Shown: in pieces, positions 1 through 64,000 of the stretch
How positions within the stretch are numbered: position 1 is the stretch's first letter
Layout of the letters: each line of letters opens with the position of its first letter
Virus record (IMG/VR): IMGVR_UViG_3300012953_000019
Location: 52,287-116,286 of that record
From: a virus
Direction: 5' to 3' (one strand)
DNA length: 64,000 nucleotides
Program-made: the position numbers and the translations under genes
The notes under the pieces: model-generated
The model's database searches: none
Told to the model about the DNA's origin: nothing
Seen by the model: the letters and a program-made list of their open reading frames with translations, nothing else

Positions 1-38
1 TTATGTCGCATCTGAAGTAAGAAGCATTGCGTAAGTGT

Positions 39-46
39 TATAAATA
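39..46 (+). promoter_or_regulatory. T4-type (gp55-dependent) late promoter
   Basis: Exact TATAAATA in intergenic DNA upstream of a structural gene. Confidence 0.8.
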
Positions 47-85
47 GAATTGTAAAATGTTCGTAAAAACCCATAGGAGATAAAA

Positions 86-538
86 ATGGACAGCAAGTTA
101 AAACTAAACGCTACAGGCAAGTTGCACGTAGCACTTTATGGACCGGATGGTTCTTTGAAAGAAGAGCGTTCGGTTACCAACGTGGTAGTAGACGATGGTC
201 TAGACCACATCGCAAGTAGATTAGGGGCATCCTCTGCACCAACTGCAATGTCACACATGGCAATTGGATCAAGCAGTACTGCCGCAGCCGCCGCGGACTC
301 ATCACTTGGAACAGAACTAGGTAGAGTTGCACTAACATCTACGACTGTTACTAATTCATCCGTACAGTACATTGGAGATTTTCCAGCTGGTACTGGTACA
401 GGTGCAGTAGTTGAAGCCGGTGTATTAAATGCATCAAGTGGTGGAACATTATTGTGCCGAACTGTTTTTGCAGTGGTTAACAAAGGTGCCGCGGATACGT
501 TGAAGATTACTTGGACCGTAACTGTAGCTGATTCTTAA
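86..538 (+). CDS. Putative virion structural protein (baseplate/fibre-associated)
   Basis: 150 aa Ala/Ser/Thr/Gly-rich ORF, SD GGAG, lies between a late promoter and the gp8-like gene. Confidence 0.6.
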   Translation: MDSKLKLNATGKLHVALYGPDGSLKEERSVTNVVVDDGLDHIASRLGASSAPTAMSHMAIGSSSTAAAAADSSLGTELGRVALTSTTVTNSSVQYIGDFPAGTGTGAVVEAGVLNASSGGTLLCRTVFAVVNKGAADTLKITWTVTVADS

Positions 539-558
539 TATAGTTTAGGTATCTAATA

Positions 559-2184
559 GTGACTTTACTACTTACAAATCAGGCTAGAGTACAGAACGCC
601 AGATCATTCTACAGGGATGTATTCAATAATAAGGACTACTTTTATTTTTATGCAAGTAGACCCTTACCTTGGACAGATGATCTGGTGCCAACTACTCCTG
701 AAGATGCCCAGTCGCAACTTTCTGATGTTAGACGAGATACTCTTTTTGTAAAAAGAGTCCAGGGAGCAGATTGCTGTCTTCTTGCCACACGCAGAGATTG
801 GGTAAGTGGTACGGTTTATGATCAGTATGATGACTCTTATACAGCATCAAATACTGCAACCAGTGGTGCCACATCTTTAGCCACATCATTGTTTTATGTG
901 ATGACAAGTGATTTCAATGTATATAAATGTATTGAAAATAATAATGGTGCTCAAAGTACTAGAAAACCAACCAGCACAGGCGCAGAAGTTTTTGAGTTAA
1001 ATGACGGATACAAATGGAAATTTATGTATCAAGTTGCTGTTGCAGATAGAGGTAAGTTTTTAACGGATGATTATATTCCTGTAAGAAAGGCTTCTGGTTC
1101 TGGTCAACCAGCATTTGATGTGAATGGAGAAATTGATACTTTAACCATAACTGCTGGTGGTTCTGGATATACTAGTGCGCCCATTGTTACTATTGAAGGT
1201 GATGGAACAGGAGCATCTGCAACTGCTACATTATCTGGTGGAGCAGTATCGGCAATTACTTTAGATACAGAAGGAATGGGATATTCATTCGCTTTTGTTA
1301 AGTTTACTGGCGGTGGGGGCACTGGTGCTACCGCTACAGCTACTTTAGGATCAACAGAGACAGATACACTACAGTCAAACGTTGAATCACAAGCAGTTGC
1401 AGGAACCCTTGATCGCATTATCGTTACTGCTGCCGGGGTAGATTATACTTCTGGAGATGCACTAATTAGTATTATAGGTGATGGAACAGGCGCAACTGCT
1501 ACTCCAACTATTAATGCGAGAGGAGAAATTACCGGAATTACCGTAGTATCACCAGGAACAGGATACTCTTTTGCTGATATTACAGTAACACAAACTTTGG
1601 GTACTGGTAGTGGAGCAACATTCCGTGCAGTGAGTTCTCCTATTAATGGGCACGGATCTCACGCACAAAAAGAATTGTTTGCAAAAAATGTTGGCGTAAA
1701 TGTATCGTTCTCAAATGACAATGATGATATTATTGTTGGAGATCCACTCTCATCACCACCTGCAGGTCAAGATTTTAGACAGATAGGTATTATAAAAAAT
1801 ATTACACAGTATGGAAGTAGCACATTGTTTACCAATACAACTGCAACTCCATGTTTTATAATTTCAGTATCAAACACAGGCGAGTATAGTTTAGACGATG
1901 TTATAACATCATCCGACGGTGGAAAATTTATTGTAATACAAAAAGTAGATTCTGACAACAACGCCGCATACGATCAAATATACTTACAACGAATATATGG
2001 CAATATAACTGCTTCATCAACATTAACAAATGCAACAACATCAACTGGAAATTTGAGTATAAATAGTATTACAAATCCAGAGATTAATGTATTTTCAGGA
2101 GATATTCTTTACGTTGACAATAGACGACCTGTTGTCAGAGATGTTGATCAAACAGAAACTATTAAAGTCGTATTTAAATTTTAG
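559..2184 (+). CDS. gp8: Baseplate wedge subunit, T4 gp8-like, with inserted GSGY/GDGTGA repeat domains
   Basis: YKCIENNNG, YKWKFMY, DFRQIGII, GDILYVDNR motifs typical of marine T4-like gp8. Confidence 0.8.
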   Translation: MTLLLTNQARVQNARSFYRDVFNNKDYFYFYASRPLPWTDDLVPTTPEDAQSQLSDVRRDTLFVKRVQGADCCLLATRRDWVSGTVYDQYDDSYTASNTATSGATSLATSLFYVMTSDFNVYKCIENNNGAQSTRKPTSTGAEVFELNDGYKWKFMYQVAVADRGKFLTDDYIPVRKASGSGQPAFDVNGEIDTLTITAGGSGYTSAPIVTIEGDGTGASATATLSGGAVSAITLDTEGMGYSFAFVKFTGGGGTGATATATLGSTETDTLQSNVESQAVAGTLDRIIVTAAGVDYTSGDALISIIGDGTGATATPTINARGEITGITVVSPGTGYSFADITVTQTLGTGSGATFRAVSSPINGHGSHAQKELFAKNVGVNVSFSNDNDDIIVGDPLSSPPAGQDFRQIGIIKNITQYGSSTLFTNTTATPCFIISVSNTGEYSLDDVITSSDGGKFIVIQKVDSDNNAAYDQIYLQRIYGNITASSTLTNATTSTGNLSINSITNPEINVFSGDILYVDNRRPVVRDVDQTETIKVVFKF

Positions 2185-2193
2185 GACAAAGAA

Positions 2194-5100
2194 ATGGCAC
2201 TAGACCTTAACGTATCACCATATTATGACGATTTTGATGCATCAAAACAGTTTGAAAAAGTTCTTTTCAAACCTGGTGTAGCCGTACAGGCGCGAGAATT
2301 AACTCAACTTCAGTCATATCTTTCTAACGCTATCAACAATTCTGCTAGGTTTGCTCTTTCAGATGGTCAAAGAGTATTTGGTGGTGAGTCCACAATTTTA
2401 CGTAAACCATATATTAAAATCAATGATGTTGACGCTTCTGGCACTACCGTTGTAGATGCTGATCTATCAACATATGTAGGAGATACGATTACAGGATCAG
2501 TTACTGGAATCACAGCAAAAATTTTATCATCGCAAACTGGTACTGACTCTGATAATAGAGATAAGAAAACTTTTTACCTAGCTTATACTGGTGGTAATCC
2601 TACTGGCGCTGGATCTGAGGGTAGTTCGATTCACTTTGACACAGGAGAAACTCTCACTGTATCATCAACTGTAACTGCTAGAAATGGTAAGACATTTGTA
2701 GTTGATAATACAGTAAGTAATACTGACGTATCTTTAAACTATTATGGGTATGGATTGTTTTTCGTAATTGCAGATGGTGTATTTTTTGCAAAAAAACAAT
2801 TTGTAACTCACAACAGACAAGAAATTTTATTAGACAAATATAAAACTAATGGAAGTTTTTACGTAGGTCTTAAAGTAACTGAATCTGTAGTAAATTCTGA
2901 TTCTGATGCATCTCTACTTGATCCTTCATCTGGTTCATTTAATTACAACGCACCGGGTGCAGATAGATATAAAGTCACAACGACACTTTCTAAGAAATCA
3001 CTTACAGTCGATAACAATTTCCAGTTAGAAGCCGACGAAGATTTCGTTGCGGTTGACAAAATTATAGATGGTAGTTATTATCAAAAACTTCCAGACGATG
3101 CTGGCGCTCTTGCTGAATTGGGTAGAATTCTTGCTGAAAGAACGCATGAAGAATCTGGTAACTACATGGTTCATCCATTTACTTTGCAGGTTCAAGAGCA
3201 TCTTAAAACTTCTTTTAACAAGGGTAGATTTGCGCCTGACGATCCTGACAGACCAGGAAACTCGCAAAAATTAGCGTGTATTATTGGTAATGGTACTGCA
3301 TATGTTGGTGGATATAGATATAATTTTCAAACTCCAACAGTAGTAGATATTGATAAAGCAACAACGACCGCAATTCAAGAAGGACAAACAATATCGACAG
3401 GATACGGAAACTATTTCATTGTAGATGAATTTGTCGGTGCTTGGAATATTAAAGATGGAGATACAGTAACACTTTATGACACCGCAAAAAATGCGGCATC
3501 TGGTGGTGGTTATGGTTCTACAGCCGCACCAACATCTAGTAATATTGTTGGTCAAGCAAAAATTAAAAATCTATATTACGAATCTGGTACTATTGGCACA
3601 TCAACTTGTAAGTATAGAATATACTTGTATGATATTTCCATAACAAAAGGTAAACTTGAAGACGCTGAAGGAATATACTATTCAAATAGTACTGATAGTG
3701 GATTTGCTGATATAGTTCTTGAGGGTAGTCCTGCAATTGCAAAAATTAAAGAACAAACACAAAACAAATTAATCTTTAGGGCTCCATACTCAAATGCAAA
3801 AACTCTTGCGGCAGCCGGTGGTGGTAGCTATGATACGCAATATTACTATCAAGAAGAATTTGATGTAACTTTTGCTTCTGATGGTACTACAACCATAAGC
3901 ACTACAGGAACATCTCAATTCCCATATTCAGGAAGTGTTACCCAAACAATCATCGATCAAAATTTCATATTGGTAGCAACTCAGGCTGCAACTATTAATA
4001 GCACTGCAACCCAAGAAGGAAGAGTAATTCCACTAACTCCTTCTATGATTACAAGTGCTAGTACTGGTGCAATCAGTTTCGATTTAGGAACTGTTAGTGG
4101 AGCATTTACGGCAAAAATGTTTGTAAAGGTCGTTAATGTTGATGCTCAACCAACACCAAAAATTTTAGTATCTAATGTTTATGTTAAAATCGATACTGCT
4201 ACAAATTTTGGTGGAGCAAACGGTCCATGGGATTTAGGAATATCTGATGTTTTCCAAATAGATGAAGTTTATGTGGGTTCAACTTATTCAGAAGCAACAA
4301 ATAATGTACAAGCCAATTTTGTTTTAGATACTGGTCAAACAGACAATGTTTATGGTCACGGTAAATTAGTTAAGAGTGATACAAAACCAATTTCTACTAC
4401 CAATAAAAAAATAGTTGTAAAATTAAAATGTTTCACACCAAACTATGCGGCTACTGGTGGCACTTATTTTGCAATTGATTCATATCCCGTAGACGATACA
4501 GGAAATACTGGTATTTTTTCATATCAGATGCCTACATATAAATCAATAAAAACAGGACCTTATAGATTACAAGACTGTATTGACTTTAGACCTTATGTTG
4601 TTAATACTGCGGTTACATCAACAGCAACTTTGGCTGCCGCAACTGAAAATCCAACCAGAAGTAATACTATTAATCCTCCTTCTGACGGACTACAACACCC
4701 ATCACCCATAAACAATTTTACAACTGATGTAGAATTTTATCTTGCTAGACAAGATGTAGTAACGATTACACCTACAGGAAAATTTAATGTAATTAAAGGT
4801 GTTCCTTCTCTTAATCCTCAAGTGCCTATAATTCCGGAATCAGAAGGAATGTCAATTGCAGGTATAGGTATTCCTCCATATCCTAGTGTATCTCCATTTC
4901 TCGGAGCTGTTACAGGACATCCAAATGTAGTAGGTAGAAAGCTGACGTTAGCTCGTAGATATTCTATGGCGGACATTAAGAGAATCGAAACAAGAATTGG
5001 TCGATTAGAATACTACACTGCACTTTCTCTCATGGAGCAAGAACAACAAAACATGAACATAGAAGATGCAGATGGAAATACTAGATTTAAAAATGGTATT

Positions 5101-8100
5101 TTTATTAATACCTTTTCGGATCATTCTCTTAGTGATGTAGGAGATCCTGGATTTAAATGTGGTATTGATCCTATATTCAGAAGAGTTGGTCCTGCAAGAG
5201 ATCAAACCCATATTGGATTACAACTGAATTCTACTACTTCTACTGGAATACAACAATCAGCCGAAATTGTTACTCTTCCTTTTACAAAGACAGTATTTTC
5301 AGAAAACAGATTTTCCTCTAAACCAAGAAATTGTGTAGGCGAGTTATTGTTTGATTGGGCAGGAGATTTAGATATTTCGCCTAGAGGCTCTAATTCTGAA
5401 TTGCCACAAGATGCTGGAACTAGATATGTTGATGACAATAGCCTTAATACATTTGGTCAGATGTTAGCAGATGATATTAACAAGGCTCAAATTATAGCAG
5501 ACTATGATATATCATTTACAGGGACAGAAAACGACCCAGTAGTACAGCCATTTGAAAAGATCATACCAGAAAACGAAAAAATCACCGGTCTACATCCCAA
5601 CGGTGGAACCGAGATGTTTCCGCCAGTGGGCATGTCAACAAACGGTGTTTATCAGGAATCCAACACCAGCACTACCATTAATGCTTCGGGGACCGATCAA
5701 AGTGGTCGTCTTGTGGTAGATGTTGATACCAAGGGTACTGTGTCTATGGATGCATATATTGGAGCAGACACAACTACTACTACAAGTGCAAAACTTATAG
5801 GTGAAACAAAATCAAATAGTACTACCATGACGGCTACTGCAACTAAACAAATGCTTACGGCATCCTCGTCAGTTCATGGTATTCAACAAGTAGACGTAGG
5901 TAAAAAATTAATATCGGCTACTTTAGATATGTATATGAGAGAAAAACTGCTCTTCTTTATAGGACAAAGATTAAAACCCAACACTAGAATGTATGGTTTC
6001 TTTGACGGAGAAAAACTAGTTGGTAGTGAATTGTGGTCAATAAGAGATGGCAATACGACTATTGGTGGAGTTACAAAATCTTATATTAAACACGTGGTTG
6101 ATTATAAAAATAATGCAAGCACTCCTAATGATTCTCAAAATTGGTTTGACTATGCTTGGAACATTGGTTCTTTTGGCGGCACTGTACAATCTGGTCATAT
6201 TTCACATGGTAATGTAAAATCAAATGCTGATGGACTTATAGCTGGATTTTTCGAGCTGAGACCAGGAAGATTTCTTGTTGGTGAAAGAATTTTAAGATTT
6301 ACCGATGATGTTAGAGATCGTGCTGAATTTGTAACTACTTCTTGTGAAGCGCCATTCAGTTCCAATGGTATTACTACACAAGCACAAAACACCATTATAT
6401 CTACTGCTGTACCAAAAATTCATTTGGGTAAGACCGCTCCCGCAACTGAACAGGTAGGTGAATGGACACACGTTACTAGTGTTTCTACTACAATTAAAGA
6501 ATTCGATGTTAGTGTGGAAGTAACGACTGATCCCAAACTGCATATTAATCTTGAGAATGATGTTACCACTCACGTTGAAGTATCTGGAGGATTTGATCCT
6601 ATTGCACAAACTTTCTTTGTATCAGAGCCAGACGGTGTTTTTGCTACAGAAGTTAAAGTATTCTTTAGAACAAAATCTGCTACTGAAGGTATTACGTGTC
6701 AAATTAGAGAAGTTATGAATGGATACCCATCAAGAAGCATTTTACCTTATGGTGAAGTCTTTCTCTCGCCATCTGAAGTTGTAACAACTGTAGAAGAAAA
6801 TGATGGAACATTAAGATTCTCACCAGTTGGTCAAGAAGATCAGCCATATGTTACAACGTTTACATTCCCTGCACCAGTTCAACTTAAAGGTGCAACAGAG
6901 TATTGTTTTGTTCTTCTACCAGCTGGTAATAGTCCTGACTATCAAGTTTGGGTTTCTCAACTTGGAGAAAATAGAGTTGGAGTAGGAGTACAAAATCAAC
7001 GTATCTTTGCAGAAGATACAAATATTGGAGGTATGTTATTTACATCATCTAACAATAGAACTTGGAATGCTCACCAAGATGAAGATATGACTTATCAAAT
7101 AACAAAAGCACAATTTGCCACATCTGATGGTACAGTAATGCTTGAAAATCAAAACATTGATTATATGGTAACTACTGATTACACTTCTGGAAGACCAGAA
7201 ACAAACTCTAGAATTACGGGAGTTGATGCCACTTTGGCAAATGGTGGTTCTGGTCACGTAGCGGGTGATATTATTACTATGGCAGATGTTGTTGATGATG
7301 ATGGTAATGTCTTGACTGGTATGAAAATAAAAGTTTTAGCTCCAGCATCTGCAGGAACAATTACATCTTTTGAAATTACTGATCCTGGTACTCCTGCTGT
7401 AGGATTTAATAAAGTATCTTTAGGAACAATTAATCAATCTAGTACAACTGGTACAGGAACAGGAGCATCTATTAGTGCTAATCTGGTAACGGGTCAATTG
7501 AAGTTTATTGATGCCCAAAAGGAGAAAATGGAAGTTAATGTTACTAATGGTTTCTTTAGAAATCAAACTACCGGTGCTTTAATTACTCCACTAAAAGCTA
7601 TTAAAAACCCGAACACTGGTGATCTTACACAGACCATATTTACTGTTACTGATCTTGAAGATAGAAAATATAATCAAGTTAGAACAACGATGAATCTTGT
7701 TGAAAATGATGGTAAAATTGGCTTTGAATATGCACCAACAAAATCAGCAAATGTAAATTCTGCCGGCACAACATATGAACCCCTATCATTAGATACTAGA
7801 AAAGTTACTGATAATGAGAAGTCTGTTCGGTCGTATTCTAATGAAGGATACACTCTAAGTGGTGCAGATACCAAATCTCTACATAAAAGAATTAGTCTAA
7901 ATTCAGGTAGTAATCCAGACTTATCACCAGTCCTCGAAGTTACTGCATTAGGACTATTAACTAGTTCTAATCTAATTAACAATGATAGTACAAATGAAAC
8001 TTTACCAGCATCTGGTAATGCACTATCAAGATTCATTAATTCACCTGTGCAACTTGCAGACGGAATGGAAGCCCAAGATATTCTTGTTCAATGTGCCCTA

Positions 8101-8820
8101 TTGCAACCACCTGGATCTAGTATCGAAGTTTATGGTAAATTCCAAGCTGCCGCAGATTTTGATGCAGATTTCAATAATGATTTGCCTTGGATAAAACTAG
8201 ACAGAGATGATAATCATTCACCTTATGGAAATTCTGCGTCTGAAACTGCATTTACAGATTTTGGATTTAAAATTCCTGATGCAAATCTGGTAAACGGATC
8301 ATTTGCATATACAACTGATAGAGTAACAGAACTGACTCTCACACAAGCTGGAGCAGGATATACATCTGCACCAGAATTATCTTTTAGTACTGGCGAGGCA
8401 ACTGCGATTGCATTATTATCTGGTAATACTGTTGGTTCAATACAATTAACAAATCCAGGAAGAGATTATGCGGGTGTAACTCCAACAGTTACAGTAGGAA
8501 CGCAATACGCAAATTCAACATCATATGCTACTGGACAACAAGTTGCAACTGCCGCTGGAAATCTATATACTGTACAAACTGGTGGCACTAGCGCGGCTAG
8601 TGGAACTGGTCCATCTGGAACTCAAGCATCGCCACCCGTTCAAGAAACTGATGGAACTGCCGTATTTGTATATGTAGGACCAGCCGCTCAAGTAACAGCA
8701 ACAGTAAGCACAGTAACTTTTGATGAATATAAAAAGTTTGCTACTAAACTAGTATTCTTGGCTTCTAATACGTCAAACATACCGTATGCAAAACAACTAC
8801 GTGTAATAAACGTAACTTAA
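2194..8820 (+). CDS. Large virion structural protein, DUF4815-type (baseplate/fibre)
   Basis: N-terminus LNVSPYYDDFD...KVLFKPG..VQARELTQLQ characteristic of DUF4815 proteins following gp8; 2208 aa; C-terminal Y..GQQV...GNLY segment resembling a carbohydrate-binding module. Confidence 0.75.
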   Translation: MALDLNVSPYYDDFDASKQFEKVLFKPGVAVQARELTQLQSYLSNAINNSARFALSDGQRVFGGESTILRKPYIKINDVDASGTTVVDADLSTYVGDTITGSVTGITAKILSSQTGTDSDNRDKKTFYLAYTGGNPTGAGSEGSSIHFDTGETLTVSSTVTARNGKTFVVDNTVSNTDVSLNYYGYGLFFVIADGVFFAKKQFVTHNRQEILLDKYKTNGSFYVGLKVTESVVNSDSDASLLDPSSGSFNYNAPGADRYKVTTTLSKKSLTVDNNFQLEADEDFVAVDKIIDGSYYQKLPDDAGALAELGRILAERTHEESGNYMVHPFTLQVQEHLKTSFNKGRFAPDDPDRPGNSQKLACIIGNGTAYVGGYRYNFQTPTVVDIDKATTTAIQEGQTISTGYGNYFIVDEFVGAWNIKDGDTVTLYDTAKNAASGGGYGSTAAPTSSNIVGQAKIKNLYYESGTIGTSTCKYRIYLYDISITKGKLEDAEGIYYSNSTDSGFADIVLEGSPAIAKIKEQTQNKLIFRAPYSNAKTLAAAGGGSYDTQYYYQEEFDVTFASDGTTTISTTGTSQFPYSGSVTQTIIDQNFILVATQAATINSTATQEGRVIPLTPSMITSASTGAISFDLGTVSGAFTAKMFVKVVNVDAQPTPKILVSNVYVKIDTATNFGGANGPWDLGISDVFQIDEVYVGSTYSEATNNVQANFVLDTGQTDNVYGHGKLVKSDTKPISTTNKKIVVKLKCFTPNYAATGGTYFAIDSYPVDDTGNTGIFSYQMPTYKSIKTGPYRLQDCIDFRPYVVNTAVTSTATLAAATENPTRSNTINPPSDGLQHPSPINNFTTDVEFYLARQDVVTITPTGKFNVIKGVPSLNPQVPIIPESEGMSIAGIGIPPYPSVSPFLGAVTGHPNVVGRKLTLARRYSMADIKRIETRIGRLEYYTALSLMEQEQQNMNIEDADGNTRFKNGIFINTFSDHSLSDVGDPGFKCGIDPIFRRVGPARDQTHIGLQLNSTTSTGIQQSAEIVTLPFTKTVFSENRFSSKPRNCVGELLFDWAGDLDISPRGSNSELPQDAGTRYVDDNSLNTFGQMLADDINKAQIIADYDISFTGTENDPVVQPFEKIIPENEKITGLHPNGGTEMFPPVGMSTNGVYQESNTSTTINASGTDQSGRLVVDVDTKGTVSMDAYIGADTTTTTSAKLIGETKSNSTTMTATATKQMLTASSSVHGIQQVDVGKKLISATLDMYMREKLLFFIGQRLKPNTRMYGFFDGEKLVGSELWSIRDGNTTIGGVTKSYIKHVVDYKNNASTPNDSQNWFDYAWNIGSFGGTVQSGHISHGNVKSNADGLIAGFFELRPGRFLVGERILRFTDDVRDRAEFVTTSCEAPFSSNGITTQAQNTIISTAVPKIHLGKTAPATEQVGEWTHVTSVSTTIKEFDVSVEVTTDPKLHINLENDVTTHVEVSGGFDPIAQTFFVSEPDGVFATEVKVFFRTKSATEGITCQIREVMNGYPSRSILPYGEVFLSPSEVVTTVEENDGTLRFSPVGQEDQPYVTTFTFPAPVQLKGATEYCFVLLPAGNSPDYQVWVSQLGENRVGVGVQNQRIFAEDTNIGGMLFTSSNNRTWNAHQDEDMTYQITKAQFATSDGTVMLENQNIDYMVTTDYTSGRPETNSRITGVDATLANGGSGHVAGDIITMADVVDDDGNVLTGMKIKVLAPASAGTITSFEITDPGTPAVGFNKVSLGTINQSSTTGTGTGASISANLVTGQLKFIDAQKEKMEVNVTNGFFRNQTTGALITPLKAIKNPNTGDLTQTIFTVTDLEDRKYNQVRTTMNLVENDGKIGFEYAPTKSANVNSAGTTYEPLSLDTRKVTDNEKSVRSYSNEGYTLSGADTKSLHKRISLNSGSNPDLSPVLEVTALGLLTSSNLINNDSTNETLPASGNALSRFINSPVQLADGMEAQDILVQCALLQPPGSSIEVYGKFQAAADFDADFNNDLPWIKLDRDDNHSPYGNSASETAFTDFGFKIPDANLVNGSFAYTTDRVTELTLTQAGAGYTSAPELSFSTGEATAIALLSGNTVGSIQLTNPGRDYAGVTPTVTVGTQYANSTSYATGQQVATAAGNLYTVQTGGTSAASGTGPSGTQASPPVQETDGTAVFVYVGPAAQVTATVSTVTFDEYKKFATKLVFLASNTSNIPYAKQLRVINVT

Positions 8821-8831
8821 GGAGCATATAT

Positions 8832-9035
8832 ATGAGACAAGATAATTTTATTAGAGATGAGGCTTCTGGTGCAATACTTTCGACTGATGTGGTTGGGCTG
8901 AGAAACCATAAAAAACGAAGAGCGCAAATGAAGGAAAAGGACAATCAAATACTTGAAATGTCCAATGATATAAATAGTCTAAAAGATGAACTCTCAGAGA
9001 TTAAATTACTTTTAAAGTCTATAAACCAACGATAA
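8832..9035 (+). CDS. Small hypothetical protein with coiled-coil C-terminus
   Basis: 67 aa, SD GGAG, heptad-like C-terminal half. Confidence 0.65.
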   Translation: MRQDNFIRDEASGAILSTDVVGLRNHKKRRAQMKEKDNQILEMSNDINSLKDELSEIKLLLKSINQR

Positions 9036-9048
9036 ATGGGAAGAGCAA

Positions 9049-9885
9049 ATGGCCACAATCACATTAAGATCAGCTAAGGGTAGTCCCCTTACTAATACTG
9101 AGGTAGATAATAACTTTACTAACCTCAATAACGATAAGTATGAAAGTGGTGACAATATCTCCGTAGCTGCCTTAACCGCTAGTGGCGATGTCACCCTAGG
9201 AGTCGCAACTGTTACTGCCGCTGGTAGTACACAGGGAGATGCCCAAGCAATTACTAAAACTTACAATATTATTACTAGTGCTTCTGCCAATCAAGGTGTT
9301 AAATTACCTGACGCGGCAGCCGGACTAGTTATTAATGTCTACAACACATCTGGTGCAACTATTAAAGTTTATCCCGCTTCTGGTGATACTATTGATGGTG
9401 GAAGTGCTGATGCTCCTGTAGATGTTGTTACTGACAATGGCGCAGAATATGTAGGAACTTCTTCTGGCGCATGGAGAGCAGTTGGTTCTGGTGGTAATAA
9501 CGTACAAGATTTTACTGTTAATGGAACTGCAAGTCTTCTAGGAAATATTAAGTACGGAGTACAAACTGCAACTGCCGCTGGTACTACTCAGGGTGGTGGA
9601 TTAGCAATTACTGAAACAGTAGTAGTTGTAACTGCAGGTTCTACTGATAACGGAGTTGTACTTCCTACTGCGGCTGCTGGACTTACTATCATTGTTCAAA
9701 ACGCCACTACAACAGATTTTAAATTATATCCAAACACTTCAGATACCATTGATGGTGGTTCTGTTAATGCGGCAGTGACTTTGCCAGCTAAAACAACAGT
9801 TACAGTTACTTGTAAAGACTCAACTGATTGGCAAAGACATAGACCATTAGCAGTATATAATTCATCTGGTACATTGATTAACTAA
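9049..9885 (+). CDS. Tail fibre-like structural protein with a tandem ~70-aa duplication
   Basis: MATITLRSAKGSPLTNTEVDNNF fibre-type N-terminus; two repeats TAAG.TQG...LP.AAAGL...YP...DTIDGGS. Confidence 0.65.
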   Translation: MATITLRSAKGSPLTNTEVDNNFTNLNNDKYESGDNISVAALTASGDVTLGVATVTAAGSTQGDAQAITKTYNIITSASANQGVKLPDAAAGLVINVYNTSGATIKVYPASGDTIDGGSADAPVDVVTDNGAEYVGTSSGAWRAVGSGGNNVQDFTVNGTASLLGNIKYGVQTATAAGTTQGGGLAITETVVVVTAGSTDNGVVLPTAAAGLTIIVQNATTTDFKLYPNTSDTIDGGSVNAAVTLPAKTTVTVTCKDSTDWQRHRPLAVYNSSGTLIN

Positions 9886-9896
9886 GAGGATTCACA

Positions 9897-10871
9897 ATGG
9901 CTGGCCCAATTACACTAAAAGCAAGTTCGTACCCAGCATCTGCTAGTACAATTCAAGGCGTTAGGGAACTTACGACTGCTGAAATTAGAGATCATATTGC
10001 ATATGTTATTACTAATAAATTTGCAACCGATACCGATGGGACGGGCACTGCTGAATTACAAGTTATTACGGATGCTTTAGATACCGACTACACTGAAGTA
10101 GGAACTTTTACCAATAGAGAAAGAACCGAAGCAGTGGGTACTCACCCAGCTGGTGGTGGCACGACTACTACCACATATAGAATCCAACAGAAAAATGCTG
10201 TAATTTCTGAAAGTGTTACCAGACCATTAAGATGGGATGATAAAAATATCGATGAAATGACTGACGGTCTTATCGATACAGAACTCTTAGATGAAGTTAT
10301 TACTGCTATGGTAACTGAAGATGCCAATACAGTTGGTCAATATCATATTAATACATCAACACCATCTGGTGGAACTTGGGCAGTAAGAGGTACCATTACA
10401 GAAACACAAGTTGATGGAACTGATGTAGCATATAATCTGTATCAAAAAACTGCACCAACAACAGCTGCCGCTACCAATATAAACAGATTGTTAAAGAGTG
10501 ATGGCACGGGTGGTCAAGCAGAAATGACCGATGCTGAAATGGAAACTCTTAACACAGCAATGAGAAATAGAATCATTAGTACTGGTATAGGAACTTATCT
10601 ATTAAATAATGGTCAACCTTCTGCCGCCGGAACTTGGGCTCAGATGGGTTCAACAATGACCGACCAATTAAAAGATGTTACTTCACAAAACTATTCCGGA
10701 GACTATACAGGATCGTACACTGGTTACTATAACAGATTCTTTTCTGGATTTTTAAATGGTGCATATGCTGGTTCATACTCTGGTACATATACTGGAACTT
10801 ATGCTGGCAACACAGTACAATCATCTAGTTCTACACAAGAAACAAAACAGTTGTTCGTAAGAACTGCTTAA
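9897..10871 (+). CDS. Putative structural/fibre protein with C-terminal Y-x-G-x repeats
   Basis: 324 aa, Thr/Gly-rich, SD GAGGA; C-terminal YSGDYTGSYTGY...YAGSYSGTYTGTYAG. Confidence 0.6.
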   Translation: MAGPITLKASSYPASASTIQGVRELTTAEIRDHIAYVITNKFATDTDGTGTAELQVITDALDTDYTEVGTFTNRERTEAVGTHPAGGGTTTTTYRIQQKNAVISESVTRPLRWDDKNIDEMTDGLIDTELLDEVITAMVTEDANTVGQYHINTSTPSGGTWAVRGTITETQVDGTDVAYNLYQKTAPTTAAATNINRLLKSDGTGGQAEMTDAEMETLNTAMRNRIISTGIGTYLLNNGQPSAAGTWAQMGSTMTDQLKDVTSQNYSGDYTGSYTGYYNRFFSGFLNGAYAGSYSGTYTGTYAGNTVQSSSSTQETKQLFVRTA

Positions 10872-10889
10872 AGAGTCTCTTTAAAGTGA

Positions 10890-10897
10890 TATAAATA
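10890..10897 (+). promoter_or_regulatory. T4-type late promoter
   Basis: Exact TATAAATA. Confidence 0.75.
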
Positions 10898-10899
10898 AT

Positions 10900-10930
10900 A
10901 AGGCAGAGCATACCACTCTGCCTTTATTTT
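10900..10930 (+). terminator. Rho-independent terminator
   Basis: 9-bp stem AAGGCAGAG/CTCTGCCTT, 7-nt loop, followed by TATTTT. Confidence 0.7.
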
Positions 10931-10947
10931 AATTATGAGGATATATA

Positions 10948-11409
10948 ATGTCAGATCAACCTAAGTACAAAAACCCAAAATGGATTAATAAAGAAGTACG
11001 CTCTTTAGAGTGTGAGATTCTTATGGGCGAAGAATATCAAAACTGTATTGTCAATGCTGGACCAGTAAAAGATGGATTTGTCAATAAAGACTTTGATGCA
11101 ATTATGGAACTTATTGGTGAAGAAGAAGTGGATCGTCTTACTGCAATAGAAGACGAAAAGAAACTAGCAGAAGAAGAAAAAAAGAAAGAACAAGCAGAAG
11201 TTCATAAAAATAGAATTAAACAAGAAGCCTTGTTTGAAATGAAACTAGAAGCATTTGAAATTCCTATCATCAAAAACTCAAAAAATTCTGAAATGAAAAA
11301 GAATATCCGTAGAGCAAAATCTATTGTAGAAGTGCAGGCGTATTCAACGATACTAATTCAAGAAGAATTAACAGATAGTAATTTGAAGGAACTATTATCT
11401 AATGACTAA
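10948..11409 (+). CDS. Hypothetical protein (possible fibre assembly chaperone)
   Basis: 153 aa, charged helical C-terminus, SD GAGGA, follows fibre genes. Confidence 0.55.
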   Translation: MSDQPKYKNPKWINKEVRSLECEILMGEEYQNCIVNAGPVKDGFVNKDFDAIMELIGEEEVDRLTAIEDEKKLAEEEKKKEQAEVHKNRIKQEALFEMKLEAFEIPIIKNSKNSEMKKNIRRAKSIVEVQAYSTILIQEELTDSNLKELLSND

Positions 11410-12118
11410 AGGCTACGTTTATGTGGCTTCATTAAATAAAGATTATTATCGTGCCGCAAAGATGTCGGCAGAGTCTCTTAAAGATTTTTATCCAGAAGCA
11501 AATATAACACTGTTTACTCACGATGAATGGGTAACAGACGAAGACTATTTAATTTTCAATAACATCATAACCGAAGATGTTCCTGCTAATAACAGAGCAA
11601 AGTTATGGGCATTATCACAAACACCATATGATTTGACTATGTATTTAGATTGTGATACGATGATTGAACATGAAGACATATCTACTATATTTGATTATAT
11701 AGGCAATCATGATATTATCTTTACTAAGAACAGACCATATAATGCAAAAATAACAAAGCTAAATGATACAGAAGAAATGATTTATCATTGTGGTGTGTTT
11801 TTATATAAAAAAACTTCCAAAATAAAATCACTAATGGACAATTGGTACAAAGAATATTTGATACAAATTGATCCTGAATATTGTCTTGACCCTTATCCAG
11901 AAAAAGTAAGACCGTGGGACACATTTACTATGTGGTGGCTTTTAAATAAAACAAGTTTTAAAGATTTAATTAATGTAGGTGAATTTCCATTACCAGATGC
12001 CAGATGGAATTTTTGTATGGGTCAAAGACCAGAAGAATTGAAAGATAAAGATGTTATCATAAGACATTATACATTGAATAGGGTATTTGATTCAAATGAA
12101 TATTATAGACAACCTTAA
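11402..12118 (+). CDS. Glycosyltransferase-like (GT-A fold, nucleotide-diphospho-sugar transferase)
   Basis: DxD motif YLDCD, GVFLY and WDTFT segments, C-terminal IRHY. Confidence 0.7.
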   Translation: MTKGYVYVASLNKDYYRAAKMSAESLKDFYPEANITLFTHDEWVTDEDYLIFNNIITEDVPANNRAKLWALSQTPYDLTMYLDCDTMIEHEDISTIFDYIGNHDIIFTKNRPYNAKITKLNDTEEMIYHCGVFLYKKTSKIKSLMDNWYKEYLIQIDPEYCLDPYPEKVRPWDTFTMWWLLNKTSFKDLINVGEFPLPDARWNFCMGQRPEELKDKDVIIRHYTLNRVFDSNEYYRQP

Positions 12119-12740
12119 TCCAGAACTAAAAAAGATGTTAGAAGATTGGCGAAAATGGTTTGATAAGCAAGATGATCATGATACAATCTTACCAGACCCG
12201 GGTAGAGATTTTGGACATACTTTACAAACAGCAACGTCTTCTGACTATCTTGAAGAGGTAAGAAAAGAAAGCCATAAAGGCACACCAGAATGTGCCATAG
12301 TTACAGACTTTCATGTAAGTCCGGGCTCTCCTAAAAAATATAGAGATTCTTCTTTAGAGTTGTGTACTAATGTTTGTGGTTTTTTAGGAGCAAAGTTTAC
12401 TGCTGTTCACGCATATTATCCAACAAATGGATTTATGGGATGGCATTGCAATTGGGACACTCCTGGGTATAATATTTTGTTGAGTTATACTAAAAATGGA
12501 GAAGGATTCTTTAGACATACTAAAGATTCTAGTATTAAAACGCTACAAGATACTCCTGGTTGGTCAGCAAAAGTTGGATACTTTGGAGGTAAAGATGAAG
12601 ACTCATCTAAACACGTTTGGCATTGTGCTGGTAGTACAGAACCAAGACATACATTAGGATTTGTTATACCAGATTTTAATATGTGGGAAATGATGTGTCA
12701 AGATATAGATGAAGACTGGCGAAGAAGTTTATTTCCTTAA
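12087..12740 (+). CDS. 2OG-Fe(II) oxygenase / cupin-like protein
   Basis: GFMGWHCN and distal VWHCAG...RHTLGF jelly-roll motifs. Confidence 0.6.
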   Translation: MIQMNIIDNLNPELKKMLEDWRKWFDKQDDHDTILPDPGRDFGHTLQTATSSDYLEEVRKESHKGTPECAIVTDFHVSPGSPKKYRDSSLELCTNVCGFLGAKFTAVHAYYPTNGFMGWHCNWDTPGYNILLSYTKNGEGFFRHTKDSSIKTLQDTPGWSAKVGYFGGKDEDSSKHVWHCAGSTEPRHTLGFVIPDFNMWEMMCQDIDEDWRRSLFP

Positions 12741-13432
12741 AAGAACCCCTCTCTTTGTCCAATAATCATATAACGATCATAGACTTTTTTGCCATCCCAT
12801 GAATAATATGTTTGTTGTTTAGTACCCTCATAGCCTACTTCTTCAATACCAACTTGGTCTTTCAATGCTTCTATTGAATTTACACAGTTAATACCATACA
12901 TCTCTTCAACTACATTACTATTCTGTACAGCTAAAATTGCTTGAGGATTCTTTGTTGTCAATTCTTTTAGTGGATACATCTGTTCTGTACACATACAGAT
13001 AACTAGATCAACATCAATCTTATTGAGATTTTCAAACTCAAATGGGACATCTAAATTCCAATGACGAATGTTGACAAACTTTTCTTGAGCATAATGTTTG
13101 TGAAAAATCTTTGACAATTCAATTGACTCTTCATCAATATCTACAAGGTGTATTTGAGATACATCTATATTTTCACACAACAGAGGAACTATTGGAATAC
13201 CTAACCAAGAGTTTAATATTAACACTCGCATAGAACCAGTCTTAGTATAATACTCTTCAATATACTCTTTAACTTCTTCTATTAACCACGTACTGGCTTC
13301 CATGTTATTACCTTCAAGAGATTGTCTAAAGTCAGCCAGCTTATGTGGCATTCTTTTTTCAATTACTGAAAGTGCTTCACCCCAATTCTTAAAGTTGTTT
13401 AGAAAGTTATAATTTAAATTAGAATTTGACAT
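12737..13432 (-). CDS. Class I SAM-dependent methyltransferase-like protein
   Basis: VLILNSWLG (degenerate motif I) then IHLVDID (motif II); start reassigned to ATG 13432, which overlaps the upstream stop. Confidence 0.6.
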   Translation of the reverse strand: MSNSNLNYNFLNNFKNWGEALSVIEKRMPHKLADFRQSLEGNNMEASTWLIEEVKEYIEEYYTKTGSMRVLILNSWLGIPIVPLLCENIDVSQIHLVDIDEESIELSKIFHKHYAQEKFVNIRHWNLDVPFEFENLNKIDVDLVICMCTEQMYPLKELTTKNPQAILAVQNSNVVEEMYGINCVNSIEALKDQVGIEEVGYEGTKQQTYYSWDGKKVYDRYMIIGQREGFF

Positions 13433-14093
13433 CTTCACTTTTCCCCATTGAGTCAAAAATACATACATATGGTAAGTCTCTATACACATGAGTTTCAGTA
13501 TCATGTGGATAAACATACCCTTGATTAAAACTATATACCCAACCAATTGGGAATAGTTTTGTCTTTACAATTCTTCTATTATAGAAAAAGTTATCTAGAC
13601 CACGATAGTACCATAATATTTGATTTTGATATTCATTAAAATATTCGATAATTTCATTACTATTTAGACTGTCATTCCAACGAAGAACTGACGAATTTAA
13701 ATCAGTAAACTTGTGTGGAACATGGCGAGTGTCTTTATACTGTGTATCTAAATCATGCCACCAAGTCTTAACAAAACATAAGCAGTCTTCTGCATCAAAG
13801 TTTGCTATATCATCAATGTTCTTTTGCAGTATGGTATCTAAATCAAAGAACATTTTCTCTCCCCTTTGAGTAACAATAGTCTCATCGAAGAGGTACATTT
13901 TATTCCACCACTTCTCCAATTTGTTACCACCAGGCAATGACAGTATTTTAATTTTAGAATTTATATCTTTACTATCTTCAGTTAGACAATGAAATGTAAA
14001 ATCCATACTCAAGTTTTCAAGACAACTTTCATATAGTTGATTGACATGAGATGCATTGTATTTTGTACCCCATTTTACAGTATAGATATTCAT
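13419..14093 (-). CDS. Glycosyltransferase-like, KWGxKY family (paralog 4)
   Basis: VKWGTKY N-terminus, FHCLTED, FFDLD (DxD), NSSVLRW. Confidence 0.7.
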   Translation of the reverse strand: MNIYTVKWGTKYNASHVNQLYESCLENLSMDFTFHCLTEDSKDINSKIKILSLPGGNKLEKWWNKMYLFDETIVTQRGEKMFFDLDTILQKNIDDIANFDAEDCLCFVKTWWHDLDTQYKDTRHVPHKFTDLNSSVLRWNDSLNSNEIIEYFNEYQNQILWYYRGLDNFFYNRRIVKTKLFPIGWVYSFNQGYVYPHDTETHVYRDLPYVCIFDSMGKSEDVKF

Positions 14094-14908
14094 TCGCCTC
14101 TCCAGTGTTTCAAGAGTTCTGGATGTGTTAAGTTATCTTGTTTTGTACTGCCTCTACTTGCATCTTCAAACGGAAGTAGATCAATATTGAATACACAGAC
14201 AATACAGTTTTCTCTATACTTGGCTACATTCAAATCATCTTCTTCCCATGATCTACCCCTGTTCCAAGAGTATGCCATCCAGGATGGGAAATGATCCCAC
14301 AAGTCTTCTCCGTATCTACCCCATTTCCAGGAGTGATAATTATCAGTACCATCAGTATATGTAAACCAAATCTTTTCTTGATTTGCTAGTACGTCTTCCC
14401 ATATACATTCACATTGATCATCTGACCACGCTTTACATGAACCATTTGTATACGCTCCATGTGATAGTTTAAATCTTCTTGTTTGCATTGGTCTTGGGTC
14501 TTGCCACCAAGACTTCATCTTTGTAGGTCTTTCCATATTGTATGTAATTATAGGAGTTAGATCACCTTGAATAATTACGTCCAAATCGAAAAATATGAAG
14601 CGACCGTTAGGTTTGTCAGGAGCAAAATTATGAGTATTAAATACAAAAGTTTTTGCTCTGTCCCAACACCTTGCCATCCCGTACTTGAAATCTTCCGCAC
14701 CAAACCAATACTTAGGATGAATGTTAGGAATATCAGGAAAATCAATAATAGTAACATCATCATCTATACCTTCTGCGTCATCAGTGTAGCAATAGAAATG
14801 AAACTCAAACTGGTCAGGAGTATTTCTTTTTGCCATATCTTTTAGTCTATTCACAAAATGGGGACCATATTTCGTACCCCATTTAGCACATATATAATTT
14901 ACTCTCAT
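14090..14908 (-). CDS. Glycosyltransferase-like, KWGxKY family (paralog 3)
   Basis: CAKWGTKY, FYCYTDD, FFDLD, NGSC, GTDNY. Confidence 0.7.
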   Translation of the reverse strand: MRVNYICAKWGTKYGPHFVNRLKDMAKRNTPDQFEFHFYCYTDDAEGIDDDVTIIDFPDIPNIHPKYWFGAEDFKYGMARCWDRAKTFVFNTHNFAPDKPNGRFIFFDLDVIIQGDLTPIITYNMERPTKMKSWWQDPRPMQTRRFKLSHGAYTNGSCKAWSDDQCECIWEDVLANQEKIWFTYTDGTDNYHSWKWGRYGEDLWDHFPSWMAYSWNRGRSWEEDDLNVAKYRENCIVCVFNIDLLPFEDASRGSTKQDNLTHPELLKHWRGE

Positions 14909-17406
14909 CTACATTTTCCACATTTTTTGGTGCATATATCTAGTGGCTTTCTTTTTAAATGCTCACTGATATTTGCAAAATCATTATTATGTATTACTTC
15001 ACCTGTAGTAAACCCTGCTAGGTTATTATACTTCATATTGTAAGGATAGTCAATAGGGTGATATGGTAAAAGTTTATTTTCTACCACATCTCTTGCAATG
15101 AAGGCGCAAGGAAAAGCATTGCTAGATGAACCAATATAAAAGTATCCACTTTTTCTAGCATCGCACCACACTGGATCTTTTTCTTTCATTTTAGGTTTAG
15201 TTGTTCTTATTTCATTTTTCTTTGCAAACTGCTTTAGAGTATGAAAGTCTATTGGTTTATCTTTTGCAATAGTATCTTCAATTTGATTCTCTTGTTCTGA
15301 CTTTAACTCAGGCAATACTTTTTGTATATGATCAACATATACAAGAGATTCTATATCACTAAATGTCTGTAAAGTTATAGTAATATTTTTGTCTTTTAGA
15401 TACTTGCATATTTCTTCCAACTCTACACAGTTTACTGGGTCTGTTATCTCACACATAAAAGTTACCCAAGAAACTTTGTAACTATCGAATATATTTTTTA
15501 TACTTTTTAGAGTGTGTTCATTGCCGTCTACAAAAATGTCATTGAACTCTATGTTCGTATCATTCTGGCGAGTACTTAATTGTATCAGTGCGCCATCTGG
15601 TTCTTCATCTTCATATAGACCACGATACAAATCACTGTATTGTTCTCCATGCATTTGAAAATACTTTATGAGTGTATTTGTATCATCATCTTTCTGATTC
15701 ATGATAGAAAGTAATTCTTCTTTGGGCATGATATTGTATAATCGCTCAAAGACTTTTTCATAATCTTCTTTGTAAAACAATTCTTTTAGATATTCAATAT
15801 AATATTTTTTATATAGTGATTGTATCTCATCCGAATCAGTGTCCCAAAAGATACACTGAATACCATGATCTACTACATTCTTCATAAAGTCTACTTTAAT
15901 TGATGGTAAAGTATTTTTATGCCACATTCTTCTATACAATGCGATTGCTTGTAGTCTAGTTATTTTCCAAAAGTATCTTACTGGTCCGTGTACTTTTACT
16001 TCTTCTGCTACGACTTTGTGCATCTTAGAAATATATCTTTCTTTGTAGAAATCATATACTTCCATTACAGTCTTGTTCCAGTACAATGATTCGTCACCAT
16101 TTACGAGTATTGAATCGTCTGGATAATCAGCAATAAATTTCTTGTGCATAGAAATCATATCACCAGTTTCATAGAGTTCTCTTATAGTCTGTAAATGTAT
16201 TGAATCTATTTGTCTAATAAATGTAGTATCTGATATTTCTCTTTCTAGTTCCGGAAGAGATTTCTTTATATCGTCTACATTACCAGTTAAGTGTGCATCT
16301 ATCTCCGGAAAATCATTTACGAATTTATTTACAAGAGACTGTAAATCATTGCTCTTTATAAGTGATTCGATATCTTCAACAACTTCTTTATTCATAAAAC
16401 GATTCTCTAGCATTTCATCTGTCAGAGATTTCATTCCTAACCATTCTTTTAGGGTATTGAAATTCTTTGAGTACTGGTCCCAATCAGACTGTAAGCTAGG
16501 TAAATCTTTTGCAAACTTTTTTTCTAGTGTATCGTAGTCTTTATTTGTGAGAAGATTCTCAATCTTAACCGTGTGCTTGTTTCTAGTAAAGAAGTTTTTA
16601 GGAAATTTAGGTAACCACAACTTTTCAAATTCATCTTTGCCGTGCCAATGTATGAGTAGATTGTAGTTTTTTAATTCATGTGGCTTTACATTTTTACTTT
16701 TTTTATTTACTAAATCTACATTGAATAGACAAAATTTGGCATTTTCTCTGTATAGTTGTTCTGTAGTATCATCGGGATATTGTTTACCTCTATTATAAGA
16801 GTACACCCAATCTACTGGTAAGAAACTCCAGTAGTTATCACCCACTACTTGATGTTCTCTGTAGGGATAGTAATTATCTGTGCCTTTGTAGAATGTTTTA
16901 AATACAACATCTTTGTGTTGCATAACATCGTTATAAATCTTTTCTCCTTGATCAGTACACCATAACATTACACTTGAGTTATACAGTGACCCTCTTATAT
17001 CTAAGAATCTTCTATCAGAAGTTACTTCTGGATTTTCCCAGTTAGAATATATCATGTGAGGAGATTTGGCTAGCTGTTCTATATCATCTATGTTGTTTTG
17101 AATCACAACATCTAAATCTAAGTAGCAGAAGGGTCCTTTAGTTTTTAGCCATATATGAGAATTGAGCATGAGAAACTTGGCTCTATCCCAGCAATAATTT
17201 TCTTTACCAAACCAATATCTTGGATGAAGTGGGTCAACATTAGGAATAGGTCGAGTAGTAATACCCTTGTTTATACCTTCTGGCTCATCTGTATAGCAGA
17301 TAAATTTAAAACGCTTGGAGTAATTGCGCTTAACCATTCCATGAAGGTTGTTTACATAATCCGAGGTGTATTTGTTACCCCATTTTATGCATAGAAAATG
17401 CATCAT
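14905..17406 (-). CDS. KWGxKY-family glycosyltransferase fused to helical repeats and a degenerate radical SAM/SPASM-like C-terminus
   Basis: CIKWGNKY, YLDLD, NSSVM, GTDNY in first ~260 aa; C-terminal WC...FPCAF...CTKKCG. Confidence 0.65.
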   Translation of the reverse strand: MMHFLCIKWGNKYTSDYVNNLHGMVKRNYSKRFKFICYTDEPEGINKGITTRPIPNVDPLHPRYWFGKENYCWDRAKFLMLNSHIWLKTKGPFCYLDLDVVIQNNIDDIEQLAKSPHMIYSNWENPEVTSDRRFLDIRGSLYNSSVMLWCTDQGEKIYNDVMQHKDVVFKTFYKGTDNYYPYREHQVVGDNYWSFLPVDWVYSYNRGKQYPDDTTEQLYRENAKFCLFNVDLVNKKSKNVKPHELKNYNLLIHWHGKDEFEKLWLPKFPKNFFTRNKHTVKIENLLTNKDYDTLEKKFAKDLPSLQSDWDQYSKNFNTLKEWLGMKSLTDEMLENRFMNKEVVEDIESLIKSNDLQSLVNKFVNDFPEIDAHLTGNVDDIKKSLPELEREISDTTFIRQIDSIHLQTIRELYETGDMISMHKKFIADYPDDSILVNGDESLYWNKTVMEVYDFYKERYISKMHKVVAEEVKVHGPVRYFWKITRLQAIALYRRMWHKNTLPSIKVDFMKNVVDHGIQCIFWDTDSDEIQSLYKKYYIEYLKELFYKEDYEKVFERLYNIMPKEELLSIMNQKDDDTNTLIKYFQMHGEQYSDLYRGLYEDEEPDGALIQLSTRQNDTNIEFNDIFVDGNEHTLKSIKNIFDSYKVSWVTFMCEITDPVNCVELEEICKYLKDKNITITLQTFSDIESLVYVDHIQKVLPELKSEQENQIEDTIAKDKPIDFHTLKQFAKKNEIRTTKPKMKEKDPVWCDARKSGYFYIGSSSNAFPCAFIARDVVENKLLPYHPIDYPYNMKYNNLAGFTTGEVIHNNDFANISEHLKRKPLDICTKKCGKCR

Positions 17407-18028
17407 AATATTTCTGTCTCAAATTTACTTTTGTTTCATTTTGTCCATTCAACAATACAATAGGATATTCTGGTTTTATTTGAAATTCTCTTGGTGAAGT
17501 ATCAGTGTCTTGATCCACTCCACATAGGAAAGAATATATCATACCTTTAGGAAAAGTATGCTGTATTAACTTTTCATGATACAGAAACCAATCATCATTG
17601 TCGTTATATTTAGTCATGTAGTAATACGGATTTTCTATCCAGTGATCAAATATGTATTTACAATCTTTTGAATTCCATGTCATAACAGAAGAATTAAACT
17701 CACTACCAAAATCTTTCCAATATGTTTTACATATCGTGGGGTGCTTACAATATTTAAAAAATATATCTACATCAGATTGTAACACAATATCTAGGTCTAA
17801 GTAAAGAACTTTACCAATATTTGTTAGACTAAATAGTTGTATCTTTTTCCAATGACTTTCGATATCTTTATTAATGAACTTAACATCTATTTCAGGTCGA
17901 AGTAGATGGGCATGATCTTTATCGGTTAAACAAACATAGTTATATTTGCCACCAGTGGCATCATATATTCTGTGAACATCATCTACGGTGTACTTATTTC
18001 CGTAAAGAAGCGTAAGAATAGTCTTCAA
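17375..18028 (-). CDS. Glycosyltransferase-like, KWGxKY family (paralog 1)
   Basis: LLYGNKY, VCLTD, YLDLD, NSSVMTW; TTG start with GGAG SD. Confidence 0.7.
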   Translation of the reverse strand: MKTILTLLYGNKYTVDDVHRIYDATGGKYNYVCLTDKDHAHLLRPEIDVKFINKDIESHWKKIQLFSLTNIGKVLYLDLDIVLQSDVDIFFKYCKHPTICKTYWKDFGSEFNSSVMTWNSKDCKYIFDHWIENPYYYMTKYNDNDDWFLYHEKLIQHTFPKGMIYSFLCGVDQDTDTSPREFQIKPEYPIVLLNGQNETKVNLRQKYYDAFSMHKMG

Positions 18029-18045
18029 GTCTAAACTCCATGTTA

Positions 18046-18053
18046 TATAAATA
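18046..18053 (+). promoter_or_regulatory. T4-type late promoter
   Basis: Exact TATAAATA. Confidence 0.8.
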
Positions 18054-18080
18054 GATTACAGAACAGAGGAACTGCAATAT

Positions 18081-18407
18081 ATGGCAACGGTAAATAATAT
18101 CGTGATTGATCAGGGCACTACCTTTTCATTTACGGTCAATCTTACGAATGACGATGGCACTAAGAAAGATTTGACGAATTATACCGTCACTTCTCAGATG
18201 CGTAAAAGTTATTATACTACTACTTATACGTCATTTACCACAGCTAAAATAGCACTAGAGGGGCAGATTACCATATCTTTGACCGCCGCTCAATCATCTG
18301 CTATAAAGGCTGGCAGATATGTTTATGATATTGAGATTGCTAGTTCAACTGAAACATTAAGAATTATGGAAGGAATCGTGACTGTAACTCCTGAGGTTAC
18401 CAAGTAA
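18081..18407 (+). CDS. Small conserved virion protein (beta-sandwich)
   Basis: NIVIDQGTTF...GRYVYDIEI...RIMEGIVTVTP pattern common in marine T4-like structural regions. Confidence 0.65.
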   Translation: MATVNNIVIDQGTTFSFTVNLTNDDGTKKDLTNYTVTSQMRKSYYTTTYTSFTTAKIALEGQITISLTAAQSSAIKAGRYVYDIEIASSTETLRIMEGIVTVTPEVTK

Positions 18408-18685
18408 TGGCAGTAAAAGTAAACATACCATCAAACTCAAGTACTACTAAGGTTAGTATACCATCAACGAGTACTATTGCTACAGTTACGACTACACAAT
18501 CTCAGGCAATTACAAATGCAAAGTTACAAAATTTAGCCAATATTGATACCGCAACTAATGGTTTATTGGATGGACACACTTTGGTTTATGATGAAGAAAC
18601 GGGCAACTTTGTTGCTCAAGCATTAACTGCTTCCGTTGATATTGATTCATTGAATCTAACATCATTGGATGGCGGAACTTATTAG
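18407..18685 (+). CDS. Small structural/fibre-associated protein ending in LDGGTY
   Basis: 92 aa, coupled by TAATG overlap; shares DGGTY terminus with the next gene. Confidence 0.55.
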   Translation: MAVKVNIPSNSSTTKVSIPSTSTIATVTTTQSQAITNAKLQNLANIDTATNGLLDGHTLVYDEETGNFVAQALTASVDIDSLNLTSLDGGTY

Positions 18686-18744
18686 TGACTTTTTATTTCG
18701 TTATGAACAAAGATTTCAATAAACCTAGAATGAGGAAACATTAA

Positions 18745-20007
18745 ATGGCAACAACAATTCAAATAAAGCGATCCACTGCTTCAGCCGCACCCGGAACAGG
18801 TGACTTAGCAGAAGCGGAACTCGCGTATAGCCAAGATAAAAGTAACGATGGCGCAGGTGCCATACTTTATATTGAATCCGTAAATAACGATAGTAGCCAA
18901 GTAATTCATAAACTTGGTGGTAAATTTTACACTGATATCGTTGACGGCGCAACCAATGCAAATACTGCAAATAAACTTGTAAAAAGAGATGCTAGTGGCA
19001 ACTTTGCGGCTGGTACTATTACGTTTGGCAGTCTTACTGATGGTACAATCACAGCAACTGGCTTTGTTGACGAAGATAATATGGCATCTAATAGTGCTAC
19101 ACTTATCCCAACTCAACAATCAGTTAAAGCATACGTAGATTCTAAAGATTTCTATGTAGACCTTGGTATAGCTGGCGATTCTGGTACTGGAGCAATTACA
19201 GATGCAGAAACACTTACTCTTACTGGTGGAACAGGTATCACAACAGCGGTATCTGGTAACGCAGTTACCCACACACTAGATAACACCGCTGTATCAGCAG
19301 GTAGTTATGGTAGTGCTACTGCTATTCCTACTTTTACAGTAGACGCACAAGGTAGATTGACAGCCGCAGGCACTGCTTCAGTTTCAACTTCATTTACTAT
19401 TGCTGGTGATAGTGGTACTTCAAATGATATTGATGGTGGAGAAACTCTTACTTTTAATGGTACAACAAATGAAATAGAAACCGCAGTATCAGCAAATGCA
19501 GTTACTATTGGTCTTCCTACTAATCCAACTATTGGTGGTAATCTTACTGTTTCTGGTAACTTAACAGTATCAGGTACAACTACAACAGTTGATTCACAGA
19601 ACTTGTCAGTAGTTGATCCTTTGTTTGCACTCGCATCAGGTAACAATTCATCAGATGCAGTTGACATTGGTTTTTACGGACTGTATGACACTTCTGGTTC
19701 ACAAGACTTATATTCAGGTTTCTTTAGAGATGCAAATGACGGTAAGTGGAAACTGTTTAAAGATACACAAACCGTACCGACAACAGTTGTTGATACCACT
19801 GCTACTGGTTATACTGTAGCAACTTTGGTAGCAACTCTGGAAGGTAACGTAACTGGTAATGTTACTGGTACAGTTTCAAGTATTGCAAACCACGATACAG
19901 ACTCATTGAGTGAAGGATCAAGTAATCTTTACTACACATCCGCACGTTTCAATAGTGCATTTGATACTAGACTTGACGCCTCAACTATAGACGGTGGTAC
20001 TTACTAA
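18745..20007 (+). CDS. Tail fibre-like protein (Mtd N-terminal-type start)
   Basis: MATTIQIKRST...P..L.EAELAY; IAGDSGT repeats; DEDNMAS...QQSVKAYV motif; ends IDGGTY. Confidence 0.7.
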   Translation: MATTIQIKRSTASAAPGTGDLAEAELAYSQDKSNDGAGAILYIESVNNDSSQVIHKLGGKFYTDIVDGATNANTANKLVKRDASGNFAAGTITFGSLTDGTITATGFVDEDNMASNSATLIPTQQSVKAYVDSKDFYVDLGIAGDSGTGAITDAETLTLTGGTGITTAVSGNAVTHTLDNTAVSAGSYGSATAIPTFTVDAQGRLTAAGTASVSTSFTIAGDSGTSNDIDGGETLTFNGTTNEIETAVSANAVTIGLPTNPTIGGNLTVSGNLTVSGTTTTVDSQNLSVVDPLFALASGNNSSDAVDIGFYGLYDTSGSQDLYSGFFRDANDGKWKLFKDTQTVPTTVVDTTATGYTVATLVATLEGNVTGNVTGTVSSIANHDTDSLSEGSSNLYYTSARFNSAFDTRLDASTIDGGTY

Positions 20008-20034
20008 TAATTAATTATTTTTTGGAGATGTTAC

Positions 20035-20184
20035 ATGGATGAGAAATTAGTGAATCAATATATTCAAACTATGGCGGAAGAAATTAATCGCCTAACACAA
20101 GAAAATATTGTTTTGAAATCAAAGTTAGTGGTTGCTACACAATCATTGAATGCTCAGAATGAAGAAACAAAAGAAGAGGACTAA
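20035..20184 (+). CDS. 49-aa coiled-coil protein (not in ORF track)
   Basis: MDEKLVNQYIQTMAEEINRLTQENIVLKSKL...EED*, SD GGAG, stop abuts next ATG at 20185. Confidence 0.7.
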   Translation: MDEKLVNQYIQTMAEEINRLTQENIVLKSKLVVATQSLNAQNEETKEED

Positions 20185-20607
20185 ATGGCTACAGTAATAC
20201 GATTAAAGCGATCTGAAACAGCAAGTGATGCACCAAGCACATCAGACTTAGCTGTGGGTGAAATTGCCATAAATATGGCAGATCGTTTACTGTACTCTAA
20301 GAAAACCGACGGAAGCATAATTTCTATAGGCGATGCAAGATTACCAGAATCTTTTACTTGGTCAAACGATTTAGATTTTGGTACCTTAGCTACTGCGACT
20401 GGAGATGCTTACGATTGGGGTGACCTCACAACTGCTTCAACTGCATATGATATGGGCGCTGTAGTAACAATAACTAATATTCATTCAGATGCGCCTGCCA
20501 GTGCAACTGCAAGTGGAACAAAAGGGGATTTAACTTTCGACTCGGACTATATGTACGTCTGTGTCGCTACTAATACCTGGAAACGTGTTGCACTTTCAAG
20601 TTGGTAA
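20185..20607 (+). CDS. Short fibre-like protein (Mtd N-terminal-type)
   Basis: MATVIRLKRSET...PSTSDLAVGEIAIN; C-terminal GTKGD..FDSDYMYVCVATNTWKR. Confidence 0.65.
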   Translation: MATVIRLKRSETASDAPSTSDLAVGEIAINMADRLLYSKKTDGSIISIGDARLPESFTWSNDLDFGTLATATGDAYDWGDLTTASTAYDMGAVVTITNIHSDAPASATASGTKGDLTFDSDYMYVCVATNTWKRVALSSW

Positions 20608-20643
20608 GCTAATATATATTTATAGAGAGTAAAGAGATAAACT

Positions 20644-21663
20644 ATGCCAACAAAATTACAATTACGAAGAGGAACTACGTCAGATCATTCTAGTTTTACT
20701 GGAGCGGTTGGAGAAGTAACTGTCGATACCACACTAGATACTCTGGTAGTCCACGATGGATCAACTGCCGGTGGATTTACTCTTGCTAAACTTTCAAATA
20801 TAAGTGTAACAGATTCGGGTGGTGATGGATCTCTTTCTTACAACAGTTCAACTGGAGTACTTACTTATACTGGACCAAGTGCATCAGAAGTTAGAGCGCA
20901 CATTACTGCTGGTGCTGGTATTTCAGTCTCAAGTGGTGTTGTTACATTAGATATACTTGACGAAGACAATATGGCAACAGACAGTGCCACAAAAGCACCG
21001 TCACAACAATCAGTAAAAGCATATGTAGCGAGTCAAATAGCCACAAAAGATAATACAGATGAGATGACTGAGGGGTCAACTAATCTTTATTTTACAAATG
21101 CAAGAGCAGATGCTAGAATTTCAAATGCTTTAATTGACGAAGATAATATGGCAAGTGACAGTGCCACTAAACTTCCAAGTCAACAATCAGTAAAAGCATA
21201 TGTTGATGCACAGACAACAGATGAAACTGCGGAAGGTTCATCTAATTTATATTACACTAATGCCCGAGTTAATTCACAAGTAGATTCATATCTCAATGCA
21301 GGAACTGGTATAACTCTTGCTGGTAGTGGCTCTATTGCTGTTAATACCACTGTTATACCAACAGTAACCGCAATGAACACTGCTATCTCAACCGCAACCG
21401 ATGCGCTAGTTGACTCAGCACCAGGTGCATTGGACACATTAAACGAATTAGCGGCTGCTTTAGGCGATGACGCAAACTTTAGCACAACAGTAACAAACAG
21501 TATAGCAACAAAAGCACCACTTGCTAGTGCGGCTCTTACGGGTACACCAACAGCACCAACAGCTAGTACGGGTACAGATACCACACAATTGGCTACTACT
21601 GCATTTGTGAAACAAGAAATTGATGCACTCAAGGCACTCTTGTATGCATATGATCAATCATAA
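20644..21663 (+). CDS. Tail fibre-like protein (Mtd N-terminal-type)
   Basis: MPTKLQLRRGTT...FTGAVGEVTVDT; two DEDNMA.DSATK.PSQQSVKAYV and two EGS.NLY.T repeats; APGALDTLNELAAALGDD fibre motif. Confidence 0.7.
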   Translation: MPTKLQLRRGTTSDHSSFTGAVGEVTVDTTLDTLVVHDGSTAGGFTLAKLSNISVTDSGGDGSLSYNSSTGVLTYTGPSASEVRAHITAGAGISVSSGVVTLDILDEDNMATDSATKAPSQQSVKAYVASQIATKDNTDEMTEGSTNLYFTNARADARISNALIDEDNMASDSATKLPSQQSVKAYVDAQTTDETAEGSSNLYYTNARVNSQVDSYLNAGTGITLAGSGSIAVNTTVIPTVTAMNTAISTATDALVDSAPGALDTLNELAAALGDDANFSTTVTNSIATKAPLASAALTGTPTAPTASTGTDTTQLATTAFVKQEIDALKALLYAYDQS

Positions 21664-21674
21664 GGCGGTTTTAA

Positions 21675-22640
21675 ATGGCATTATCAAGTAGACAAGGACT
21701 TATAGACTATTGTTTAAGACGCTTAGGTTTTCCTGTAATCGAAATTAATATTGACGATGATCAGATAGAAGACCGAGTGGATGATGCTTTACAATTATTT
21801 CAAGAATATCACTTTGATGGTGTAGAAAGAACTTATGTAAAGCATCAAGTTACAGGTTCTACATTAAATATATCTACTTCAATTGCAAGCAACTTTAGTA
21901 ATGGAGAAACTTTAACTGGTGCAACTAGTGGAGCAAAAGCAATTTTAGTTAGTGGAACTGGTACTGCTTTTACTATAGATAATATTGTAGGCACATTTAC
22001 TGCTGGAGAAGTTGTTAATGGTTCAGTAAGTGGATTATCTGCCACACTAACATCTTCTGGTCATTACACCGCAGGCGATATGGAAAATGGATATATTCCT
22101 ATAGGCAATGAGATTTTAAGCATACAAAGATTATTCCCAGTTGGACAAAATGATGCTACAACTGGCACAAATAATATGTTTGATCTTATGTATCAATTTA
22201 GATTAAATGATATGTATAGTCTGCTAAGTGCTGACCTGACGTATTACACCATGGTACAAAGTCATTTAACAACACTGGATCAAATGTTTGTCAATCAAAG
22301 ACAGATACGTTGGAACAGAAAAACTAATAGACTTTATATAGATACTGATTGGGATATAACGTTTGATGTAGGAGATTACGTTATTGCAGAAGCATATGCA
22401 ATCTTAGATCCAGAAACATATACAGAAGTATATGATGATATGTTCTTAAAGAAGTATCTCACTGCATTGTTGAAAAGACAATGGGGAGAAAACATGAAAA
22501 AATTTGGTGGAATACAATTACCGGGTGGAGTAACTTTAAACGGAGCAGAACTTTTTCAAGAGGCAGTCGCTGAAATCGCACAGATAGAAGACGAAATGCA
22601 AATGAAATATGAATTGCCACCGTCATTTATGGTGGGATAA
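21675..22640 (+). CDS. gp13: Neck protein gp13
   Basis: SRQGLIDYCLRRLGFPVIEINIDDDQIEDR; QLPGGVTLNG. Confidence 0.9.
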   Translation: MALSSRQGLIDYCLRRLGFPVIEINIDDDQIEDRVDDALQLFQEYHFDGVERTYVKHQVTGSTLNISTSIASNFSNGETLTGATSGAKAILVSGTGTAFTIDNIVGTFTAGEVVNGSVSGLSATLTSSGHYTAGDMENGYIPIGNEILSIQRLFPVGQNDATTGTNNMFDLMYQFRLNDMYSLLSADLTYYTMVQSHLTTLDQMFVNQRQIRWNRKTNRLYIDTDWDITFDVGDYVIAEAYAILDPETYTEVYDDMFLKKYLTALLKRQWGENMKKFGGIQLPGGVTLNGAELFQEAVAEIAQIEDEMQMKYELPPSFMVG

Positions 22641-22647
22641 ATAGAGC

Positions 22648-23385
22648 ATGGCTACTAACTTTTATTTCCAAAATGGCGACACTTCAGGAACAACTTCAGA
22701 ACAAAGGCTAGTAGAAAGCCTTGTTGTAGAAAGTCTGAAGATTTACGGTCATGATATTTTCTATTTACCTAGAACTTTGGTAAACAGAGATACTATCTTT
22801 GATGAAGATGCGCTATCTAAATTCACACAATCTTATCCTCTAGAGATGTATCTTGAGAATGTGGAGGGGTTTGAGGGTGAAGGAGATATATTCCAAAAGT
22901 TTGGTATTGAGATAAGAGATTCTGCGACATTTGTTTTAGCCAAAAAACGTTGGGATGATCTAGTAGACACTTCGGGTGGTACATTCCAATTAGAAGCAAG
23001 ACCAGCAGAAGGAGACTTGTTGTATTTTGCTAAGACAGGATCATTATTTGAAATTAAATTTGTAGAGTTTCAAAATCCATTCTATCAACTAGGAAAAATA
23101 TACGTATTTAGATTACAGTGTGAGTTGTTCGAATACAGTTCAGAAGCACTTGACACTGGTAATACAGAAATAGATGCAATCGAAGATGGTAATTCACTAG
23201 ACACATTCTTGTATCAATTGAAGACTGAAACAGGTGATAATCTATTAACAGAAACTAGGGATGCACTTATCAAGGAAGATTTTGCAACTAATAAAACTAA
23301 TGCAAACACAGATAATGCAGACTTCATGAACTTTAGTGATATACTTGACTTTACTGAAGTAAACCCATTTGGTGAGGTAGGCTAA
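22648..23385 (+). CDS. gp14: Neck protein gp14
   Basis: ESLKIYGHDIFYLPR; RPAEGDLLYF; FYQLGK; NPFGE. Confidence 0.9.
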   Translation: MATNFYFQNGDTSGTTSEQRLVESLVVESLKIYGHDIFYLPRTLVNRDTIFDEDALSKFTQSYPLEMYLENVEGFEGEGDIFQKFGIEIRDSATFVLAKKRWDDLVDTSGGTFQLEARPAEGDLLYFAKTGSLFEIKFVEFQNPFYQLGKIYVFRLQCELFEYSSEALDTGNTEIDAIEDGNSLDTFLYQLKTETGDNLLTETRDALIKEDFATNKTNANTDNADFMNFSDILDFTEVNPFGEVG

Positions 23386-24389
23386 TGTTTAAAGATAAAC
23401 AATTTTATCACTCTACTACAAAGAAAGCCATTATTGCATTTGGTACAATCTTTAGTAACATACAGATCGAAAGAAAAAACTCTGCTGGTGAAGTAGCACA
23501 GTCAATAAGAGTACCTCTTGCGTACTCACCAAAACAGAAATTTCTGTCTAGAATTGCGGCTATACCAGATATAGAATCTAGAGGCGAAGTTGCAATAACA
23601 TTACCTAGAATTGGGTTTGAAATTACTGGTATCGCATACGATCCTAATAGAAAAATTTCTCCAATCAATAAGAATGTTGCATTACATACAGACAGCACTC
23701 TTACTGCTAGAACTAGTTTTGTATCAACACCATATGATTTAAATATAACTCTGTACTCTTTTGCAAAGAATCAAGAAGATGCTTTACAAATTGCAGAACA
23801 GATAATGCCACATTTTAATCCAGATTTTAATGTAACTGTAAATGATTTACCTGAAATGGGTATTAAAAGAGATATTAAAATTATATTGGACAGCATTACA
23901 TACGAAGATCAATACGAAGGTTCGTATTCCGGTGATAGACAAAGTATTATATGGTCTTTTAATTTTACTATGAAATTAAATTATTATGGCTATGTAGGCA
24001 CACAAGGAATGATTCGTAAAGTTATTGCATCTACTTGGCAAAATCCCGAACTATTGGGCGAATATGTAAAGCAAACTTATTCTGTAGAAAATGTAAAAGC
24101 AACAGCAACTGCCACAATTTCTGGTGATGCAGTCAATGCTGTTAATATAGTGTATAGTGGTGATCAATACACTTACGCACCAAATGTTACGTTCTCAGCT
24201 GGTAATGCTAGAGCGACAGCCGTATTAGGAACAGATGGCAAAATAAAATCTATAACAGTAACCGATGGTGGTTCTGGTTATAGTACTGCTCCCACAGTAG
24301 ATATTGAAGCACCAGAAGGATATCAAGAGTTCCCTGGACCAGCAGATGCATATAGATTTGTGGAAGAGTTTGAACAGGAATTTAAATAA
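23385..24389 (+). CDS. gp15: Tail sheath stabilizer/terminator gp15 with C-terminal GSGY module
   Basis: FYH...KKAIIAFGTIFSNI; VPLAYSPKQKF; ALQIAEQIMPHF. Confidence 0.9.
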   Translation: MFKDKQFYHSTTKKAIIAFGTIFSNIQIERKNSAGEVAQSIRVPLAYSPKQKFLSRIAAIPDIESRGEVAITLPRIGFEITGIAYDPNRKISPINKNVALHTDSTLTARTSFVSTPYDLNITLYSFAKNQEDALQIAEQIMPHFNPDFNVTVNDLPEMGIKRDIKIILDSITYEDQYEGSYSGDRQSIIWSFNFTMKLNYYGYVGTQGMIRKVIASTWQNPELLGEYVKQTYSVENVKATATATISGDAVNAVNIVYSGDQYTYAPNVTFSAGNARATAVLGTDGKIKSITVTDGGSGYSTAPTVDIEAPEGYQEFPGPADAYRFVEEFEQEFK

Positions 24390-24820
24390 TGACAAATAAA
24401 GTATTCGATGCTCTGGATAAAACTTTTCAAGTTAGTCAGACTAAAACAGATGAACCAAAAACTCCTGCTATTGTTATAGACTCAGAAGATAGTGTTGAGG
24501 GTGACTTTGAAGAAGCTAGGCAAGCACTTAAAAGATCAATGTCTTACAACGAAGAAGCTATACAAGGCATTTTAGGTATAGCACAGAACAGTGACAATCC
24601 TAGAGCATTTGAAGTTGCGGGTCAACTTATCAAATCTATGGCTGAAGGTGCTAAAGATATTATGGAAGTACAAGAAAAGAAACAAAAGATTGACAAAGTA
24701 AATGGCAATATAGATCCAAGCAATGTCACTAATAATAATCTTTTTGTTGGTAGTACTTCTGATCTTCTTAAAATGATTAATAAACAGCAAGAGAAAACGG
24801 TAGAGAATGACACAGATTGA
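24389..24820 (+). CDS. gp16: Terminase small subunit gp16
   Basis: DFEEAR...PRAFEVAGQLIK...TNNNLFVGSTSDL. Confidence 0.9.
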   Translation: MTNKVFDALDKTFQVSQTKTDEPKTPAIVIDSEDSVEGDFEEARQALKRSMSYNEEAIQGILGIAQNSDNPRAFEVAGQLIKSMAEGAKDIMEVQEKKQKIDKVNGNIDPSNVTNNNLFVGSTSDLLKMINKQQEKTVENDTD

Positions 24821-26441
24821 AACCTCATATCACGGTAATCCAAATCTAAAACCGGTAGGGTATCAACACGATTTTACTCAAGAACAAATTGAAGAGTATT
24901 TGAAATGTAAAGATGATGTGATCTATTTCATCGAAACTTACTGTCAAATAGTAACTTTGGACCAAGGCTTACAGCCATTTAAACTTTACGATTGTCAAAA
25001 AAGAAAAGTAGAGTTTATCATGAAAGAGCGCAAAGCGATTCTCATGGAAGGCAGACAGCAAGGTAAAACAATTACAGCCGCAGCCTGTATATTACACTAT
25101 AGTATATTTAACGATAGTAAAACTATTGCTATTATGGCAAACAAGACTGCCGCTGCCCGAGAAGTTCTATCTCGTTATCAGATTATGTATGAACATCTAC
25201 CTATATGGATGCAACAGGGTGTTAAGACTTGGAATAAAGGTAACGTAGACCTAGAAAATGGATCAGTAATATTTACTGCGGCAACAACAGCCTCTGGTAT
25301 TCGTGGTAAATCTGTAAACTGGTTGTACATTGATGAGGCTGCCATCATACCAAACAACGTAGCAGATGAATTTTTTACTTCAGTATATCCTACAATTTCT
25401 GCTGGTGACACTACAAAAATTCTACTTACTTCTACGCCACTTGGATATAACCATTTTTGGAAATTCTGGAATGAATCTAAAAAAGGATTAAATGGATTTG
25501 AGAATATGTTTATACCATATTCAGAAATTCCAGGAAGAGATGAGCAGTGGGCAGAAGAGCAATTCAAACTTTTAGGAGAATTAAAGTTTAACCAAGAAGT
25601 TCTTTGTGACTTTCTTGGTTCATCTAACACATTAATAAGTGGTAAAGCATTGGGAATGATGTCTTCATATGACCCAATATACACAAAAGATGGATTAGAT
25701 ATATATGAAGAACCAAAAGAAAATAAATACTATGTTGTGGTAGTAGACACCTCTAGAGGTATTGGTGGAGACTATTCGGCATTTACATTATTAGATATAA
25801 CTGAGATGCCTTTTAAGGTAGTGGGTAAGTATAGAAACAATAAAATTTCACCACTACTTTATCCAAATATTATTGGTAAAGTTGCATCTGATTACAACAA
25901 TGCATATGTTTTGATAGAAACAAATGATATTGGACAACAAGTATCAGATATACTTCATCAAGAATTAGAATATGAAAATATATTTAGTACAGTTTCGGAG
26001 AATAACAAACAATATGTTTCTCCTGGATTTGGTAAGAAGAGTACTTTAGGTGTAAGAACATCAAAAGCAGTAAAACGACAAGGATGTTTTGCTCTAAAAG
26101 CACTTATTGAAGAACAAAAGTTACTACTTTTCGATGCCGACTGTATTAGTGAGATGTCTACCTTTGTAGAAAAAAGTGGTACCTTTGTAGCAGATGAAGG
26201 TTATCACGATGATTTAGCCATGACCTTAGTGTTATTTGCGTGGCTTAGTACGAATACATTTTTTAAAGACTTAACTAATGTTGATATTAGAGAAAATCTT
26301 TATAACTCTGAGATGAGAACAATAGAAAAAGATTTGACTCCATTCGGTATTATAGATGATGGTCAGAAAGAAGAAGTGTTTGTAGCAAGTGGTGATGTGT
26401 GGATGTGGGCAGACGAGAAAGAGAAATATGGATTATTATAA
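24807..26441 (+). CDS. gp17: Terminase large subunit gp17
   Basis: YHGNPNLK, RQQGKT (Walker A), YIDEAA (Walker B), STPLG, HDDLAM. Confidence 0.95.
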   Translation: MTQIETSYHGNPNLKPVGYQHDFTQEQIEEYLKCKDDVIYFIETYCQIVTLDQGLQPFKLYDCQKRKVEFIMKERKAILMEGRQQGKTITAAACILHYSIFNDSKTIAIMANKTAAAREVLSRYQIMYEHLPIWMQQGVKTWNKGNVDLENGSVIFTAATTASGIRGKSVNWLYIDEAAIIPNNVADEFFTSVYPTISAGDTTKILLTSTPLGYNHFWKFWNESKKGLNGFENMFIPYSEIPGRDEQWAEEQFKLLGELKFNQEVLCDFLGSSNTLISGKALGMMSSYDPIYTKDGLDIYEEPKENKYYVVVVDTSRGIGGDYSAFTLLDITEMPFKVVGKYRNNKISPLLYPNIIGKVASDYNNAYVLIETNDIGQQVSDILHQELEYENIFSTVSENNKQYVSPGFGKKSTLGVRTSKAVKRQGCFALKALIEEQKLLLFDADCISEMSTFVEKSGTFVADEGYHDDLAMTLVLFAWLSTNTFFKDLTNVDIRENLYNSEMRTIEKDLTPFGIIDDGQKEEVFVASGDVWMWADEKEKYGLL

Positions 26442-26444
26442 ATA
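26437..26444 (+). promoter_or_regulatory. T4-type late promoter for gp18
   Basis: Exact TATAAATA overlapping gp17 stop. Confidence 0.8.
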
Positions 26445-26494
26445 ATTCAAGGAACATTACACGATAACCGTAATTTAACATCGAGGAGAATAAC

Positions 26495-28405
26495 ATGGCT
26501 TTTCAGCTATCACCAGGAGTTCAGGTCAGAGAACAAGACTTGACTAATGTTGTTCCCGCAGTTGCAACCACAATTGGTGCGATTGTTGGAGACTTTAGTT
26601 GGGGTCCTGCCCATCAGATACAAAACGTAGACTCTGAAAATAATTTAGTAAGTTTGTTCGGTAAACCGACAACAAGTAATTTCTTAGATTTCATGACTGC
26701 CTCTTCATTTTTGGCATATGGATCTAATTGTTTAACAGTAAGAGAAGTTGGAACAGCCGCAAGAAATGCGACTGCCGATGGAACAGGTATCTTAATTAAA
26801 AATAGAGATATTTATGAAGCATCATATGGAAATAATGAAGGTAGTGTAGGAGTTTGGGCTGCCAAATATCCTGGTACACTAGGCAACTCACTTAAAGTCT
26901 CAATGGCAGACTTAACATCTTTTTCATCAACTTCAGTTGCAAGCATTGCAGTTACCGCTGGTGGATCAGGATATACTTCAGTACCAACTGTTACTATTGC
27001 AAACCCAGACACCGGCACTACGATTGCAACAGCAACCGCAACAATTTCCGGTGATGCAGTCAATGCAATTGTAGTTGTTTTTGGTGGAGTAGGATATACT
27101 TCAGCACCAACTGTTACAATTTCTGGCGGTGGTGGTTCTGGTGCAACAGCAACAGCAACCCTATCTACTGCTTGGACTTATGCTGGTCAGTTTGATAGTA
27201 CACCAATTACTACTTCATGGGGAACCTCAACAGGAACTTCTGTAGACGAACTTCATATCATCGTAATCGATGAAGATGGTGCTATTACTGGTATTGCAGG
27301 AACTGTTCTTGAAAAATTCCCAGGAGTATCTAAAGCATCTGACGCTAAAGATGACGTTAACCAGTCTAACTATTGGAAAAATGTTATTAACCAGAGATCA
27401 AAGTATGTTTGGGTAATGGATAATCCAACTGGTGGTACAGATTGGGGTACAGTTGGTGCCGGCAATGCTGGTTACGATACATTAACTGCGGCAGATGAGA
27501 GTTCACTTTCTGGTGCAGTAGATGCCGCACCCGCTAGTGCTGACTTACAAGCTGGTTATCTAATGTTTGATAACGATGAGTTGCTTGATGTTTCATTAAT
27601 CATGACTTCAGGACACCCACTTACGGTATCAGATTATGTAATCGATAACGTTGCAGAAATCAGAAAAGACTGTATGGTATTTGTATCTCCAGAAAGAGAT
27701 TCAGTTGTAAATAATGCTGGATCAGAAGTAACCGCAATTGTTACTGATAGAGGTTCTTTAACTAGAAGTTCTTTTGCAGTGATGGATAGTGGTTGGAAAT
27801 ATATGTACGACAAGTACAATGATCAGTATGTCTATGTGCCATTAAATGGTGACGTAGCTGGTGCTTGTGTTGTCGCAGATAATCAAAACGATCCTTGGTT
27901 CTCACCTGCTGGTTATAATCGCGGTGTAATCAAGAATGCTGTTAAACTCGCATTCTCTCCTAAAAAGTCTGAAAGAGATGAATTGTATCGTCAAGGTATC
28001 AACCCAATTGTTGGATTCCCTGGTAACGGCATCGTTCTCTTCGGAGATAAAACTTTGTTAGACAAGCCTTCTGCATTTAATAGGATTAATGTACGTAGAT
28101 TGTTTATTGTCCTTGAAAAGGCAGTAGCAACAGCCGCTAAGTTTCAACTCTTTGACTTCAATGACGCTTTCACAAGAGCGCAATTTAGGTCATTAGTAGA
28201 ACCGTTCTTGCGTGATGTACAAGGCAGAAGAGGTATCTATGACTTCAGAGTAGTTTGTGACGAAACAAACAATACTGCTGAGACAATAGATGCAAATGAA
28301 TTCAGAGCAGATATCTTTGTCAAGCCCGCAAAGTCTATCAACTTTATTACGTTGACCTTTGTTGCTACTCGTACAGGTATCTCTTTTGAAGAACTTGGTG
28401 CCTAA
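26495..28405 (+). CDS. gp18: Tail sheath protein gp18
   Basis: [17 protein letters not shown]; [10 protein letters not shown]; RINVRRLF; [11 protein letters not shown]. Confidence 0.95.
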
Positions 28406-28410
28406 CCCAT

Positions 28411-28418
28411 TATAAATA
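28411..28418 (+). promoter_or_regulatory. T4-type late promoter for gp19
   Basis: Exact TATAAATA. Confidence 0.8.
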
Positions 28419-28445
28419 ATCATATTCAACTAGGAGATAAATTAA

Positions 28446-28961
28446 ATGAATATTGAAGAATTTAAAGCGAGGCTAGGCGCTGGTGGAGCTAGACCAAACC
28501 AGTTTCGGGTTTCTCTTGCTTTTCCAAGCTATGTACCAGGAGTTGATCCATCATATAGCTTACTGGTAACAGGCGCCGCATTGCCCGCATCAAACGTAAA
28601 CCCCGCGATCATTCAGTACAGAGGTCGTGAAATTAAAATGGCTGGTGAAAGAATCTTTGATCCATGGACAATTACAGTTGTTAATGATTCAAACTTCTCT
28701 CTACGTAAACCATTTGAAATATGGATGAACGGTCTTAATGATCGTGAAACAAACGAAGGTGTACTTACTCCAAGAGACTATCAGTCCGACTTGGTTGTTG
28801 AACATCTTGACAGAAATGACGAAGTATTAACTGGTGGTACTTATACGCTACGAAATGCTTTCCCAATACAGATGTCAGAAATTGCATTACAATATGCACA
28901 GAATGATATTTTTGAAGAATTTACAGTGACGTTCCAATATATGCATTATGATGTAAGCTAA
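28446..28961 (+). CDS. gp19: Tail tube protein gp19
   Basis: GGARPNQF; YRGREIKMAGERIFDPWTITVVND; FTVTFQY. Confidence 0.95.
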   Translation: MNIEEFKARLGAGGARPNQFRVSLAFPSYVPGVDPSYSLLVTGAALPASNVNPAIIQYRGREIKMAGERIFDPWTITVVNDSNFSLRKPFEIWMNGLNDRETNEGVLTPRDYQSDLVVEHLDRNDEVLTGGTYTLRNAFPIQMSEIALQYAQNDIFEEFTVTFQYMHYDVS

Positions 28962-28983
28962 TTGGACATAGGATTATTATAAC

Positions 28984-30564
28984 ATGGAATTATTTGGATT
29001 TGAGATTAACAGGAAAAAGGCGCCTAAGACAGAGAAATCTTTCGTAGCGCCAGATTCTGATGGAGCCCTGGAAAGTATTCAGGCAGGTGGTTATTTTGGT
29101 ACATACTTTGATGTAGAAGGTGTAGCAAACAATGAAGCGGAACTTATTAAAAGATACCGCGATATATCAATGATGGCAGATGTTGATTCTGCTATTGAAG
29201 ATATTATTAATGATAGTATTTCTAATATGGATGACGAAAAGCCCTTGACATTAAATGTCGATTCGCTTAAACAGTCTGCCGCAGTGAAGAAAGCTATCCA
29301 AGCTGAGTTTGATAACATCGTTTCATTGATGGACTTCAACGACAAGGCACAAGATTATTTTAGACGTTGGTATGTTGACGGAAGAATTTACTTTCATAAA
29401 GTAATTGATACTGCAAAAGCAAAAGAAGGTATCAAAGATGTAAGATACATTGATCCCAGAAAGATCAAGAAAGTAAGGAAAGTAAAGAAAGAAAAAGATG
29501 CAAATGGTGTTGCAGTTATTACGGACATCGATGAACATTTTATATTTGATGATAAAGGACTAGCCACTAAGTCTGGACAGTATAAAGCAGGCAATGCTCA
29601 AGACAAAGCAGTAAAGATTGCCAAAGATGCTATTACATATTGTACTTCGGGTTTGATGGATCAGGATAAACAAATCCCAATATCGTATATGCACAAAGCA
29701 ATACGACCAGCAAACCAACTTAGAATGATGGAAAACGCTGTAGTAATTTATCGTATTACTAGAGCGCCAGAAAGGCGAATCTTTTATATAGATGTTGGTA
29801 ATTTACCTACTGGTAAAGCAGAACAATATCTAAAAGACATTATGGAAAGATATCGTAATAAACTAGTATACGATGCTGGCACAGGTGAGATCAGAGATGA
29901 TAAAAAATTTATGTCAATGCTTGAAGATTTCTGGCTACCAAGAAAAGAAGGTGGCAGAGGGACAGAGATTCAAACATTGCCTGGTGGTGCAAATTTAGGA
30001 CAAATTGAAGATGTTGAGTATTTTCAACGTAAACTATATCAAGCACTAAATGTACCACTATCTAGATTAGAACAACAAGCTGGACTAAATTTTGGTAGAT
30101 CAGCAGAGATTACAAGAGATGAACTTAAATTTACTAAGTTTATTTCTAAGTTAAGAAGAAGATTCTCAGGAATTTTCCATGACTTATTGAAGACACAACT
30201 TGTTCTTAAAGGTATTATAAATGAACAAGATTGGTTAGAGATTAAAGAAGACTTGCACTATGAATTTGCAAGTGATGTCTACTACACAGAATCTAAAGAA
30301 CAAGAGATTCTCCGTAGTAGAATTGAAGTTCTTAACGGTGTTGCACCATTTATGGGACAACTATACAGTAAGAGATATGTGCAGAAAAATATTCTGCGTC
30401 TTACTGACGAAGAAATTTCTGAGATTGACGCAGAAATTCAAGGTGCTGATAAAGATGATCACCTTGTTGGTGACGCCGCAGAGGCAGAAAGAGATCGACA
30501 ACATCAAATTGCAATGTCGCAAGGTAACGATGATGCCGATGAAGAACAAACAGATGGAGAATAA
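28984..30564 (+). CDS. gp20: Portal protein gp20
   Basis: FRRWYVDGRIY; YRITRAPERRIFYIDVGNLP; EDFWLPRKEGGRGTEI. Confidence 0.95.
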   Translation: MELFGFEINRKKAPKTEKSFVAPDSDGALESIQAGGYFGTYFDVEGVANNEAELIKRYRDISMMADVDSAIEDIINDSISNMDDEKPLTLNVDSLKQSAAVKKAIQAEFDNIVSLMDFNDKAQDYFRRWYVDGRIYFHKVIDTAKAKEGIKDVRYIDPRKIKKVRKVKKEKDANGVAVITDIDEHFIFDDKGLATKSGQYKAGNAQDKAVKIAKDAITYCTSGLMDQDKQIPISYMHKAIRPANQLRMMENAVVIYRITRAPERRIFYIDVGNLPTGKAEQYLKDIMERYRNKLVYDAGTGEIRDDKKFMSMLEDFWLPRKEGGRGTEIQTLPGGANLGQIEDVEYFQRKLYQALNVPLSRLEQQAGLNFGRSAEITRDELKFTKFISKLRRRFSGIFHDLLKTQLVLKGIINEQDWLEIKEDLHYEFASDVYYTESKEQEILRSRIEVLNGVAPFMGQLYSKRYVQKNILRLTDEEISEIDAEIQGADKDDHLVGDAAEAERDRQHQIAMSQGNDDADEEQTDGE

Positions 30565-30566
30565 TT

Positions 30567-30860
30567 ATGTCAGATATTGAACTTGAAGTGAATGATCAAA
30601 CAGATGCACAAGATATTGTTCGTGCAATGATGGACAAGATGGCATCTGGCGACACAACAGGTGCCGCAGATGATTTTAATGTTGCAATGGGACAGCGAGT
30701 GGGTAATGTACTCGCAGATCGAAAAGCTGAAATTGCAAATGGTGTATTCAATAATAGTGAAATGCAAAAAATGGGACTTGAAGCAGAGCCTGAAGTAGAA
30801 GTAGAAGAGCCAGCAGAAGAGTCCGAAGAAGAAAACGGAGAAACAAATGAAGACGTTTAG
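30567..30860 (+). CDS. Prohead core protein, gp67-like
   Basis: Small acidic ORF immediately after gp20 (T4 gp67 position). Confidence 0.55.
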   Translation: MSDIELEVNDQTDAQDIVRAMMDKMASGDTTGAADDFNVAMGQRVGNVLADRKAEIANGVFNNSEMQKMGLEAEPEVEVEEPAEESEEENGETNEDV

Positions 30861-31197
30861 GCAATTTAAAGAAGAAGCACTGGCAGTAAAGAAGCCCAGT
30901 AAAGAAAAGCCTACTGCAAACCATCCAGCAGAAGATGGCGTAGAAGGTGATAAGTTACCTCCTAAACAGGGTTCTTCAGAAGATCCTAAAGTTACACATA
31001 ATTGCGCGATGAAAGTATTGCACAAAGAACATGGTGAAGGGCGCCCACTTCACTCAGAACACGCTATTCCAGATGCTGACGGCAACGTTGCTTGGTACAA
31101 AGTGATGTTTGAACACGGAATTGAAACTTGTGATACCATAGACCTTGATGTTTTATTAACAGAGGCGCATTCCAATCACAAGAAAAAAGGTTATTAG
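30847..31197 (+). CDS. Putative internal head protein with capsid-targeting-like N-terminus
   Basis: MKTFRQFKEE resembles the T4 internal-protein CTS MKTYQEFIAE; head module location. Confidence 0.5.
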   Translation: MKTFRQFKEEALAVKKPSKEKPTANHPAEDGVEGDKLPPKQGSSEDPKVTHNCAMKVLHKEHGEGRPLHSEHAIPDADGNVAWYKVMFEHGIETCDTIDLDVLLTEAHSNHKKKGY

Positions 31198-31207
31198 GAG
31201 AAAGTAA

Positions 31208-31594
31208 ATGGCAGTCGTAGTAGACGTTTTAAAACTAACCCAAGTACAAGGGGTTGTCGCCGTTCGGGGAACATCTGCGACTGGCTCAATTGCACTTGCA
31301 ACTACATTAAAAAAATCAACAGAAACTCAATCATCACCAAAAGCCAATATCAGAGCGATTCATTGGACTTTGGGCGCGTCTGGTGCCGCTGTTATCTCTA
31401 GAGACAGTAACGTTTTATATGATTTAACAGAATCTGGTTCAATTGAATTCAATGGGTTCTCAGACAATCAGCATAATGATCAAAACGTTGATGTTGCAAT
31501 TTCTGGTGCATCTGGTACAGTAATCATTGAACTTACTAAAGTTGATGGTTATGGTTCACAACAGCACCAAGGTGCAGATGGGAGTCTAGGATAA
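31208..31594 (+). CDS. Hypothetical head-module protein
   Basis: 128 aa, SD AGGAG, coupled to gp21 by TAATG. Confidence 0.55.
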   Translation: MAVVVDVLKLTQVQGVVAVRGTSATGSIALATTLKKSTETQSSPKANIRAIHWTLGASGAAVISRDSNVLYDLTESGSIEFNGFSDNQHNDQNVDVAISGASGTVIIELTKVDGYGSQQHQGADGSLG

Positions 31595-32247
31595 TGAAAC
31601 TTATTACTGAAACAGTAGATGATGTCAAGTACATCGTAGAAGAGAAAGACGGCAAGAAATCAATGTATATTGAAGGTGTCTTTCTTCAATCAGATTTAAA
31701 AAACAGAAACGGTAGAATGTACCCAAAAGAAATTATGCAACGGGAAGTTGCTAGGTACACTAAAGAGAACATCGATACTAAGAGAGCAATGGGCGAACTT
31801 GGTCATCCCGATGGACCTACTGTTAATCTTGACCGTGTATCACATCTTATCACTTCACTAAAAGAAGATGGTAATAACTACATAGGTAAAGCAAAAATTC
31901 TTGATACTCCAATGGGAAACATCGCTAGAAATCTTATTGAAGAGGGTGCTCAACTAGGAGTTAGTTCACGTGGACTAGGTTCTCTTAAAGAGCGTAATGG
32001 TATCAATGAAGTGCAGGACGATTTCATGCTATCAACTGCCGCGGACATAGTTTCTGATCCTTCAGCACCTGATGCATTCGTAAGAGGTATTATGGAGAAC
32101 AGAGAGTGGATTCTAGAGAATGGCATCTGGCAAGAAAGAGAAGTTGATATGGCAAAGACTTATATTAGTAAGACTTCTGCCCGTGAACTGGAAGAAGCAA
32201 AATTAGTAGTCTTTGAATCCTTCATGAAAAGGTTGTCAGAAATCTAA
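31594..32247 (+). CDS. gp21: Prohead protease gp21
   Basis: IEGVFLQ...NRNGRMYP; GELGHP; GVSSRGLGS; DIVSDPSAPDA. Confidence 0.95.
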   Translation: MKLITETVDDVKYIVEEKDGKKSMYIEGVFLQSDLKNRNGRMYPKEIMQREVARYTKENIDTKRAMGELGHPDGPTVNLDRVSHLITSLKEDGNNYIGKAKILDTPMGNIARNLIEEGAQLGVSSRGLGSLKERNGINEVQDDFMLSTAADIVSDPSAPDAFVRGIMENREWILENGIWQEREVDMAKTYISKTSARELEEAKLVVFESFMKRLSEI

Positions 32248-32252
32248 TTTTT

Positions 32253-32260
32253 TATAAATA
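32253..32260 (+). promoter_or_regulatory. T4-type late promoter for gp22
   Basis: Exact TATAAATA. Confidence 0.8.
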
Positions 32261-32297
32261 ATTATCAGAAACATAATCCTAAAAGGAGATCAGTAAC

Positions 32298-33515
32298 ATG
32301 AGTGTAGAAAACAAGATTAGAGAGTTTCTTGCTAAGGGCCGAGAAGTTGGTCAACTTAGTGAAGAACTCCAAGAACTGGACGAGAAGGCAGACAACCTTT
32401 CGCCCAATAGTAAACCAGGTGATTCATCTGCCCCTACTCAGGGAAGTTCAGATGCTAATCCTGAACAGGACGATTTAAGTGGAAAGGGCAACAAAGAAGG
32501 TGGTCTAACATCTGAAGTTGGTAAAGCCGCATCTGCTAAAGCGAAAAAAGATGGAACATTGCCTAAAGGTAATGGTGCTAAAGAAGCTCCTTCTAATTTC
32601 GAAAATGAAGCAAACACTGAAGACTCAGTAAACAATGCAACTTCTCAAGGCGTAGTAGCTAAAGAAGAAGCAGTATCTGAGGAAGAAGAAGTTATTTCTG
32701 AAGAAGAAGGCACCGAAGAAGAATTAGAAGTCGTTGCTGAAGATGAAGAAGTCGTTGCAGAAGAAGATCAAGAAGTTGTTTCAGAAGAAGAAGAAACTCT
32801 TTTCGGTCAAGATATTAAAGGTCTGTTTGAATCAGAAGAACAACTTTCTGAAGAATTCAAGACTAAGGCAGCTGGTATTTTTGAAGCCGTTGTCACTGCA
32901 CGTATTGCAAACGAAATGGAAACAATCGAAGCAGAACTAAAAGAAGAAGCACAGTTACAGCAAGAAACATTCAAGGAAGAAATGGTAGAAAAACTAGATT
33001 CGTTCCTTTCCTATGTTGCTGAGAACTGGATGAAAGAAAATGAACTTGCCATAGAGCGAGGTCTACGTGCTGAGATCACTGAAGACTTCATTTCTGGTAT
33101 GAAAACCCTATTCGCTGAACACTACATCCAAGTACCCGAAGAAAAGTATGATGTACTGGGCGAAATGCAGGACAAAATTGACTCTTTGGAAACAAAGTTA
33201 AATGAGTCCCTTGAAGAAAAGATCGAAGTTGTTGCAGAAAAGCAAAATCTTCAGAAGCAAGCAATCATCAAAGAAGCCAGTGACGATTTAACACTGACTG
33301 AAGCTGAAAAATTTGCGAAACTTGTTGAAGACATTGATTTTGGTAGCACTGAAATCTTTACCGAAAAAGTTGCAGTAGTTAAGGAAAACTATTTTCCAAA
33401 GCAAGGGCAACAAGATTCCGAAGATAAGTTGGAAGACACTGTAGAAGGGTTAGCCCAAGATGACAGTTATATTTCCAGATATGCTCAGGCAATCTCTCAA
33501 TCAGCAAAGTTCTAA
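32298..33515 (+). CDS. gp22: Prohead core scaffold gp22
   Basis: LSEEFKTKAAGIFEA; YVAENWMKENELAIERGLRAEITEDF; acidic VVAE/VISE repeats. Confidence 0.9.
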   Translation: MSVENKIREFLAKGREVGQLSEELQELDEKADNLSPNSKPGDSSAPTQGSSDANPEQDDLSGKGNKEGGLTSEVGKAASAKAKKDGTLPKGNGAKEAPSNFENEANTEDSVNNATSQGVVAKEEAVSEEEEVISEEEGTEEELEVVAEDEEVVAEEDQEVVSEEEETLFGQDIKGLFESEEQLSEEFKTKAAGIFEAVVTARIANEMETIEAELKEEAQLQQETFKEEMVEKLDSFLSYVAENWMKENELAIERGLRAEITEDFISGMKTLFAEHYIQVPEEKYDVLGEMQDKIDSLETKLNESLEEKIEVVAEKQNLQKQAIIKEASDDLTLTEAEKFAKLVEDIDFGSTEIFTEKVAVVKENYFPKQGQQDSEDKLEDTVEGLAQDDSYISRYAQAISQSAKF

Positions 33516-33527
33516 AATATTTTATTT

Positions 33528-33535
33528 TATAAATA
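33528..33535 (+). promoter_or_regulatory. T4-type late promoter for gp23
   Basis: Exact TATAAATA. Confidence 0.85.
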
Positions 33536-33568
33536 ATAGTACTAAAACCCCAATAGGAGAAACGAAAA

Positions 33569-34846
33569 ATGTATCTTTCTGAACAAATTCAAGAGAAGTG
33601 GGCTCCAGTTCTGGACCACGAAGCTCTTGGCGAAATCAAAGACCCATACAAGAAAGCAGTTACCGCTGTTATTCTTGAAAACCAAGAGAAGGCTTGTCGT
33701 GAAGAACGCCTTGCTCTTAACGAAGTCGCGGCCAATAGTAATACTGGCGGCGGAATCGACAACTATGACCCAATTCTCATCAGTCTTGTAAGACGGGCAC
33801 TGCCTAATCTTATGGCTTATGACGTAGCTGGTGTTCAACCAATGACTGGACCTACTGGTCTTATCTTTGCAATGAAGTCACACTTTACTAGTCAATCTGG
33901 TACAGAGGCTTTATTCAACGAAGCAGACACAGACTTTTCTGGTACTGGTACTCATGCTGGCTCAAACCCAGTTGACGGTACTTTTACTACTGGTACAGCA
34001 ATTGCCACTAACACTGGTGAAGCACTTGGCGATGCAGGTGGAACAGACTTCAATGAAATGGCTTTCTCAATTGAGAAAACAACCGTTACTGCGAAGACTC
34101 GCGCACTTAAAGCTGAGTACACAGTAGAATTGGCTCAAGACCTTAAAGCTATCCATGGTTTGGATGCTGAAGGCGAGTTGTCAAACATTCTTTCACAAGA
34201 AATTCTTGCTGAAATTAACCGTGAAGTTATTAGAACAATCTACAAAGTCGCTAAGCCTGGTTCTGCATCTACTGCAACAGCTGGTACTTTCGACCTTGAC
34301 GTTGATTCAAATGGCAGATGGTCAGTTGAGCGATTCAAAGGTCTTCTCTTCAACATTGAAAGAGATGCTAACGTAATCGCGCAAGACACACGTAGAGGGA
34401 AAGGTAACTTCATCATCACATCTGCTGATGTTGCGGCTGCTCTCTCAATGGCAGGTGTTCTTGACACTGGTTCAGCATTACAAGGTGCAGGCCCTCTTAA
34501 CGTTGACGATACTGGTAATACATTTGCTGGTGTTCTTAACGGTCGTTACAAAGTATATGTTGATCCATATTCAGCAAATACTGGAGCCGCTTCACAGTTC
34601 TACGTAGTTGGTTATAAAGGATCTAGTGCATATGACGCTGGTATCTTCTACTGCCCATACGTACCTCTGCAAATGGTTAGAGCGATTGACCCAGGTAATT
34701 TCCAGCCTAAGATTGGCTTCAAGACACGATATGGCATGATTGCAAACCCATACGTGACTCAAGCTAACGGTACTACTGACGGTGCAACATTTACTGCTGA
34801 CCGTAACCAGTACTACAGACTGTCTAAAGTTACTAACCTTATGTAA
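33569..34846 (+). CDS. gp23: Major capsid protein gp23
   Basis: EKWAPVLDH; GVQPMTGPTGLIFAM; RALKAEYTVELAQDLKAIHGLDAE; YCPYVPLQ; FKTRYG. Confidence 0.97.
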   Translation: MYLSEQIQEKWAPVLDHEALGEIKDPYKKAVTAVILENQEKACREERLALNEVAANSNTGGGIDNYDPILISLVRRALPNLMAYDVAGVQPMTGPTGLIFAMKSHFTSQSGTEALFNEADTDFSGTGTHAGSNPVDGTFTTGTAIATNTGEALGDAGGTDFNEMAFSIEKTTVTAKTRALKAEYTVELAQDLKAIHGLDAEGELSNILSQEILAEINREVIRTIYKVAKPGSASTATAGTFDLDVDSNGRWSVERFKGLLFNIERDANVIAQDTRRGKGNFIITSADVAAALSMAGVLDTGSALQGAGPLNVDDTGNTFAGVLNGRYKVYVDPYSANTGAASQFYVVGYKGSSAYDAGIFYCPYVPLQMVRAIDPGNFQPKIGFKTRYGMIANPYVTQANGTTDGATFTADRNQYYRLSKVTNLM

Positions 34847-34876
34847 TATAAAAAGAATCTCATTAGAGACACTTTT

Positions 34877-34903
34877 AAGGGAGCTTTCGGGCTCCCTTTT
34901 TTT
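34877..34903 (+). terminator. Rho-independent terminator after gp23
   Basis: Stem AAGGGAGC/GCTCCCTT with TTCG-containing loop, followed by a T run. Confidence 0.9.
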
Positions 34904-34908
34904 GTGCG

Positions 34909-34916
34909 TATAAATA
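34909..34916 (+). promoter_or_regulatory. T4-type late promoter for iscU
   Basis: Exact TATAAATA directly after the gp23 terminator. Confidence 0.8.
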
Positions 34917-34948
34917 GTAGTACTTCTAACAGTACAGGAGATACTGAA

Positions 34949-35326
34949 GTGGCATATAGCGATAAAGTTATAGATCACTATGAAAATCCTCGAAACGTAG
35001 GCAAATGGGATCCAGACACAGATGGTATTGGCACCGGCATGGTAGGTGCACCCGCGTGTGGAGATGTTATGAGACTACAGATTAAAGTCGAAGATGATGT
35101 GATCACAGATGCAAAATTTAAAACATACGGATGCGGTTCTGCAATCGCTTCCAGTTCATTACTAACAGAGTGGGTAAAGAACAAGACCCTAGAAGAAGCA
35201 GGTCAGATAAAGAATACAGAACTTGCTGAAGAATTGGCTCTTCCACCTGTAAAAATACATTGCAGTGTACTAGCAGAGGATGCTATTAAGGCTGCCATTG
35301 AAGACTACAAGGAAAAATATGCCTAA
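34949..35326 (+). CDS. iscU: Fe-S cluster scaffold IscU
   Basis: GTG start with AGGAG SD gives MAYSDKVIDHYENPRNVG...GAPACGDVM...YGCGSAIASSS...LPPVKIHCSVLAEDA; three conserved Cys. Confidence 0.95.
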   Translation: MAYSDKVIDHYENPRNVGKWDPDTDGIGTGMVGAPACGDVMRLQIKVEDDVITDAKFKTYGCGSAIASSSLLTEWVKNKTLEEAGQIKNTELAEELALPPVKIHCSVLAEDAIKAAIEDYKEKYA

Positions 35327-36062
35327 AATAATGATATTTGGTGATAGTTATGCGGCAGATTATGAAATCGCAAAATCTTGGACTCGGAGTGTAGCAGAAG
35401 AATTTCCTGAGTATACATTTCAAAATCTTGCTGTGGCTGCTTCTAGTTTAGATTATCTTTACTTCACATATGAAAAATGGAGAGCGCACCTTAAGGCAAA
35501 TGATATTGTTATTATGTCTCTGACAGCCATGGAAAGATTATTTTTAAGAGATCCTACAATATCTGGTCGTCCAAGATTTATGACTACTCATCAAATAACA
35601 CCTGCGAAAAATGATCGTACTCCAGCACCAGATGACCATAAACTTCAAGAGTTTTTTGCAGGAGATATGTTCAATCCGGATGCACATGGTGCCATAATGA
35701 ATATTTTCTTAAACGCTTTACAATATGATGCAATAACAAAAGATATAACAGTAGTTGTAATACCTATAGGTGGTGATAACTATATAAACAGAGAAGATAA
35801 AGAACATATTGAAATAGCAATGTGCGGAGAAGATCCAGGTTCGGCTGAAGCTGGCTTGACAGGAGTTACAAAAAGACAGATGGAAGCCATGTTTGATTTA
35901 AAAGGTAAATTCTGGCATGAAAGAAAAGAATGTTGGGAACAAGATTTTAAACACGCAAACCATCTTACTCCAAGAAACAATAAAGTATTAGCAAATAAAG
36001 TTATACGAAACATTCGTACAAAAGAACCTATAGATTTGAGAACAGAATGGGTGTATAAATAG
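35319..36062 (+). CDS. SGNH/GDSL-hydrolase-like protein
   Basis: IFGDSY block I and C-terminal ANHL; start taken at ATG 35319. Confidence 0.55.
   Translation: MPKIMIFGDSYAADYEIAKSWTRSVAEEFPEYTFQNLAVAASSLDYLYFTYEKWRAHLKANDIVIMSLTAMERLFLRDPTISGRPRFMTTHQITPAKNDRTPAPDDHKLQEFFAGDMFNPDAHGAIMNIFLNALQYDAITKDITVVVIPIGGDNYINREDKEHIEIAMCGEDPGSAEAGLTGVTKRQMEAMFDLKGKFWHERKECWEQDFKHANHLTPRNNKVLANKVIRNIRTKEPIDLRTEWVYK
36054..36061 (+). promoter_or_regulatory. T4-type late promoter for iscA
   Basis: Exact TATAAATA ending 5 nt before the iscA ATG. Confidence 0.65.
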
Positions 36063-36066
36063 TAGC

Positions 36067-36378
36067 ATGATACAAATTTCAGCAGATGCAAAGAAATACT
36101 GGACCGAACTATTAGAGTCTTCGGGACAAAAGTATGTGCGACTATCTCTTAAAGGTGGTGGTTGTGCTGGATTCGCTTACACATGGGATTATACAGAAGA
36201 TGATTCGAATGGTACACTTGTAGATAACATCATTGTAGTAGATGATGTATGCACAGATATTATGTCAGGTTCTATAATTAATTTTGTTACCAGTATGACT
36301 GGTTCTGAAATACAGATCATAAATCCCAATGAAGCAAGTTCATGTGGTTGTGGTGAAAGTATTCAGTTTAGTGTTTAA
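36067..36378 (+). CDS. iscA: A-type Fe-S carrier IscA/HesB family
   Basis: LKGGGCAGFAY and SSCGCGES motifs. Confidence 0.9.
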   Translation: MIQISADAKKYWTELLESSGQKYVRLSLKGGGCAGFAYTWDYTEDDSNGTLVDNIIVVDDVCTDIMSGSIINFVTSMTGSEIQIINPNEASSCGCGESIQFSV

Positions 36379-36389
36379 CGGAGAGACAA

Positions 36390-36977
36390 ATGGCTTTTAA
36401 TAATATATCATCGGTAACAGAAGGAACTTTTGATGGAGCAAATCCGTCAGAACTAGATTATCTGCGCCCAAATGGTTTCAAGTTTCAAGTACATAATATG
36501 CCAAACGTATCTTTCTTTTGTCAAGCAGCCAATATCCCAGAAATTTCTATGGGATTTCCGGAACAGGTAACACCACTTGTAGACATTGCATACCCCGGAG
36601 ACAAGTTAAGATTTGGGGAATTGATGATCAGATTTCTTATTCAAGAAGACATGAGTAACTATAAAGAGTTATACTCTTGGCTACGTGGTCTCGGCTTCCC
36701 TGAGAACCACCAAGAGTTTACAGACTACATCAAAAGTCAAGAATATAGGACAGCAACATCAAATAAGGGTGTGAAAGAAGGTATAGCACAAGTAAGTGAC
36801 GCTACACTGTTTGTATTAGACTCAAACAATAATCCTAATGTTAAGGTTACATTCAAAGATTCTTTTCCTATATCACTATCAGGATTAGATTTTGATATCA
36901 CAAATGGTGCTGGTGATTATTTCATTGGTATTGCCGCATTTAAATATAGAACATACTCAATTGATGCTATCACATAG
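36390..36977 (+). CDS. gp3: Tail completion protein gp3
   Basis: YLRPNGFKF...VSFFCQAANIP...FLIQEDMSNY...FPISLSGLDF. Confidence 0.85.
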   Translation: MAFNNISSVTEGTFDGANPSELDYLRPNGFKFQVHNMPNVSFFCQAANIPEISMGFPEQVTPLVDIAYPGDKLRFGELMIRFLIQEDMSNYKELYSWLRGLGFPENHQEFTDYIKSQEYRTATSNKGVKEGIAQVSDATLFVLDSNNNPNVKVTFKDSFPISLSGLDFDITNGAGDYFIGIAAFKYRTYSIDAIT

Positions 36978-36979
36978 CA

Positions 36980-36987
36980 TATAAATA
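36980..36987 (+). promoter_or_regulatory. T4-type late promoter for uvsY-uvsW
   Basis: Exact TATAAATA. Confidence 0.75.
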
Positions 36988-37010
36988 GTATTATATTATG
37001 GAGATATATT

Positions 37011-37454
37011 ATGATTTCGTTAAAAGACCTACAAGTTATGTGGGTCGAAGATTGCAAAATTGATGAATTGAACTTAGGCAAAGAGAGTACCAAAACTCCA
37101 GAACTTCATGCCAAATATCTGAATCATCTTTCTACCGCAAAACTACAATATAGAAAAGCAGAGACTAGTCTAATTAAACTGAAAAGAATTAAGTCTCAGT
37201 ATTTTCGTGGCGAGTTATCCAGACAAGAATTGGAAGCATTGGGTTGGGATCAGTATTTAGGTAATAAACCACTGAAGTCTGATATGCATGAGTATCTTGA
37301 TTCTGATGAGGACATTATTCAACAGACTGATAAACTAGAGTACATTGGGACTGTAGTTGACTACCTAGAAAGAGTGCTACGAGCAGTACAGGGTAGAGGC
37401 TGGGACATCAAAAACAGTATAGAATGGACAAAATTTACCAACGGATTAATGTAA
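37011..37454 (+). CDS. uvsY: Recombination mediator UvsY
   Basis: W.EDCKID...TPELHAKYL...RGWDIKNSIEWTKF. Confidence 0.9.
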   Translation: MISLKDLQVMWVEDCKIDELNLGKESTKTPELHAKYLNHLSTAKLQYRKAETSLIKLKRIKSQYFRGELSRQELEALGWDQYLGNKPLKSDMHEYLDSDEDIIQQTDKLEYIGTVVDYLERVLRAVQGRGWDIKNSIEWTKFTNGLM

Positions 37455-38933
37455 ATGATTACTGTCACTAAGAAAGATGAAGTACATCTTTTAATAGACA
37501 CTGATCCAAGTACCGCAAAAGAAATAGTAGAGTTCTTTACATTTGAGGTACCTGGCGCAAAATTTATGCCTGCCTACAGAAATAGAATGTGGGATGGCAA
37601 AGCACGAATGTTTAATATGTACACAAGAGAACTATACGTTGGTCTTTTAGATTACCTTATAGAATTCTGTGAGCAGTTAGAATATAAAGTAGAAATCAAA
37701 CTTGACGAGATTGGAGAAGATGGCACACTTGATCAAGTAACAAAATTCACAAAGTCTTTAAATCTACATAGTCAAGATAAGCCTATTGATATTAGAGACT
37801 ATCAACTAGAGGCAATAACTCATGCGATTAACAATGGTCGATCTCTTCTTCTATCTCCTACTGCTAGTGGTAAGTCTCTTATCATTTACAGCCTTCTACG
37901 TTATCACCAAGCACACGGACGTAAACAGCTTATCATCGTGCCAACGACTTCCCTCGTTGAGCAAATGTGGGGAGATTTTAATGACTACGCATCAAAAGAT
38001 GAATGGCAAGCAAACAAATATTGTCATAGAATCTACAGTGGCAAAGACAAATCAAACAAAGCCGCAGTTGTAATATCAACTTGGCAATCAATATACAAAT
38101 TTCCTAAATCTTGGTTTGATGAATTCGATGTAATCTATGGTGATGAAGCACACAACTTCAAAGCAAAATCTTTAACTACATTGATGGATAAACTTACCAA
38201 CGCAAAATATAGAATAGGTACAACCGGTACACTTGATGGTACAAAAACGCATAGACTTGTTTTAGAAGGAGTTTTTGGTAGAGTCTACAAAGTAACTACT
38301 ACAAAGAAGTTAATGGATAATAAGCAACTGGCTGAGTTGAAGATTGTTTGTTTACTTTTAGAATACTCTGAAACAGAAAGAAAACTAGTAAGTAAAATGC
38401 CATATCAAGAAGAAATGAATTGGTTAGTAACCAACCCAAAAAGAAATGCAGTCATAACAAATTTATCTATTGCACAAACTGGCAACACATTAGTACTCTA
38501 TCAATTTGTTGAAAAACATGGAGCAGTACTACATAAAATGATAAGCGAAAAGGTAAAAGATGGTAGAAAAGTATTCTTTGTCCATGGAGGTACAGATACA
38601 GAACAAAGAGAAGAAATTCGCCACTTGACAGAGCAAGAAAAAGATGCTATAATCATTGCTTCATATGGTACTTTTTCTACGGGTATAAATATTAGAAACT
38701 TACATAATGTTGTTTTTGCTTCACCAAGTAAGTCTCGTATTAGAAATCTACAATCAATTGGTAGAGGACTTAGAAAAGGTAATCAAAAAGAAGCGTGTAA
38801 CTTATTTGATGTTGGAGATGATCTCTCTTGGAAATCAAAGAAAAATTTTACACTTAACCATATGTTAGAACGAATTAAAATTTACAACGAAGAATCTTTT
38901 AATTATAAGATAGCAAAGGTAGAAATTAAATGA
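37455..38933 (+). CDS. uvsW: SF2 helicase UvsW
   Basis: RDYQ, SPTASGKS, GDEAH, GTTGT, STGINI, QSIGRGLR. Confidence 0.95.
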   Translation: MITVTKKDEVHLLIDTDPSTAKEIVEFFTFEVPGAKFMPAYRNRMWDGKARMFNMYTRELYVGLLDYLIEFCEQLEYKVEIKLDEIGEDGTLDQVTKFTKSLNLHSQDKPIDIRDYQLEAITHAINNGRSLLLSPTASGKSLIIYSLLRYHQAHGRKQLIIVPTTSLVEQMWGDFNDYASKDEWQANKYCHRIYSGKDKSNKAAVVISTWQSIYKFPKSWFDEFDVIYGDEAHNFKAKSLTTLMDKLTNAKYRIGTTGTLDGTKTHRLVLEGVFGRVYKVTTTKKLMDNKQLAELKIVCLLLEYSETERKLVSKMPYQEEMNWLVTNPKRNAVITNLSIAQTGNTLVLYQFVEKHGAVLHKMISEKVKDGRKVFFVHGGTDTEQREEIRHLTEQEKDAIIIASYGTFSTGINIRNLHNVVFASPSKSRIRNLQSIGRGLRKGNQKEACNLFDVGDDLSWKSKKNFTLNHMLERIKIYNEESFNYKIAKVEIK

Positions 38934-39310
38934 ACGAACTAGAACCTAAAGTAATTACTCTAACAAACGAGACTCAGCTGGTTGCGTCTGTTGAAGAAAT
39001 TTCTGAGGATCAAGTAAAACTCCATACGCCTTTGAAAATCACAAGACATTATTCTGAAGGCCCTAGGGGAATGCAAGAGTCTTTCGCTCTTATGGGATGG
39101 ATCCCTTTCTCTGATGATTTAGAATATTTTATGAGTAGAAATATAATTGCAAACATATCGACCTTAGGGCGGGCGTATGTACAAGATTACTATGCTATAG
39201 TAGAAAAGACTTTTTATCCCGAACAGGACTCAGGGCATGAAGATCCAGACGAAACACTTGCTGATCTATTTGCTTACGCTCAAGCAGTTGAAGATGATCA
39301 AGTACATTAG
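38930..39310 (+). CDS. Conserved hypothetical protein between uvsW and gp55
   Basis: 126 aa, ATGA-coupled to uvsW; WIPFSDD motif. Confidence 0.6.
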   Translation: MNELEPKVITLTNETQLVASVEEISEDQVKLHTPLKITRHYSEGPRGMQESFALMGWIPFSDDLEYFMSRNIIANISTLGRAYVQDYYAIVEKTFYPEQDSGHEDPDETLADLFAYAQAVEDDQVH

Positions 39311-39336
39311 TATTCTTTCTGAAAGGGACACGCCCT

Positions 39337-39364
39337 ATTATACACAGTATTTTAGGAATGTCAA
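39337..39364 (-). promoter_or_regulatory. Antisense sigma70-type promoter
   Basis: Minus strand TTGACA-16 nt-TATAAT, both hexamers perfect, A-tract upstream. Confidence 0.7.
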
Positions 39365-39392
39365 GTCTTTTTTTACATTATGAGGAAATAAA

Positions 39393-39974
39393 ATGAAAAA
39401 AACTACACCGAAACAACATTACGTTGATAACAAAGAATTTTTGGTAGCAATCACTGCATACCGAGAACTAAGATTGGCAGCCGAAGCCGCTGGCGATCCT
39501 AAACCAAGAGTAACAGACTATCTAGGAGAATGTTTTGTCAAGATTGCAAATCATTTAGCCTACAAATCAAACTTTGTCAACTATACATTTCGTGATGAGA
39601 TGATTCTAGACGGGATCGAAAATTGCATAACGTATATTGATAACTTCAATCCAGAAAAATCTAAGAACCCCTTTGCTTACTTTACACAGATCACATACTA
39701 TGCTTTCATACGTAGGATCAAAAAAGAAAAAAAGCATATTGACATTAAGATGAAGATGATTACCAATATGGACTTCACTGAAATGTTTGCCGAGGGTGAA
39801 GATACTGTCGGAAGCGAATACTTGGACTATATGAAGAATCAAATAGATCAAGCAAATAAGCACAACGAAGATCATAAAGAAACTAATTCTAAGATTCCTA
39901 AACGTAAGCCCAAATACCTGAGCGATAGGGAAGCCGTAGACTTAGCTAAAGAAAAGATCGAAGCACTAAAATAA
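39393..39974 (+). CDS. gp55: Late sigma factor gp55
   Basis: HYVDNKEF; YLGECFVKIA; NFVNYTFRDEMILDGIENC; NPFAYFTQI. Confidence 0.95.
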   Translation: MKKTTPKQHYVDNKEFLVAITAYRELRLAAEAAGDPKPRVTDYLGECFVKIANHLAYKSNFVNYTFRDEMILDGIENCITYIDNFNPEKSKNPFAYFTQITYYAFIRRIKKEKKHIDIKMKMITNMDFTEMFAEGEDTVGSEYLDYMKNQIDQANKHNEDHKETNSKIPKRKPKYLSDREAVDLAKEKIEALK

Positions 39975-39987
39975 TTTAAAAAACCAC

Positions 39988-40016
39988 TTGACATTTGGTA
40001 GCACATGACATATACT
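39988..40016 (+). promoter_or_regulatory. sigma70-type early promoter
   Basis: TTGACA-17 nt-TATACT. Confidence 0.8.
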
Positions 40017-40041
40017 GTGTGTTACTTGGAGAACTGTATCT

Positions 40042-40263
40042 ATGAAAGACGATAACGTAATACAGGTAGATTTCACAAACAAAAAACAAAAATATGACTT
40101 AAACGATGCCTATGCTATAACACCAGAAGGCACCGTAACGTTTACATTTGGTGATGGAGAAGAATTTGTCACTGAGTTGCCTGAACTTAGCAAGCAAGAT
40201 TGGGTTAAATTTTTTCAACTGCAATCTCAAGGAATATTTGATATAGAGATAGAGGATAAATAA
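40042..40263 (+). CDS. Hypothetical protein
   Basis: 73 aa, SD GGAG, NVIQVDF motif, first gene after early promoter. Confidence 0.6.
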   Translation: MKDDNVIQVDFTNKKQKYDLNDAYAITPEGTVTFTFGDGEEFVTELPELSKQDWVKFFQLQSQGIFDIEIEDK

Positions 40264-40808
40264 TGGCATCACCAACTGACCCCAAGCAAGTTCACATTAT
40301 GGTGGACTTAGAAACTTTAAGTACTCGCGCCAATTCTACAATTGTATCTATTGGTGCAACTAAATTTAGGTTAGATGGCAAACCAGAAGAAGAATTCTAT
40401 ATTAATGTTGATGCAAAGTCTTGCAAAGATAGAGGCTTACATATTGATAAGAAGACTGTAGAATGGTGGCAAAAACAAAAACCAGAAGCACTCAAAGCAC
40501 TTATGGTTGATCCAGTAGATATTGAAGATGCGCTAGAAGCATTCACTCAATTTATTGGCAACGATCAAGTAATGATTTGGGGTAATGGTGCATCTTTTGA
40601 TGTTACTATTCTAGAAGAAGCCTATGAAGCCTGTGGTATATCAGACTACCCATGGAAACATTGGAACATTATGTGTTTTAGAACTGTGATGAATCTGATG
40701 GGTATAAGAAACGCTGATATTCGTGCCGCGGATAATGATCTGCACCATCACGCATTAGATGATGCAAAAAGCCAAGCTAATACACTGAGAAAAATTCTAA
40801 CTACATGA
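40263..40808 (+). CDS. DEDDh 3'-5' exonuclease (DexA-like)
   Basis: MVDLETL, WGNGASFD, HHALDDA. Confidence 0.85.
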   Translation: MASPTDPKQVHIMVDLETLSTRANSTIVSIGATKFRLDGKPEEEFYINVDAKSCKDRGLHIDKKTVEWWQKQKPEALKALMVDPVDIEDALEAFTQFIGNDQVMIWGNGASFDVTILEEAYEACGISDYPWKHWNIMCFRTVMNLMGIRNADIRAADNDLHHHALDDAKSQANTLRKILTT

Positions 40809-41869
40809 AAATAGCTACTATTAATGATACCCACTTCGGAGCAAGAAGTGATTCATTACAATTCGATGCATTCTTTAAAAAGTTTTATGATGATTTCTTT
40901 TTTCCTACTCTAGTAGAAAGAGAGATCAAAACTGTTATGCATTTAGGAGATGTATTTGATAGAAGAAAGTATATCAATTACAACACTCTCCGCAATTGTA
41001 AAGAATACTTCTTTGACAAGGCTGCCAGTCTAGATATTGATATCCATATGATACCTGGTAACCATGATACATACTTTAAGAACACCAATGATGTAAACTC
41101 TCCGGAACTTTTATTGAGAGAATATAAAAATGTTAAAATTTATCCTACAATCCAAGAACTGGAATTTGATGGTAGAAAAATTCTATTTGTACCTTGGATT
41201 TGTTCAGAAAATTACGATGACAGCATGGCAAAAATCAAAAGTACTGACGCCAAAGTTTGTTTTGGACACTTTGAGTTTGCTGGGTTCCAAATGTATAAGG
41301 GTATGCCAAACGACCATGGAATGGGTATTGACAATTTTAGTGAGTTCGATTTGGTATGCAGTGGGCATTATCATCATCGTTCTAAGTCTAGTAACATTTT
41401 GTATCTTGGTAATCCTTATGAAATTACATGGTCTGATTACGATGATCCAAGGGGATTTAATATATATGACACCCATACGAATGATGTCGAATTTTTACAA
41501 AACCCGTTTACAATTTTTCATAAATTCCATTATGACGATACCAGTGACGATTTTAGAGACCGCCTTGATTCTTTCGACTTTACTTCTATTCAAGGCACTT
41601 GCATAAAATTAATTGTAGTCAAGAAAAATGACTTTCAATACTTTGATTCTTTTGTTGAAAAATTATACCAATGTAATCTTACTGAATTAAAAATCATTGA
41701 AGACTTTTCAGAGTTCGAAGATGATGCGGTAGGTGATGTAGAGGTAAACTTAGATGACACTATGACATTGCTTAATGATTATGTAGACAGTACCAACACG
41801 GATCTTGATAAAGATAAATTAAAAACTGTTCTACGTACATTGTATGTAGAGGCACAGAGTATTGATTAA
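40805..41869 (+). CDS. gp47: Recombination nuclease gp47 (Mre11/SbcD-like)
   Basis: DTHFG, LGDVFDRR, GNHD, GHFE, SGHYH, YLGNPYE. Confidence 0.95.
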   Translation: MKIATINDTHFGARSDSLQFDAFFKKFYDDFFFPTLVEREIKTVMHLGDVFDRRKYINYNTLRNCKEYFFDKAASLDIDIHMIPGNHDTYFKNTNDVNSPELLLREYKNVKIYPTIQELEFDGRKILFVPWICSENYDDSMAKIKSTDAKVCFGHFEFAGFQMYKGMPNDHGMGIDNFSEFDLVCSGHYHHRSKSSNILYLGNPYEITWSDYDDPRGFNIYDTHTNDVEFLQNPFTIFHKFHYDDTSDDFRDRLDSFDFTSIQGTCIKLIVVKKNDFQYFDSFVEKLYQCNLTELKIIEDFSEFEDDAVGDVEVNLDDTMTLLNDYVDSTNTDLDKDKLKTVLRTLYVEAQSID

Positions 41870-42605
41870 CAAGATAGTATCAAGTGGTTGTTCTTTTACA
41901 CACCCATTTATTGGTAATACTTGGGCAGAGTATCTAGCAAAACATCTAGATGTTGAATTGATTAGCACCGCTTCTTCTTCTCAAGGAAACAATCTTATTG
42001 CTAGAAGAGTTATTCATGCAGTAGAAGAATGTCGCCAATCAGATGAACTGTTGGTTGCTGTACAATGGTCAGCACAAAATAGATTTGCAAGATTTCTATC
42101 TGAGCCACAGATTGAATTGTGGGAAATAGAAAATAAACATCACACTATGATAGCACAAAATACAGGAAACCCGATTAAGATATTTAAAGATGACGGATCA
42201 GGTTCTTGGTTGTTATCAAACTACAACTGGCCCGATTCTGTATCTGAAAACCATATGCAGTTTTCTGATCCAATAGATGAATTAATACGAACATATGAAG
42301 ACATTCTTCGGGTTGAAAATTATTTGAAAAGACATAAAATAAATTACTTTATGTTTTTGGGATGGGATGATTGTTTAAGTAAACAACATTTACAAAATAA
42401 AAATGTTAAATATTTACATGATATGGTAGATCATACTAAATGGGTTGATTCAGAGTATCAATGGTGCTCAGATAATACTGGGCTAGATTTCTGTGAAGGG
42501 TTACCTCCAAAATCGACAACATCTCAACACCCAACACCAACGCAACATAAGATGTACACTGAGGGTGCTATCATTCCTCACTTGAAGTCTAGAGGACTTA
42601 TATGA
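41862..42605 (+). CDS. SGNH-like hypothetical protein
   Basis: SGCSFT, QGN..IARR, VQWS, C-terminal QHP; TTG start. Confidence 0.55.
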   Translation: MINKIVSSGCSFTHPFIGNTWAEYLAKHLDVELISTASSSQGNNLIARRVIHAVEECRQSDELLVAVQWSAQNRFARFLSEPQIELWEIENKHHTMIAQNTGNPIKIFKDDGSGSWLLSNYNWPDSVSENHMQFSDPIDELIRTYEDILRVENYLKRHKINYFMFLGWDDCLSKQHLQNKNVKYLHDMVDHTKWVDSEYQWCSDNTGLDFCEGLPPKSTTSQHPTPTQHKMYTEGAIIPHLKSRGLI

Positions 42606-44272
42606 TTATATTTGAAAAGTTACGATGGAAGAATTTTCTTTCTACTGGTAACGCATTTACCGAAATTGATTTTACACGTAGTCCAAATACACTTATTGTA
42701 GGTGAAAATGGCAGTGGTAAATCTACCATGCTTGATGCTTTATGTTTTGGACTATTCAATAAACCATTCAGATCAATTAGTAAAGGACAACTACTAAACT
42801 CAGTCAATGGTAAAGGGTTATCTGTAGAAGTAGAATTTAAAATAGGAACAAAAGAATATAAAGTAATTCGTGGTGTAAAACCAAACTTGTTTGAAATTCA
42901 TTGTGATGGTTCATTGATAGATCAAGATGCATCATTAAGAGATACACAGAAGTATCTAGAAGACTCTGTACTCAAACTAAATTTCAAGTCATTTACTCAA
43001 ATTGTTATATTGGGTAGTGCTTCTTTCACACCATTTATGCAATTACCATTAGGTAGTAGAAGAGAAATCATTGAGGACATTCTAGACATACAAATTTTTA
43101 CCACAATGAATCAAGTCTTGAAAGACAAAGTAAACAAGATGAAAGAAACCATTCGTGATATAGAAGCGAATGTAGAAGTTTCTAAACAGAAAGCAATACT
43201 TCAAAAACAGTACATTGAAAATCTTGAGAACGACAAGAAAATAAAAATTGCTGAAATAGAAAAACAAATAGAAGATATTCATGCATCTATAGAAGAGCAT
43301 GAAAAACAGATTGTAGAAAAAGAAACAGAAAAAAATTCTTTGGGTAATCCAAAAGATAGAATGAAGAAACTCAATGTATTCAAAGAAAAATTCAGTAGTC
43401 AGATCACTAAGGTAAATAAAGAGTTGGATTTTTACCACAATCATGATGACTGCCCTACTTGTAAACAGGGCATACCACATGACTTCAAAGAAGAAATTAA
43501 GAACGAAAGACAAAAAAAGATTGAAGAACTTACCAATGCATCTGAACAGATTGATACTGAGTTTGAAACTTTAAATAAATCTATGGAAAAGTTTATTGAT
43601 ATTACTGATAGTATTGCAGATATCAATAGCGAGATCATTACCAGTCAAAAATATCTAACTAGATTACAGTCTGATATATCTACAGCAAAATCAAATGTAG
43701 CAGACATTGATGAAGAGAAAAAGAAGTTAAAAGATTTGGCTAAAATAGTGGTCCAACATGAGGCAGAACGCACAGAGAAGAGCGAGGAGAGCCATTATCT
43801 GTCAGTTGCTAGTAACTTACTCAAAGATACTGGTATAAAAACAAGAATCATTCGCCAATACTTGCCTGCCATCAATAAACTGGTAAATAAATTTCTAGCA
43901 TCAATGGACTTTTTTGTTCAGTTTGATTTGGATGAGAAGTTTAACGAAACAATTAAATCTCGCCACAGAGATAAGTTTAGTTATGCTTCATTTAGTGAAG
44001 GTGAAAAACAGCGTATTGATTTAGCCCTGTTGTTTACATGGAGAACAATTGCTAAGATGAAGAACAGTGCCGCAACTAACCTACTGATACTTGATGAAGT
44101 ATTTGACAGTAGTTTGGACAATAATGGTACAGACTATGTGATGACCTTACTAAATACTATAGGAGAAGAAGCAAATGTATTTGTAATTTCACATAAAGGT
44201 GATCAACTGTTCGACAAGTTTAGATCAGTAATTAAATTTGAGAAAAAACAAAATTATTCGGTGATAGTATAA
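42602..44272 (+). CDS. gp46: Recombination ATPase gp46 (Rad50/SbcC-like)
   Basis: GENGSGKST, zinc-hook CPTC, FSEGEKQRIDL, LILDEVFD, VISH. Confidence 0.95.
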   Translation: MIIFEKLRWKNFLSTGNAFTEIDFTRSPNTLIVGENGSGKSTMLDALCFGLFNKPFRSISKGQLLNSVNGKGLSVEVEFKIGTKEYKVIRGVKPNLFEIHCDGSLIDQDASLRDTQKYLEDSVLKLNFKSFTQIVILGSASFTPFMQLPLGSRREIIEDILDIQIFTTMNQVLKDKVNKMKETIRDIEANVEVSKQKAILQKQYIENLENDKKIKIAEIEKQIEDIHASIEEHEKQIVEKETEKNSLGNPKDRMKKLNVFKEKFSSQITKVNKELDFYHNHDDCPTCKQGIPHDFKEEIKNERQKKIEELTNASEQIDTEFETLNKSMEKFIDITDSIADINSEIITSQKYLTRLQSDISTAKSNVADIDEEKKKLKDLAKIVVQHEAERTEKSEESHYLSVASNLLKDTGIKTRIIRQYLPAINKLVNKFLASMDFFVQFDLDEKFNETIKSRHRDKFSYASFSEGEKQRIDLALLFTWRTIAKMKNSAATNLLILDEVFDSSLDNNGTDYVMTLLNTIGEEANVFVISHKGDQLFDKFRSVIKFEKKQNYSVIV

Positions 44273-44803
44273 ATGGAATTAGTAGCATTAGACAACCCAC
44301 TTCTGAAAAAAGTACCAGAAGTATTTGACTTTGAAAATGATAACGCAAAAGAATTTGCAACCGATCTTATGAAAAAGATGATTGAGTTAAAAGGCATTGG
44401 GTTGTCTGCAAATCAAGTTGGCGAAGACAAAAGAGTATTTTGTATGGGTGTAAAGAATCCTAATACAGGAGAAGAATTCAATCGTACTCTTTTTAACCCC
44501 TTGTTGATTGGTGTGAATGATGAAACAAGTCTAGCAGAAGAAGGTTGTTTGAGTATGCCAGGCTTTAGACTTCATATTTCTCGACCCACAGAATGTACTA
44601 TAAAATATTTTGATTTAAATAACAAAGAAACTACCGAAACTTTTTTAGGTCTAGCCGCAAGAGTTGCACTACACGAATATGATCATATGTTAGGAATCAA
44701 CTTTACTAGTAGAGCATCTAAGTTGAAATTGAATAGGGCAATAAAAGCATTAGATAAAAAAGTAAGAAGGTTCAATAGAAGGAAAAAGGAAAATGACAGA
44801 TAA
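44273..44803 (+). CDS. def: Peptide deformylase
   Basis: GIGLSANQVG, EGCLS, HEYDH. Confidence 0.92.
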   Translation: MELVALDNPLLKKVPEVFDFENDNAKEFATDLMKKMIELKGIGLSANQVGEDKRVFCMGVKNPNTGEEFNRTLFNPLLIGVNDETSLAEEGCLSMPGFRLHISRPTECTIKYFDLNNKETTETFLGLAARVALHEYDHMLGINFTSRASKLKLNRAIKALDKKVRRFNRRKKENDR

Positions 44804-45155
44804 CACATATGATTTTGGATTCACTGCGGTAGATGAAGCACCTACTGGAACAGCACCCACAGCACCAGTAAGAGCAGAACTCCCAGCCGAAGCAATGGAC
44901 TCTGTTATGGAAAAATTGTACGACATTGAAGCAAAACTAATCTCAATGGACAACAGTACACTTATAAGTGAACATAAAGATTTAGTAGCAGGTGATGTAC
45001 AGCAGAAATTAAAAACATTAGAAGATATGATAATGCCACTTTTGCAGAATCTAAAGAAAAATCCAGAAAAAGAATACATTCACTGGCCAAATAGAACTGC
45101 AATCATCGACAAACAAATAGAGAAAATTAGGGCGGTAACTCAATTTTATGAATAG
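44793..45155 (+). CDS. Conserved hypothetical protein
   Basis: YDFGFTAVDE; PLLQNLKKNPEKEYIHWPNR. Confidence 0.65.
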   Translation: MTDNTYDFGFTAVDEAPTGTAPTAPVRAELPAEAMDSVMEKLYDIEAKLISMDNSTLISEHKDLVAGDVQQKLKTLEDMIMPLLQNLKKNPEKEYIHWPNRTAIIDKQIEKIRAVTQFYE

Positions 45156-45780
45156 TTTTAAACTTGAAGATTTAAATGGAATAGGTACAACAAATGTTTT
45201 TGAAAGGTCAATCGCAAAAACATATGACTTGTATCTACACGATACTATAGAAAGTCCTGACAAGTATATTGAGTGGAATCAATTATTCAGAAGAGCTGGA
45301 CCAAACGATGTAATATATGTCCACATCAACTCTCATGGTGGACAGATCAATACAGCAGTCCAAATGATGCGAGCCATGAGAGAAACGGAAGCCACGTTAG
45401 TAACCTCTATTGAGGGTGCTTGCCTATCAGCCGCAACAATGATTTTCTTATGTGGAGATGTTTGTGAAGTTTCTGATCATAGCCAGTTTATGGTTCACAC
45501 ATACTCTGGCGGATCATGGGGTAAAGGATCAGAAATGATTTCTCAGGTAACTCATGATGCAGATTGGATTTCTGAATTGATGCACGATGTATATGCTGGG
45601 TTCTTTACAAAGAAAGAGATTGATGATATAATCTCAGGTGTTGATATGTGGATCAAACCAGATGAAGTGGTTGTCAGATTGAACAAGAGAGGTGAATACC
45701 TTGAGAAGATGAAAAAACAAGCAGAAAAGCCTGTCCCAACACCAAAAACTACCCGTAAAAAAGGACCCAAATCAAAATAA
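45148..45780 (+). CDS. clpP: ClpP-like serine protease subunit
   Basis: HINSHGG, CLSAAT (Ser nucleophile), FMVH (His). Confidence 0.8.
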   Translation: MNSFKLEDLNGIGTTNVFERSIAKTYDLYLHDTIESPDKYIEWNQLFRRAGPNDVIYVHINSHGGQINTAVQMMRAMRETEATLVTSIEGACLSAATMIFLCGDVCEVSDHSQFMVHTYSGGSWGKGSEMISQVTHDADWISELMHDVYAGFFTKKEIDDIISGVDMWIKPDEVVVRLNKRGEYLEKMKKQAEKPVPTPKTTRKKGPKSK

Positions 45781-45826
45781 TTTAACAACCTCTTATATAT
45801 CAATGACTTAGAACCAAAGAAAAAGG

Positions 45827-45855
45827 TTGACTTTTGCCGTAACACCTGTCATAAT
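45827..45855 (+). promoter_or_regulatory. sigma70-type early promoter for vWA gene
   Basis: TTGACT-17 nt-CATAAT. Confidence 0.75.
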
Positions 45856-45881
45856 GTATATATAAATGAGAGAGGTTGTTT

Positions 45882-48209
45882 ATGGAAATTAATCAGAAAT
45901 CAAATTTGGCTAAATTACTAGCCACTGAGAATCTGTCAGTAGAGCATCAAAATGTCTCTACTGCGGCTTTCGATTTGAAAGCACGTAAAGTTATCTTACC
46001 TAGATGGGTCGAGATGGCTCCAGAACTCTATGATCTATTTATTGGTCATGAAGTTAGTCACGGTCTAGAAACACCGCCTGAAGGGTGGCATACTGCCACT
46101 TGTAATCGAGGTGGTGGTTTCAAATCATTCCTCAATGTTATTGAAGATGCACGTATTGAAAAATTAATCAAGTTACGTTACCCTGGCATAGTAAAATCTT
46201 TTGCTAAGGGTTATGATATCTTACTGAAGAAAGATTTCTTCGGATTGAAAAATACAGAAATCTCTGAACTCCCTCTTATCGATAGAATCAACCTTCACTT
46301 CAAGGGCGGCTCAATGTTGGCTGTTCCTTTTAGTGCTGAAGAAATGCCTTTTGTAGATGCAGTTGCTAAATGTAATACTTGGGATGAAGTTGTCGAACTA
46401 GCCAACTCTCTCTTTGAACATTCTAAAACTGAAGAAGCAATGCAAAATCAGATGCAACCAGATGATGATCTTTTTGGTGATGATTCTGATGATGATTATG
46501 AATATGATTCTGAGTATGGTGAGTCAGATGTTAGTGAGCCTTGGGATGATCCAGAATCTGGTGAAGAATCGGATGATTCAGATGGCGATTCTTCTGATGA
46601 CAGTGATGACAGTGAAGATGGTGAAGATAGCGAGTCTTCCGAAGAGACTGACACTTCTAATGCTACCACTGGTGAAGAGTCTGAAGAGACTGAAGAAACC
46701 AACGAGACTTCTACTGAAAAAACTTCAGACGGCGATATCAACAAAGGTTCTAGCGATGGTTCATTAGAACCTGAAGCAATGACTGATACAAATTTTCGTG
46801 AGAGAGAAAAAGAACTGATCAAAAGTGATGGTCTTGAAACTCTCAATGTGACGTGGCCTAAACTGATTACTAAAAAGTTAGTTATGCCTTGTGCTGAAGT
46901 TTGGAACTTTGAGACTACCTACAATGAATGGAATGGACCAAAGTATACCCCGGCAGAAGCAGAAAATATTCTTCTGAAAAAATTCCAAACAAAACATAAG
47001 ACAACTATTAATCAGTTGGTTCAGCAATTCGAAATGAAAAGAAAAGCTACCGCGATCAAAAAACAACGTATCAATAGCACTGGTAAGTTGAATGAAGATA
47101 AATTGTGGGCATACAAACTGACTGACGATTTATTCTTATCATCAACCACTGTACCCGATGGACAAAACCACGGTATGCTAATGTTGTTAGATATGTCTGG
47201 GTCAATGTACCAACAGATGAGATCAACATTAGAACAATTAATGATCCAAGTTGCTTTCTGTAAAAAAGTAAATATCCCATTCAAAGTTTATGGTTTCAGT
47301 AGTTGTACAAATAGCTACCAGACTCGGTGGTCAGATTTGATCAGAGATCCTAAAGTTGGTGATATTCATTGGGACGATGTTCAAGTTGGTTTGGTAGAAT
47401 TAATTACTTCCGATCTCGGTGCCGCACAGTATACAAAAGTTTTCAAAAAACTTCTGGGTTACTCCACAGTATTTGGTAATTACTACCGCGGCGATGATGA
47501 TTTGTATGTTGAGATGGACAGACATTGTGCTCCTAGACACCTTAACTTGGGTATGACTCCTCTTGCTGAGGGTATTATGATTCTCCGTGACATTGCAATT
47601 GAGTTCAAAGAATCAAAATCTCTTGAAGTATTGAATACTATTATTCTCACTGATGGTGATAACTCCACTACATTGGAAACGATTGGTGAAATAAAAGAGT
47701 TTGATAGTGGTAGCAGTTATGCTAGTCCAGAAAGATACTACGGAAGAAAGTTTTCCGATGTCTTTATCAAAGAAGGTCCTATCACTACCGCAATCAAGAG
47801 TGAAAGTGGTTACGGTGCACCTGCTCCTCGATACAATCATTTTTCAAATGCAATGATGAAACACTATCAAGCCACTACTGGTTCTAGAATGATTGGTTTC
47901 AGATTGGTCGAGCCTACAATAAGAAAAGCCCGCGATCAATTCATGAACGCTATTGACGGCTGGGATTATGATGCATTCGACAAAGCCAAAAAGACTTGGA
48001 CTCCAGATAGATTTATTGAAGTACCAAATGCTACCGCGTATGATGCACTCTACCTTATCAAAGGTGGTAGAGGACTTGAGGTTGAAGATGGTGAACTTGA
48101 GGTCAAATCTACCAGCAAGGGTGATTTAAGACGTGGTTTTAAGAAGTTTGCCATGAATAAATCATCAAGCCGAGTGTTTTTAAATCGCTTCATTGAGAAA
48201 GTTGCGTGA
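45882..48209 (+). CDS. CobT-like protein: HExxH peptidase-like N-domain, acidic linker, vWA domain
   Basis: GHEVSH, RIEK, D/E/S-rich linker, MIDAS DMSGSM, TDG; ATG 45882 fits the GAGAGAGG SD. Confidence 0.75.
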   Translation: MEINQKSNLAKLLATENLSVEHQNVSTAAFDLKARKVILPRWVEMAPELYDLFIGHEVSHGLETPPEGWHTATCNRGGGFKSFLNVIEDARIEKLIKLRYPGIVKSFAKGYDILLKKDFFGLKNTEISELPLIDRINLHFKGGSMLAVPFSAEEMPFVDAVAKCNTWDEVVELANSLFEHSKTEEAMQNQMQPDDDLFGDDSDDDYEYDSEYGESDVSEPWDDPESGEESDDSDGDSSDDSDDSEDGEDSESSEETDTSNATTGEESEETEETNETSTEKTSDGDINKGSSDGSLEPEAMTDTNFREREKELIKSDGLETLNVTWPKLITKKLVMPCAEVWNFETTYNEWNGPKYTPAEAENILLKKFQTKHKTTINQLVQQFEMKRKATAIKKQRINSTGKLNEDKLWAYKLTDDLFLSSTTVPDGQNHGMLMLLDMSGSMYQQMRSTLEQLMIQVAFCKKVNIPFKVYGFSSCTNSYQTRWSDLIRDPKVGDIHWDDVQVGLVELITSDLGAAQYTKVFKKLLGYSTVFGNYYRGDDDLYVEMDRHCAPRHLNLGMTPLAEGIMILRDIAIEFKESKSLEVLNTIILTDGDNSTTLETIGEIKEFDSGSSYASPERYYGRKFSDVFIKEGPITTAIKSESGYGAPAPRYNHFSNAMMKHYQATTGSRMIGFRLVEPTIRKARDQFMNAIDGWDYDAFDKAKKTWTPDRFIEVPNATAYDALYLIKGGRGLEVEDGELEVKSTSKGDLRRGFKKFAMNKSSSRVFLNRFIEKVA

Positions 48210-48248
48210 AATCAATAGCTTGGAGCCAAAAATAATTGAAGAAAAAGG

Positions 48249-48277
48249 TTGACATATGCCTTGGCTCCAGCTATAAT
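48249..48277 (+). promoter_or_regulatory. sigma70-type early promoter for MoxR/cobS-like operon
   Basis: TTGACA-17 nt-TATAAT. Confidence 0.85.
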
Positions 48278-48318
48278 GTATGTATAAATTGAGTTAACCC
48301 TTTTGAGAGAGGTCTATT

Positions 48319-49533
48319 ATGATGAATCAACTAACTACCCAAATGTTTGCTAATGACAAACAAGAACAAGAAGTCGGATCAATTATTTCCGCACTTCAAC
48401 AAACTGACAATCCTAGTGGTGTTTTTACCCGAAGTGATTTGAATCAGATTGCAGATCAACTTGGAATTTCTAAGCAAGGTTCTGCACTCGGTTACATCGT
48501 GGAAAATTATGCCGTGTCGCGAGGTAAATATACTTTTGGTGACAACGGTCCAATCGCTCAGATTGTCCCACAATCTGCGGCTCCGGTTGCAGTTATTGAG
48601 ACTAAAGCCCCGGAGAGTAAAATTTTGACCCAAGCTAAATTGTCAATTGAGATTGATAATCTTATTCCTGAGAAAGATTCTACCTACGTTCCTTTTGGAT
48701 TCTACAAAGATTTATCCAGTATTGTAAAATCTGGTGTGTTCTATCCAACTTTCATCTGCGGTCTGTCCGGTAACGGTAAGACTATGATGGTCGAGCAAGT
48801 ATGTGCCAAACTTAAAAAAGAAGCGATCCGAGTCAATATCTCCATCGAAACTGATGAAGATGATCTGATTGGTGGTAATACACTGGTTGATGGTAATGTG
48901 GTCTATCGTGAAGGTCCTGTACTGACTGCTATGAAGCGAGGTGCGATCCTCATTCTAGATGAAATCGATAGAGGCTCTAACAAGTTGATGTGTCTGCAAG
49001 CGATACTTGAAGGCAAACCATACTTTAACAAGAAAACTGGTGAGGTAGTTACACCTCAATCTGGTTTCAATGTTATCGCTACTGCTAATACAAAGGGTCG
49101 AGGCTCTGATGATGGCAAGTTTATGGGTGCCCAAGTTCTTGATGAAGCATTCCTCGAGAGATTTGCAATTACTGTTGAGCAAGAATACCCTTCAGCGGCT
49201 CAAGAGAAAAAAATTGTTCTCAACAAAATGGCTGTTCAAGGTTGTGTTGATGATGAGTTTGCCGACAAGTTAGTTACTTGGGCTGACGTTATCAGAAAGA
49301 CTTTCTATGACGGTGCGATTGATGAGTTGATCTCAACCAGAAGGCTAGAACACATTGTCAAAGCATTTGCTATGTTCAATGATAGACTCAAAGCCATTCA
49401 GTTATGCGTCAACAGATTTGATGTGGACACCAAGTCTGCTTTCATCGACCTCTACACCAAAGTAGATGCCGGTGTGAGTATGGAAACCTCTGAAGAAGTT
49501 GTAGAGACAACTGAAGTATCGGAGGACTTTTAA
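48319..49533 (+). CDS. cobS: MoxR/CobS-like AAA+ ATPase
   Basis: GLSGNGKT, LILDEID, ATANTKGRG, AFLERF, ISTRRL. Confidence 0.85.
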   Translation: MMNQLTTQMFANDKQEQEVGSIISALQQTDNPSGVFTRSDLNQIADQLGISKQGSALGYIVENYAVSRGKYTFGDNGPIAQIVPQSAAPVAVIETKAPESKILTQAKLSIEIDNLIPEKDSTYVPFGFYKDLSSIVKSGVFYPTFICGLSGNGKTMMVEQVCAKLKKEAIRVNISIETDEDDLIGGNTLVDGNVVYREGPVLTAMKRGAILILDEIDRGSNKLMCLQAILEGKPYFNKKTGEVVTPQSGFNVIATANTKGRGSDDGKFMGAQVLDEAFLERFAITVEQEYPSAAQEKKIVLNKMAVQGCVDDEFADKLVTWADVIRKTFYDGAIDELISTRRLEHIVKAFAMFNDRLKAIQLCVNRFDVDTKSAFIDLYTKVDAGVSMETSEEVVETTEVSEDF

Positions 49534-49817
49534 TGCCTAAACCAGACTACAAGTTTAGGGAAGATGAACTGTTAGAGGAGTTCAAAACCTACATAGATAA
49601 GACCTATCAGGGTCACTATGGTCAGGGTGGACTCCAATCTTCCGAAGTGATTGTAGATCGTGGTCATGGTATGGGGTTCTTCCTTGGTAATGTCGATAAG
49701 TATAATGGTCGATACGGCAAGAAAGGAACTCCTGAAGATCATAGAAAAGATATTGTTAAGATTATCCATTATGGTTTCTTGGCATTGTATGAACATGATA
49801 GGAAAAATTCAAAGTGA
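49533..49817 (+). CDS. Conserved phage protein, DUF3310-like
   Basis: HY...GNVDKY..RYGKKG...KDIVKIIHY. Confidence 0.6.
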   Translation: MPKPDYKFREDELLEEFKTYIDKTYQGHYGQGGLQSSEVIVDRGHGMGFFLGNVDKYNGRYGKKGTPEDHRKDIVKIIHYGFLALYEHDRKNSK

Positions 49818-50929
49818 ATCGGTTAGCTATCACAGGAATAGGATTAGTGGACAATCTTGGGAATAACCCAATGGATTGTTTTACTGAATATCAAACTGGT
49901 CCCATTCCCATTCCTGTTGATGGTAGTTTTTCTGCACAAAAAGATAATTTAATTGAAGTAAAGGCTCCTATTTACAATCGCCTATTAGATGTGAATAAGA
50001 TATCATTACATACTGTAGCCGATGCATTGAAAACAATACCATATTCGGATAATGTATTTACTTTATTCTCTACACTCACTGCTGGTAATACCACGTTTCA
50101 GGACTACGGTACCGACTTGTCTGATGGTAAGAATAGAGTTAAGCCACGACAGTTGCTACAGGGTTGTAGAGACTTCACCGCGGGTCTCATAGCGCAATCG
50201 TTTGGATTTACAGGTGGTGCTACCAGTTTTAATTCTGCTTGTGCTACAAGTCTCTACCAATTGGACTATGCGTTTCATTTGGCAAAACGATATGACTACA
50301 TAGTATGTGGTGCTGGTGACTCAGCAAATAATTTATGGGACTCTACCTTTTTTGATAAGCTAGGTGTCCTAGGTTCTAAGTCTGCTCCATTTGATGATGA
50401 TCGTGATGGAATAACTACTGGTGAAGGAGCAGGCTGTTTAATTTTGATGGATGTCCACAAAGCAATTGAGAAAAATATTCCAATCATTGGGTACATCTAT
50501 CAGCCAGGTATAGCTAGTGATGGTGTAGAAGGAGACTTTGTTAACCCATCTGCATTTGGATTGAAAAAAGCCATGGAGCAAGCCACACAAGGTATCGATA
50601 AGAATGATATTGGATTTGTATCTGCCCATGCTACAGGTACTTCACTGGGTGATGAATCTGAGTACAATGCAATTCAAGATATGTTTCCTTACATAGATGT
50701 TGTAGGACTCAAATCTAAACTAGGACACACCATGGCAGGTAATGGAATAATCGAATTAATATACTCGTTAATGGCATTAAAACGTAATATTATACCGAAA
50801 ACTTTTATAAATAACACCGAATATAGATACGTTACTACGAAGACCCGCGCAACTGATTGTAAATATGCGCTAAAGAATAGTCTTGGCTTTGGAGGGAAAG
50901 CCGCCTCGGTCTTAATCGAAGTAACTTAA
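49814..50929 (+). CDS. fabF: Beta-ketoacyl-ACP synthase (FabF/FabB-like)
   Basis: SACATS (Cys), SAHATGT and KSKLGHT (His-His), PFDDDRDG, GEGAG, SLGFGG. Confidence 0.85.
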   Translation: MNRLAITGIGLVDNLGNNPMDCFTEYQTGPIPIPVDGSFSAQKDNLIEVKAPIYNRLLDVNKISLHTVADALKTIPYSDNVFTLFSTLTAGNTTFQDYGTDLSDGKNRVKPRQLLQGCRDFTAGLIAQSFGFTGGATSFNSACATSLYQLDYAFHLAKRYDYIVCGAGDSANNLWDSTFFDKLGVLGSKSAPFDDDRDGITTGEGAGCLILMDVHKAIEKNIPIIGYIYQPGIASDGVEGDFVNPSAFGLKKAMEQATQGIDKNDIGFVSAHATGTSLGDESEYNAIQDMFPYIDVVGLKSKLGHTMAGNGIIELIYSLMALKRNIIPKTFINNTEYRYVTTKTRATDCKYALKNSLGFGGKAASVLIEVT

Positions 50930-50946
50930 CCAGTTCCCCTAGTGGG

Positions 50947-51005
50947 CTCAGACTGTCACTTTCGTGACCTCTCTCTCCTCTCATAAATGGAAGTGACAGT
51001 CTGAG
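50947..51005 (+). ncRNA. Long perfect hairpin with CU-rich loop; terminator and/or candidate anti-SD RNA
   Basis: CTCAGACTGTCACTT (50947-50961) and AAGTGACAGTCTGAG (50991-51005) are exact reverse complements; followed by ATTTT. Confidence 0.55.
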
Positions 51006-51009
51006 ATTT

Positions 51010-51017
51010 TATAAATA
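51010..51017 (+). promoter_or_regulatory. T4-type late promoter
   Basis: Exact TATAAATA. Confidence 0.75.
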
Positions 51018-51049
51018 GTAGTATACTAGTCAAATTTTTGGAGTAAAAA

Positions 51050-51412
51050 ATGGCATACAAATACGCAATTACATATTCAAGACCTACCACAGATGACAAT
51101 TGGTATGTAATGGATACCGATGTAGTATATACCGCAGAAGAAACTGCTAGACAAACAGTCCTTAGCGATTGGATTGAAGCTAGAAAGGCTGACGGAGATA
51201 TTACGGTAAGTTGGGAGTTCAGTGACGATCAGTTGGACTTTTCATATATTCTAACATATGAAGATGAAGCAAAATACAACGAACTAAGAGCCGCATGGGA
51301 AGTAGTTAGAGATGCCCAGTGCGATGGTATTGAACCAGAAACAGAAGCAAAGTTTGTTCAATGGAACACAGACAACAACTCTACTTTTGCAATTACTAAA
51401 GAAACTGTTTAA
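51050..51412 (+). CDS. Hypothetical acidic protein, late-expressed
   Basis: 120 aa, SD GGAG, own late promoter. Confidence 0.6.
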   Translation: MAYKYAITYSRPTTDDNWYVMDTDVVYTAEETARQTVLSDWIEARKADGDITVSWEFSDDQLDFSYILTYEDEAKYNELRAAWEVVRDAQCDGIEPETEAKFVQWNTDNNSTFAITKETV

Positions 51413-51420
51413 AAAACTAC

Positions 51421-51449
51421 TTGACTTTTGGTAGTCTACCCTATATAAT
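51421..51449 (+). promoter_or_regulatory. sigma70-type early promoter for gp45 operon
   Basis: TTGACT-17 nt-TATAAT. Confidence 0.85.
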
Positions 51450-51481
51450 GATTTTAATTTACAACGTGATGAGGTTACATA

Positions 51482-52132
51482 ATGAAAATATCCAAGAAAA
51501 CCCTAGAGGTTCTCAAAAACTTTGCTAGTATCAATCCTAATCTTTTGATTAGACCTGGCAATGTTTTGAATACAATTCCAGCAGATGTTGGAATCTTTGC
51601 CCGAGCAGAAGTATCAGAAACTTTTGATAGGGAAATTGGCATCTACGATCTGAATACTTTGTTGGCACTTCTATCTATGATGGATGATACTGATGTTGAG
51701 TTTGGTGATGATAGTTTGTCAATCAAAAAAGACTCAGCAGAATTCAAATACTACTATGCCGACAAGAATATCTTAGTTGCGGCACCAGATAAGATTATCG
51801 AAGTAGATTCTGAATTTGCTTTCAAATTATCCACTAAAACAATTGATACTATCAAGCAAGCCGCTTCTATTGTTTCGGCTTCAATGCTTAGTGTCATTGC
51901 CAAAAATGGTAAAGTGGTACTCTCAGTTGGTGACCCAGGTTCTCCAAGATCAAATACATACACCATGGAAATTGGTGAGTATCAAGGTGAATTCGATTGT
52001 CGTATTCCAATGGAAAACTTCAAGGTAATTTCTACTGACTACGATGTAGTTCTTAGTAAGAAAAAGTTCATGCACTTGCATGGCGGAAGTATGCAATACT
52101 GGATCGCTCTAGATCAATCTTCAAAAATATAA
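51482..52132 (+). CDS. gp45: Sliding clamp gp45
   Basis: MKISKKTLEVLKNFASINPN; IGIYDLN; YWIALD. Confidence 0.93.
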   Translation: MKISKKTLEVLKNFASINPNLLIRPGNVLNTIPADVGIFARAEVSETFDREIGIYDLNTLLALLSMMDDTDVEFGDDSLSIKKDSAEFKYYYADKNILVAAPDKIIEVDSEFAFKLSTKTIDTIKQAASIVSASMLSVIAKNGKVVLSVGDPGSPRSNTYTMEIGEYQGEFDCRIPMENFKVISTDYDVVLSKKKFMHLHGGSMQYWIALDQSSKI

Positions 52133-52141
52133 GGAGCGACT

Positions 52142-52765
52142 ATGAAAAATAGTGGCGTTATCGAAGTCGGAACTAAAATTCCAACTTTGAGTTTCCAGAC
52201 CCGTGTACTGGATGAGAATATCACGGAAGGTAATCCATATGTTTGGCAAGAAGTAACAACAGACCAGTTGTTTTCTGACAAAAGAGTAGTTCTTTTCAGT
52301 CTACCTGGTGCTTTTACTCCTACTTGTTCTACATATCAACTTCCTGGTTTTGAAAAGATGTACAATGAGTTTCGTGAAGTTGGTATTGATGAAATTTATT
52401 GTGTATCAGTAAACGATTCTTTTGTTATGAACCAGTGGGGCAAGTGGGCAAACTTAAAAAATGTAAAACTTATTCCAGATGGTTCTGCTCTGTTGACTAT
52501 GAGTATGAATATGCTTGTGTCAAAAGACAATCTTGGTTTTGGTCAAAGATCGTGGAGATATGCTGTAGTTCTAAATGATGGTGTTGTTGAAAAGTCATTC
52601 ATCGAACCTGGTATCAGTGATAATTGTGAGACTGATCCATACAGTGAGACTAGTCCAGAAAATATATTTAATTATATTATTTTTGATAGTCCAGTAAAAG
52701 CAAAGCCACGTGATCTTCAACTTGAATTGTTTGATGGAGGTTCTACAGTCGAATCTTTTGGTTAA
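52142..52765 (+). CDS. Peroxiredoxin (Prx5/AhpE-like redoxin)
   Basis: LPGAFTPTCS, SVNDSFVM, IPDG, RSWRY. Confidence 0.9.
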   Translation: MKNSGVIEVGTKIPTLSFQTRVLDENITEGNPYVWQEVTTDQLFSDKRVVLFSLPGAFTPTCSTYQLPGFEKMYNEFREVGIDEIYCVSVNDSFVMNQWGKWANLKNVKLIPDGSALLTMSMNMLVSKDNLGFGQRSWRYAVVLNDGVVEKSFIEPGISDNCETDPYSETSPENIFNYIIFDSPVKAKPRDLQLELFDGGSTVESFG

Positions 52766-52786
52766 TTATATTATGAGGAGAATTAA

Positions 52787-52963
52787 GTGAGAAAAAAGAA
52801 TGTGAATGAAAGACGCAAAGTTGCGTTACGAAATCTTGAGAATGCAAAGTTCTTTCCGAAGCAGATCAAATCTGGTAAGAAAATGGTTGATCGATCTGAA
52901 GAAACTTGGAACGACAATCGTGATGACATGATTGAAACTTTGAACAAAAGGATCACATCATGA
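52787..52963 (+). CDS. 58-aa basic protein (not in ORF track)
   Basis: GTG start with GAGGAG SD, MRKKNVNERRKVALRNL...RITS*, ATGA overlap with gp44. Confidence 0.65.
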   Translation: MRKKNVNERRKVALRNLENAKFFPKQIKSGKKMVDRSEETWNDNRDDMIETLNKRITS

Positions 52964-53898
52964 GTGAACGCAATGAATTTTTATTTGTGGAGAAGTACAG
53001 ACCACAAACTATCGATGATTGCGTTTTACCAGATTCAGTCAAAGAAACATTTAAACAATTTGTAGTAAAGGGTGAGATACCCAATCTACTACTGTGTGGT
53101 ACTGCCGGTACTGGTAAGACAACAGTTGCTAGAGCCTTGTGTAATGAATTAGATTGTGATGTAATCATGATCAATGGTTCTGAAGAATCTGGTATCGATG
53201 TATTACGTACCAAAATCAAAAAGTTTGCAAGTACTATGAGTTTTGAAAACAAAACCAAAGTAGTAATCTTAGATGAAGCAGACTATCTAAATCCAAATTC
53301 TACTCAGCCCGCACTACGGGCATTCATTGAAGAGTTTTCTGCCAACTGTAGATTTATCTTCACTTGTAATTTCAAAAACAGAATCATTGAACCTTTGCAT
53401 AGTAGAACTACTGTGGTCGAGTTCCGTTTGGACAAAGCTGACAAGCCAAAGATGGCAATGCAGTTTCACAAACGCATGAAAGATATTCTGGATATTGAAG
53501 AGATTAAATACTCTGAAAAAGTTCTTGCTGAATTACTCAAGAAACATTTTCCAGATTATCGTAGAGTTCTAAATGAATTGCAACGATATAGTATTGGTGG
53601 TGTGATTGATGAGGGCATACTCAGCAATCTGGCTGAAATGAATGTCAAGGGTCTTGTTGATGCGCTCAAAGATAAAGACTTCAAGAAGATGCGACAATGG
53701 GTAGCCAACAACGTTGACACAGATCCACAGGGCATCTATCGTAAAGTTTACGATGCATTGATTGACAAAGTAAAACAAGTACCACATTTGGTACTATTGA
53801 TTGCTGACTATCAATACAAAGCGGCATTCGTAGCAGATCAAGAAATTAATCTTACTGCCTGCCTAACAGATATCATGGCGTCTGTTGATATAAAATGA
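52960..53898 (+). CDS. gp44: Clamp loader large subunit gp44
   Basis: VEKYRP, GTAGTGKTT, LDEAD, IIEPLHSR, FPDYRR. Confidence 0.95.
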   Translation: MSERNEFLFVEKYRPQTIDDCVLPDSVKETFKQFVVKGEIPNLLLCGTAGTGKTTVARALCNELDCDVIMINGSEESGIDVLRTKIKKFASTMSFENKTKVVILDEADYLNPNSTQPALRAFIEEFSANCRFIFTCNFKNRIIEPLHSRTTVVEFRLDKADKPKMAMQFHKRMKDILDIEEIKYSEKVLAELLKKHFPDYRRVLNELQRYSIGGVIDEGILSNLAEMNVKGLVDALKDKDFKKMRQWVANNVDTDPQGIYRKVYDALIDKVKQVPHLVLLIADYQYKAAFVADQEINLTACLTDIMASVDIK

Positions 53899-54674
53899 CA
53901 CGCATAGTTGCAATAGACTATGAAATCTCAAGTACGTGCCAAGCAAGATGCCCAATGTGTGTTCGACAAGATGGTGGGAAACTAAAAGATTTTGTACAGA
54001 CACAAAGAACCCTTGATGAAACTAAGCGCATCTTAAATGGTGTAGCTAGTGGATTAAAGTTTGTAAAGTTATGTGGTAATTGGGGTGACCCAATGGGGTG
54101 TGATGAAATTGCAGATATATGTGAATGGTTTATATCAGAAAGTCCTAAAGTTAGAATTGATATTTCAACTAACGGCGCAATAGGAAAGCCAAAAACATAT
54201 CAAAGATTGGGTAAAATGGGAGTCAATATTGTATTTGGATTAGATGGATCAGATCAAGAATCCAATCAGTTGTATAGAAGAAATGTTAAGTGGTCAGATG
54301 CAATGGATAATTTAAAAGCATATAGTTCTGAATGCACTGCAAAAGATTCTTCTTGGCAATATTTACTCTTCAATGAAAATAAAAATCATTTAGAGAGTGC
54401 AATAAAAATTGCAATAGAAAATAAAATTAAATTCTTCACTATTATAGAAAGACCAACTCCATTTGCCTCAGGTAGGCATGAGTCTATAGATAAGTTATCT
54501 GGAAACCAGTGGGGAAAGCATGAGATAATACAGCGCGAAGGACAACAACTACCCGTATATTTTGGTGCAGGTGACTACAACGATGTAGAATATATATTGA
54601 CGCCTGCTTTTGATATGACAGAAAAAGTAAAAGAACTAAAGGAAAAATATGCTCCAGACTTGCATTTCATATAA
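53895..54674 (+). CDS. Radical SAM enzyme (core domain)
   Basis: CQARCPMC (CxxxCxxC), GNWGDP, STNG, FGLDG. Confidence 0.85.
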   Translation: MTRIVAIDYEISSTCQARCPMCVRQDGGKLKDFVQTQRTLDETKRILNGVASGLKFVKLCGNWGDPMGCDEIADICEWFISESPKVRIDISTNGAIGKPKTYQRLGKMGVNIVFGLDGSDQESNQLYRRNVKWSDAMDNLKAYSSECTAKDSSWQYLLFNENKNHLESAIKIAIENKIKFFTIIERPTPFASGRHESIDKLSGNQWGKHEIIQREGQQLPVYFGAGDYNDVEYILTPAFDMTEKVKELKEKYAPDLHFI

Positions 54675-54918
54675 TTGGTCAGAAGATCATTCACGCATTG
54701 CAGATTTTTCAGAAAAGAATCTGAACGTTTTTATTTCTTTTGATGATAAAGTTTATCCTTGTTGTATGACTGCCAATCAATTACCAGAAAGAGGTGTTGC
54801 TATGAATGGTAGAAACTTACAAGAAGTTGTTGACAGTGGCGAACTTAATGATTTATACTATGACGATCTAAAGAATAATACACCAATAAAATTTTGTGTG
54901 GAGACGTGTGGTAAATGA
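54649..54918 (+). CDS. SPASM/twitch-like Fe-S domain as separate ORF (or frameshifted C-terminus of the radical SAM)
   Basis: VFISFDDKVYPCC ... FCVETCG; +1 frame overlap with upstream ORF. Confidence 0.65.
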   Translation: MLQTCISYNWSEDHSRIADFSEKNLNVFISFDDKVYPCCMTANQLPERGVAMNGRNLQEVVDSGELNDLYYDDLKNNTPIKFCVETCGK

Positions 54919-55718
54919 GATTAGTTGAAGGTAATCTAGCAACCGTAAGTGATGGTTCTGCTCATGCAATAGCAGAAGAAGTTCTTGAGAATATGATTGT
55001 AGTAATTAGAAATCAAGAACATATGACAATGGAAGATGAAGTACGTTTCTGTGAGATGATTGGTGAGTGCCAGAGATATGATCTACAACCAGACAGAACA
55101 AAACATATTGCTTGCCACAAAAATATTCTCAGAGTGACTGGAGAAAAAGATGACGATGGTGAAGAAGGATTATTTGGACATACAAGTGCATTAGATTGGC
55201 ACGCCAATCAAGCATCTAATCCAGATAGGTCACCACTCATATGGTTAAAGTCAATAAAAGGTTCACGTGGCAGTCGTACTAGCTGGATTGATATGATCAA
55301 AGCGTATGATGATTTACCAGAGCAAGCCAAGATAGACTTTAAAGATTTACAGATTACTCTTGGGCATGAACATGGTAAATATTCTACTAGTCCATTCTTT
55401 AATGAACATCATTCGCTTGACAAGCCAATGAATTTGGTGTATACTAATGCTATTGGTAAAACTGGATTATACTTTCCATTCTTACAGACATTTGGTATGA
55501 TAGGAAAAACTGATGAAGAGTTTAAAGAAATTCATGAGTACCTAGTCAATCATGTTAAGCAAGAAAAATTTATGTATCATCATGATTGGAAAGATGGTGA
55601 TGTAGTTATCAGTGAACAGTGGTTGAGCGTACACAAAAGATGGCCATTTAAGAAAATGGACAAACGTGTATTGCATAGAATCGCTTTTGATTATTCAAAG
55701 TTGGATTTATTTCGTTGA
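54915..55718 (+). CDS. TauD/TfdA-family Fe(II)/2OG dioxygenase-like protein
   Basis: LDWHAN, HDWKDGDVVI...VHKR, RVLHR. Confidence 0.8.
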   Translation: MRLVEGNLATVSDGSAHAIAEEVLENMIVVIRNQEHMTMEDEVRFCEMIGECQRYDLQPDRTKHIACHKNILRVTGEKDDDGEEGLFGHTSALDWHANQASNPDRSPLIWLKSIKGSRGSRTSWIDMIKAYDDLPEQAKIDFKDLQITLGHEHGKYSTSPFFNEHHSLDKPMNLVYTNAIGKTGLYFPFLQTFGMIGKTDEEFKEIHEYLVNHVKQEKFMYHHDWKDGDVVISEQWLSVHKRWPFKKMDKRVLHRIAFDYSKLDLFR

Positions 55719-56164
55719 AGAACGAATTAGTAATTGTAGTTGACGCTTGGAAAAATCCTGGTGAACGTATGGATTTGTCTAGTGAGACCAAAGCATTTGG
55801 TGTATGGTTAAATTATAATCTAATGCAAATACGTAAAGACTTTACTATCATGCACGTTGCAGACGGTAAACCTATTATGGATGAAATAGATACTTGTACT
55901 GATCTTGTTGAAGACTATATGTGTAACATACCCAACGACTATGATAAGTATTATATATGTGGAATGCATCTAGGAAGATGTACGCACACAAAAGCTATAG
56001 AACTAAAAGAGCGTGTAAAAAAAGATAAAATAGGTATAGTATTCAATCTTAGTTTGCTATATCCTGAAGACGATTATAATATTATGCGTCCAGAATGGTT
56101 TACTATGTATAACTATGTCCGTAGTATGAAAGATTTTACAAAAGATTGTGCACCAATTAACTAA
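55715..56164 (+). CDS. Cysteine-hydrolase (isochorismatase-like) fold protein
   Basis: VIVVDAW and ICGMHLGRC pattern; TTGA overlap. Confidence 0.45.
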   Translation: MKNELVIVVDAWKNPGERMDLSSETKAFGVWLNYNLMQIRKDFTIMHVADGKPIMDEIDTCTDLVEDYMCNIPNDYDKYYICGMHLGRCTHTKAIELKERVKKDKIGIVFNLSLLYPEDDYNIMRPEWFTMYNYVRSMKDFTKDCAPIN

Positions 56165-56175
56165 AAGGATTATAA

Positions 56176-56553
56176 ATGCAAGATATTCAAAGAGATGTTG
56201 AAAGATTCATGTTGGCGGCAGATCAGCCAGTAAGTCGTGTACCTAAAATTTCTCAATCAGATCAAGAGAATTTGTATATGGATTTGATTGCAGAAGAGTA
56301 TGCAGAGTTAGTTACGGCAATGTCCAACAAAGACATTATTGAAAGTGCTGATGCTATTGCAGATTTAATTTGGGTAGCAATTGGTCTTGCTTCAACCATA
56401 GGAATACCATTCGATCAAGTTTGGAACGAAGTAAAGAGATCAAACGATAGTAAAACTGTTGATGGTACTTTAATGAAAAATCCAGAAACAGGAAAAGTTA
56501 TGAAGCCACCTACATTTTCGGAACCGGATTTAAGTCCGATATTATTTCCATGA
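56176..56553 (+). CDS. MazG-like / PRA-PH nucleotide pyrophosphohydrolase
   Basis: LIAEEYAEL, ADAIADLIWV, EVKRSNDSK, GKVMKP. Confidence 0.8.
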   Translation: MQDIQRDVERFMLAADQPVSRVPKISQSDQENLYMDLIAEEYAELVTAMSNKDIIESADAIADLIWVAIGLASTIGIPFDQVWNEVKRSNDSKTVDGTLMKNPETGKVMKPPTFSEPDLSPILFP

Positions 56554-57005
56554 GTTTAAGTGATTTAATTGGTGTAGCACCAAAAGAAGAAATTGATGTT
56601 GAAGACTTCAAAGTAAAGAAGAAGGCTATTAGTCCATTCGACTTTGCTAACAGCATCAACTACACCAAAGAAAATCTTATAGTAGATGATTGGTCTGAGA
56701 AACAGTATAGTCCATTCATTGTCAATAAATCTTTGTCGTATTCAAGCGATACAGTTAAGTTGGCAAATGAAATGAATGCTAGACCTCATATCGATGGTAA
56801 ACTACAATACGATTTTCTAAAAGATATGGTGAGAAAAAAGAAGCGGTTTAACAAATGGCTAAAACCTGAGAAAGAAGATAGCCTTGAGTTGGTAAAAGAG
56901 TATTTTGGTTACAATAACACCAAAGCGCAAGAAGCATTGAGAATTTTAAGTAAAGATGATCTTCAAGAGATGGAACGCCTGATGTTTAAGGGTGGTAAAA
57001 TCTAA
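56550..57005 (+). CDS. gp62: Clamp loader small subunit gp62
   Basis: PFDFANSIN..K; YSPFIVNKSLS; LQYDFL...KKRFNKW; EYFGYN..KAQEAL. Confidence 0.9.
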   Translation: MSLSDLIGVAPKEEIDVEDFKVKKKAISPFDFANSINYTKENLIVDDWSEKQYSPFIVNKSLSYSSDTVKLANEMNARPHIDGKLQYDFLKDMVRKKKRFNKWLKPEKEDSLELVKEYFGYNNTKAQEALRILSKDDLQEMERLMFKGGKI

Positions 57006-57009
57006 ATTT

Positions 57010-57017
57010 TATAAATA
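57010..57017 (+). promoter_or_regulatory. T4-type late promoter upstream of regA
   Basis: Exact TATAAATA. Confidence 0.75.
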
Positions 57018-57060
57018 AAGTTATACATTAACATGATTTTATTTTATAGGTATAACTGAA

Positions 57061-57480
57061 ATGAGTGAAGACTTCTTTGCTATTGATTTCCCTGGATATG
57101 AACCCCTTGAAATCAAACTAAAAAAATCCGATGACTTCTTAAAGGTAAGAGAAACACTTTCCCGTATTGGAGTTGCTTCCAAAAAAGATAAAGTTATATA
57201 CCAGTCTTGTCATATTTTGCACAAGCAGGGTAGATACTTTATCACACACTTTAAGGAGCTTTTTGCTTTAGATGGCAAAGATGCAGACTTCACAGAAAAC
57301 GACATACAGCGAAGAAATACTATTGCTAAGTTGTTGTCTGATTGGGAACTTGTAGAAGTGATCGAATCAGAAAAGTTTTTTGAAGACTGCGCTCCCCTTT
57401 CCCAAATCAAAGTTCTCTCTTTCAAAGAGAAAGATCAATGGTCATTAGTAACCAAATATAACATAGGTAAGAAGAGATAA
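57061..57480 (+). CDS. regA: Translational repressor RegA
   Basis: DDFLKVRETLSRIGVAS; QSCHILHKQGRYFITHFKELFALDG. Confidence 0.97.
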   Translation: MSEDFFAIDFPGYEPLEIKLKKSDDFLKVRETLSRIGVASKKDKVIYQSCHILHKQGRYFITHFKELFALDGKDADFTENDIQRRNTIAKLLSDWELVEVIESEKFFEDCAPLSQIKVLSFKEKDQWSLVTKYNIGKKR

Positions 57481-57546
57481 TCTCTCGGTGATTTTCTATG
57501 TGCCTTCACGTGAGGGACACATTCAAAACTATCAAGGAGATTATCA

Positions 57547-57960
57547 ATGAAGTACTTGCTTTTATTTTTAGCAGTAGTATCGGTTGGTGCCTCGGCACAG
57601 ACTGTAATTAATTATGAAGATGGATCTACATATACATTAGAAAATGGACAAAATATTTTCGTAACTAGTAATCAGAATCTTTGGTTGCGTCAATTGTATT
57701 CTAAAGGCGATGTTTATTTTAGAAAACAAGTTCCATGGCCCAAGCGTGATTACGTTCCTGGACCAAATGATGGAGTTGACGATATCGCTCCTGTTGGTTC
57801 TCATGAATGGTGTAAAGCATACGTTCCATGGGGCGAAGGACTTACTTTTAGTATGGTTGCATGGCAAAGATTCTGCGATACTAACAAGGACAATAAGTAT
57901 GGATGCGGTGACGATACATACGATGCGTCTAGTGATGGAGCCGCTTGCCCTAGTAGCTAA
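57547..57960 (+). CDS. Exported protein with signal peptide and 4-Cys C-terminus
   Basis: MKYLLLFLAVVSVGASA-Q signal peptide (AxA); DTNKDNKY Ca-loop-like motif. Confidence 0.6.
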   Translation: MKYLLLFLAVVSVGASAQTVINYEDGSTYTLENGQNIFVTSNQNLWLRQLYSKGDVYFRKQVPWPKRDYVPGPNDGVDDIAPVGSHEWCKAYVPWGEGLTFSMVAWQRFCDTNKDNKYGCGDDTYDASSDGAACPSS

Positions 57961-58140
57961 TATGTCGCAGGGAAATATTGTAAAATGTTTATGACATTTT
58001 GTTATAAAGGTTATTCATAGTATCTTACCGTTATATATAGTAGTGATATATAAAATTATTGTATTGATATTGTAAATACATAGTATTGTATATCACTTTT
58101 TTAAACTAGGGTCGCTAGTAGTTTTAGGGCCCGCTTATAA

Positions 58141-58155
58141 CTCGCTGAAAAGGAG
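58141..58155 (+). promoter_or_regulatory. ROSE-like SD-occluding hairpin (candidate RNA thermometer)
   Basis: CUCGCU-GAAA-AGGAG: UCGCU pairs with the SD leaving one bulged G. Confidence 0.6.
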
Positions 58156-58161
58156 AAAACA

Positions 58162-58617
58162 ATGGTACGTAAGTATACCCATGCCGATGTCGGCAAAATC
58201 TTTAATGAATGGAATTCCTACTCTGTAGGATTTGACAGACTGTTTGATAATTTTGCAAACGTGCAAGAAATTGCAAGCAATTATCCACCCTACAACATTG
58301 TAAAAACCGATAACGATGATGGATTTATTATCGAAATCGCAGCCGCAGGTTTTACTGAGGATGAATTTAACATCCATGTAGTACCTGAAGGCAATAAGCT
58401 AGTTGTTCAAGGCGTACAGGATAGGGGTGAAGACAAACAAGAATACTATCATAAAGGTATTGCCGCAAGAAACTTTACAAGGACTTTCGCACTGGCAGAA
58501 AGAGTCAACGTGCAAGGTGCTAAATTTGTAAACGGAATGCTACTTATTGAACTACAAAGAATAGTCCCCGAAGAACTTAAACCAATTGAAATCAAAGTAG
58601 TAAAAGGAGAGAAATGA
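58162..58617 (+). CDS. hsp20: Small heat shock protein Hsp20 (IbpA-like)
   Basis: SVGFDRLF, NYPPYNI, IEIAAAGF, HKGIAARNFTRTF, NGMLLIEL. Confidence 0.95.
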   Translation: MVRKYTHADVGKIFNEWNSYSVGFDRLFDNFANVQEIASNYPPYNIVKTDNDDGFIIEIAAAGFTEDEFNIHVVPEGNKLVVQGVQDRGEDKQEYYHKGIAARNFTRTFALAERVNVQGAKFVNGMLLIELQRIVPEELKPIEIKVVKGEK

Positions 58618-58733
58618 AAACCCTCAAGCAATACATTAAAGATTGCGACGGTAGATTCTGTGAGTCAGTAATGGAATTCGCATTAGCGTGTTCGGTTCTG
58701 TCAATCATGGTATTTTCACTAGCACAACTTTAA
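58614..58733 (+). CDS. 39-aa peptide with hydrophobic C-terminus (not in ORF track)
   Basis: MKTLKQYIKDCDGRFCESVMEFALACSVLSIMVFSLAQL*, AGGAG SD, ATGA overlap with hsp20. Confidence 0.55.
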   Translation: MKTLKQYIKDCDGRFCESVMEFALACSVLSIMVFSLAQL

Positions 58734-58747
58734 TCAACAACTAAATT

Positions 58748-59182
58748 ATGGAGTCCATCATGAGTGACAAAGAAAAAACAACTGAGCAACAACTAGCAGA
58801 ACCACATCTTTGTGGAATTACCCTTACTAGTGGAGAAGATATTTTGTGTATTATGGCACACGATATAAATGATAGTATCTATCATGTGTCGAATCCCGCA
58901 CTAGTTTTAATGAAGCAGTCCGAAACTGAAGAGGGAAAGTTTCAGATAGTTTTCAGTCCGTATGTTCCCGTGGCTCATGGTGGACAATGTAAGATAAACA
59001 AATCTTCAGTAGTGTCTCTATACAGACCCGATGATACTTTAGCCGAACAGTATAGAGAAATATATAGGCATCCGGGATTTGAAAAACTGCTTAAAGCGGA
59101 AGAAGAAGCCAAAGAAGCACAAGTTAAAAAAGAGTTAGCAGAACAAGGTATAGACGCCAGCGAAGTAAAATTTGAAGGATAA
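58748..59182 (+). CDS. Conserved hypothetical protein upstream of gp43
   Basis: LTSGEDI...NPA...FSPYVP pattern; start may be ATG 58760. Confidence 0.6.
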   Translation: MESIMSDKEKTTEQQLAEPHLCGITLTSGEDILCIMAHDINDSIYHVSNPALVLMKQSETEEGKFQIVFSPYVPVAHGGQCKINKSSVVSLYRPDDTLAEQYREIYRHPGFEKLLKAEEEAKEAQVKKELAEQGIDASEVKFEG

Positions 59183-59188
59183 AAAGGG

Positions 59189-59217
59189 TTGACATTTGGT
59201 CAACTCTGTAGTATACT
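59189..59217 (+). promoter_or_regulatory. sigma70-type promoter for gp43
   Basis: TTGACA-17 nt-TATACT; -35 lies in an inverted repeat (GTTGAC/GTCAAC). Confidence 0.85.
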
Positions 59218-59245
59218 ATCCTCTAAATGATTATATGGTGAACTC

Positions 59246-61753
59246 ATGCCTCAATTCTATTCATACGCTTGGCAGTATGGCAACAAAATACTTACCCGCG
59301 GTATCCGTGATGGTAAACCCTTCTTAGAAAAACAACCATTCAAGCCTACTCTTTATGTTCGCAACGATAAAGACTCTCAATACAAAGGTCTTTATGGTGA
59401 AAATCTAAAACCTATAGAGTTTGGTGACAATCGTGATTGTAAAGAGTTTGTTGAAAAGTACTCTAAGATTGAAAACTATCCCATCTATGGTCAGACTGAT
59501 CTGACATATCAATATCTATCTTCCACATATCCAAATACCATTGAGTTTGATCTGAGTCAATTGAGCATTCAGACTATCGACATTGAGACCACAACTGAAA
59601 ATGGTTTTCCAAATGTAGATAGTCCTATTGAAGAAGTTCTATTGATTTCATTGGTCGACAATGCTACCAAGAAAGTTATGACTTGGGGTGCTGGCGAATG
59701 GAAACCACAATCACCTGAAATTGAAGACATTGATGTTGAGTACATCGTTTGTGCTGACGAATATGATTTACTTGAAAAGTTTATGTCTTGGTGGGTAAAC
59801 AACTATCCAGATATCATTACTGGTTGGAACAGCAAGTTCTTTGACATTGCATATCTAGTCAGCCGTATCGATAGAATTTTTGGCAACGATGCTAAGAACT
59901 CTCTCAGTCCATTTGGTATGACCAGATCACGTACAACTACAATTAATAATATTGAACAATTATCTTATGAGATCAAAGGCATTGCCCAGTTAGATTATCT
60001 TGATCTGTTTAAGAAGTTCACATACGGTGCCCAAGAATCATACAAACTAGACTACATTGCTGAACAAGAACTTGGTCACAAGAAACTAGAAAACAATTTT
60101 GATACCTTTAAAGAATTCTATGTCAATGATTGGAATCGTTTCATTGATTATAATATCATTGATGCCAAATTGGTAGATGAACTTGATGACAAGATGAAGT
60201 TGTTAGAGTTAATTGCCACTATGGCATATGACTGTAAGTGTAACTTTGAAGATATCTTTTCTTCAGTTAGAACGTGGGATTGCCTATTGTTCAATCACTT
60301 ACTAGAAAAAAACATAATGATACCACAGAAACAAGATAAAGCCAGTCGTGGTATCAAGGGTGGTTACGTACAAGAACCTGTCCCTGGTAAGTATAAGTGG
60401 GTTGTATCAGTCGATGCTACTTCTCTATACCCGTCTATCATTATGCAACACAATCTATCACCAGAGATGTTCCTAGATATCAAGCCACTTGACTGTACTG
60501 TAGATGGTCTACTAGAAAAACGTTATGACACCAGTGGTCTTGTTTCTAGAAATGCTTCTATGGCAGCCAATGGCTTTTGTTTTGACAGAAAAAGTCAAGG
60601 TCTATTCCCTGAGATAACTCAAAAGTTTTTTGATGATCGACAACGATATAAGAAGTTGATGAAAGAAGCGGAGAAAGAATACGAAAAGACCAAGAACAAA
60701 GACCTTCTTGCTGATATCTCTAAGTACAATAATTTTCAGATGGCTAGAAAGATTCAATTGAACTCTCTGTTTGGTGCTATGGGTAATAAGTATTTTAGAT
60801 ACTTTGATGAGCGTATTGCAGAGGGTATCACTCTTACTGGTCAGTATATCATTCGTGAAACTGCTCGGGCGGTAAATGAATATCTAAACAAGTTTTGTGG
60901 TACTGAAGATGTTGAGTATAGTTTTTATACTGACACAGACTCTTGTTATATTACCCTTGATGTTTTGGTAGAGAAATTTTTAAAAGATAAATCTCACGAT
61001 CAGATTATCACAGCACTTGATAAGATTACTGAAGACAAGATTGAACCCTGCATCAACAAAGCCATGTCCAATCTTTCCAAATATACAAATGCTTTCGAAG
61101 ACAAGATATTTTTCAAACGTGAAGCTATTGCTGATACTGGCATCTTTGTCGCAAAGAAAAGATATGCACTCAATGTATATGACAACGAAGGTGTTCGATA
61201 CTCTGAACCAAAACTAAAAGTTATGGGTCTTGAGATTGTAAGATCATCTACACCAGCACCAGTTAGGCAGTCTTTACGTGACGCTGTAGCACTATGTCTC
61301 AGTGAAGACGAACAAGCACTACAAGATTTTGTAGAGAATCATTGGCAAGAATTTAAAAATATGGAACCTGAAAAGATTGCATTCCCACGTGGGTGTAACA
61401 ATCTTGCCAAGTACACCAGTTCCAGCAGTATCTATTCAAAGGGTACGCCCATTGCTGTTCGTGGTGCGTTGATGTATAATCATCAACTCAAGGGTTCTAA
61501 GTTGACCAATCGGTATGAATTGATCAAAGAAGGTGACAAGGTAAAGTTTTTGTACTTGAAAGAACCAAACTTAATCAGAGAGAATGTTATATCATTCATG
61601 GGTAAGTTGCCACCAGAATTTGATCTACATCAATATGTTGATTATGAGATGATGTTTGAAAAGGCGTTTGTCGAACCACTCAATACGATTACTAAATCTT
61701 TGAAGTGGAATACCAGACCAGTTGCATCACTACAACATTTACTTTTTGAATAA
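59246..61753 (+). CDS. gp43: Family B DNA polymerase gp43 (single chain, no intein)
   Basis: DIET, GWNSKFFD, DATSLYPS, KIQLNSLFG, YTDTDS, KKRY. Confidence 0.97.
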   Translation: MPQFYSYAWQYGNKILTRGIRDGKPFLEKQPFKPTLYVRNDKDSQYKGLYGENLKPIEFGDNRDCKEFVEKYSKIENYPIYGQTDLTYQYLSSTYPNTIEFDLSQLSIQTIDIETTTENGFPNVDSPIEEVLLISLVDNATKKVMTWGAGEWKPQSPEIEDIDVEYIVCADEYDLLEKFMSWWVNNYPDIITGWNSKFFDIAYLVSRIDRIFGNDAKNSLSPFGMTRSRTTTINNIEQLSYEIKGIAQLDYLDLFKKFTYGAQESYKLDYIAEQELGHKKLENNFDTFKEFYVNDWNRFIDYNIIDAKLVDELDDKMKLLELIATMAYDCKCNFEDIFSSVRTWDCLLFNHLLEKNIMIPQKQDKASRGIKGGYVQEPVPGKYKWVVSVDATSLYPSIIMQHNLSPEMFLDIKPLDCTVDGLLEKRYDTSGLVSRNASMAANGFCFDRKSQGLFPEITQKFFDDRQRYKKLMKEAEKEYEKTKNKDLLADISKYNNFQMARKIQLNSLFGAMGNKYFRYFDERIAEGITLTGQYIIRETARAVNEYLNKFCGTEDVEYSFYTDTDSCYITLDVLVEKFLKDKSHDQIITALDKITEDKIEPCINKAMSNLSKYTNAFEDKIFFKREAIADTGIFVAKKRYALNVYDNEGVRYSEPKLKVMGLEIVRSSTPAPVRQSLRDAVALCLSEDEQALQDFVENHWQEFKNMEPEKIAFPRGCNNLAKYTSSSSIYSKGTPIAVRGALMYNHQLKGSKLTNRYELIKEGDKVKFLYLKEPNLIRENVISFMGKLPPEFDLHQYVDYEMMFEKAFVEPLNTITKSLKWNTRPVASLQHLLFE

Positions 61754-61760
61754 AAATAAC

Positions 61761-61789
61761 TTGACAAATGGTTTGATAATAGATATAAT
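61761..61789 (+). promoter_or_regulatory. sigma70-type promoter for uvsX operon
   Basis: TTGACA-17 nt-TATAAT. Confidence 0.85.
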
Positions 61790-61807
61790 GTTCGACAGGA
61801 GAATATA

Positions 61808-62245
61808 ATGCAAAAGAAAATTCGTAGATTCAGAGTAGAACCTATGTATAAAAAGTCTGTAGTTGAATCAGAGTTTTTTACACATTCAGAAGAGAAAGGT
61901 GCTATTGAAGTCACTGTAGTTTGGCGAGGTGGCGAATACTTTATTGATATTGAAGATGATAATATTAATGAACTTACTGAGATTGATCTAGCAATGAAAA
62001 ATCCAGAAGAAGCATTCGAAGTATCATCGTTTGAAAATTGGGAACTAGATTCTACTTGGGATGGATGTTCGGAAGACATTTATTTCCATGGAACAGAACT
62101 TGATGAAGAAACATTTGAAGAAGCCTATAGTGAAACCGGATGGGAATATCTTGTTGATGAACAAGGTTGGCAGCCAGATGACTGCGAAGTTTGGATTCAG
62201 AATGGCGTGAAAATAACAGAGGAAGAAATAAATGAGCCTACTTGA
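61808..62245 (+). CDS. Hypothetical acidic protein
   Basis: 145 aa, SD AGGAG, Trp/Asp/Glu-rich. Confidence 0.6.
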   Translation: MQKKIRRFRVEPMYKKSVVESEFFTHSEEKGAIEVTVVWRGGEYFIDIEDDNINELTEIDLAMKNPEEAFEVSSFENWELDSTWDGCSEDIYFHGTELDEETFEEAYSETGWEYLVDEQGWQPDDCEVWIQNGVKITEEEINEPT

Positions 62246-63305
62246 AAAAATTAAAAAGAATTCTACAATAAAAGAAACTAGTGTCTTAACAGACTCTAAG
62301 TTTTTTAACACAAAAGATTTAGTACAGACAACAGTACCCGCATTGAATGTGGCACTGTCTGGTAAACTAGATGGTGGTTTATCACCTGGTCTTACTGTCT
62401 TTGCTGGACCAAGTAAGCACTTTAAAACTGCATTCGCATTGCTATTGGCAAAATCATATCTTGACAAGTATGATGATTCTGTGATACTATTCTATGATTC
62501 AGAGTTTGGATCACCGCAAGGTTATTTCAAGTCTTTTGGTATTGATACTGATAGAGTTATGCATACTCCTATCACAGATATTGAGCAATTAAAGCATGAT
62601 GTTATGTCTCAACTAAATGATTTCACACCAAATGATCACGTTTTAATTATCGTTGACTCTGTTGGTAATCTGGCAAGTAAGAAAGAAGTTGATGATGCAC
62701 TTGACGGTAAATCTGTTGCTGATATGACTAGAGCCAAACAGATGAAGTCTCTGTTTCGTATGATCACACCACATCTGACAATGAAAGATATTCCAGCAGT
62801 TGTAGTAAATCATACTTACAAAGAGATTGGTATGTTCCCGAAAGATATTGTATCTGGTGGTACTGGAATTTATTACTCAGCAGATAACATTTTCATTATT
62901 GGTCGTCAACAAGAAAAACAAGGTGCTGATCTAACTGGTTACAACTTTATTATCAACGTTGAAAAGTCCAGATATGTCAGAGAGAAATCTAAAATTCCTC
63001 TTGAAGTTTCTTTTGAAGGTGGCATCAGTAAATGGTCTGGTCTTCTAGATATGGCAATGGAATCTGGTCATGTAATCAAACCAAAAGTTGGTTGGTACAA
63101 AGTAGCATCCGATGGCGAAGATGGAAAAAGTTATCGTGCAAAAGAAACTTACACAAAAGATTTCTGGTTACCAATCTTGACAGACCAATCATTTATTAAT
63201 TGGATTGAAAAGAGATATTTGATTTCAAGTGAATCGATTATGAATGAAGAAGTAAATGCTGACGATATTGCACAAGCATATGGTGAAACTAGTGCCGAAG
63301 TGTGA
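62232..63305 (+). CDS. uvsX: RecA-like recombinase UvsX
   Basis: AGPSKHFKT, YDSEFG, VDSVGNLAS, VSGGTG.YYSA, VEKSRY. Confidence 0.95.
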   Translation: MSLLEKIKKNSTIKETSVLTDSKFFNTKDLVQTTVPALNVALSGKLDGGLSPGLTVFAGPSKHFKTAFALLLAKSYLDKYDDSVILFYDSEFGSPQGYFKSFGIDTDRVMHTPITDIEQLKHDVMSQLNDFTPNDHVLIIVDSVGNLASKKEVDDALDGKSVADMTRAKQMKSLFRMITPHLTMKDIPAVVVNHTYKEIGMFPKDIVSGGTGIYYSADNIFIIGRQQEKQGADLTGYNFIINVEKSRYVREKSKIPLEVSFEGGISKWSGLLDMAMESGHVIKPKVGWYKVASDGEDGKSYRAKETYTKDFWLPILTDQSFINWIEKRYLISSESIMNEEVNADDIAQAYGETSAEV

Positions 63306-63429
63306 TAGATGTGGCAACTCTATAAATGAAGAAACAGACGAAGCAATATGCTTTGAGGGTGATAACGGTAAGTTATATCTGTGTTCACCATGTGTAAGTG
63401 AAATTGAGAAGGAAGTAATGAATGGATAA
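63292..63429 (+). CDS. 45-aa CxxC...CxxC zinc-ribbon protein (not in ORF track)
   Basis: GTG start, MPKCDRCG...YLCSPCVSEIEKEVMNG*; overlaps uvsX stop and gp41 start. Confidence 0.6.
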   Translation: MPKCDRCGNSINEETDEAICFEGDNGKLYLCSPCVSEIEKEVMNG

Positions 63430-64000
63430 TATTGAGCAAATTATAATTGCACACTTATGTCATGATGAAGATTATTTAAGAAAAGTAATTCCATTTGTAA
63501 AAGAAGATTATTTTACAGAGCCAGATACTAGGCAAGTATTCATTGCCATTGGTGACTTTGTTGTAAAGTACAATAGTTTGCCTTCTAAATCTGCATTGTT
63601 GCTAAGTCTACAAGAAAATAGAGCAGTCACAGAAGACTTATACCATAGATGCGAAACTATCATCAATGGTCTTCAAATTACAGACAACCCATCACAGTGG
63701 TTGATCGATGAGACAGAAAACTTCTGTAAACAAAAAGCATTGTACAATGCCATCATGCAGTCAATACAAATTATTGATGGCAATGATAGTATGTACAGTA
63801 AAGATGCCTTGCCAGATATTTTATCTACTGCATTGGGTGTAGGGTTTGATACTAACATCGGTCATGATTACGTAGAGAATGCTGATGAACGTTATGACTT
63901 TTACCATAGAGAAGAAGAAAAGATTCCATTTGATCTAGATTATTTCAACAAGATTACTGAAGGTGGTCTCTTGAATAAGACATTGAATGTTGCTCTTGCT
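63422..64000 (+). CDS. gp41: Replicative helicase gp41 (5' part, runs off window)
   Basis: MDNIEQII...DYLRKVIPFVKEDYF...GHDY...KTLNVALA leading into Walker A. Confidence 0.9.
   Translation, partial: MDNIEQIIIAHLCHDEDYLRKVIPFVKEDYFTEPDTRQVFIAIGDFVVKYNSLPSKSALLLSLQENRAVTEDLYHRCETIINGLQITDNPSQWLIDETENFCKQKALYNAIMQSIQIIDGNDSMYSKDALPDILSTALGVGFDTNIGHDYVENADERYDFYHREEEKIPFDLDYFNKITEGGLLNKTLNVALA

Follow-up and report, generated by a model that had tools for sequence, protein, structure and literature searches.

Phages of the pelagimyophage kind carry, in a hypervariable tail-fibre region, glycosyltransferase (GT) genes and radical SAM (rSAM) cassettes that have been read as modifying the O-chain of the host (PMC7029224). 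As for the auxiliary clusters held by the SPASM and twitch domains of rSAM enzymes, direct evidence that they function in catalysis has for a long time been hard to obtain, according to a review of the field (PMC9012708). A twitch domain is defined by one cysteine before and one after a beta-hairpin and two more past the next helix, and holds a single cluster (PMC6231123).

We analysed a window of 64,000 nucleotides, the whole stretch taken here from the virus record IMGVR_UViG_3300012953_000019, in which one minus-strand gene, P0001, joins a GT-like domain to what is left of an rSAM-twitch enzyme. The remaining fold of this relic is that of the twitch enzymes BtrN, SpeY, MoaA and SkfB and of the SPASM enzymes SuiB, PqqE and anSME (Z 8–10.6), with barrel and beta-hairpin/helix Cys domain following each other in the same order; the cysteines that bracket the hairpin, and those of the C-terminal end, are placed as in BtrN and SkfB (PMC6231123). 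The relic differs in that it is devoid of the CxxxCxxC motif and hence of a SAM-binding cluster, lacks barrel strands 4–6 and the seven-Cys SPASM motif, and is the last part of a fusion that begins with a GT-like domain and continues with helical repeats. Its surroundings resemble the pelagimyophage GT/rSAM cassettes, being found in the same kind of phage and in the same tail-gene setting (PMC7029224); on the other hand the gene order is constant in all the long loci, in contrast with the hypervariable pelagimyophage region, and neither the fusion nor a Cys-less rSAM is described in the part of PMC7029224 considered here.

The gene, its island and its phage

The features discussed below are the following, with positions given in the window:

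14905–17406, minus strand: P0001, whole ORF of 833 aa, intact; GT-like domain, helical repeats, rSAM relic and twitch domain
16621–17406, minus strand: N-terminal KWGxKY / DLD domain (residues 1–262), paralogue of three neighbouring ORFs
15622–16620, minus strand: all-helical middle (residues 263–595), three repeats of about 63 aa; pLDDT 80–90, helices throughout
15307–15621, minus strand: rSAM barrel relic (residues 596–700), beta1-alpha-beta2-alpha-beta3 plus one further strand, without CxxxCxxC; pLDDT 74–94
15532–15564, minus strand: invariant loop N615-D-T-x3-F-N622-D623-I-F, at the place of the loop that follows the cluster-binding CxxxCxxC in relatives
15175–15306, minus strand: charged, poorly conserved linker (residues 701–744) replacing barrel strands 4–6; low pLDDT
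14908–15174, minus strand: twitch-type Cys domain (residues 745–833), C748-x18-C767 around a beta-hairpin and C825-x3-C829-x2-C832 at the C-terminus
12737–14908, minus strand: downstream partners in the same operon, namely GT-like paralogues of 272 aa and 224 aa and a methyltransferase-like ORF
17375–18028, minus strand: upstream GT-like paralogue of 217 aa, first gene of the minus-strand operon
53895–54674, plus strand: P0002, stand-alone rSAM core of 259 aa with an intact CxxxCxxC (PF04055, E 1.4e-9)
54649–54918, plus strand: P0003, ORF of 89 aa in the +1 frame, overlapping the end of P0002; a separated twitch domain

The preliminary description of this DNA had drawn attention to positions 14905–15600, i.e. 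residues ~603–833 of P0001. We collected 48 viral loci for this protein, whose full-length homologues measure 617–912 aa, and its C-terminal motifs are invariant over 36 loci and down to 45% identity. Against phage records, megablast with the gene gave no match and tblastn with the protein gave a match limited to the first ~180 residues. Downstream, the order of the genes is the same in all those fetched viral loci that are longer than 9 kb and reach beyond the gene, and also in the locus L049 of a distant phage. The P0001 gene belongs invariably to a conserved island, lying amid baseplate and tail-fibre genes, whose members are GT-like, methyltransferase-like and oxygenase-like. The late-promoter motif TATAAATA was absent from the minus strand near the operon; over the whole scan, 34 promoter sites were found for 32.5 expected, a count that says nothing about the timing of expression.

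The gp44 clamp loader of this marine T4-like phage is 60–62% identical to those of Melnitz and HTVC008M. For the supply of Fe-S clusters the phage has genes of its own, for IscU and for an IscA-like protein, and nine of its matches in Pfam are to rSAM domains. In one relative, 83% complete, the fusion and IscU are present and no homologue of the 53895 gene is found, so that the co-occurrence of these genes is only loose.

The N-terminal domain is probably a sugar transferase of the GT-A-like type, as suggested by the residues D97-L98-D99, which correspond to the DxD of GT-A enzymes and are invariant in 18 homologues and five paralogues. It matches PHROG 1962 “glycosyltransferase” weakly (E 1.5e-4, against 2.9e-9 for the 224-aa paralogue), and distant matches annotate it in the same direction: the Atlas leads are GT8 / Nucleotid_trans, and one paralogue reaches E 0.081 with the NCBIfam GT8 RfaI family. 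Nevertheless, a profile built from six paralogues of the domain found no match in PDB, Pfam or NCBIfam, and the domain is poorly modelled in the full-length AlphaFold prediction (pLDDT 30–70); for this reason we do not regard the glycosyltransferase identity as proven, and the name given in the preliminary description is retained here in the form “GT-like”. The helical middle agrees with that description, since the motif D..[ST][LM]..KF..D[FLY]P of the three announced repeats is found at residues 290, 353 and 416, with a period of 63 aa. Homologues contain 0–4 copies of the repeat, a number that tracks the length of the protein (454–912 aa).

A truncated radical SAM module and its cysteine domain

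Residues ~596–833 of P0001 descend from an rSAM enzyme of the SPASM/twitch branch. This does not appear in direct searches: the Pfam scan of the whole P0001 revealed neither rSAM (PF04055) nor SPASM, the C-terminal 267 aa taken separately (P0004) gave no rSAM/SPASM match in PHROGs or NCBIfam, and the C-terminus profile found noise alone among PDB sequences (best E 0.041). As plain BLASTP is also insignificant, the case for homology is built on profiles, on intermediate sequences and on the fold. The intermediates came from an exhaustive phmmer search, which turned up relatives whose rSAM Pfam domain is intact. Profiles of the P0001-family C-terminus and of these intact fused relatives, which carry PF04055, align over 229 columns (hhalign Prob 99.1, E 5.7e-19), and each part does so separately, the barrel with E 5e-11 and the twitch part with E 8e-15. 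The AlphaFold model of the C-terminus leads to the same family: in VIA wide the Z values are 10.6 for SuiB, 10.4 for PqqE and 10.1 for BtrN, ranks 1–17 being rSAM enzymes throughout; BtrN, SuiB, SpeY and BlsE are the best PDB matches in Foldseek, and phage rSAM/SPASM proteins are those of the viral structure library. Profiles and model matches agree on a truncated, Cys-less rSAM barrel with an auxiliary-cluster domain behind it, as had been proposed, and the likeness to rSAM/SPASM folds for which the preliminary description called is found in both (E 5.7e-19; Z 10.1–10.6).

The loss of CxxxCxxC, first noticed by eye, is real: in the MAFFT alignment the relic shows a gap of 10 residues exactly where P0038, P0040, P0048, P0047 and P0002 have this motif, and residues 596–651 of P0001 contain no cysteine at all. 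A second gap, of ~100 residues, follows beta3 at the place of strands 4–6 of P0038, P0047 and P0002. Four strands are predicted in the relic (E605–608, E647–650, E676–681 and E693–696), which falls short of a (beta/alpha)6 barrel. With the CxxxCxxC segment deleted and the barrel reduced from six strands to about four, SAM cleavage is impossible. At the GGE-type position, at the end of strand 2, the sequence C-E-I-T-D-P of the relic aligns with C-G-N-V-G-E-P of the intact relatives, so that an acidic residue and the proline are retained and the glycines are gone.

Judging from the alignment, a loop rich in Asn and Asp sits at the old active-site face. Its residues N615, D616, F621, N622, D623, I624 and F625 are kept in all 36 loci, and the pattern N-D-T-G-x-x-F-N-D is also retained in the short relic forms P0034–P0036. 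We observe that a polar loop kept invariant at a former active site is no less expected if a site for a ligand or metal has been retained than if the domain is a passive scaffold, which counts against the main reading presented below.

The cysteine domain was first described as SPASM-like. It is indeed an auxiliary-cluster type of Cys domain, but its pattern is that of twitch rather than of the seven-Cys SPASM. The SPASM motif CX9-15GX4C-gap-CX2CX5CX3C-gap-C is absent from P0001, where its first half alone is recognisable (C-x18-C) and no CX2CX5CX3C is found; G-x4-C is present in relatives such as P0038. Conversely the twitch definition describes the C-terminus of P0001 well, with a hairpin and then a helix, one cysteine on each side of the hairpin and cysteines at the end. 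In the model of P0004, and in its numbering, the hairpin is formed by E189–192 and E197–199 and followed by helix H202–210, with a confidence there of 50–70; over the whole twitch part pLDDT is 35–70 in both models. With Pfam SPASM (PF13186), the close relatives P0034 and P0036 are borderline (E 3e-3 and 3e-4) and P0038, P0040 and P0047 are above the cut-off.

As read from the sequence, the five cysteines have the arrangement seen in the ligands of auxiliary clusters of the twitch type. All five are found in 36/36 viral loci and invariant in 18 homologues, as is the overall pattern WC...PC...CxxxCGxC, which answers positively the question of their conservation raised in the preliminary description. 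The additional CxxC formed by C829 and C832 is confined to the relic clade. In P0044 two of the four core cysteines are gone, and the cluster is therefore dispensable in at least one relative, which again counts against the main reading.

What remains of the rSAM module is under strong purifying selection (dN/dS 0.036 in the barrel part, 0.022 in the twitch part). A decaying, functionless relic was also considered, and is rejected on such values (0.02–0.04) together with the invariant residues.

Intact relatives and the cassette of the phage

The closest intact relatives of the relic are P0038, P0040 and P0048 (500–521 aa), those with which the C-terminus aligns at E 5.7e-19 over 229 columns; one of them is labelled “MoaA/NifB/PqqE/SkfB family radical SAM enzyme” by JGI. 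In common with P0001 they have the motif LY..GLY..P at the junction, ahead of strand 1, as well as the twitch domain. Unlike the relic they have kept CxxxCxxC and a barrel of full length, and unlike P0001 their N-terminal domain is devoid of DxD and they have no helical repeats; this N-terminal domain might be a dead copy of the GT-like domain, with which it compares only marginally (hhalign E 1e-4, 41 columns). In the tree the relic forms make up a single clade (support 100/99), nested within the fused group. Intact fused forms are rare, with three clusters: a word-index search with the alignment A3 gave the three known proteins alone, pattern scans of IMG/VR with P0038 and P0041 gave no loci, and the scan of IMG/VR with A3 gave a single one, L049. 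In this distant phage P0048 occupies the gene slot of P0001, beside genes orthologous to the 272-aa, the 224-aa and the methyltransferase-like ORFs.

The phage also possesses a cassette of its own, P0002/P0003, located 38 kb away from the relic and intact, but split over two overlapping ORFs. This split is also found in another phage (L050) at 75% identity. The profile of P0003 matches a broad alignment of twitch domains (hhalign Prob 96.6, E 5.7e-10), and Pfam SPASM at E 0.048. Relic and cassette belong to the same rSAM-twitch clade and have in common the motifs TL..ik.I, CGN.GDP / CEITDP, ICxYF, the hairpin ..PC and C...CG(K). Compared directly they are ~25% identical over 43–55 aligned residues. 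The alignment first made by eye with the rSAM at 53895 is insignificant as a plain pair (BLASTP of residues 630–670 of P0001 with 37–79 of P0002, E 0.017; with the small ORF at 54649, E 5), and it becomes significant with profiles: the direct comparison of the P0001-family C-terminus with the 53895 family remains weak (E 6.7e-6 over 55 columns), while the intact fused relatives align strongly with that family (Prob 99.3, E 3.3e-20). The homology announced between the two loci is therefore maintained at the level of the clade, the cassette being a distant paralogue and P0038, P0040 and P0048 standing nearer to the relic.

Possible roles of the relic

With about an even chance of being right, we propose that the relic is a non-catalytic, metal-binding module for docking or recognition in the glycan chemistry of the island, with the GT-like domain as the catalytic part and the repeats as a spacer. 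It would be a pseudoenzyme domain that has retained a metal centre, most probably an Fe-S cluster ([4Fe-4S] or [2Fe-2S]), and that docks or recognises the glycan intermediate or the partner enzymes once handled by its catalytic ancestor. The chemistry would be done by the N-terminal GT-like domain, which is an assumption given the weak GT identity of this end, and the 0–4 helical repeats would fix the distance between the two ends of the protein. A more specific form of this idea, which we consider rather unlikely, is that the twitch Fe-S module has become autonomous from radical chemistry, a knockout of the radical cluster made by nature, its auxiliary cluster or the surrounding pocket recognising a glycan or a partner, and that the repeats act as a ruler which spaces the recognition site from the transferase site and so determines the length or position of the glycan that the island builds.

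Other roles can be imagined for the same conserved residues. The relic might have been re-tooled, the loop N615/D616/T617/N622/D623 together with E653 and D656 binding a divalent cation or a nucleotide(-sugar) as a second active or regulatory site. These polar residues occupy the places of the cluster loop and of the GGE-type motif of relatives (E653 and D656 ending strands 1 and 2), they are present in 36/36 loci, the short relic forms P0034–P0036 share the loop, and the barrel relic is constrained (dN/dS 0.036); but only half of the barrel is left and no known metal- or nucleotide-binding motif or family was matched in Pfam, PHROG, NCBIfam or PDB sequences, which makes this proposal a doubtful one. 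Hardly more or less credible, in our opinion, is a purely structural knot, in which the five cysteines would bind zinc or form disulfides and stabilise or oligomerise the protein without any Fe-S cluster. Four to five cysteines at a chain end can form a Zn site, the radical chemistry usually served by an auxiliary cluster is lost, and the additional CxxC (C829, C832) exists in the relic clade only. Against this, the cysteines match in position the ligands of the twitch cluster and the phage has its own IscU and IscA-like genes, two observations with which zinc is still compatible.

Exposed Fe-S clusters can serve as sensors, and a cluster site conserved without radical chemistry needs some role; the retained cluster could then sense redox state, oxygen or iron and switch the glycosyltransferase on or off. 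This we hold for quite improbable: neither the sequence nor the context points to regulation, and the hosts of such phages inhabit oxic surface water, in which a labile cluster would stay oxidised all the time. Least credible of all, to the point of being nearly negligible, is that the C-terminus is decaying and without function, or resembles rSAM by chance. The insignificant pairwise BLASTP and the absence of Pfam, PHROG, NCBIfam and PDB sequence matches could be quoted in its favour, but a dN/dS of 0.02–0.04, motifs invariant across 36 loci and down to 45% identity, an hhalign E of 5.7e-19 and structural Z above 10 with rSAM enzymes at ranks 1–17 speak strongly against it.

Coming back to the docking or recognition module, its interest goes beyond this phage. 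What the auxiliary clusters of SPASM and twitch domains do is a matter of continuing debate, and the relic makes the question testable: in a widespread group of marine phages the twitch set of cysteines is under strong selection despite the removal of the rSAM cluster and of half of the barrel. If a cluster is bound, its job must be independent of SAM cleavage, and the protein would allow this job to be studied alone. The family also forms a graded series, from intact enzymes to Cys-less forms with a full barrel and then to the truncated relic, and so provides a clean example of how an enzyme domain turns into a pseudoenzyme module. Finally, it draws attention to an island of several enzymes, conserved in pelagimyophage-like phages and located among their tail genes.

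Architecture of the fusion protein

The source of the window is a T4-like marine myophage, whose clamp loader shares 60–62% identity with its counterparts in Methylophilales phage Melnitz and Pelagibacter phage HTVC008M. The flagged stretch is the 3' end of an intact ORF, encoding a fusion protein (P0001) made of four parts:

14905–17406, minus strand: P0001, 833 aa
Part 1: N-terminal domain of about 260 aa, with KWGxKY and the invariant D97-L-D99
Part 2: all-helical middle, pLDDT 80–90 in the full-length AlphaFold model
Part 3: alpha/beta segment of about 100 residues
Part 4: Cys-rich tail

The three D...L..KF..D.P repeats announced for the middle part are indeed present: D..[ST][LM]..KF..D[FLY]P occurs at residues 290, 353 and 416, with a period of 63 residues. 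Homologues carry 0, 1, 2, 3 or 4 copies, which explains their lengths (454–504, ~620, ~735, ~835 and ~910 aa respectively). The putative glycosyltransferase (GT) nature of the N-terminal domain has modest support: it matches PHROG 1962 (E 1.5e-4; 2.9e-9 for a paralogue), and the DLD motif, faint GT8 leads and the annotation of distant tblastn matches go in the same direction, but profile and sequence searches returned zero matches in curated families or the PDB. The full-length AlphaFold model of this domain is of poor quality.

A radical SAM relic with a twitch Cys site

The preliminary description had aligned by eye the P0001 C-terminus with the cassette formed by the radical SAM (rSAM) ORF at 53895 and the small ORF at 54649. 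As plain BLASTP pairs these likenesses are insignificant (E 0.017 and 5 respectively), but they hold through profiles: the relic, i.e. the rSAM-derived residues ~596–833, matches the 53895 family directly at E 6.7e-6 (55 columns), and the 54649 ORF matches a twitch alignment at E 5.7e-10. No rSAM/SPASM match was found for P0001 in Pfam, nor for its C-terminal 267 aa in PHROGs or NCBIfam.

Searched exhaustively with phmmer, the C-terminal piece gave distant relatives of four kinds: short proteins that carry this relic but lack the helical repeats (P0034–P0036); proteins of 500–521 aa with an intact CxxxCxxC, above Pfam cut-offs for Radical_SAM and/or SPASM (P0038, P0040, P0048); proteins with a full-length barrel missing the Cys motif (P0041, P0044, P0046); and a stand-alone rSAM-twitch protein of 341 aa (P0047). 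Profile comparison of the relic family with the intact fused forms gave Prob 99.1 and E 5.7e-19 over 229 columns; taken separately, the barrel part reached E 5e-11 and the Cys part E 8e-15. The intact fused forms in turn match the 53895 family at E 3.3e-20. Their N-terminal domain is without DxD and bears a marginal likeness to the GT-like domain.

The MAFFT alignment confirms the proposed loss of CxxxCxxC, a gap of 10 residues in the relic falling exactly at this motif. Strand 1 (ALIQLS) corresponds to HIELT/YEIS of the relatives, the N-D-T-x3-F-N-D-I-F loop to their post-cluster loop, CEITDP to CGNVGEP, and TLQT to the TNG strand, followed by a gap of ~100 residues; the twitch domains align residue for residue. 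By maximum likelihood the relic forms are one clade (support 100/99) within the fused-form group (100/98), apart from the stand-alone enzymes, and the tree gives no order among intact, Cys-less and relic groups.

Structure leads to the same fold. When the last 267 residues are modelled with AlphaFold, the alpha/beta segment has pLDDT 74–94 and the Cys tail is weak; Foldseek against the PDB ranked BtrN, SuiB, SpeY and BlsE at the top, and the independent VIA search gave SuiB (Z 10.6), PqqE (10.4) and BtrN (10.1), its ranks 1–17 being rSAM enzymes without exception. The full-length model and a viral structure library left this answer unchanged.

We collected 19 full-length homologues (47–81% identity, word-index search) and 48 viral loci (IMG/VR scan). 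The Cys residues are conserved: C748, C767, C825, C829 and C832 are invariant in both sets, as are N615, D616, N622, D623, F625, E653 and P657. A SPASM domain binds two clusters and carries a seven-Cys motif; its truncated form, the twitch, binds one and has a beta-hairpin and a helix, with ligands on either side of the hairpin and beyond the helix (PMC6231123; PMC9012708). In the P0001 model C748 and C767 flank a predicted hairpin, in the weakly modelled tail, and the chain ends with C825-x3-C829-x2-C832; CX2CX5CX3C is absent. The Cys domain, earlier called SPASM-like, is thus of the twitch type. Decay of the relic is ruled out by dN/dS (Nei-Gojobori, 58–65 pairs of viral loci): the barrel relic has a value of 0.036, the twitch domain one of 0.022.

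Two more Cys lie at residues 652 (CEITDP; 15451–15453, minus strand) and 667 (ICKY; 15406–15408, minus strand). They align with conserved Cys of the intact relatives and the 53895 family (LCGN, ICxYF), and are kept in 36/36 loci and missing in some distant homologues.

Gene neighbourhood and other rSAM genes

The fusion gene belongs to a nine-gene enzyme island, bounded by baseplate and tail-fibre genes:

10948–18028: island, compared with loci L002–L048
Minus-strand operon, in order: 217-aa GT-like, fusion, 272-aa GT-like, 224-aa GT-like, methyltransferase-like
Convergent plus-strand arm: hypothetical, GT8-like and oxygenase-like ORFs

Gene order is constant in all fetched viral loci above 9 kb reaching past the fusion gene; across them the 272-aa GT-like protein (77–98% identity) is more conserved than the fusion C-terminus (54–100%). 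On the distant phage contig L049 the island (2532–7159), likewise surrounded by tail-fibre-like genes, has a GNAT acetyltransferase where the window has its first GT-like gene, then a P0048-type gene with intact rSAM and orthologues of the 272-aa, 224-aa and methyltransferase-like genes. Judging by this gene order, the relic stands in the slot of a predicted working rSAM enzyme. The window contains 17 copies of TATAAATA, the late-promoter motif of T4 type, where 7.4 are expected, 16 of them on the plus strand and mostly immediately upstream of structural genes; none was found ahead of the minus-strand operon.

Other Fe-S and rSAM genes are as follows:

34904–36378, plus strand: IscU (PF01592, E 5.5e-52) and IscA-like ORF (PF01521, E 2e-4, under cut-off), separated by a 260-aa ORF without Pfam match; TATAAATA at 34909 and 36054
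53895–54918, plus strand: split rSAM, 259-aa core and 89-aa twitch ORF, the latter in the +1 frame with a 26-nt overlap
54915–55718, plus strand: TauD/TfdA-family dioxygenase (PF02668, E 4.8e-28)
G000:C1:10100–20040 (L052 1111–11039), beyond the window: tandem array of seven rSAM paralogues (397–532 aa), all carrying a Cys-rich extension at the N-terminus; a methyltransferase-like ORF lies ahead of the array, which is interrupted by a 188-aa ORF
L051 531–3201 (G003, 161-kb relative): 576-aa fusion of rSAM-twitch and a C-terminal short-chain-dehydrogenase-like (SDR) domain

The nine Radical_SAM (PF04055) matches of the 116-kb record are the seven of this array, the 53895 gene and a 500-aa rSAM in L053. 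The split of the 53895 rSAM is conserved in both frames, at 75% identity, in L050 (1501–2551), from a 165-kb relative, and the distant homologue P0047 is a single chain; the split may represent either a two-subunit enzyme or a conserved programmed frameshift. Since the dioxygenase begins on the stop codon of the 89-aa twitch ORF, it is probably co-translated with the cassette. IscU is present in the three large relatives with the fusion, a 53895-type gene in one, the related rSAM-twitch-SDR fusion in another; neither was found in the third (83% complete). This co-occurrence fits a general Fe-S demand and shows no specific link to the fusion. The L051 fusion directly follows a cytidylyltransferase-cupin ORF and precedes the clamp loader, neighbours which point to a putative involvement of the rSAM-twitch clade in sugar-nucleotide chemistry.

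Possible role of the relic

It is a sound conclusion that the P0001 C-terminus is an rSAM-derived pseudoenzyme module, which kept its twitch Cys site and follows a GT-like domain and a helical spacer of variable length. Its N/D loop, invariant and lying where the relatives have their post-cluster loop, might be a re-tooled ligand site, which we consider unlikely; a zinc or structural role of the Cys, invariant too and arranged as in a twitch, seems to us equally doubtful. Genes like those of the island are, in pelagimyophages, read as modifying the host O-chain (PMC7029224). The best functional reading is that the relic would be a metal-binding recognition or docking module, which may serve the glycan chemistry of the island.

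Follow-up and report, generated by a model that had tools for sequence, protein, structure and literature searches.

In the icaR mRNA of Staphylococcus aureus, the 3′-UTR contains an anti-Shine–Dalgarno (anti-SD) motif that base-pairs with the Shine–Dalgarno (SD) sequence of its own mRNA and recruits RNase III (PMC3868564). By analogy, this is the mechanism closest to the element described here, a hairpin at the end of an early operon of a T4-like phage, with small RNAs of the C-rich-loop type also near. As in icaR, a pyrimidine-rich 3′ motif is the complement of the SD that precedes the opening gene of the transcript. The outcome proposed for it, in which initiation is blocked and RNase III cleaves, whether the contact is made in cis or in trans, would also resemble that of icaR. 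The locus differs in that the CU repeat lies inside the terminator loop of a polycistronic phage early operon and in that it could reach several other leaders.

The RNAs RsaE/RoxS, RNAIII (hairpin H14) and Cuckoo/CcsR (alpha-r14) offer a second likeness, as loop-exposed pyrimidines face purine-rich SD sequences and the stems vary while the loops are fixed. The terminator hairpin H14 of RNAIII is itself a seed-bearing loop. The motif of the phage element is CUCUCUC, in contrast to the UCCC or CCUCCUCCC of these RNAs. Unlike the small RNAs with C- or CU-rich loops, it is encoded by lytic T4-like phages and is fused to the terminator of an operon.

T4-like phages also carry promoter-early stem-loop cassettes (PeSLs), which are multicopy elements that flank variable ORFs and have a short stem and a small loop, followed by an early sigma70 promoter (PMC2839356, PMC4122927). 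The present element likewise joins a terminator stem-loop to a promoter, within an intergenic spacer of a T4-like genome and near accessory genes. Its membership of the PeSLs was rejected because it is single-copy, has a loop of 20–30 nt and precedes a late promoter, TATAAATA, in 19 of 20 variants. The window, which is the whole stretch of DNA analysed, covers 64 kb at the 3′ end of a virus contig of 116,286 bp (36% GC, estimated to be 70% complete). Rfam returned no match at the gathering score anywhere in the window, and the hits of a permissive scan of 50880-51060 were all at chance level and well short of that score. A full-text search of the literature turned up no account of an element of this kind in T4-like phages. 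The additions made here are the form embedded in the terminator of the cobS operon, a set of 20 covarying variants and negative covariation tests.

A conserved hairpin at the end of the cobS operon

The gene content is that of a T4-like phage, and essentially all genes and promoters of the window lie on the + strand. The gene order is gp46-like SbcC, peptide deformylase, a ClpP-like protease, a 775-aa phrog_459 protein, cobS, DUF3310, beta-ketoacyl synthase (KAS), the hairpin, a 120-aa ORF, gp45 and gp44. The 775-aa protein is the product of the gene that had been called vWA (CobT-like) when the DNA was read without database searches, hereafter the sequence-only reading. A nucleotide search of cultured phages gave no relatives of the contig, and the best identity of its gp45 to those of cultured phages is 39%. 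The T4-type late promoter sequence TATAAATA is enriched in the window, with 16 of 17 copies on the + strand against 7.4 expected.

The hairpin lies directly 3′ of the KAS stop codon and carries its own U-tract (Table 1). The sequence-only reading had placed it at the 3′ end of a cobS-fabF operon, and it does end the early operon of cobS, DUF3310 and KAS. As the early unit (vWA, and cobS to KAS) adjoins a gene with a late promoter only, the hairpin sits where insulation is needed. At the other end of the operon, a 9-bp inverted repeat (TGGAGCCAA ... TTGGCTCCA, 48221-48269) brackets the −35 box of the cobS promoter. This repeat had been listed separately in the sequence-only reading, as part of a duplicated vWA/cobS leader cassette.

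Table 1. Features of the hairpin locus in window coordinates, with the loop sequences of relatives.
Feature	Position	Strand	Sequence or remark
vWA early promoter	45827-45855	+	similar to that of cobS
vWA RBS	45868..45876	+	GAGAGAGGU (GAGAGAGGT); 9-nt loop complement; ends 5 nt before the ATG at 45882
cobS operon early promoter	48249..48277	+	consensus sigma70-type TTGACA-17-TATAAT; scores 12/12; kept in relatives
cobS RBS	48305..48314	+	GAGAGAGGUC; 10-nt perfect complement of loop 50966-50975; ends 4 nt before the ATG
Operon closed by the hairpin	48319..50929	+	cobS (AAA_5/CbbQ_C), DUF3310 gene, KAS
5′ mini-hairpin	50937..50946	+	CCC-UAGU-GGG; predicted fold; weak in the window
Main stem, 5′ arm	50947..50965	+	19 nt, outer 15 pairs perfect; fold, inverted repeat
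Loop	50966..50986	+	GACCUCUCUCUCCUCUCAUAA; two CU-repeat tracts (anti-SD-like seed) and an A/U-rich 3′ part
Main stem, 3′ arm	50987..51005	+	fold, inverted repeat, covariation
U-tract 3′ of the stem	51007..51010	+	4 U (A-UUUU); overlaps the late promoter
Late promoter of the 120-aa gene	51010..51017	+	T4-type, TATAAATA; directly after the A-UUUU tail
120-aa gene	51050..51412	+	late promoter only; followed by gp45
gp45 early promoter	51421-51449	+	
Loop, L065-L072			GUGACCUCUCUCUCAAUUGCAACU
Loop, L286			GCCUCUCUCACUCUCUCUCAAUU
Loop, L287			ACCUCUCUCUUACUCUCUCACAAGAA
Loop, L281			GACUCUCUCACUCUCUCAAAU
Loop, L280			UUACUCUCUCACUCUCUCAAAUA

The exact 15-bp stem described in the sequence-only reading is real. 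It is a perfect inverted repeat at 50947-51005, the longest in the whole 116,286-bp contig, and as RNA it extends with wobbles to 19 pairs that enclose a 21-nt loop. The fold has a dG of −34.3 kcal/mol and a z of −5.4, with 0 of 200 shuffles folding equally well. The loop is unpaired in both the MFE and the centroid fold.

Relatives were collected in IMG/VR with the KAS, ORF120 and gp45 proteins, and further ones through a cobS profile in metagenomes, the covariance models R1 and R2 and a loop-pattern scan. Exact-word scans of IMG/VR (stem 15-mer, loop 14- to 17-mers) were discarded, the matches being mostly due to chance, e.g., L048 inside a coding region. Twenty distinct versions share one fold, which consists of a small 5′ hairpin, a stem of 13–19 bp, a loop of about 20–30 nt and a U-tract. 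In an alignment that was fitted to the model and so favours structure, 96.9% of the cells of these 20 sequences are paired against 31–41% with partners slid, which is a very large margin over the controls. Compensatory changes are present at 21 of 22 pairs overall, at 17 of 18 in helix 2 and, in alignments A6/A7, at all four pairs of helix 1, the 5′ mini-hairpin. This mini-hairpin has a stem of 4–6 bp in the relatives and a GNRA-type tetraloop in some clades.

A C-G to A-U double change is already seen in the stem of the 97% clade. In the 80% clade the hairpin is identical, though the adjoining coding sequence differs, and in more distant clades the stem sequence is wholly different. A stable stem-loop with a directly adjoining U-tract is found in the window and in all 20 variants, the tract consisting of 4–8 U in the relatives. 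The hairpin is a genuine conserved RNA element.

Models R1 and R2 detect a single copy in the 116-kb contig, and the complete relative G001 (165 kb) likewise has one. The position is fixed as vWA-cobS-DUF3310-(KAS)-hairpin-ORF120-like-gp45-gp44, with KAS present only in the clade of the window. It is kept despite identities to the window of 44–50% for gp45 and 26–39% for ORF120. The one variant that lacks TATAAATA after the hairpin is L070, which has TATAAAAA. The carriers of the element are a clade of uncultured marine T4-like phages. It is absent at more distant cobS loci (at most 61% identity), those examined having ordinary small-loop terminators, and the gp45 loci of other lineages are likewise without it. 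At four of the distant loci (L296, L323, L330 and L357, cobS 52–54% identical), the cobS RBS is a GA repeat and an ordinary GC-stem/UUCG-type terminator follows cobS; a CU-loop RNA could lie elsewhere in these genomes.

The loop core CUCUCUC is invariant in 20 of 20 variants while the stem sequence turns over completely. The usual layout is of two strictly alternating CU tracts with different flanks, and the A/U-rich 3′ part varies between clades. The loops of intrinsic terminators usually measure 3–8 nt. The sequence-only reading had considered the loop far larger than a terminator needs, and this has held, with 21 nt in the window and about 20–30 nt in the relatives. A simple scan for terminators with loops of up to 8 nt missed the hairpin, and the other terminators of the phage genome have small loops (e.g., 10900-10924). 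Because the stems change freely, the CU tracts are fixed and the other terminators are small-looped, the variants indicate that the oversized loop is under selection of its own.

Complementarity between the loop and early leaders

The loop tract GACCTCTCTC (RNA GACCUCUCUC), which spans 50966-50975, is exactly the reverse complement of the GAGAGAGGTC found at 48305-48314. The matches to the RBSs of cobS (10 nt) and vWA (9 nt) had been pointed out in the sequence-only reading, and both proved exact. In the 116-kb contig, GAGAGAGG is found only in three places, the cobS, vWA and loop sites. Among composition-preserving shuffles of the loop, a complement of at least 10 nt to the cobS initiation region arises in 0.075%. 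The corresponding figure for any of 123 initiation regions is 8%, so the match in a single genome is suggestive only and its weight comes from conservation in the relatives. CU and GA repeats are of low complexity, and matches between them therefore come cheaply.

In every clade that carries the element, the cobS RBS is a GA repeat, and it is kept as GAGAGAGGUC(A) in four clades. The unpaired pyrimidine motif has complements of 7–13 nt in the cobS and vWA leaders of every clade. Across 10 clade types, the contiguous match between a loop and its own cobS RBS is 10 nt in the window and L281, 11 nt in G001, G002 and G003, 13 nt in L282 and L280, 9 nt in L286 and 7 nt in L287/L289. Within most loci the best-matching initiation regions are those of cobS and vWA, both behind early promoters.

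The RBS form had also been noticed only at vWA and cobS. This stands in the 70%-complete contig of the window and fails in complete relatives, where about 6–11 mostly early leaders share the form. In G001 (complete, 165 kb), GAGAGAG occurs 13 times on the gene strand, 11 of them at RBSs and 10 just downstream of sigma70-type promoters. About half of the early leaders of this genome are GA-type by reading, while a first-ATG rule flags only 5 of 23. The second complete genome, G006, has about six such leaders. Many early leaders also have a AAAUUGAG box in common, shortly after the −10 (G001, G002, G003 and G006; 48288-48295 in the window), which is complementary to the 3′ end of several loops (CUCAAUU). 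A phage-encoded ribosomal protein S21, sought as a link to altered SD use, is absent.

Specific covariation between loop and RBS, which the sequence-only reading had named as a check, was not found. There is no diagonal excess, as foreign loops match the cobS leader equally, with off-diagonal matches of up to 14 nt. At the level of the regulon, own and foreign loops are equal on the GA leaders of G000 (the genome of the window), G001, G002 and G006. Since the CUCUCUC/GAGAGAG core never varies, the covariation test is low-powered and cannot prove pairing. The genome-wide scan of the loop did not single out the proposed target either: RNAduplex ranks cobS about 12th in G000, where it is not a clear outlier, in a whole-genome scan dominated by noise from bulged GU-rich duplexes. 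The complementarity thus holds robustly between two classes, loops with CU repeats and leaders with GA repeats, rather than as a demonstrated one-to-one match.

Thermodynamic estimates give −17.3 kcal/mol for the 10-bp duplex of loop and cobS leader, with opening costs of 0.1 for the loop and 4.7 for the leader site. The cobS leader with the canonical 16S anti-SD reaches only −9.6. Given an encounter of the two RNAs, it is plausible that the loop could rival the ribosome at the cobS site.

Several further observations concern the leaders. A CC(C)UUUU tract just 5′ of the cobS SD (48296-48313 in the window; also G001, G002 and G003) is kept in four clades. It pairs with part of GAGAGAGG in the MFE fold and could form a local, weak SD-masking hairpin. 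An extension of the pairing, between CCUUUU at this place and AAAGG of the loop, was tried by eye and set aside, as it fits the G002-type clade only. In G001, the leader of a 309-aa gene after gp44 (148425-148441) reads AUGAGAGGAGAG, which complements the second loop tract over 12 nt. A leader homologous to that of G001 precedes an extra 58-aa ORF with a GTG start in the window (52787-52963), with a match of 7 nt only.

A similar hairpin is found in the Methylophilales phage Melnitz (MZ577097) at 38547-38600, with the loop ACCUCUCUCUCGACUUUCUCUCUCA. It shares with the window hairpin a long stem, a loop with two CUCUCUC tracts and the presence of GAGAGAG-type RBS leaders in the same genome. Its unit (38,513-38,640) consists of a sigma70-like TTGACT-17-TATGAT promoter, the 14-bp hairpin and then a separate small-loop terminator. 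The window hairpin, in contrast, has neither a promoter of its own nor a separate terminator, and the Melnitz unit lies elsewhere in the genome. Model R2 matches the Melnitz hairpin too weakly (19.9 bits, E 0.25) to establish common descent, the loop architecture being alike and the stems unrelated. The 59-aa hypothetical CDS annotated here, MelnitzEXVC044M_66 (38547-38726; L490 4548-4727), starts inside this unit and probably encodes a small RNA and not a protein. That the Melnitz hairpin has its own promoter and stands alone favours an RNA-level function able to act in trans.

A further hairpin, with the loop UCCUCUCUCUCACUCUCUCUAAAU and then a normal terminator, is present on the minus strand of G009 (L488, IMGVR_UViG_3300020475_000135) at 330-720. 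After that terminator there are early-type promoters whose leaders carry AAGAGAGAGAGAAUUAUG. None of the neighbouring proteins of the window was detected in the first 8 kb of G009 by tblastn. This fragment suggests that the pairing of CU-loops and GA-leaders is wider than the cobS-linked family.

Proposed function of the element

The reading that we prefer, with a probability of roughly 0.5, is that of a terminator which doubles as an anti-SD RNA, in the manner of the icaR 3′-UTR or of the small RNAs with C-rich loops. The steps of termination, pairing and repression that we infer are as follows. As an intrinsic terminator, the element would end the transcripts of the early cobS operon as well as vWA transcripts running on into that operon, and termination would keep early transcription out of the late-only downstream gene. 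The loop would display one or two CUCUCUC tracts to the GAGAGAG-type SD leaders of the early-gene class. Its best match in the window is the leader of cobS, with which the same transcript begins. Pairing could occur in cis as a contact between the 5′- and 3′-UTR, or in trans, with a stable fragment of the terminator serving as a 3′-derived small RNA. It would block the ribosome-binding site and perhaps create a substrate for RNase III. In this way cobS and vWA may be under feedback control, or the early genes with GA leaders may be shut off. A 3′-derived small RNA or loop-RBS contact had been proposed in the sequence-only reading; the position at the operon end, the selection on the loop, the clade-wide complementarity and the stand-alone form in Melnitz speak for it, while an RBS form exclusive to the two genes and a specific covariation of loop and RBS found no support.

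The alternative that survives best, though we consider it doubtful, is that the loop is a sequence-specific site for a protein, such as a phage RegA-type repressor or a host single-stranded RNA-binding protein. The terminator would then also recruit or titrate this protein. A loop that is kept as a displayed single-stranded motif agrees with this, as does the absence of covariation between loop and target. A RegA homologue (PF01818, 158 bits) is encoded at 57106-57468 of the window, about 6 kb downstream, and also in both complete relatives. RegB was not detected, in a search that had no positive control. The A/U-rich 3′ parts of the loops (AAUUG, AAAUG, AUAAAUG) loosely resemble T4 RegA sites. 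It is the alternating CU tract that is invariant, however, and the A/U-rich part that varies between clades. We know of no bacterial or phage protein that recognizes CUCUCU. A protein site would also leave unexplained why mirror-image GA repeats occur exactly at RBSs of the same genomes.

It is unlikely that the loop acts only locally, by pairing with a GA tract in the downstream late leader to form a pseudoknot upon read-through that tunes termination or the next gene, with no long-range or trans action. The clade of L287, L289, L290 and L291 fits this idea. Here the loop matches best, above its cobS match, with the late leader that directly follows the hairpin; this leader starts TATAAATAAGAGAGTAAGAA (about 5100-5136 in L287), and its AGAGAGUAAGA, immediately after TATAAATA, is an 11-nt perfect complement of the adjoining loop. 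Several other clades have a GA tract of 6–7 nt 3′ of the late promoter. The window, G001, G002 (L067) and L069 nevertheless have no GA tract after TATAAATA, and in L070-L072 the loop is unchanged although the downstream gene and the late promoter have been replaced.

An ordinary intrinsic terminator, whose big CU-rich loop is functionless and persists by descent or mutational bias, appears improbable. The U-tract in all variants and the site at the end of an operon are as this would predict, and a low-complexity loop readily finds matches among GA-rich RBSs. It does not account for stems that have been rewritten many times around an invariant loop core, for the length of the loops beside the small ones of other terminators, or for a similar loop on an unrelated stem in Melnitz.

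Action at the level of DNA is very improbable. The element would be a cruciform or single-strand hairpin, or an operator that shares a GAGAG/CTCTC box with the early promoters and is bound with them by one DNA-binding protein. The same duplex motif does occur downstream of early promoters and in the loop, and covarying stems would also suit a hairpin of single-stranded DNA. The strict strand orientation argues against it, since the GA form always lies on the coding strand, spaced from the ATG as an RBS would be, and the CU form in the loop. A U-tract and a place at the end of an operon mark a terminator, and the Melnitz element lies between its own promoter and terminator. Finally, the minus-strand alternative offered in the sequence-only reading, in which the tract is the RBS of a three-codon minigene (GAGAGAGAGG-N8-GTG ACA GTC TGA in the window, with L065 happening to have ATG ACT ACC TAG), can be dismissed, as it is not conserved (L067 and L069 lack a start codon), its putative codons fall within the covarying stem, and essentially all genes and promoters of the window are on the + strand.

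Implications for T4-like phages

To our knowledge, hardly any regulatory small RNA has been described from a strictly lytic phage, and the abundant marine T4-like phages have none in the catalogues. The covariance models R1 and R2 can be used to annotate elements that are now missed or called small ORFs, as in the case of gene 66 of Melnitz.

A wider and decidedly speculative proposal is that the element functions as an RNA timer. Stable hairpins, one from each round of early transcription, would accumulate and come to occlude the GAGAGAG leaders of the early-gene class. This would be an RNA-only counterpart of the RegB/RegA shut-off of T4, terminator-embedded or stand-alone, in several abundant marine T4-like lineages.

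If the loop of the terminator masks GA-repeat RBSs, the 3′ end of an early operon would be a translational regulator in these phages. It would exert feedback on the cobS/vWA pair or shut off a class of early genes, and it would explain why the unusual GAGAGAG form of leader has been retained.
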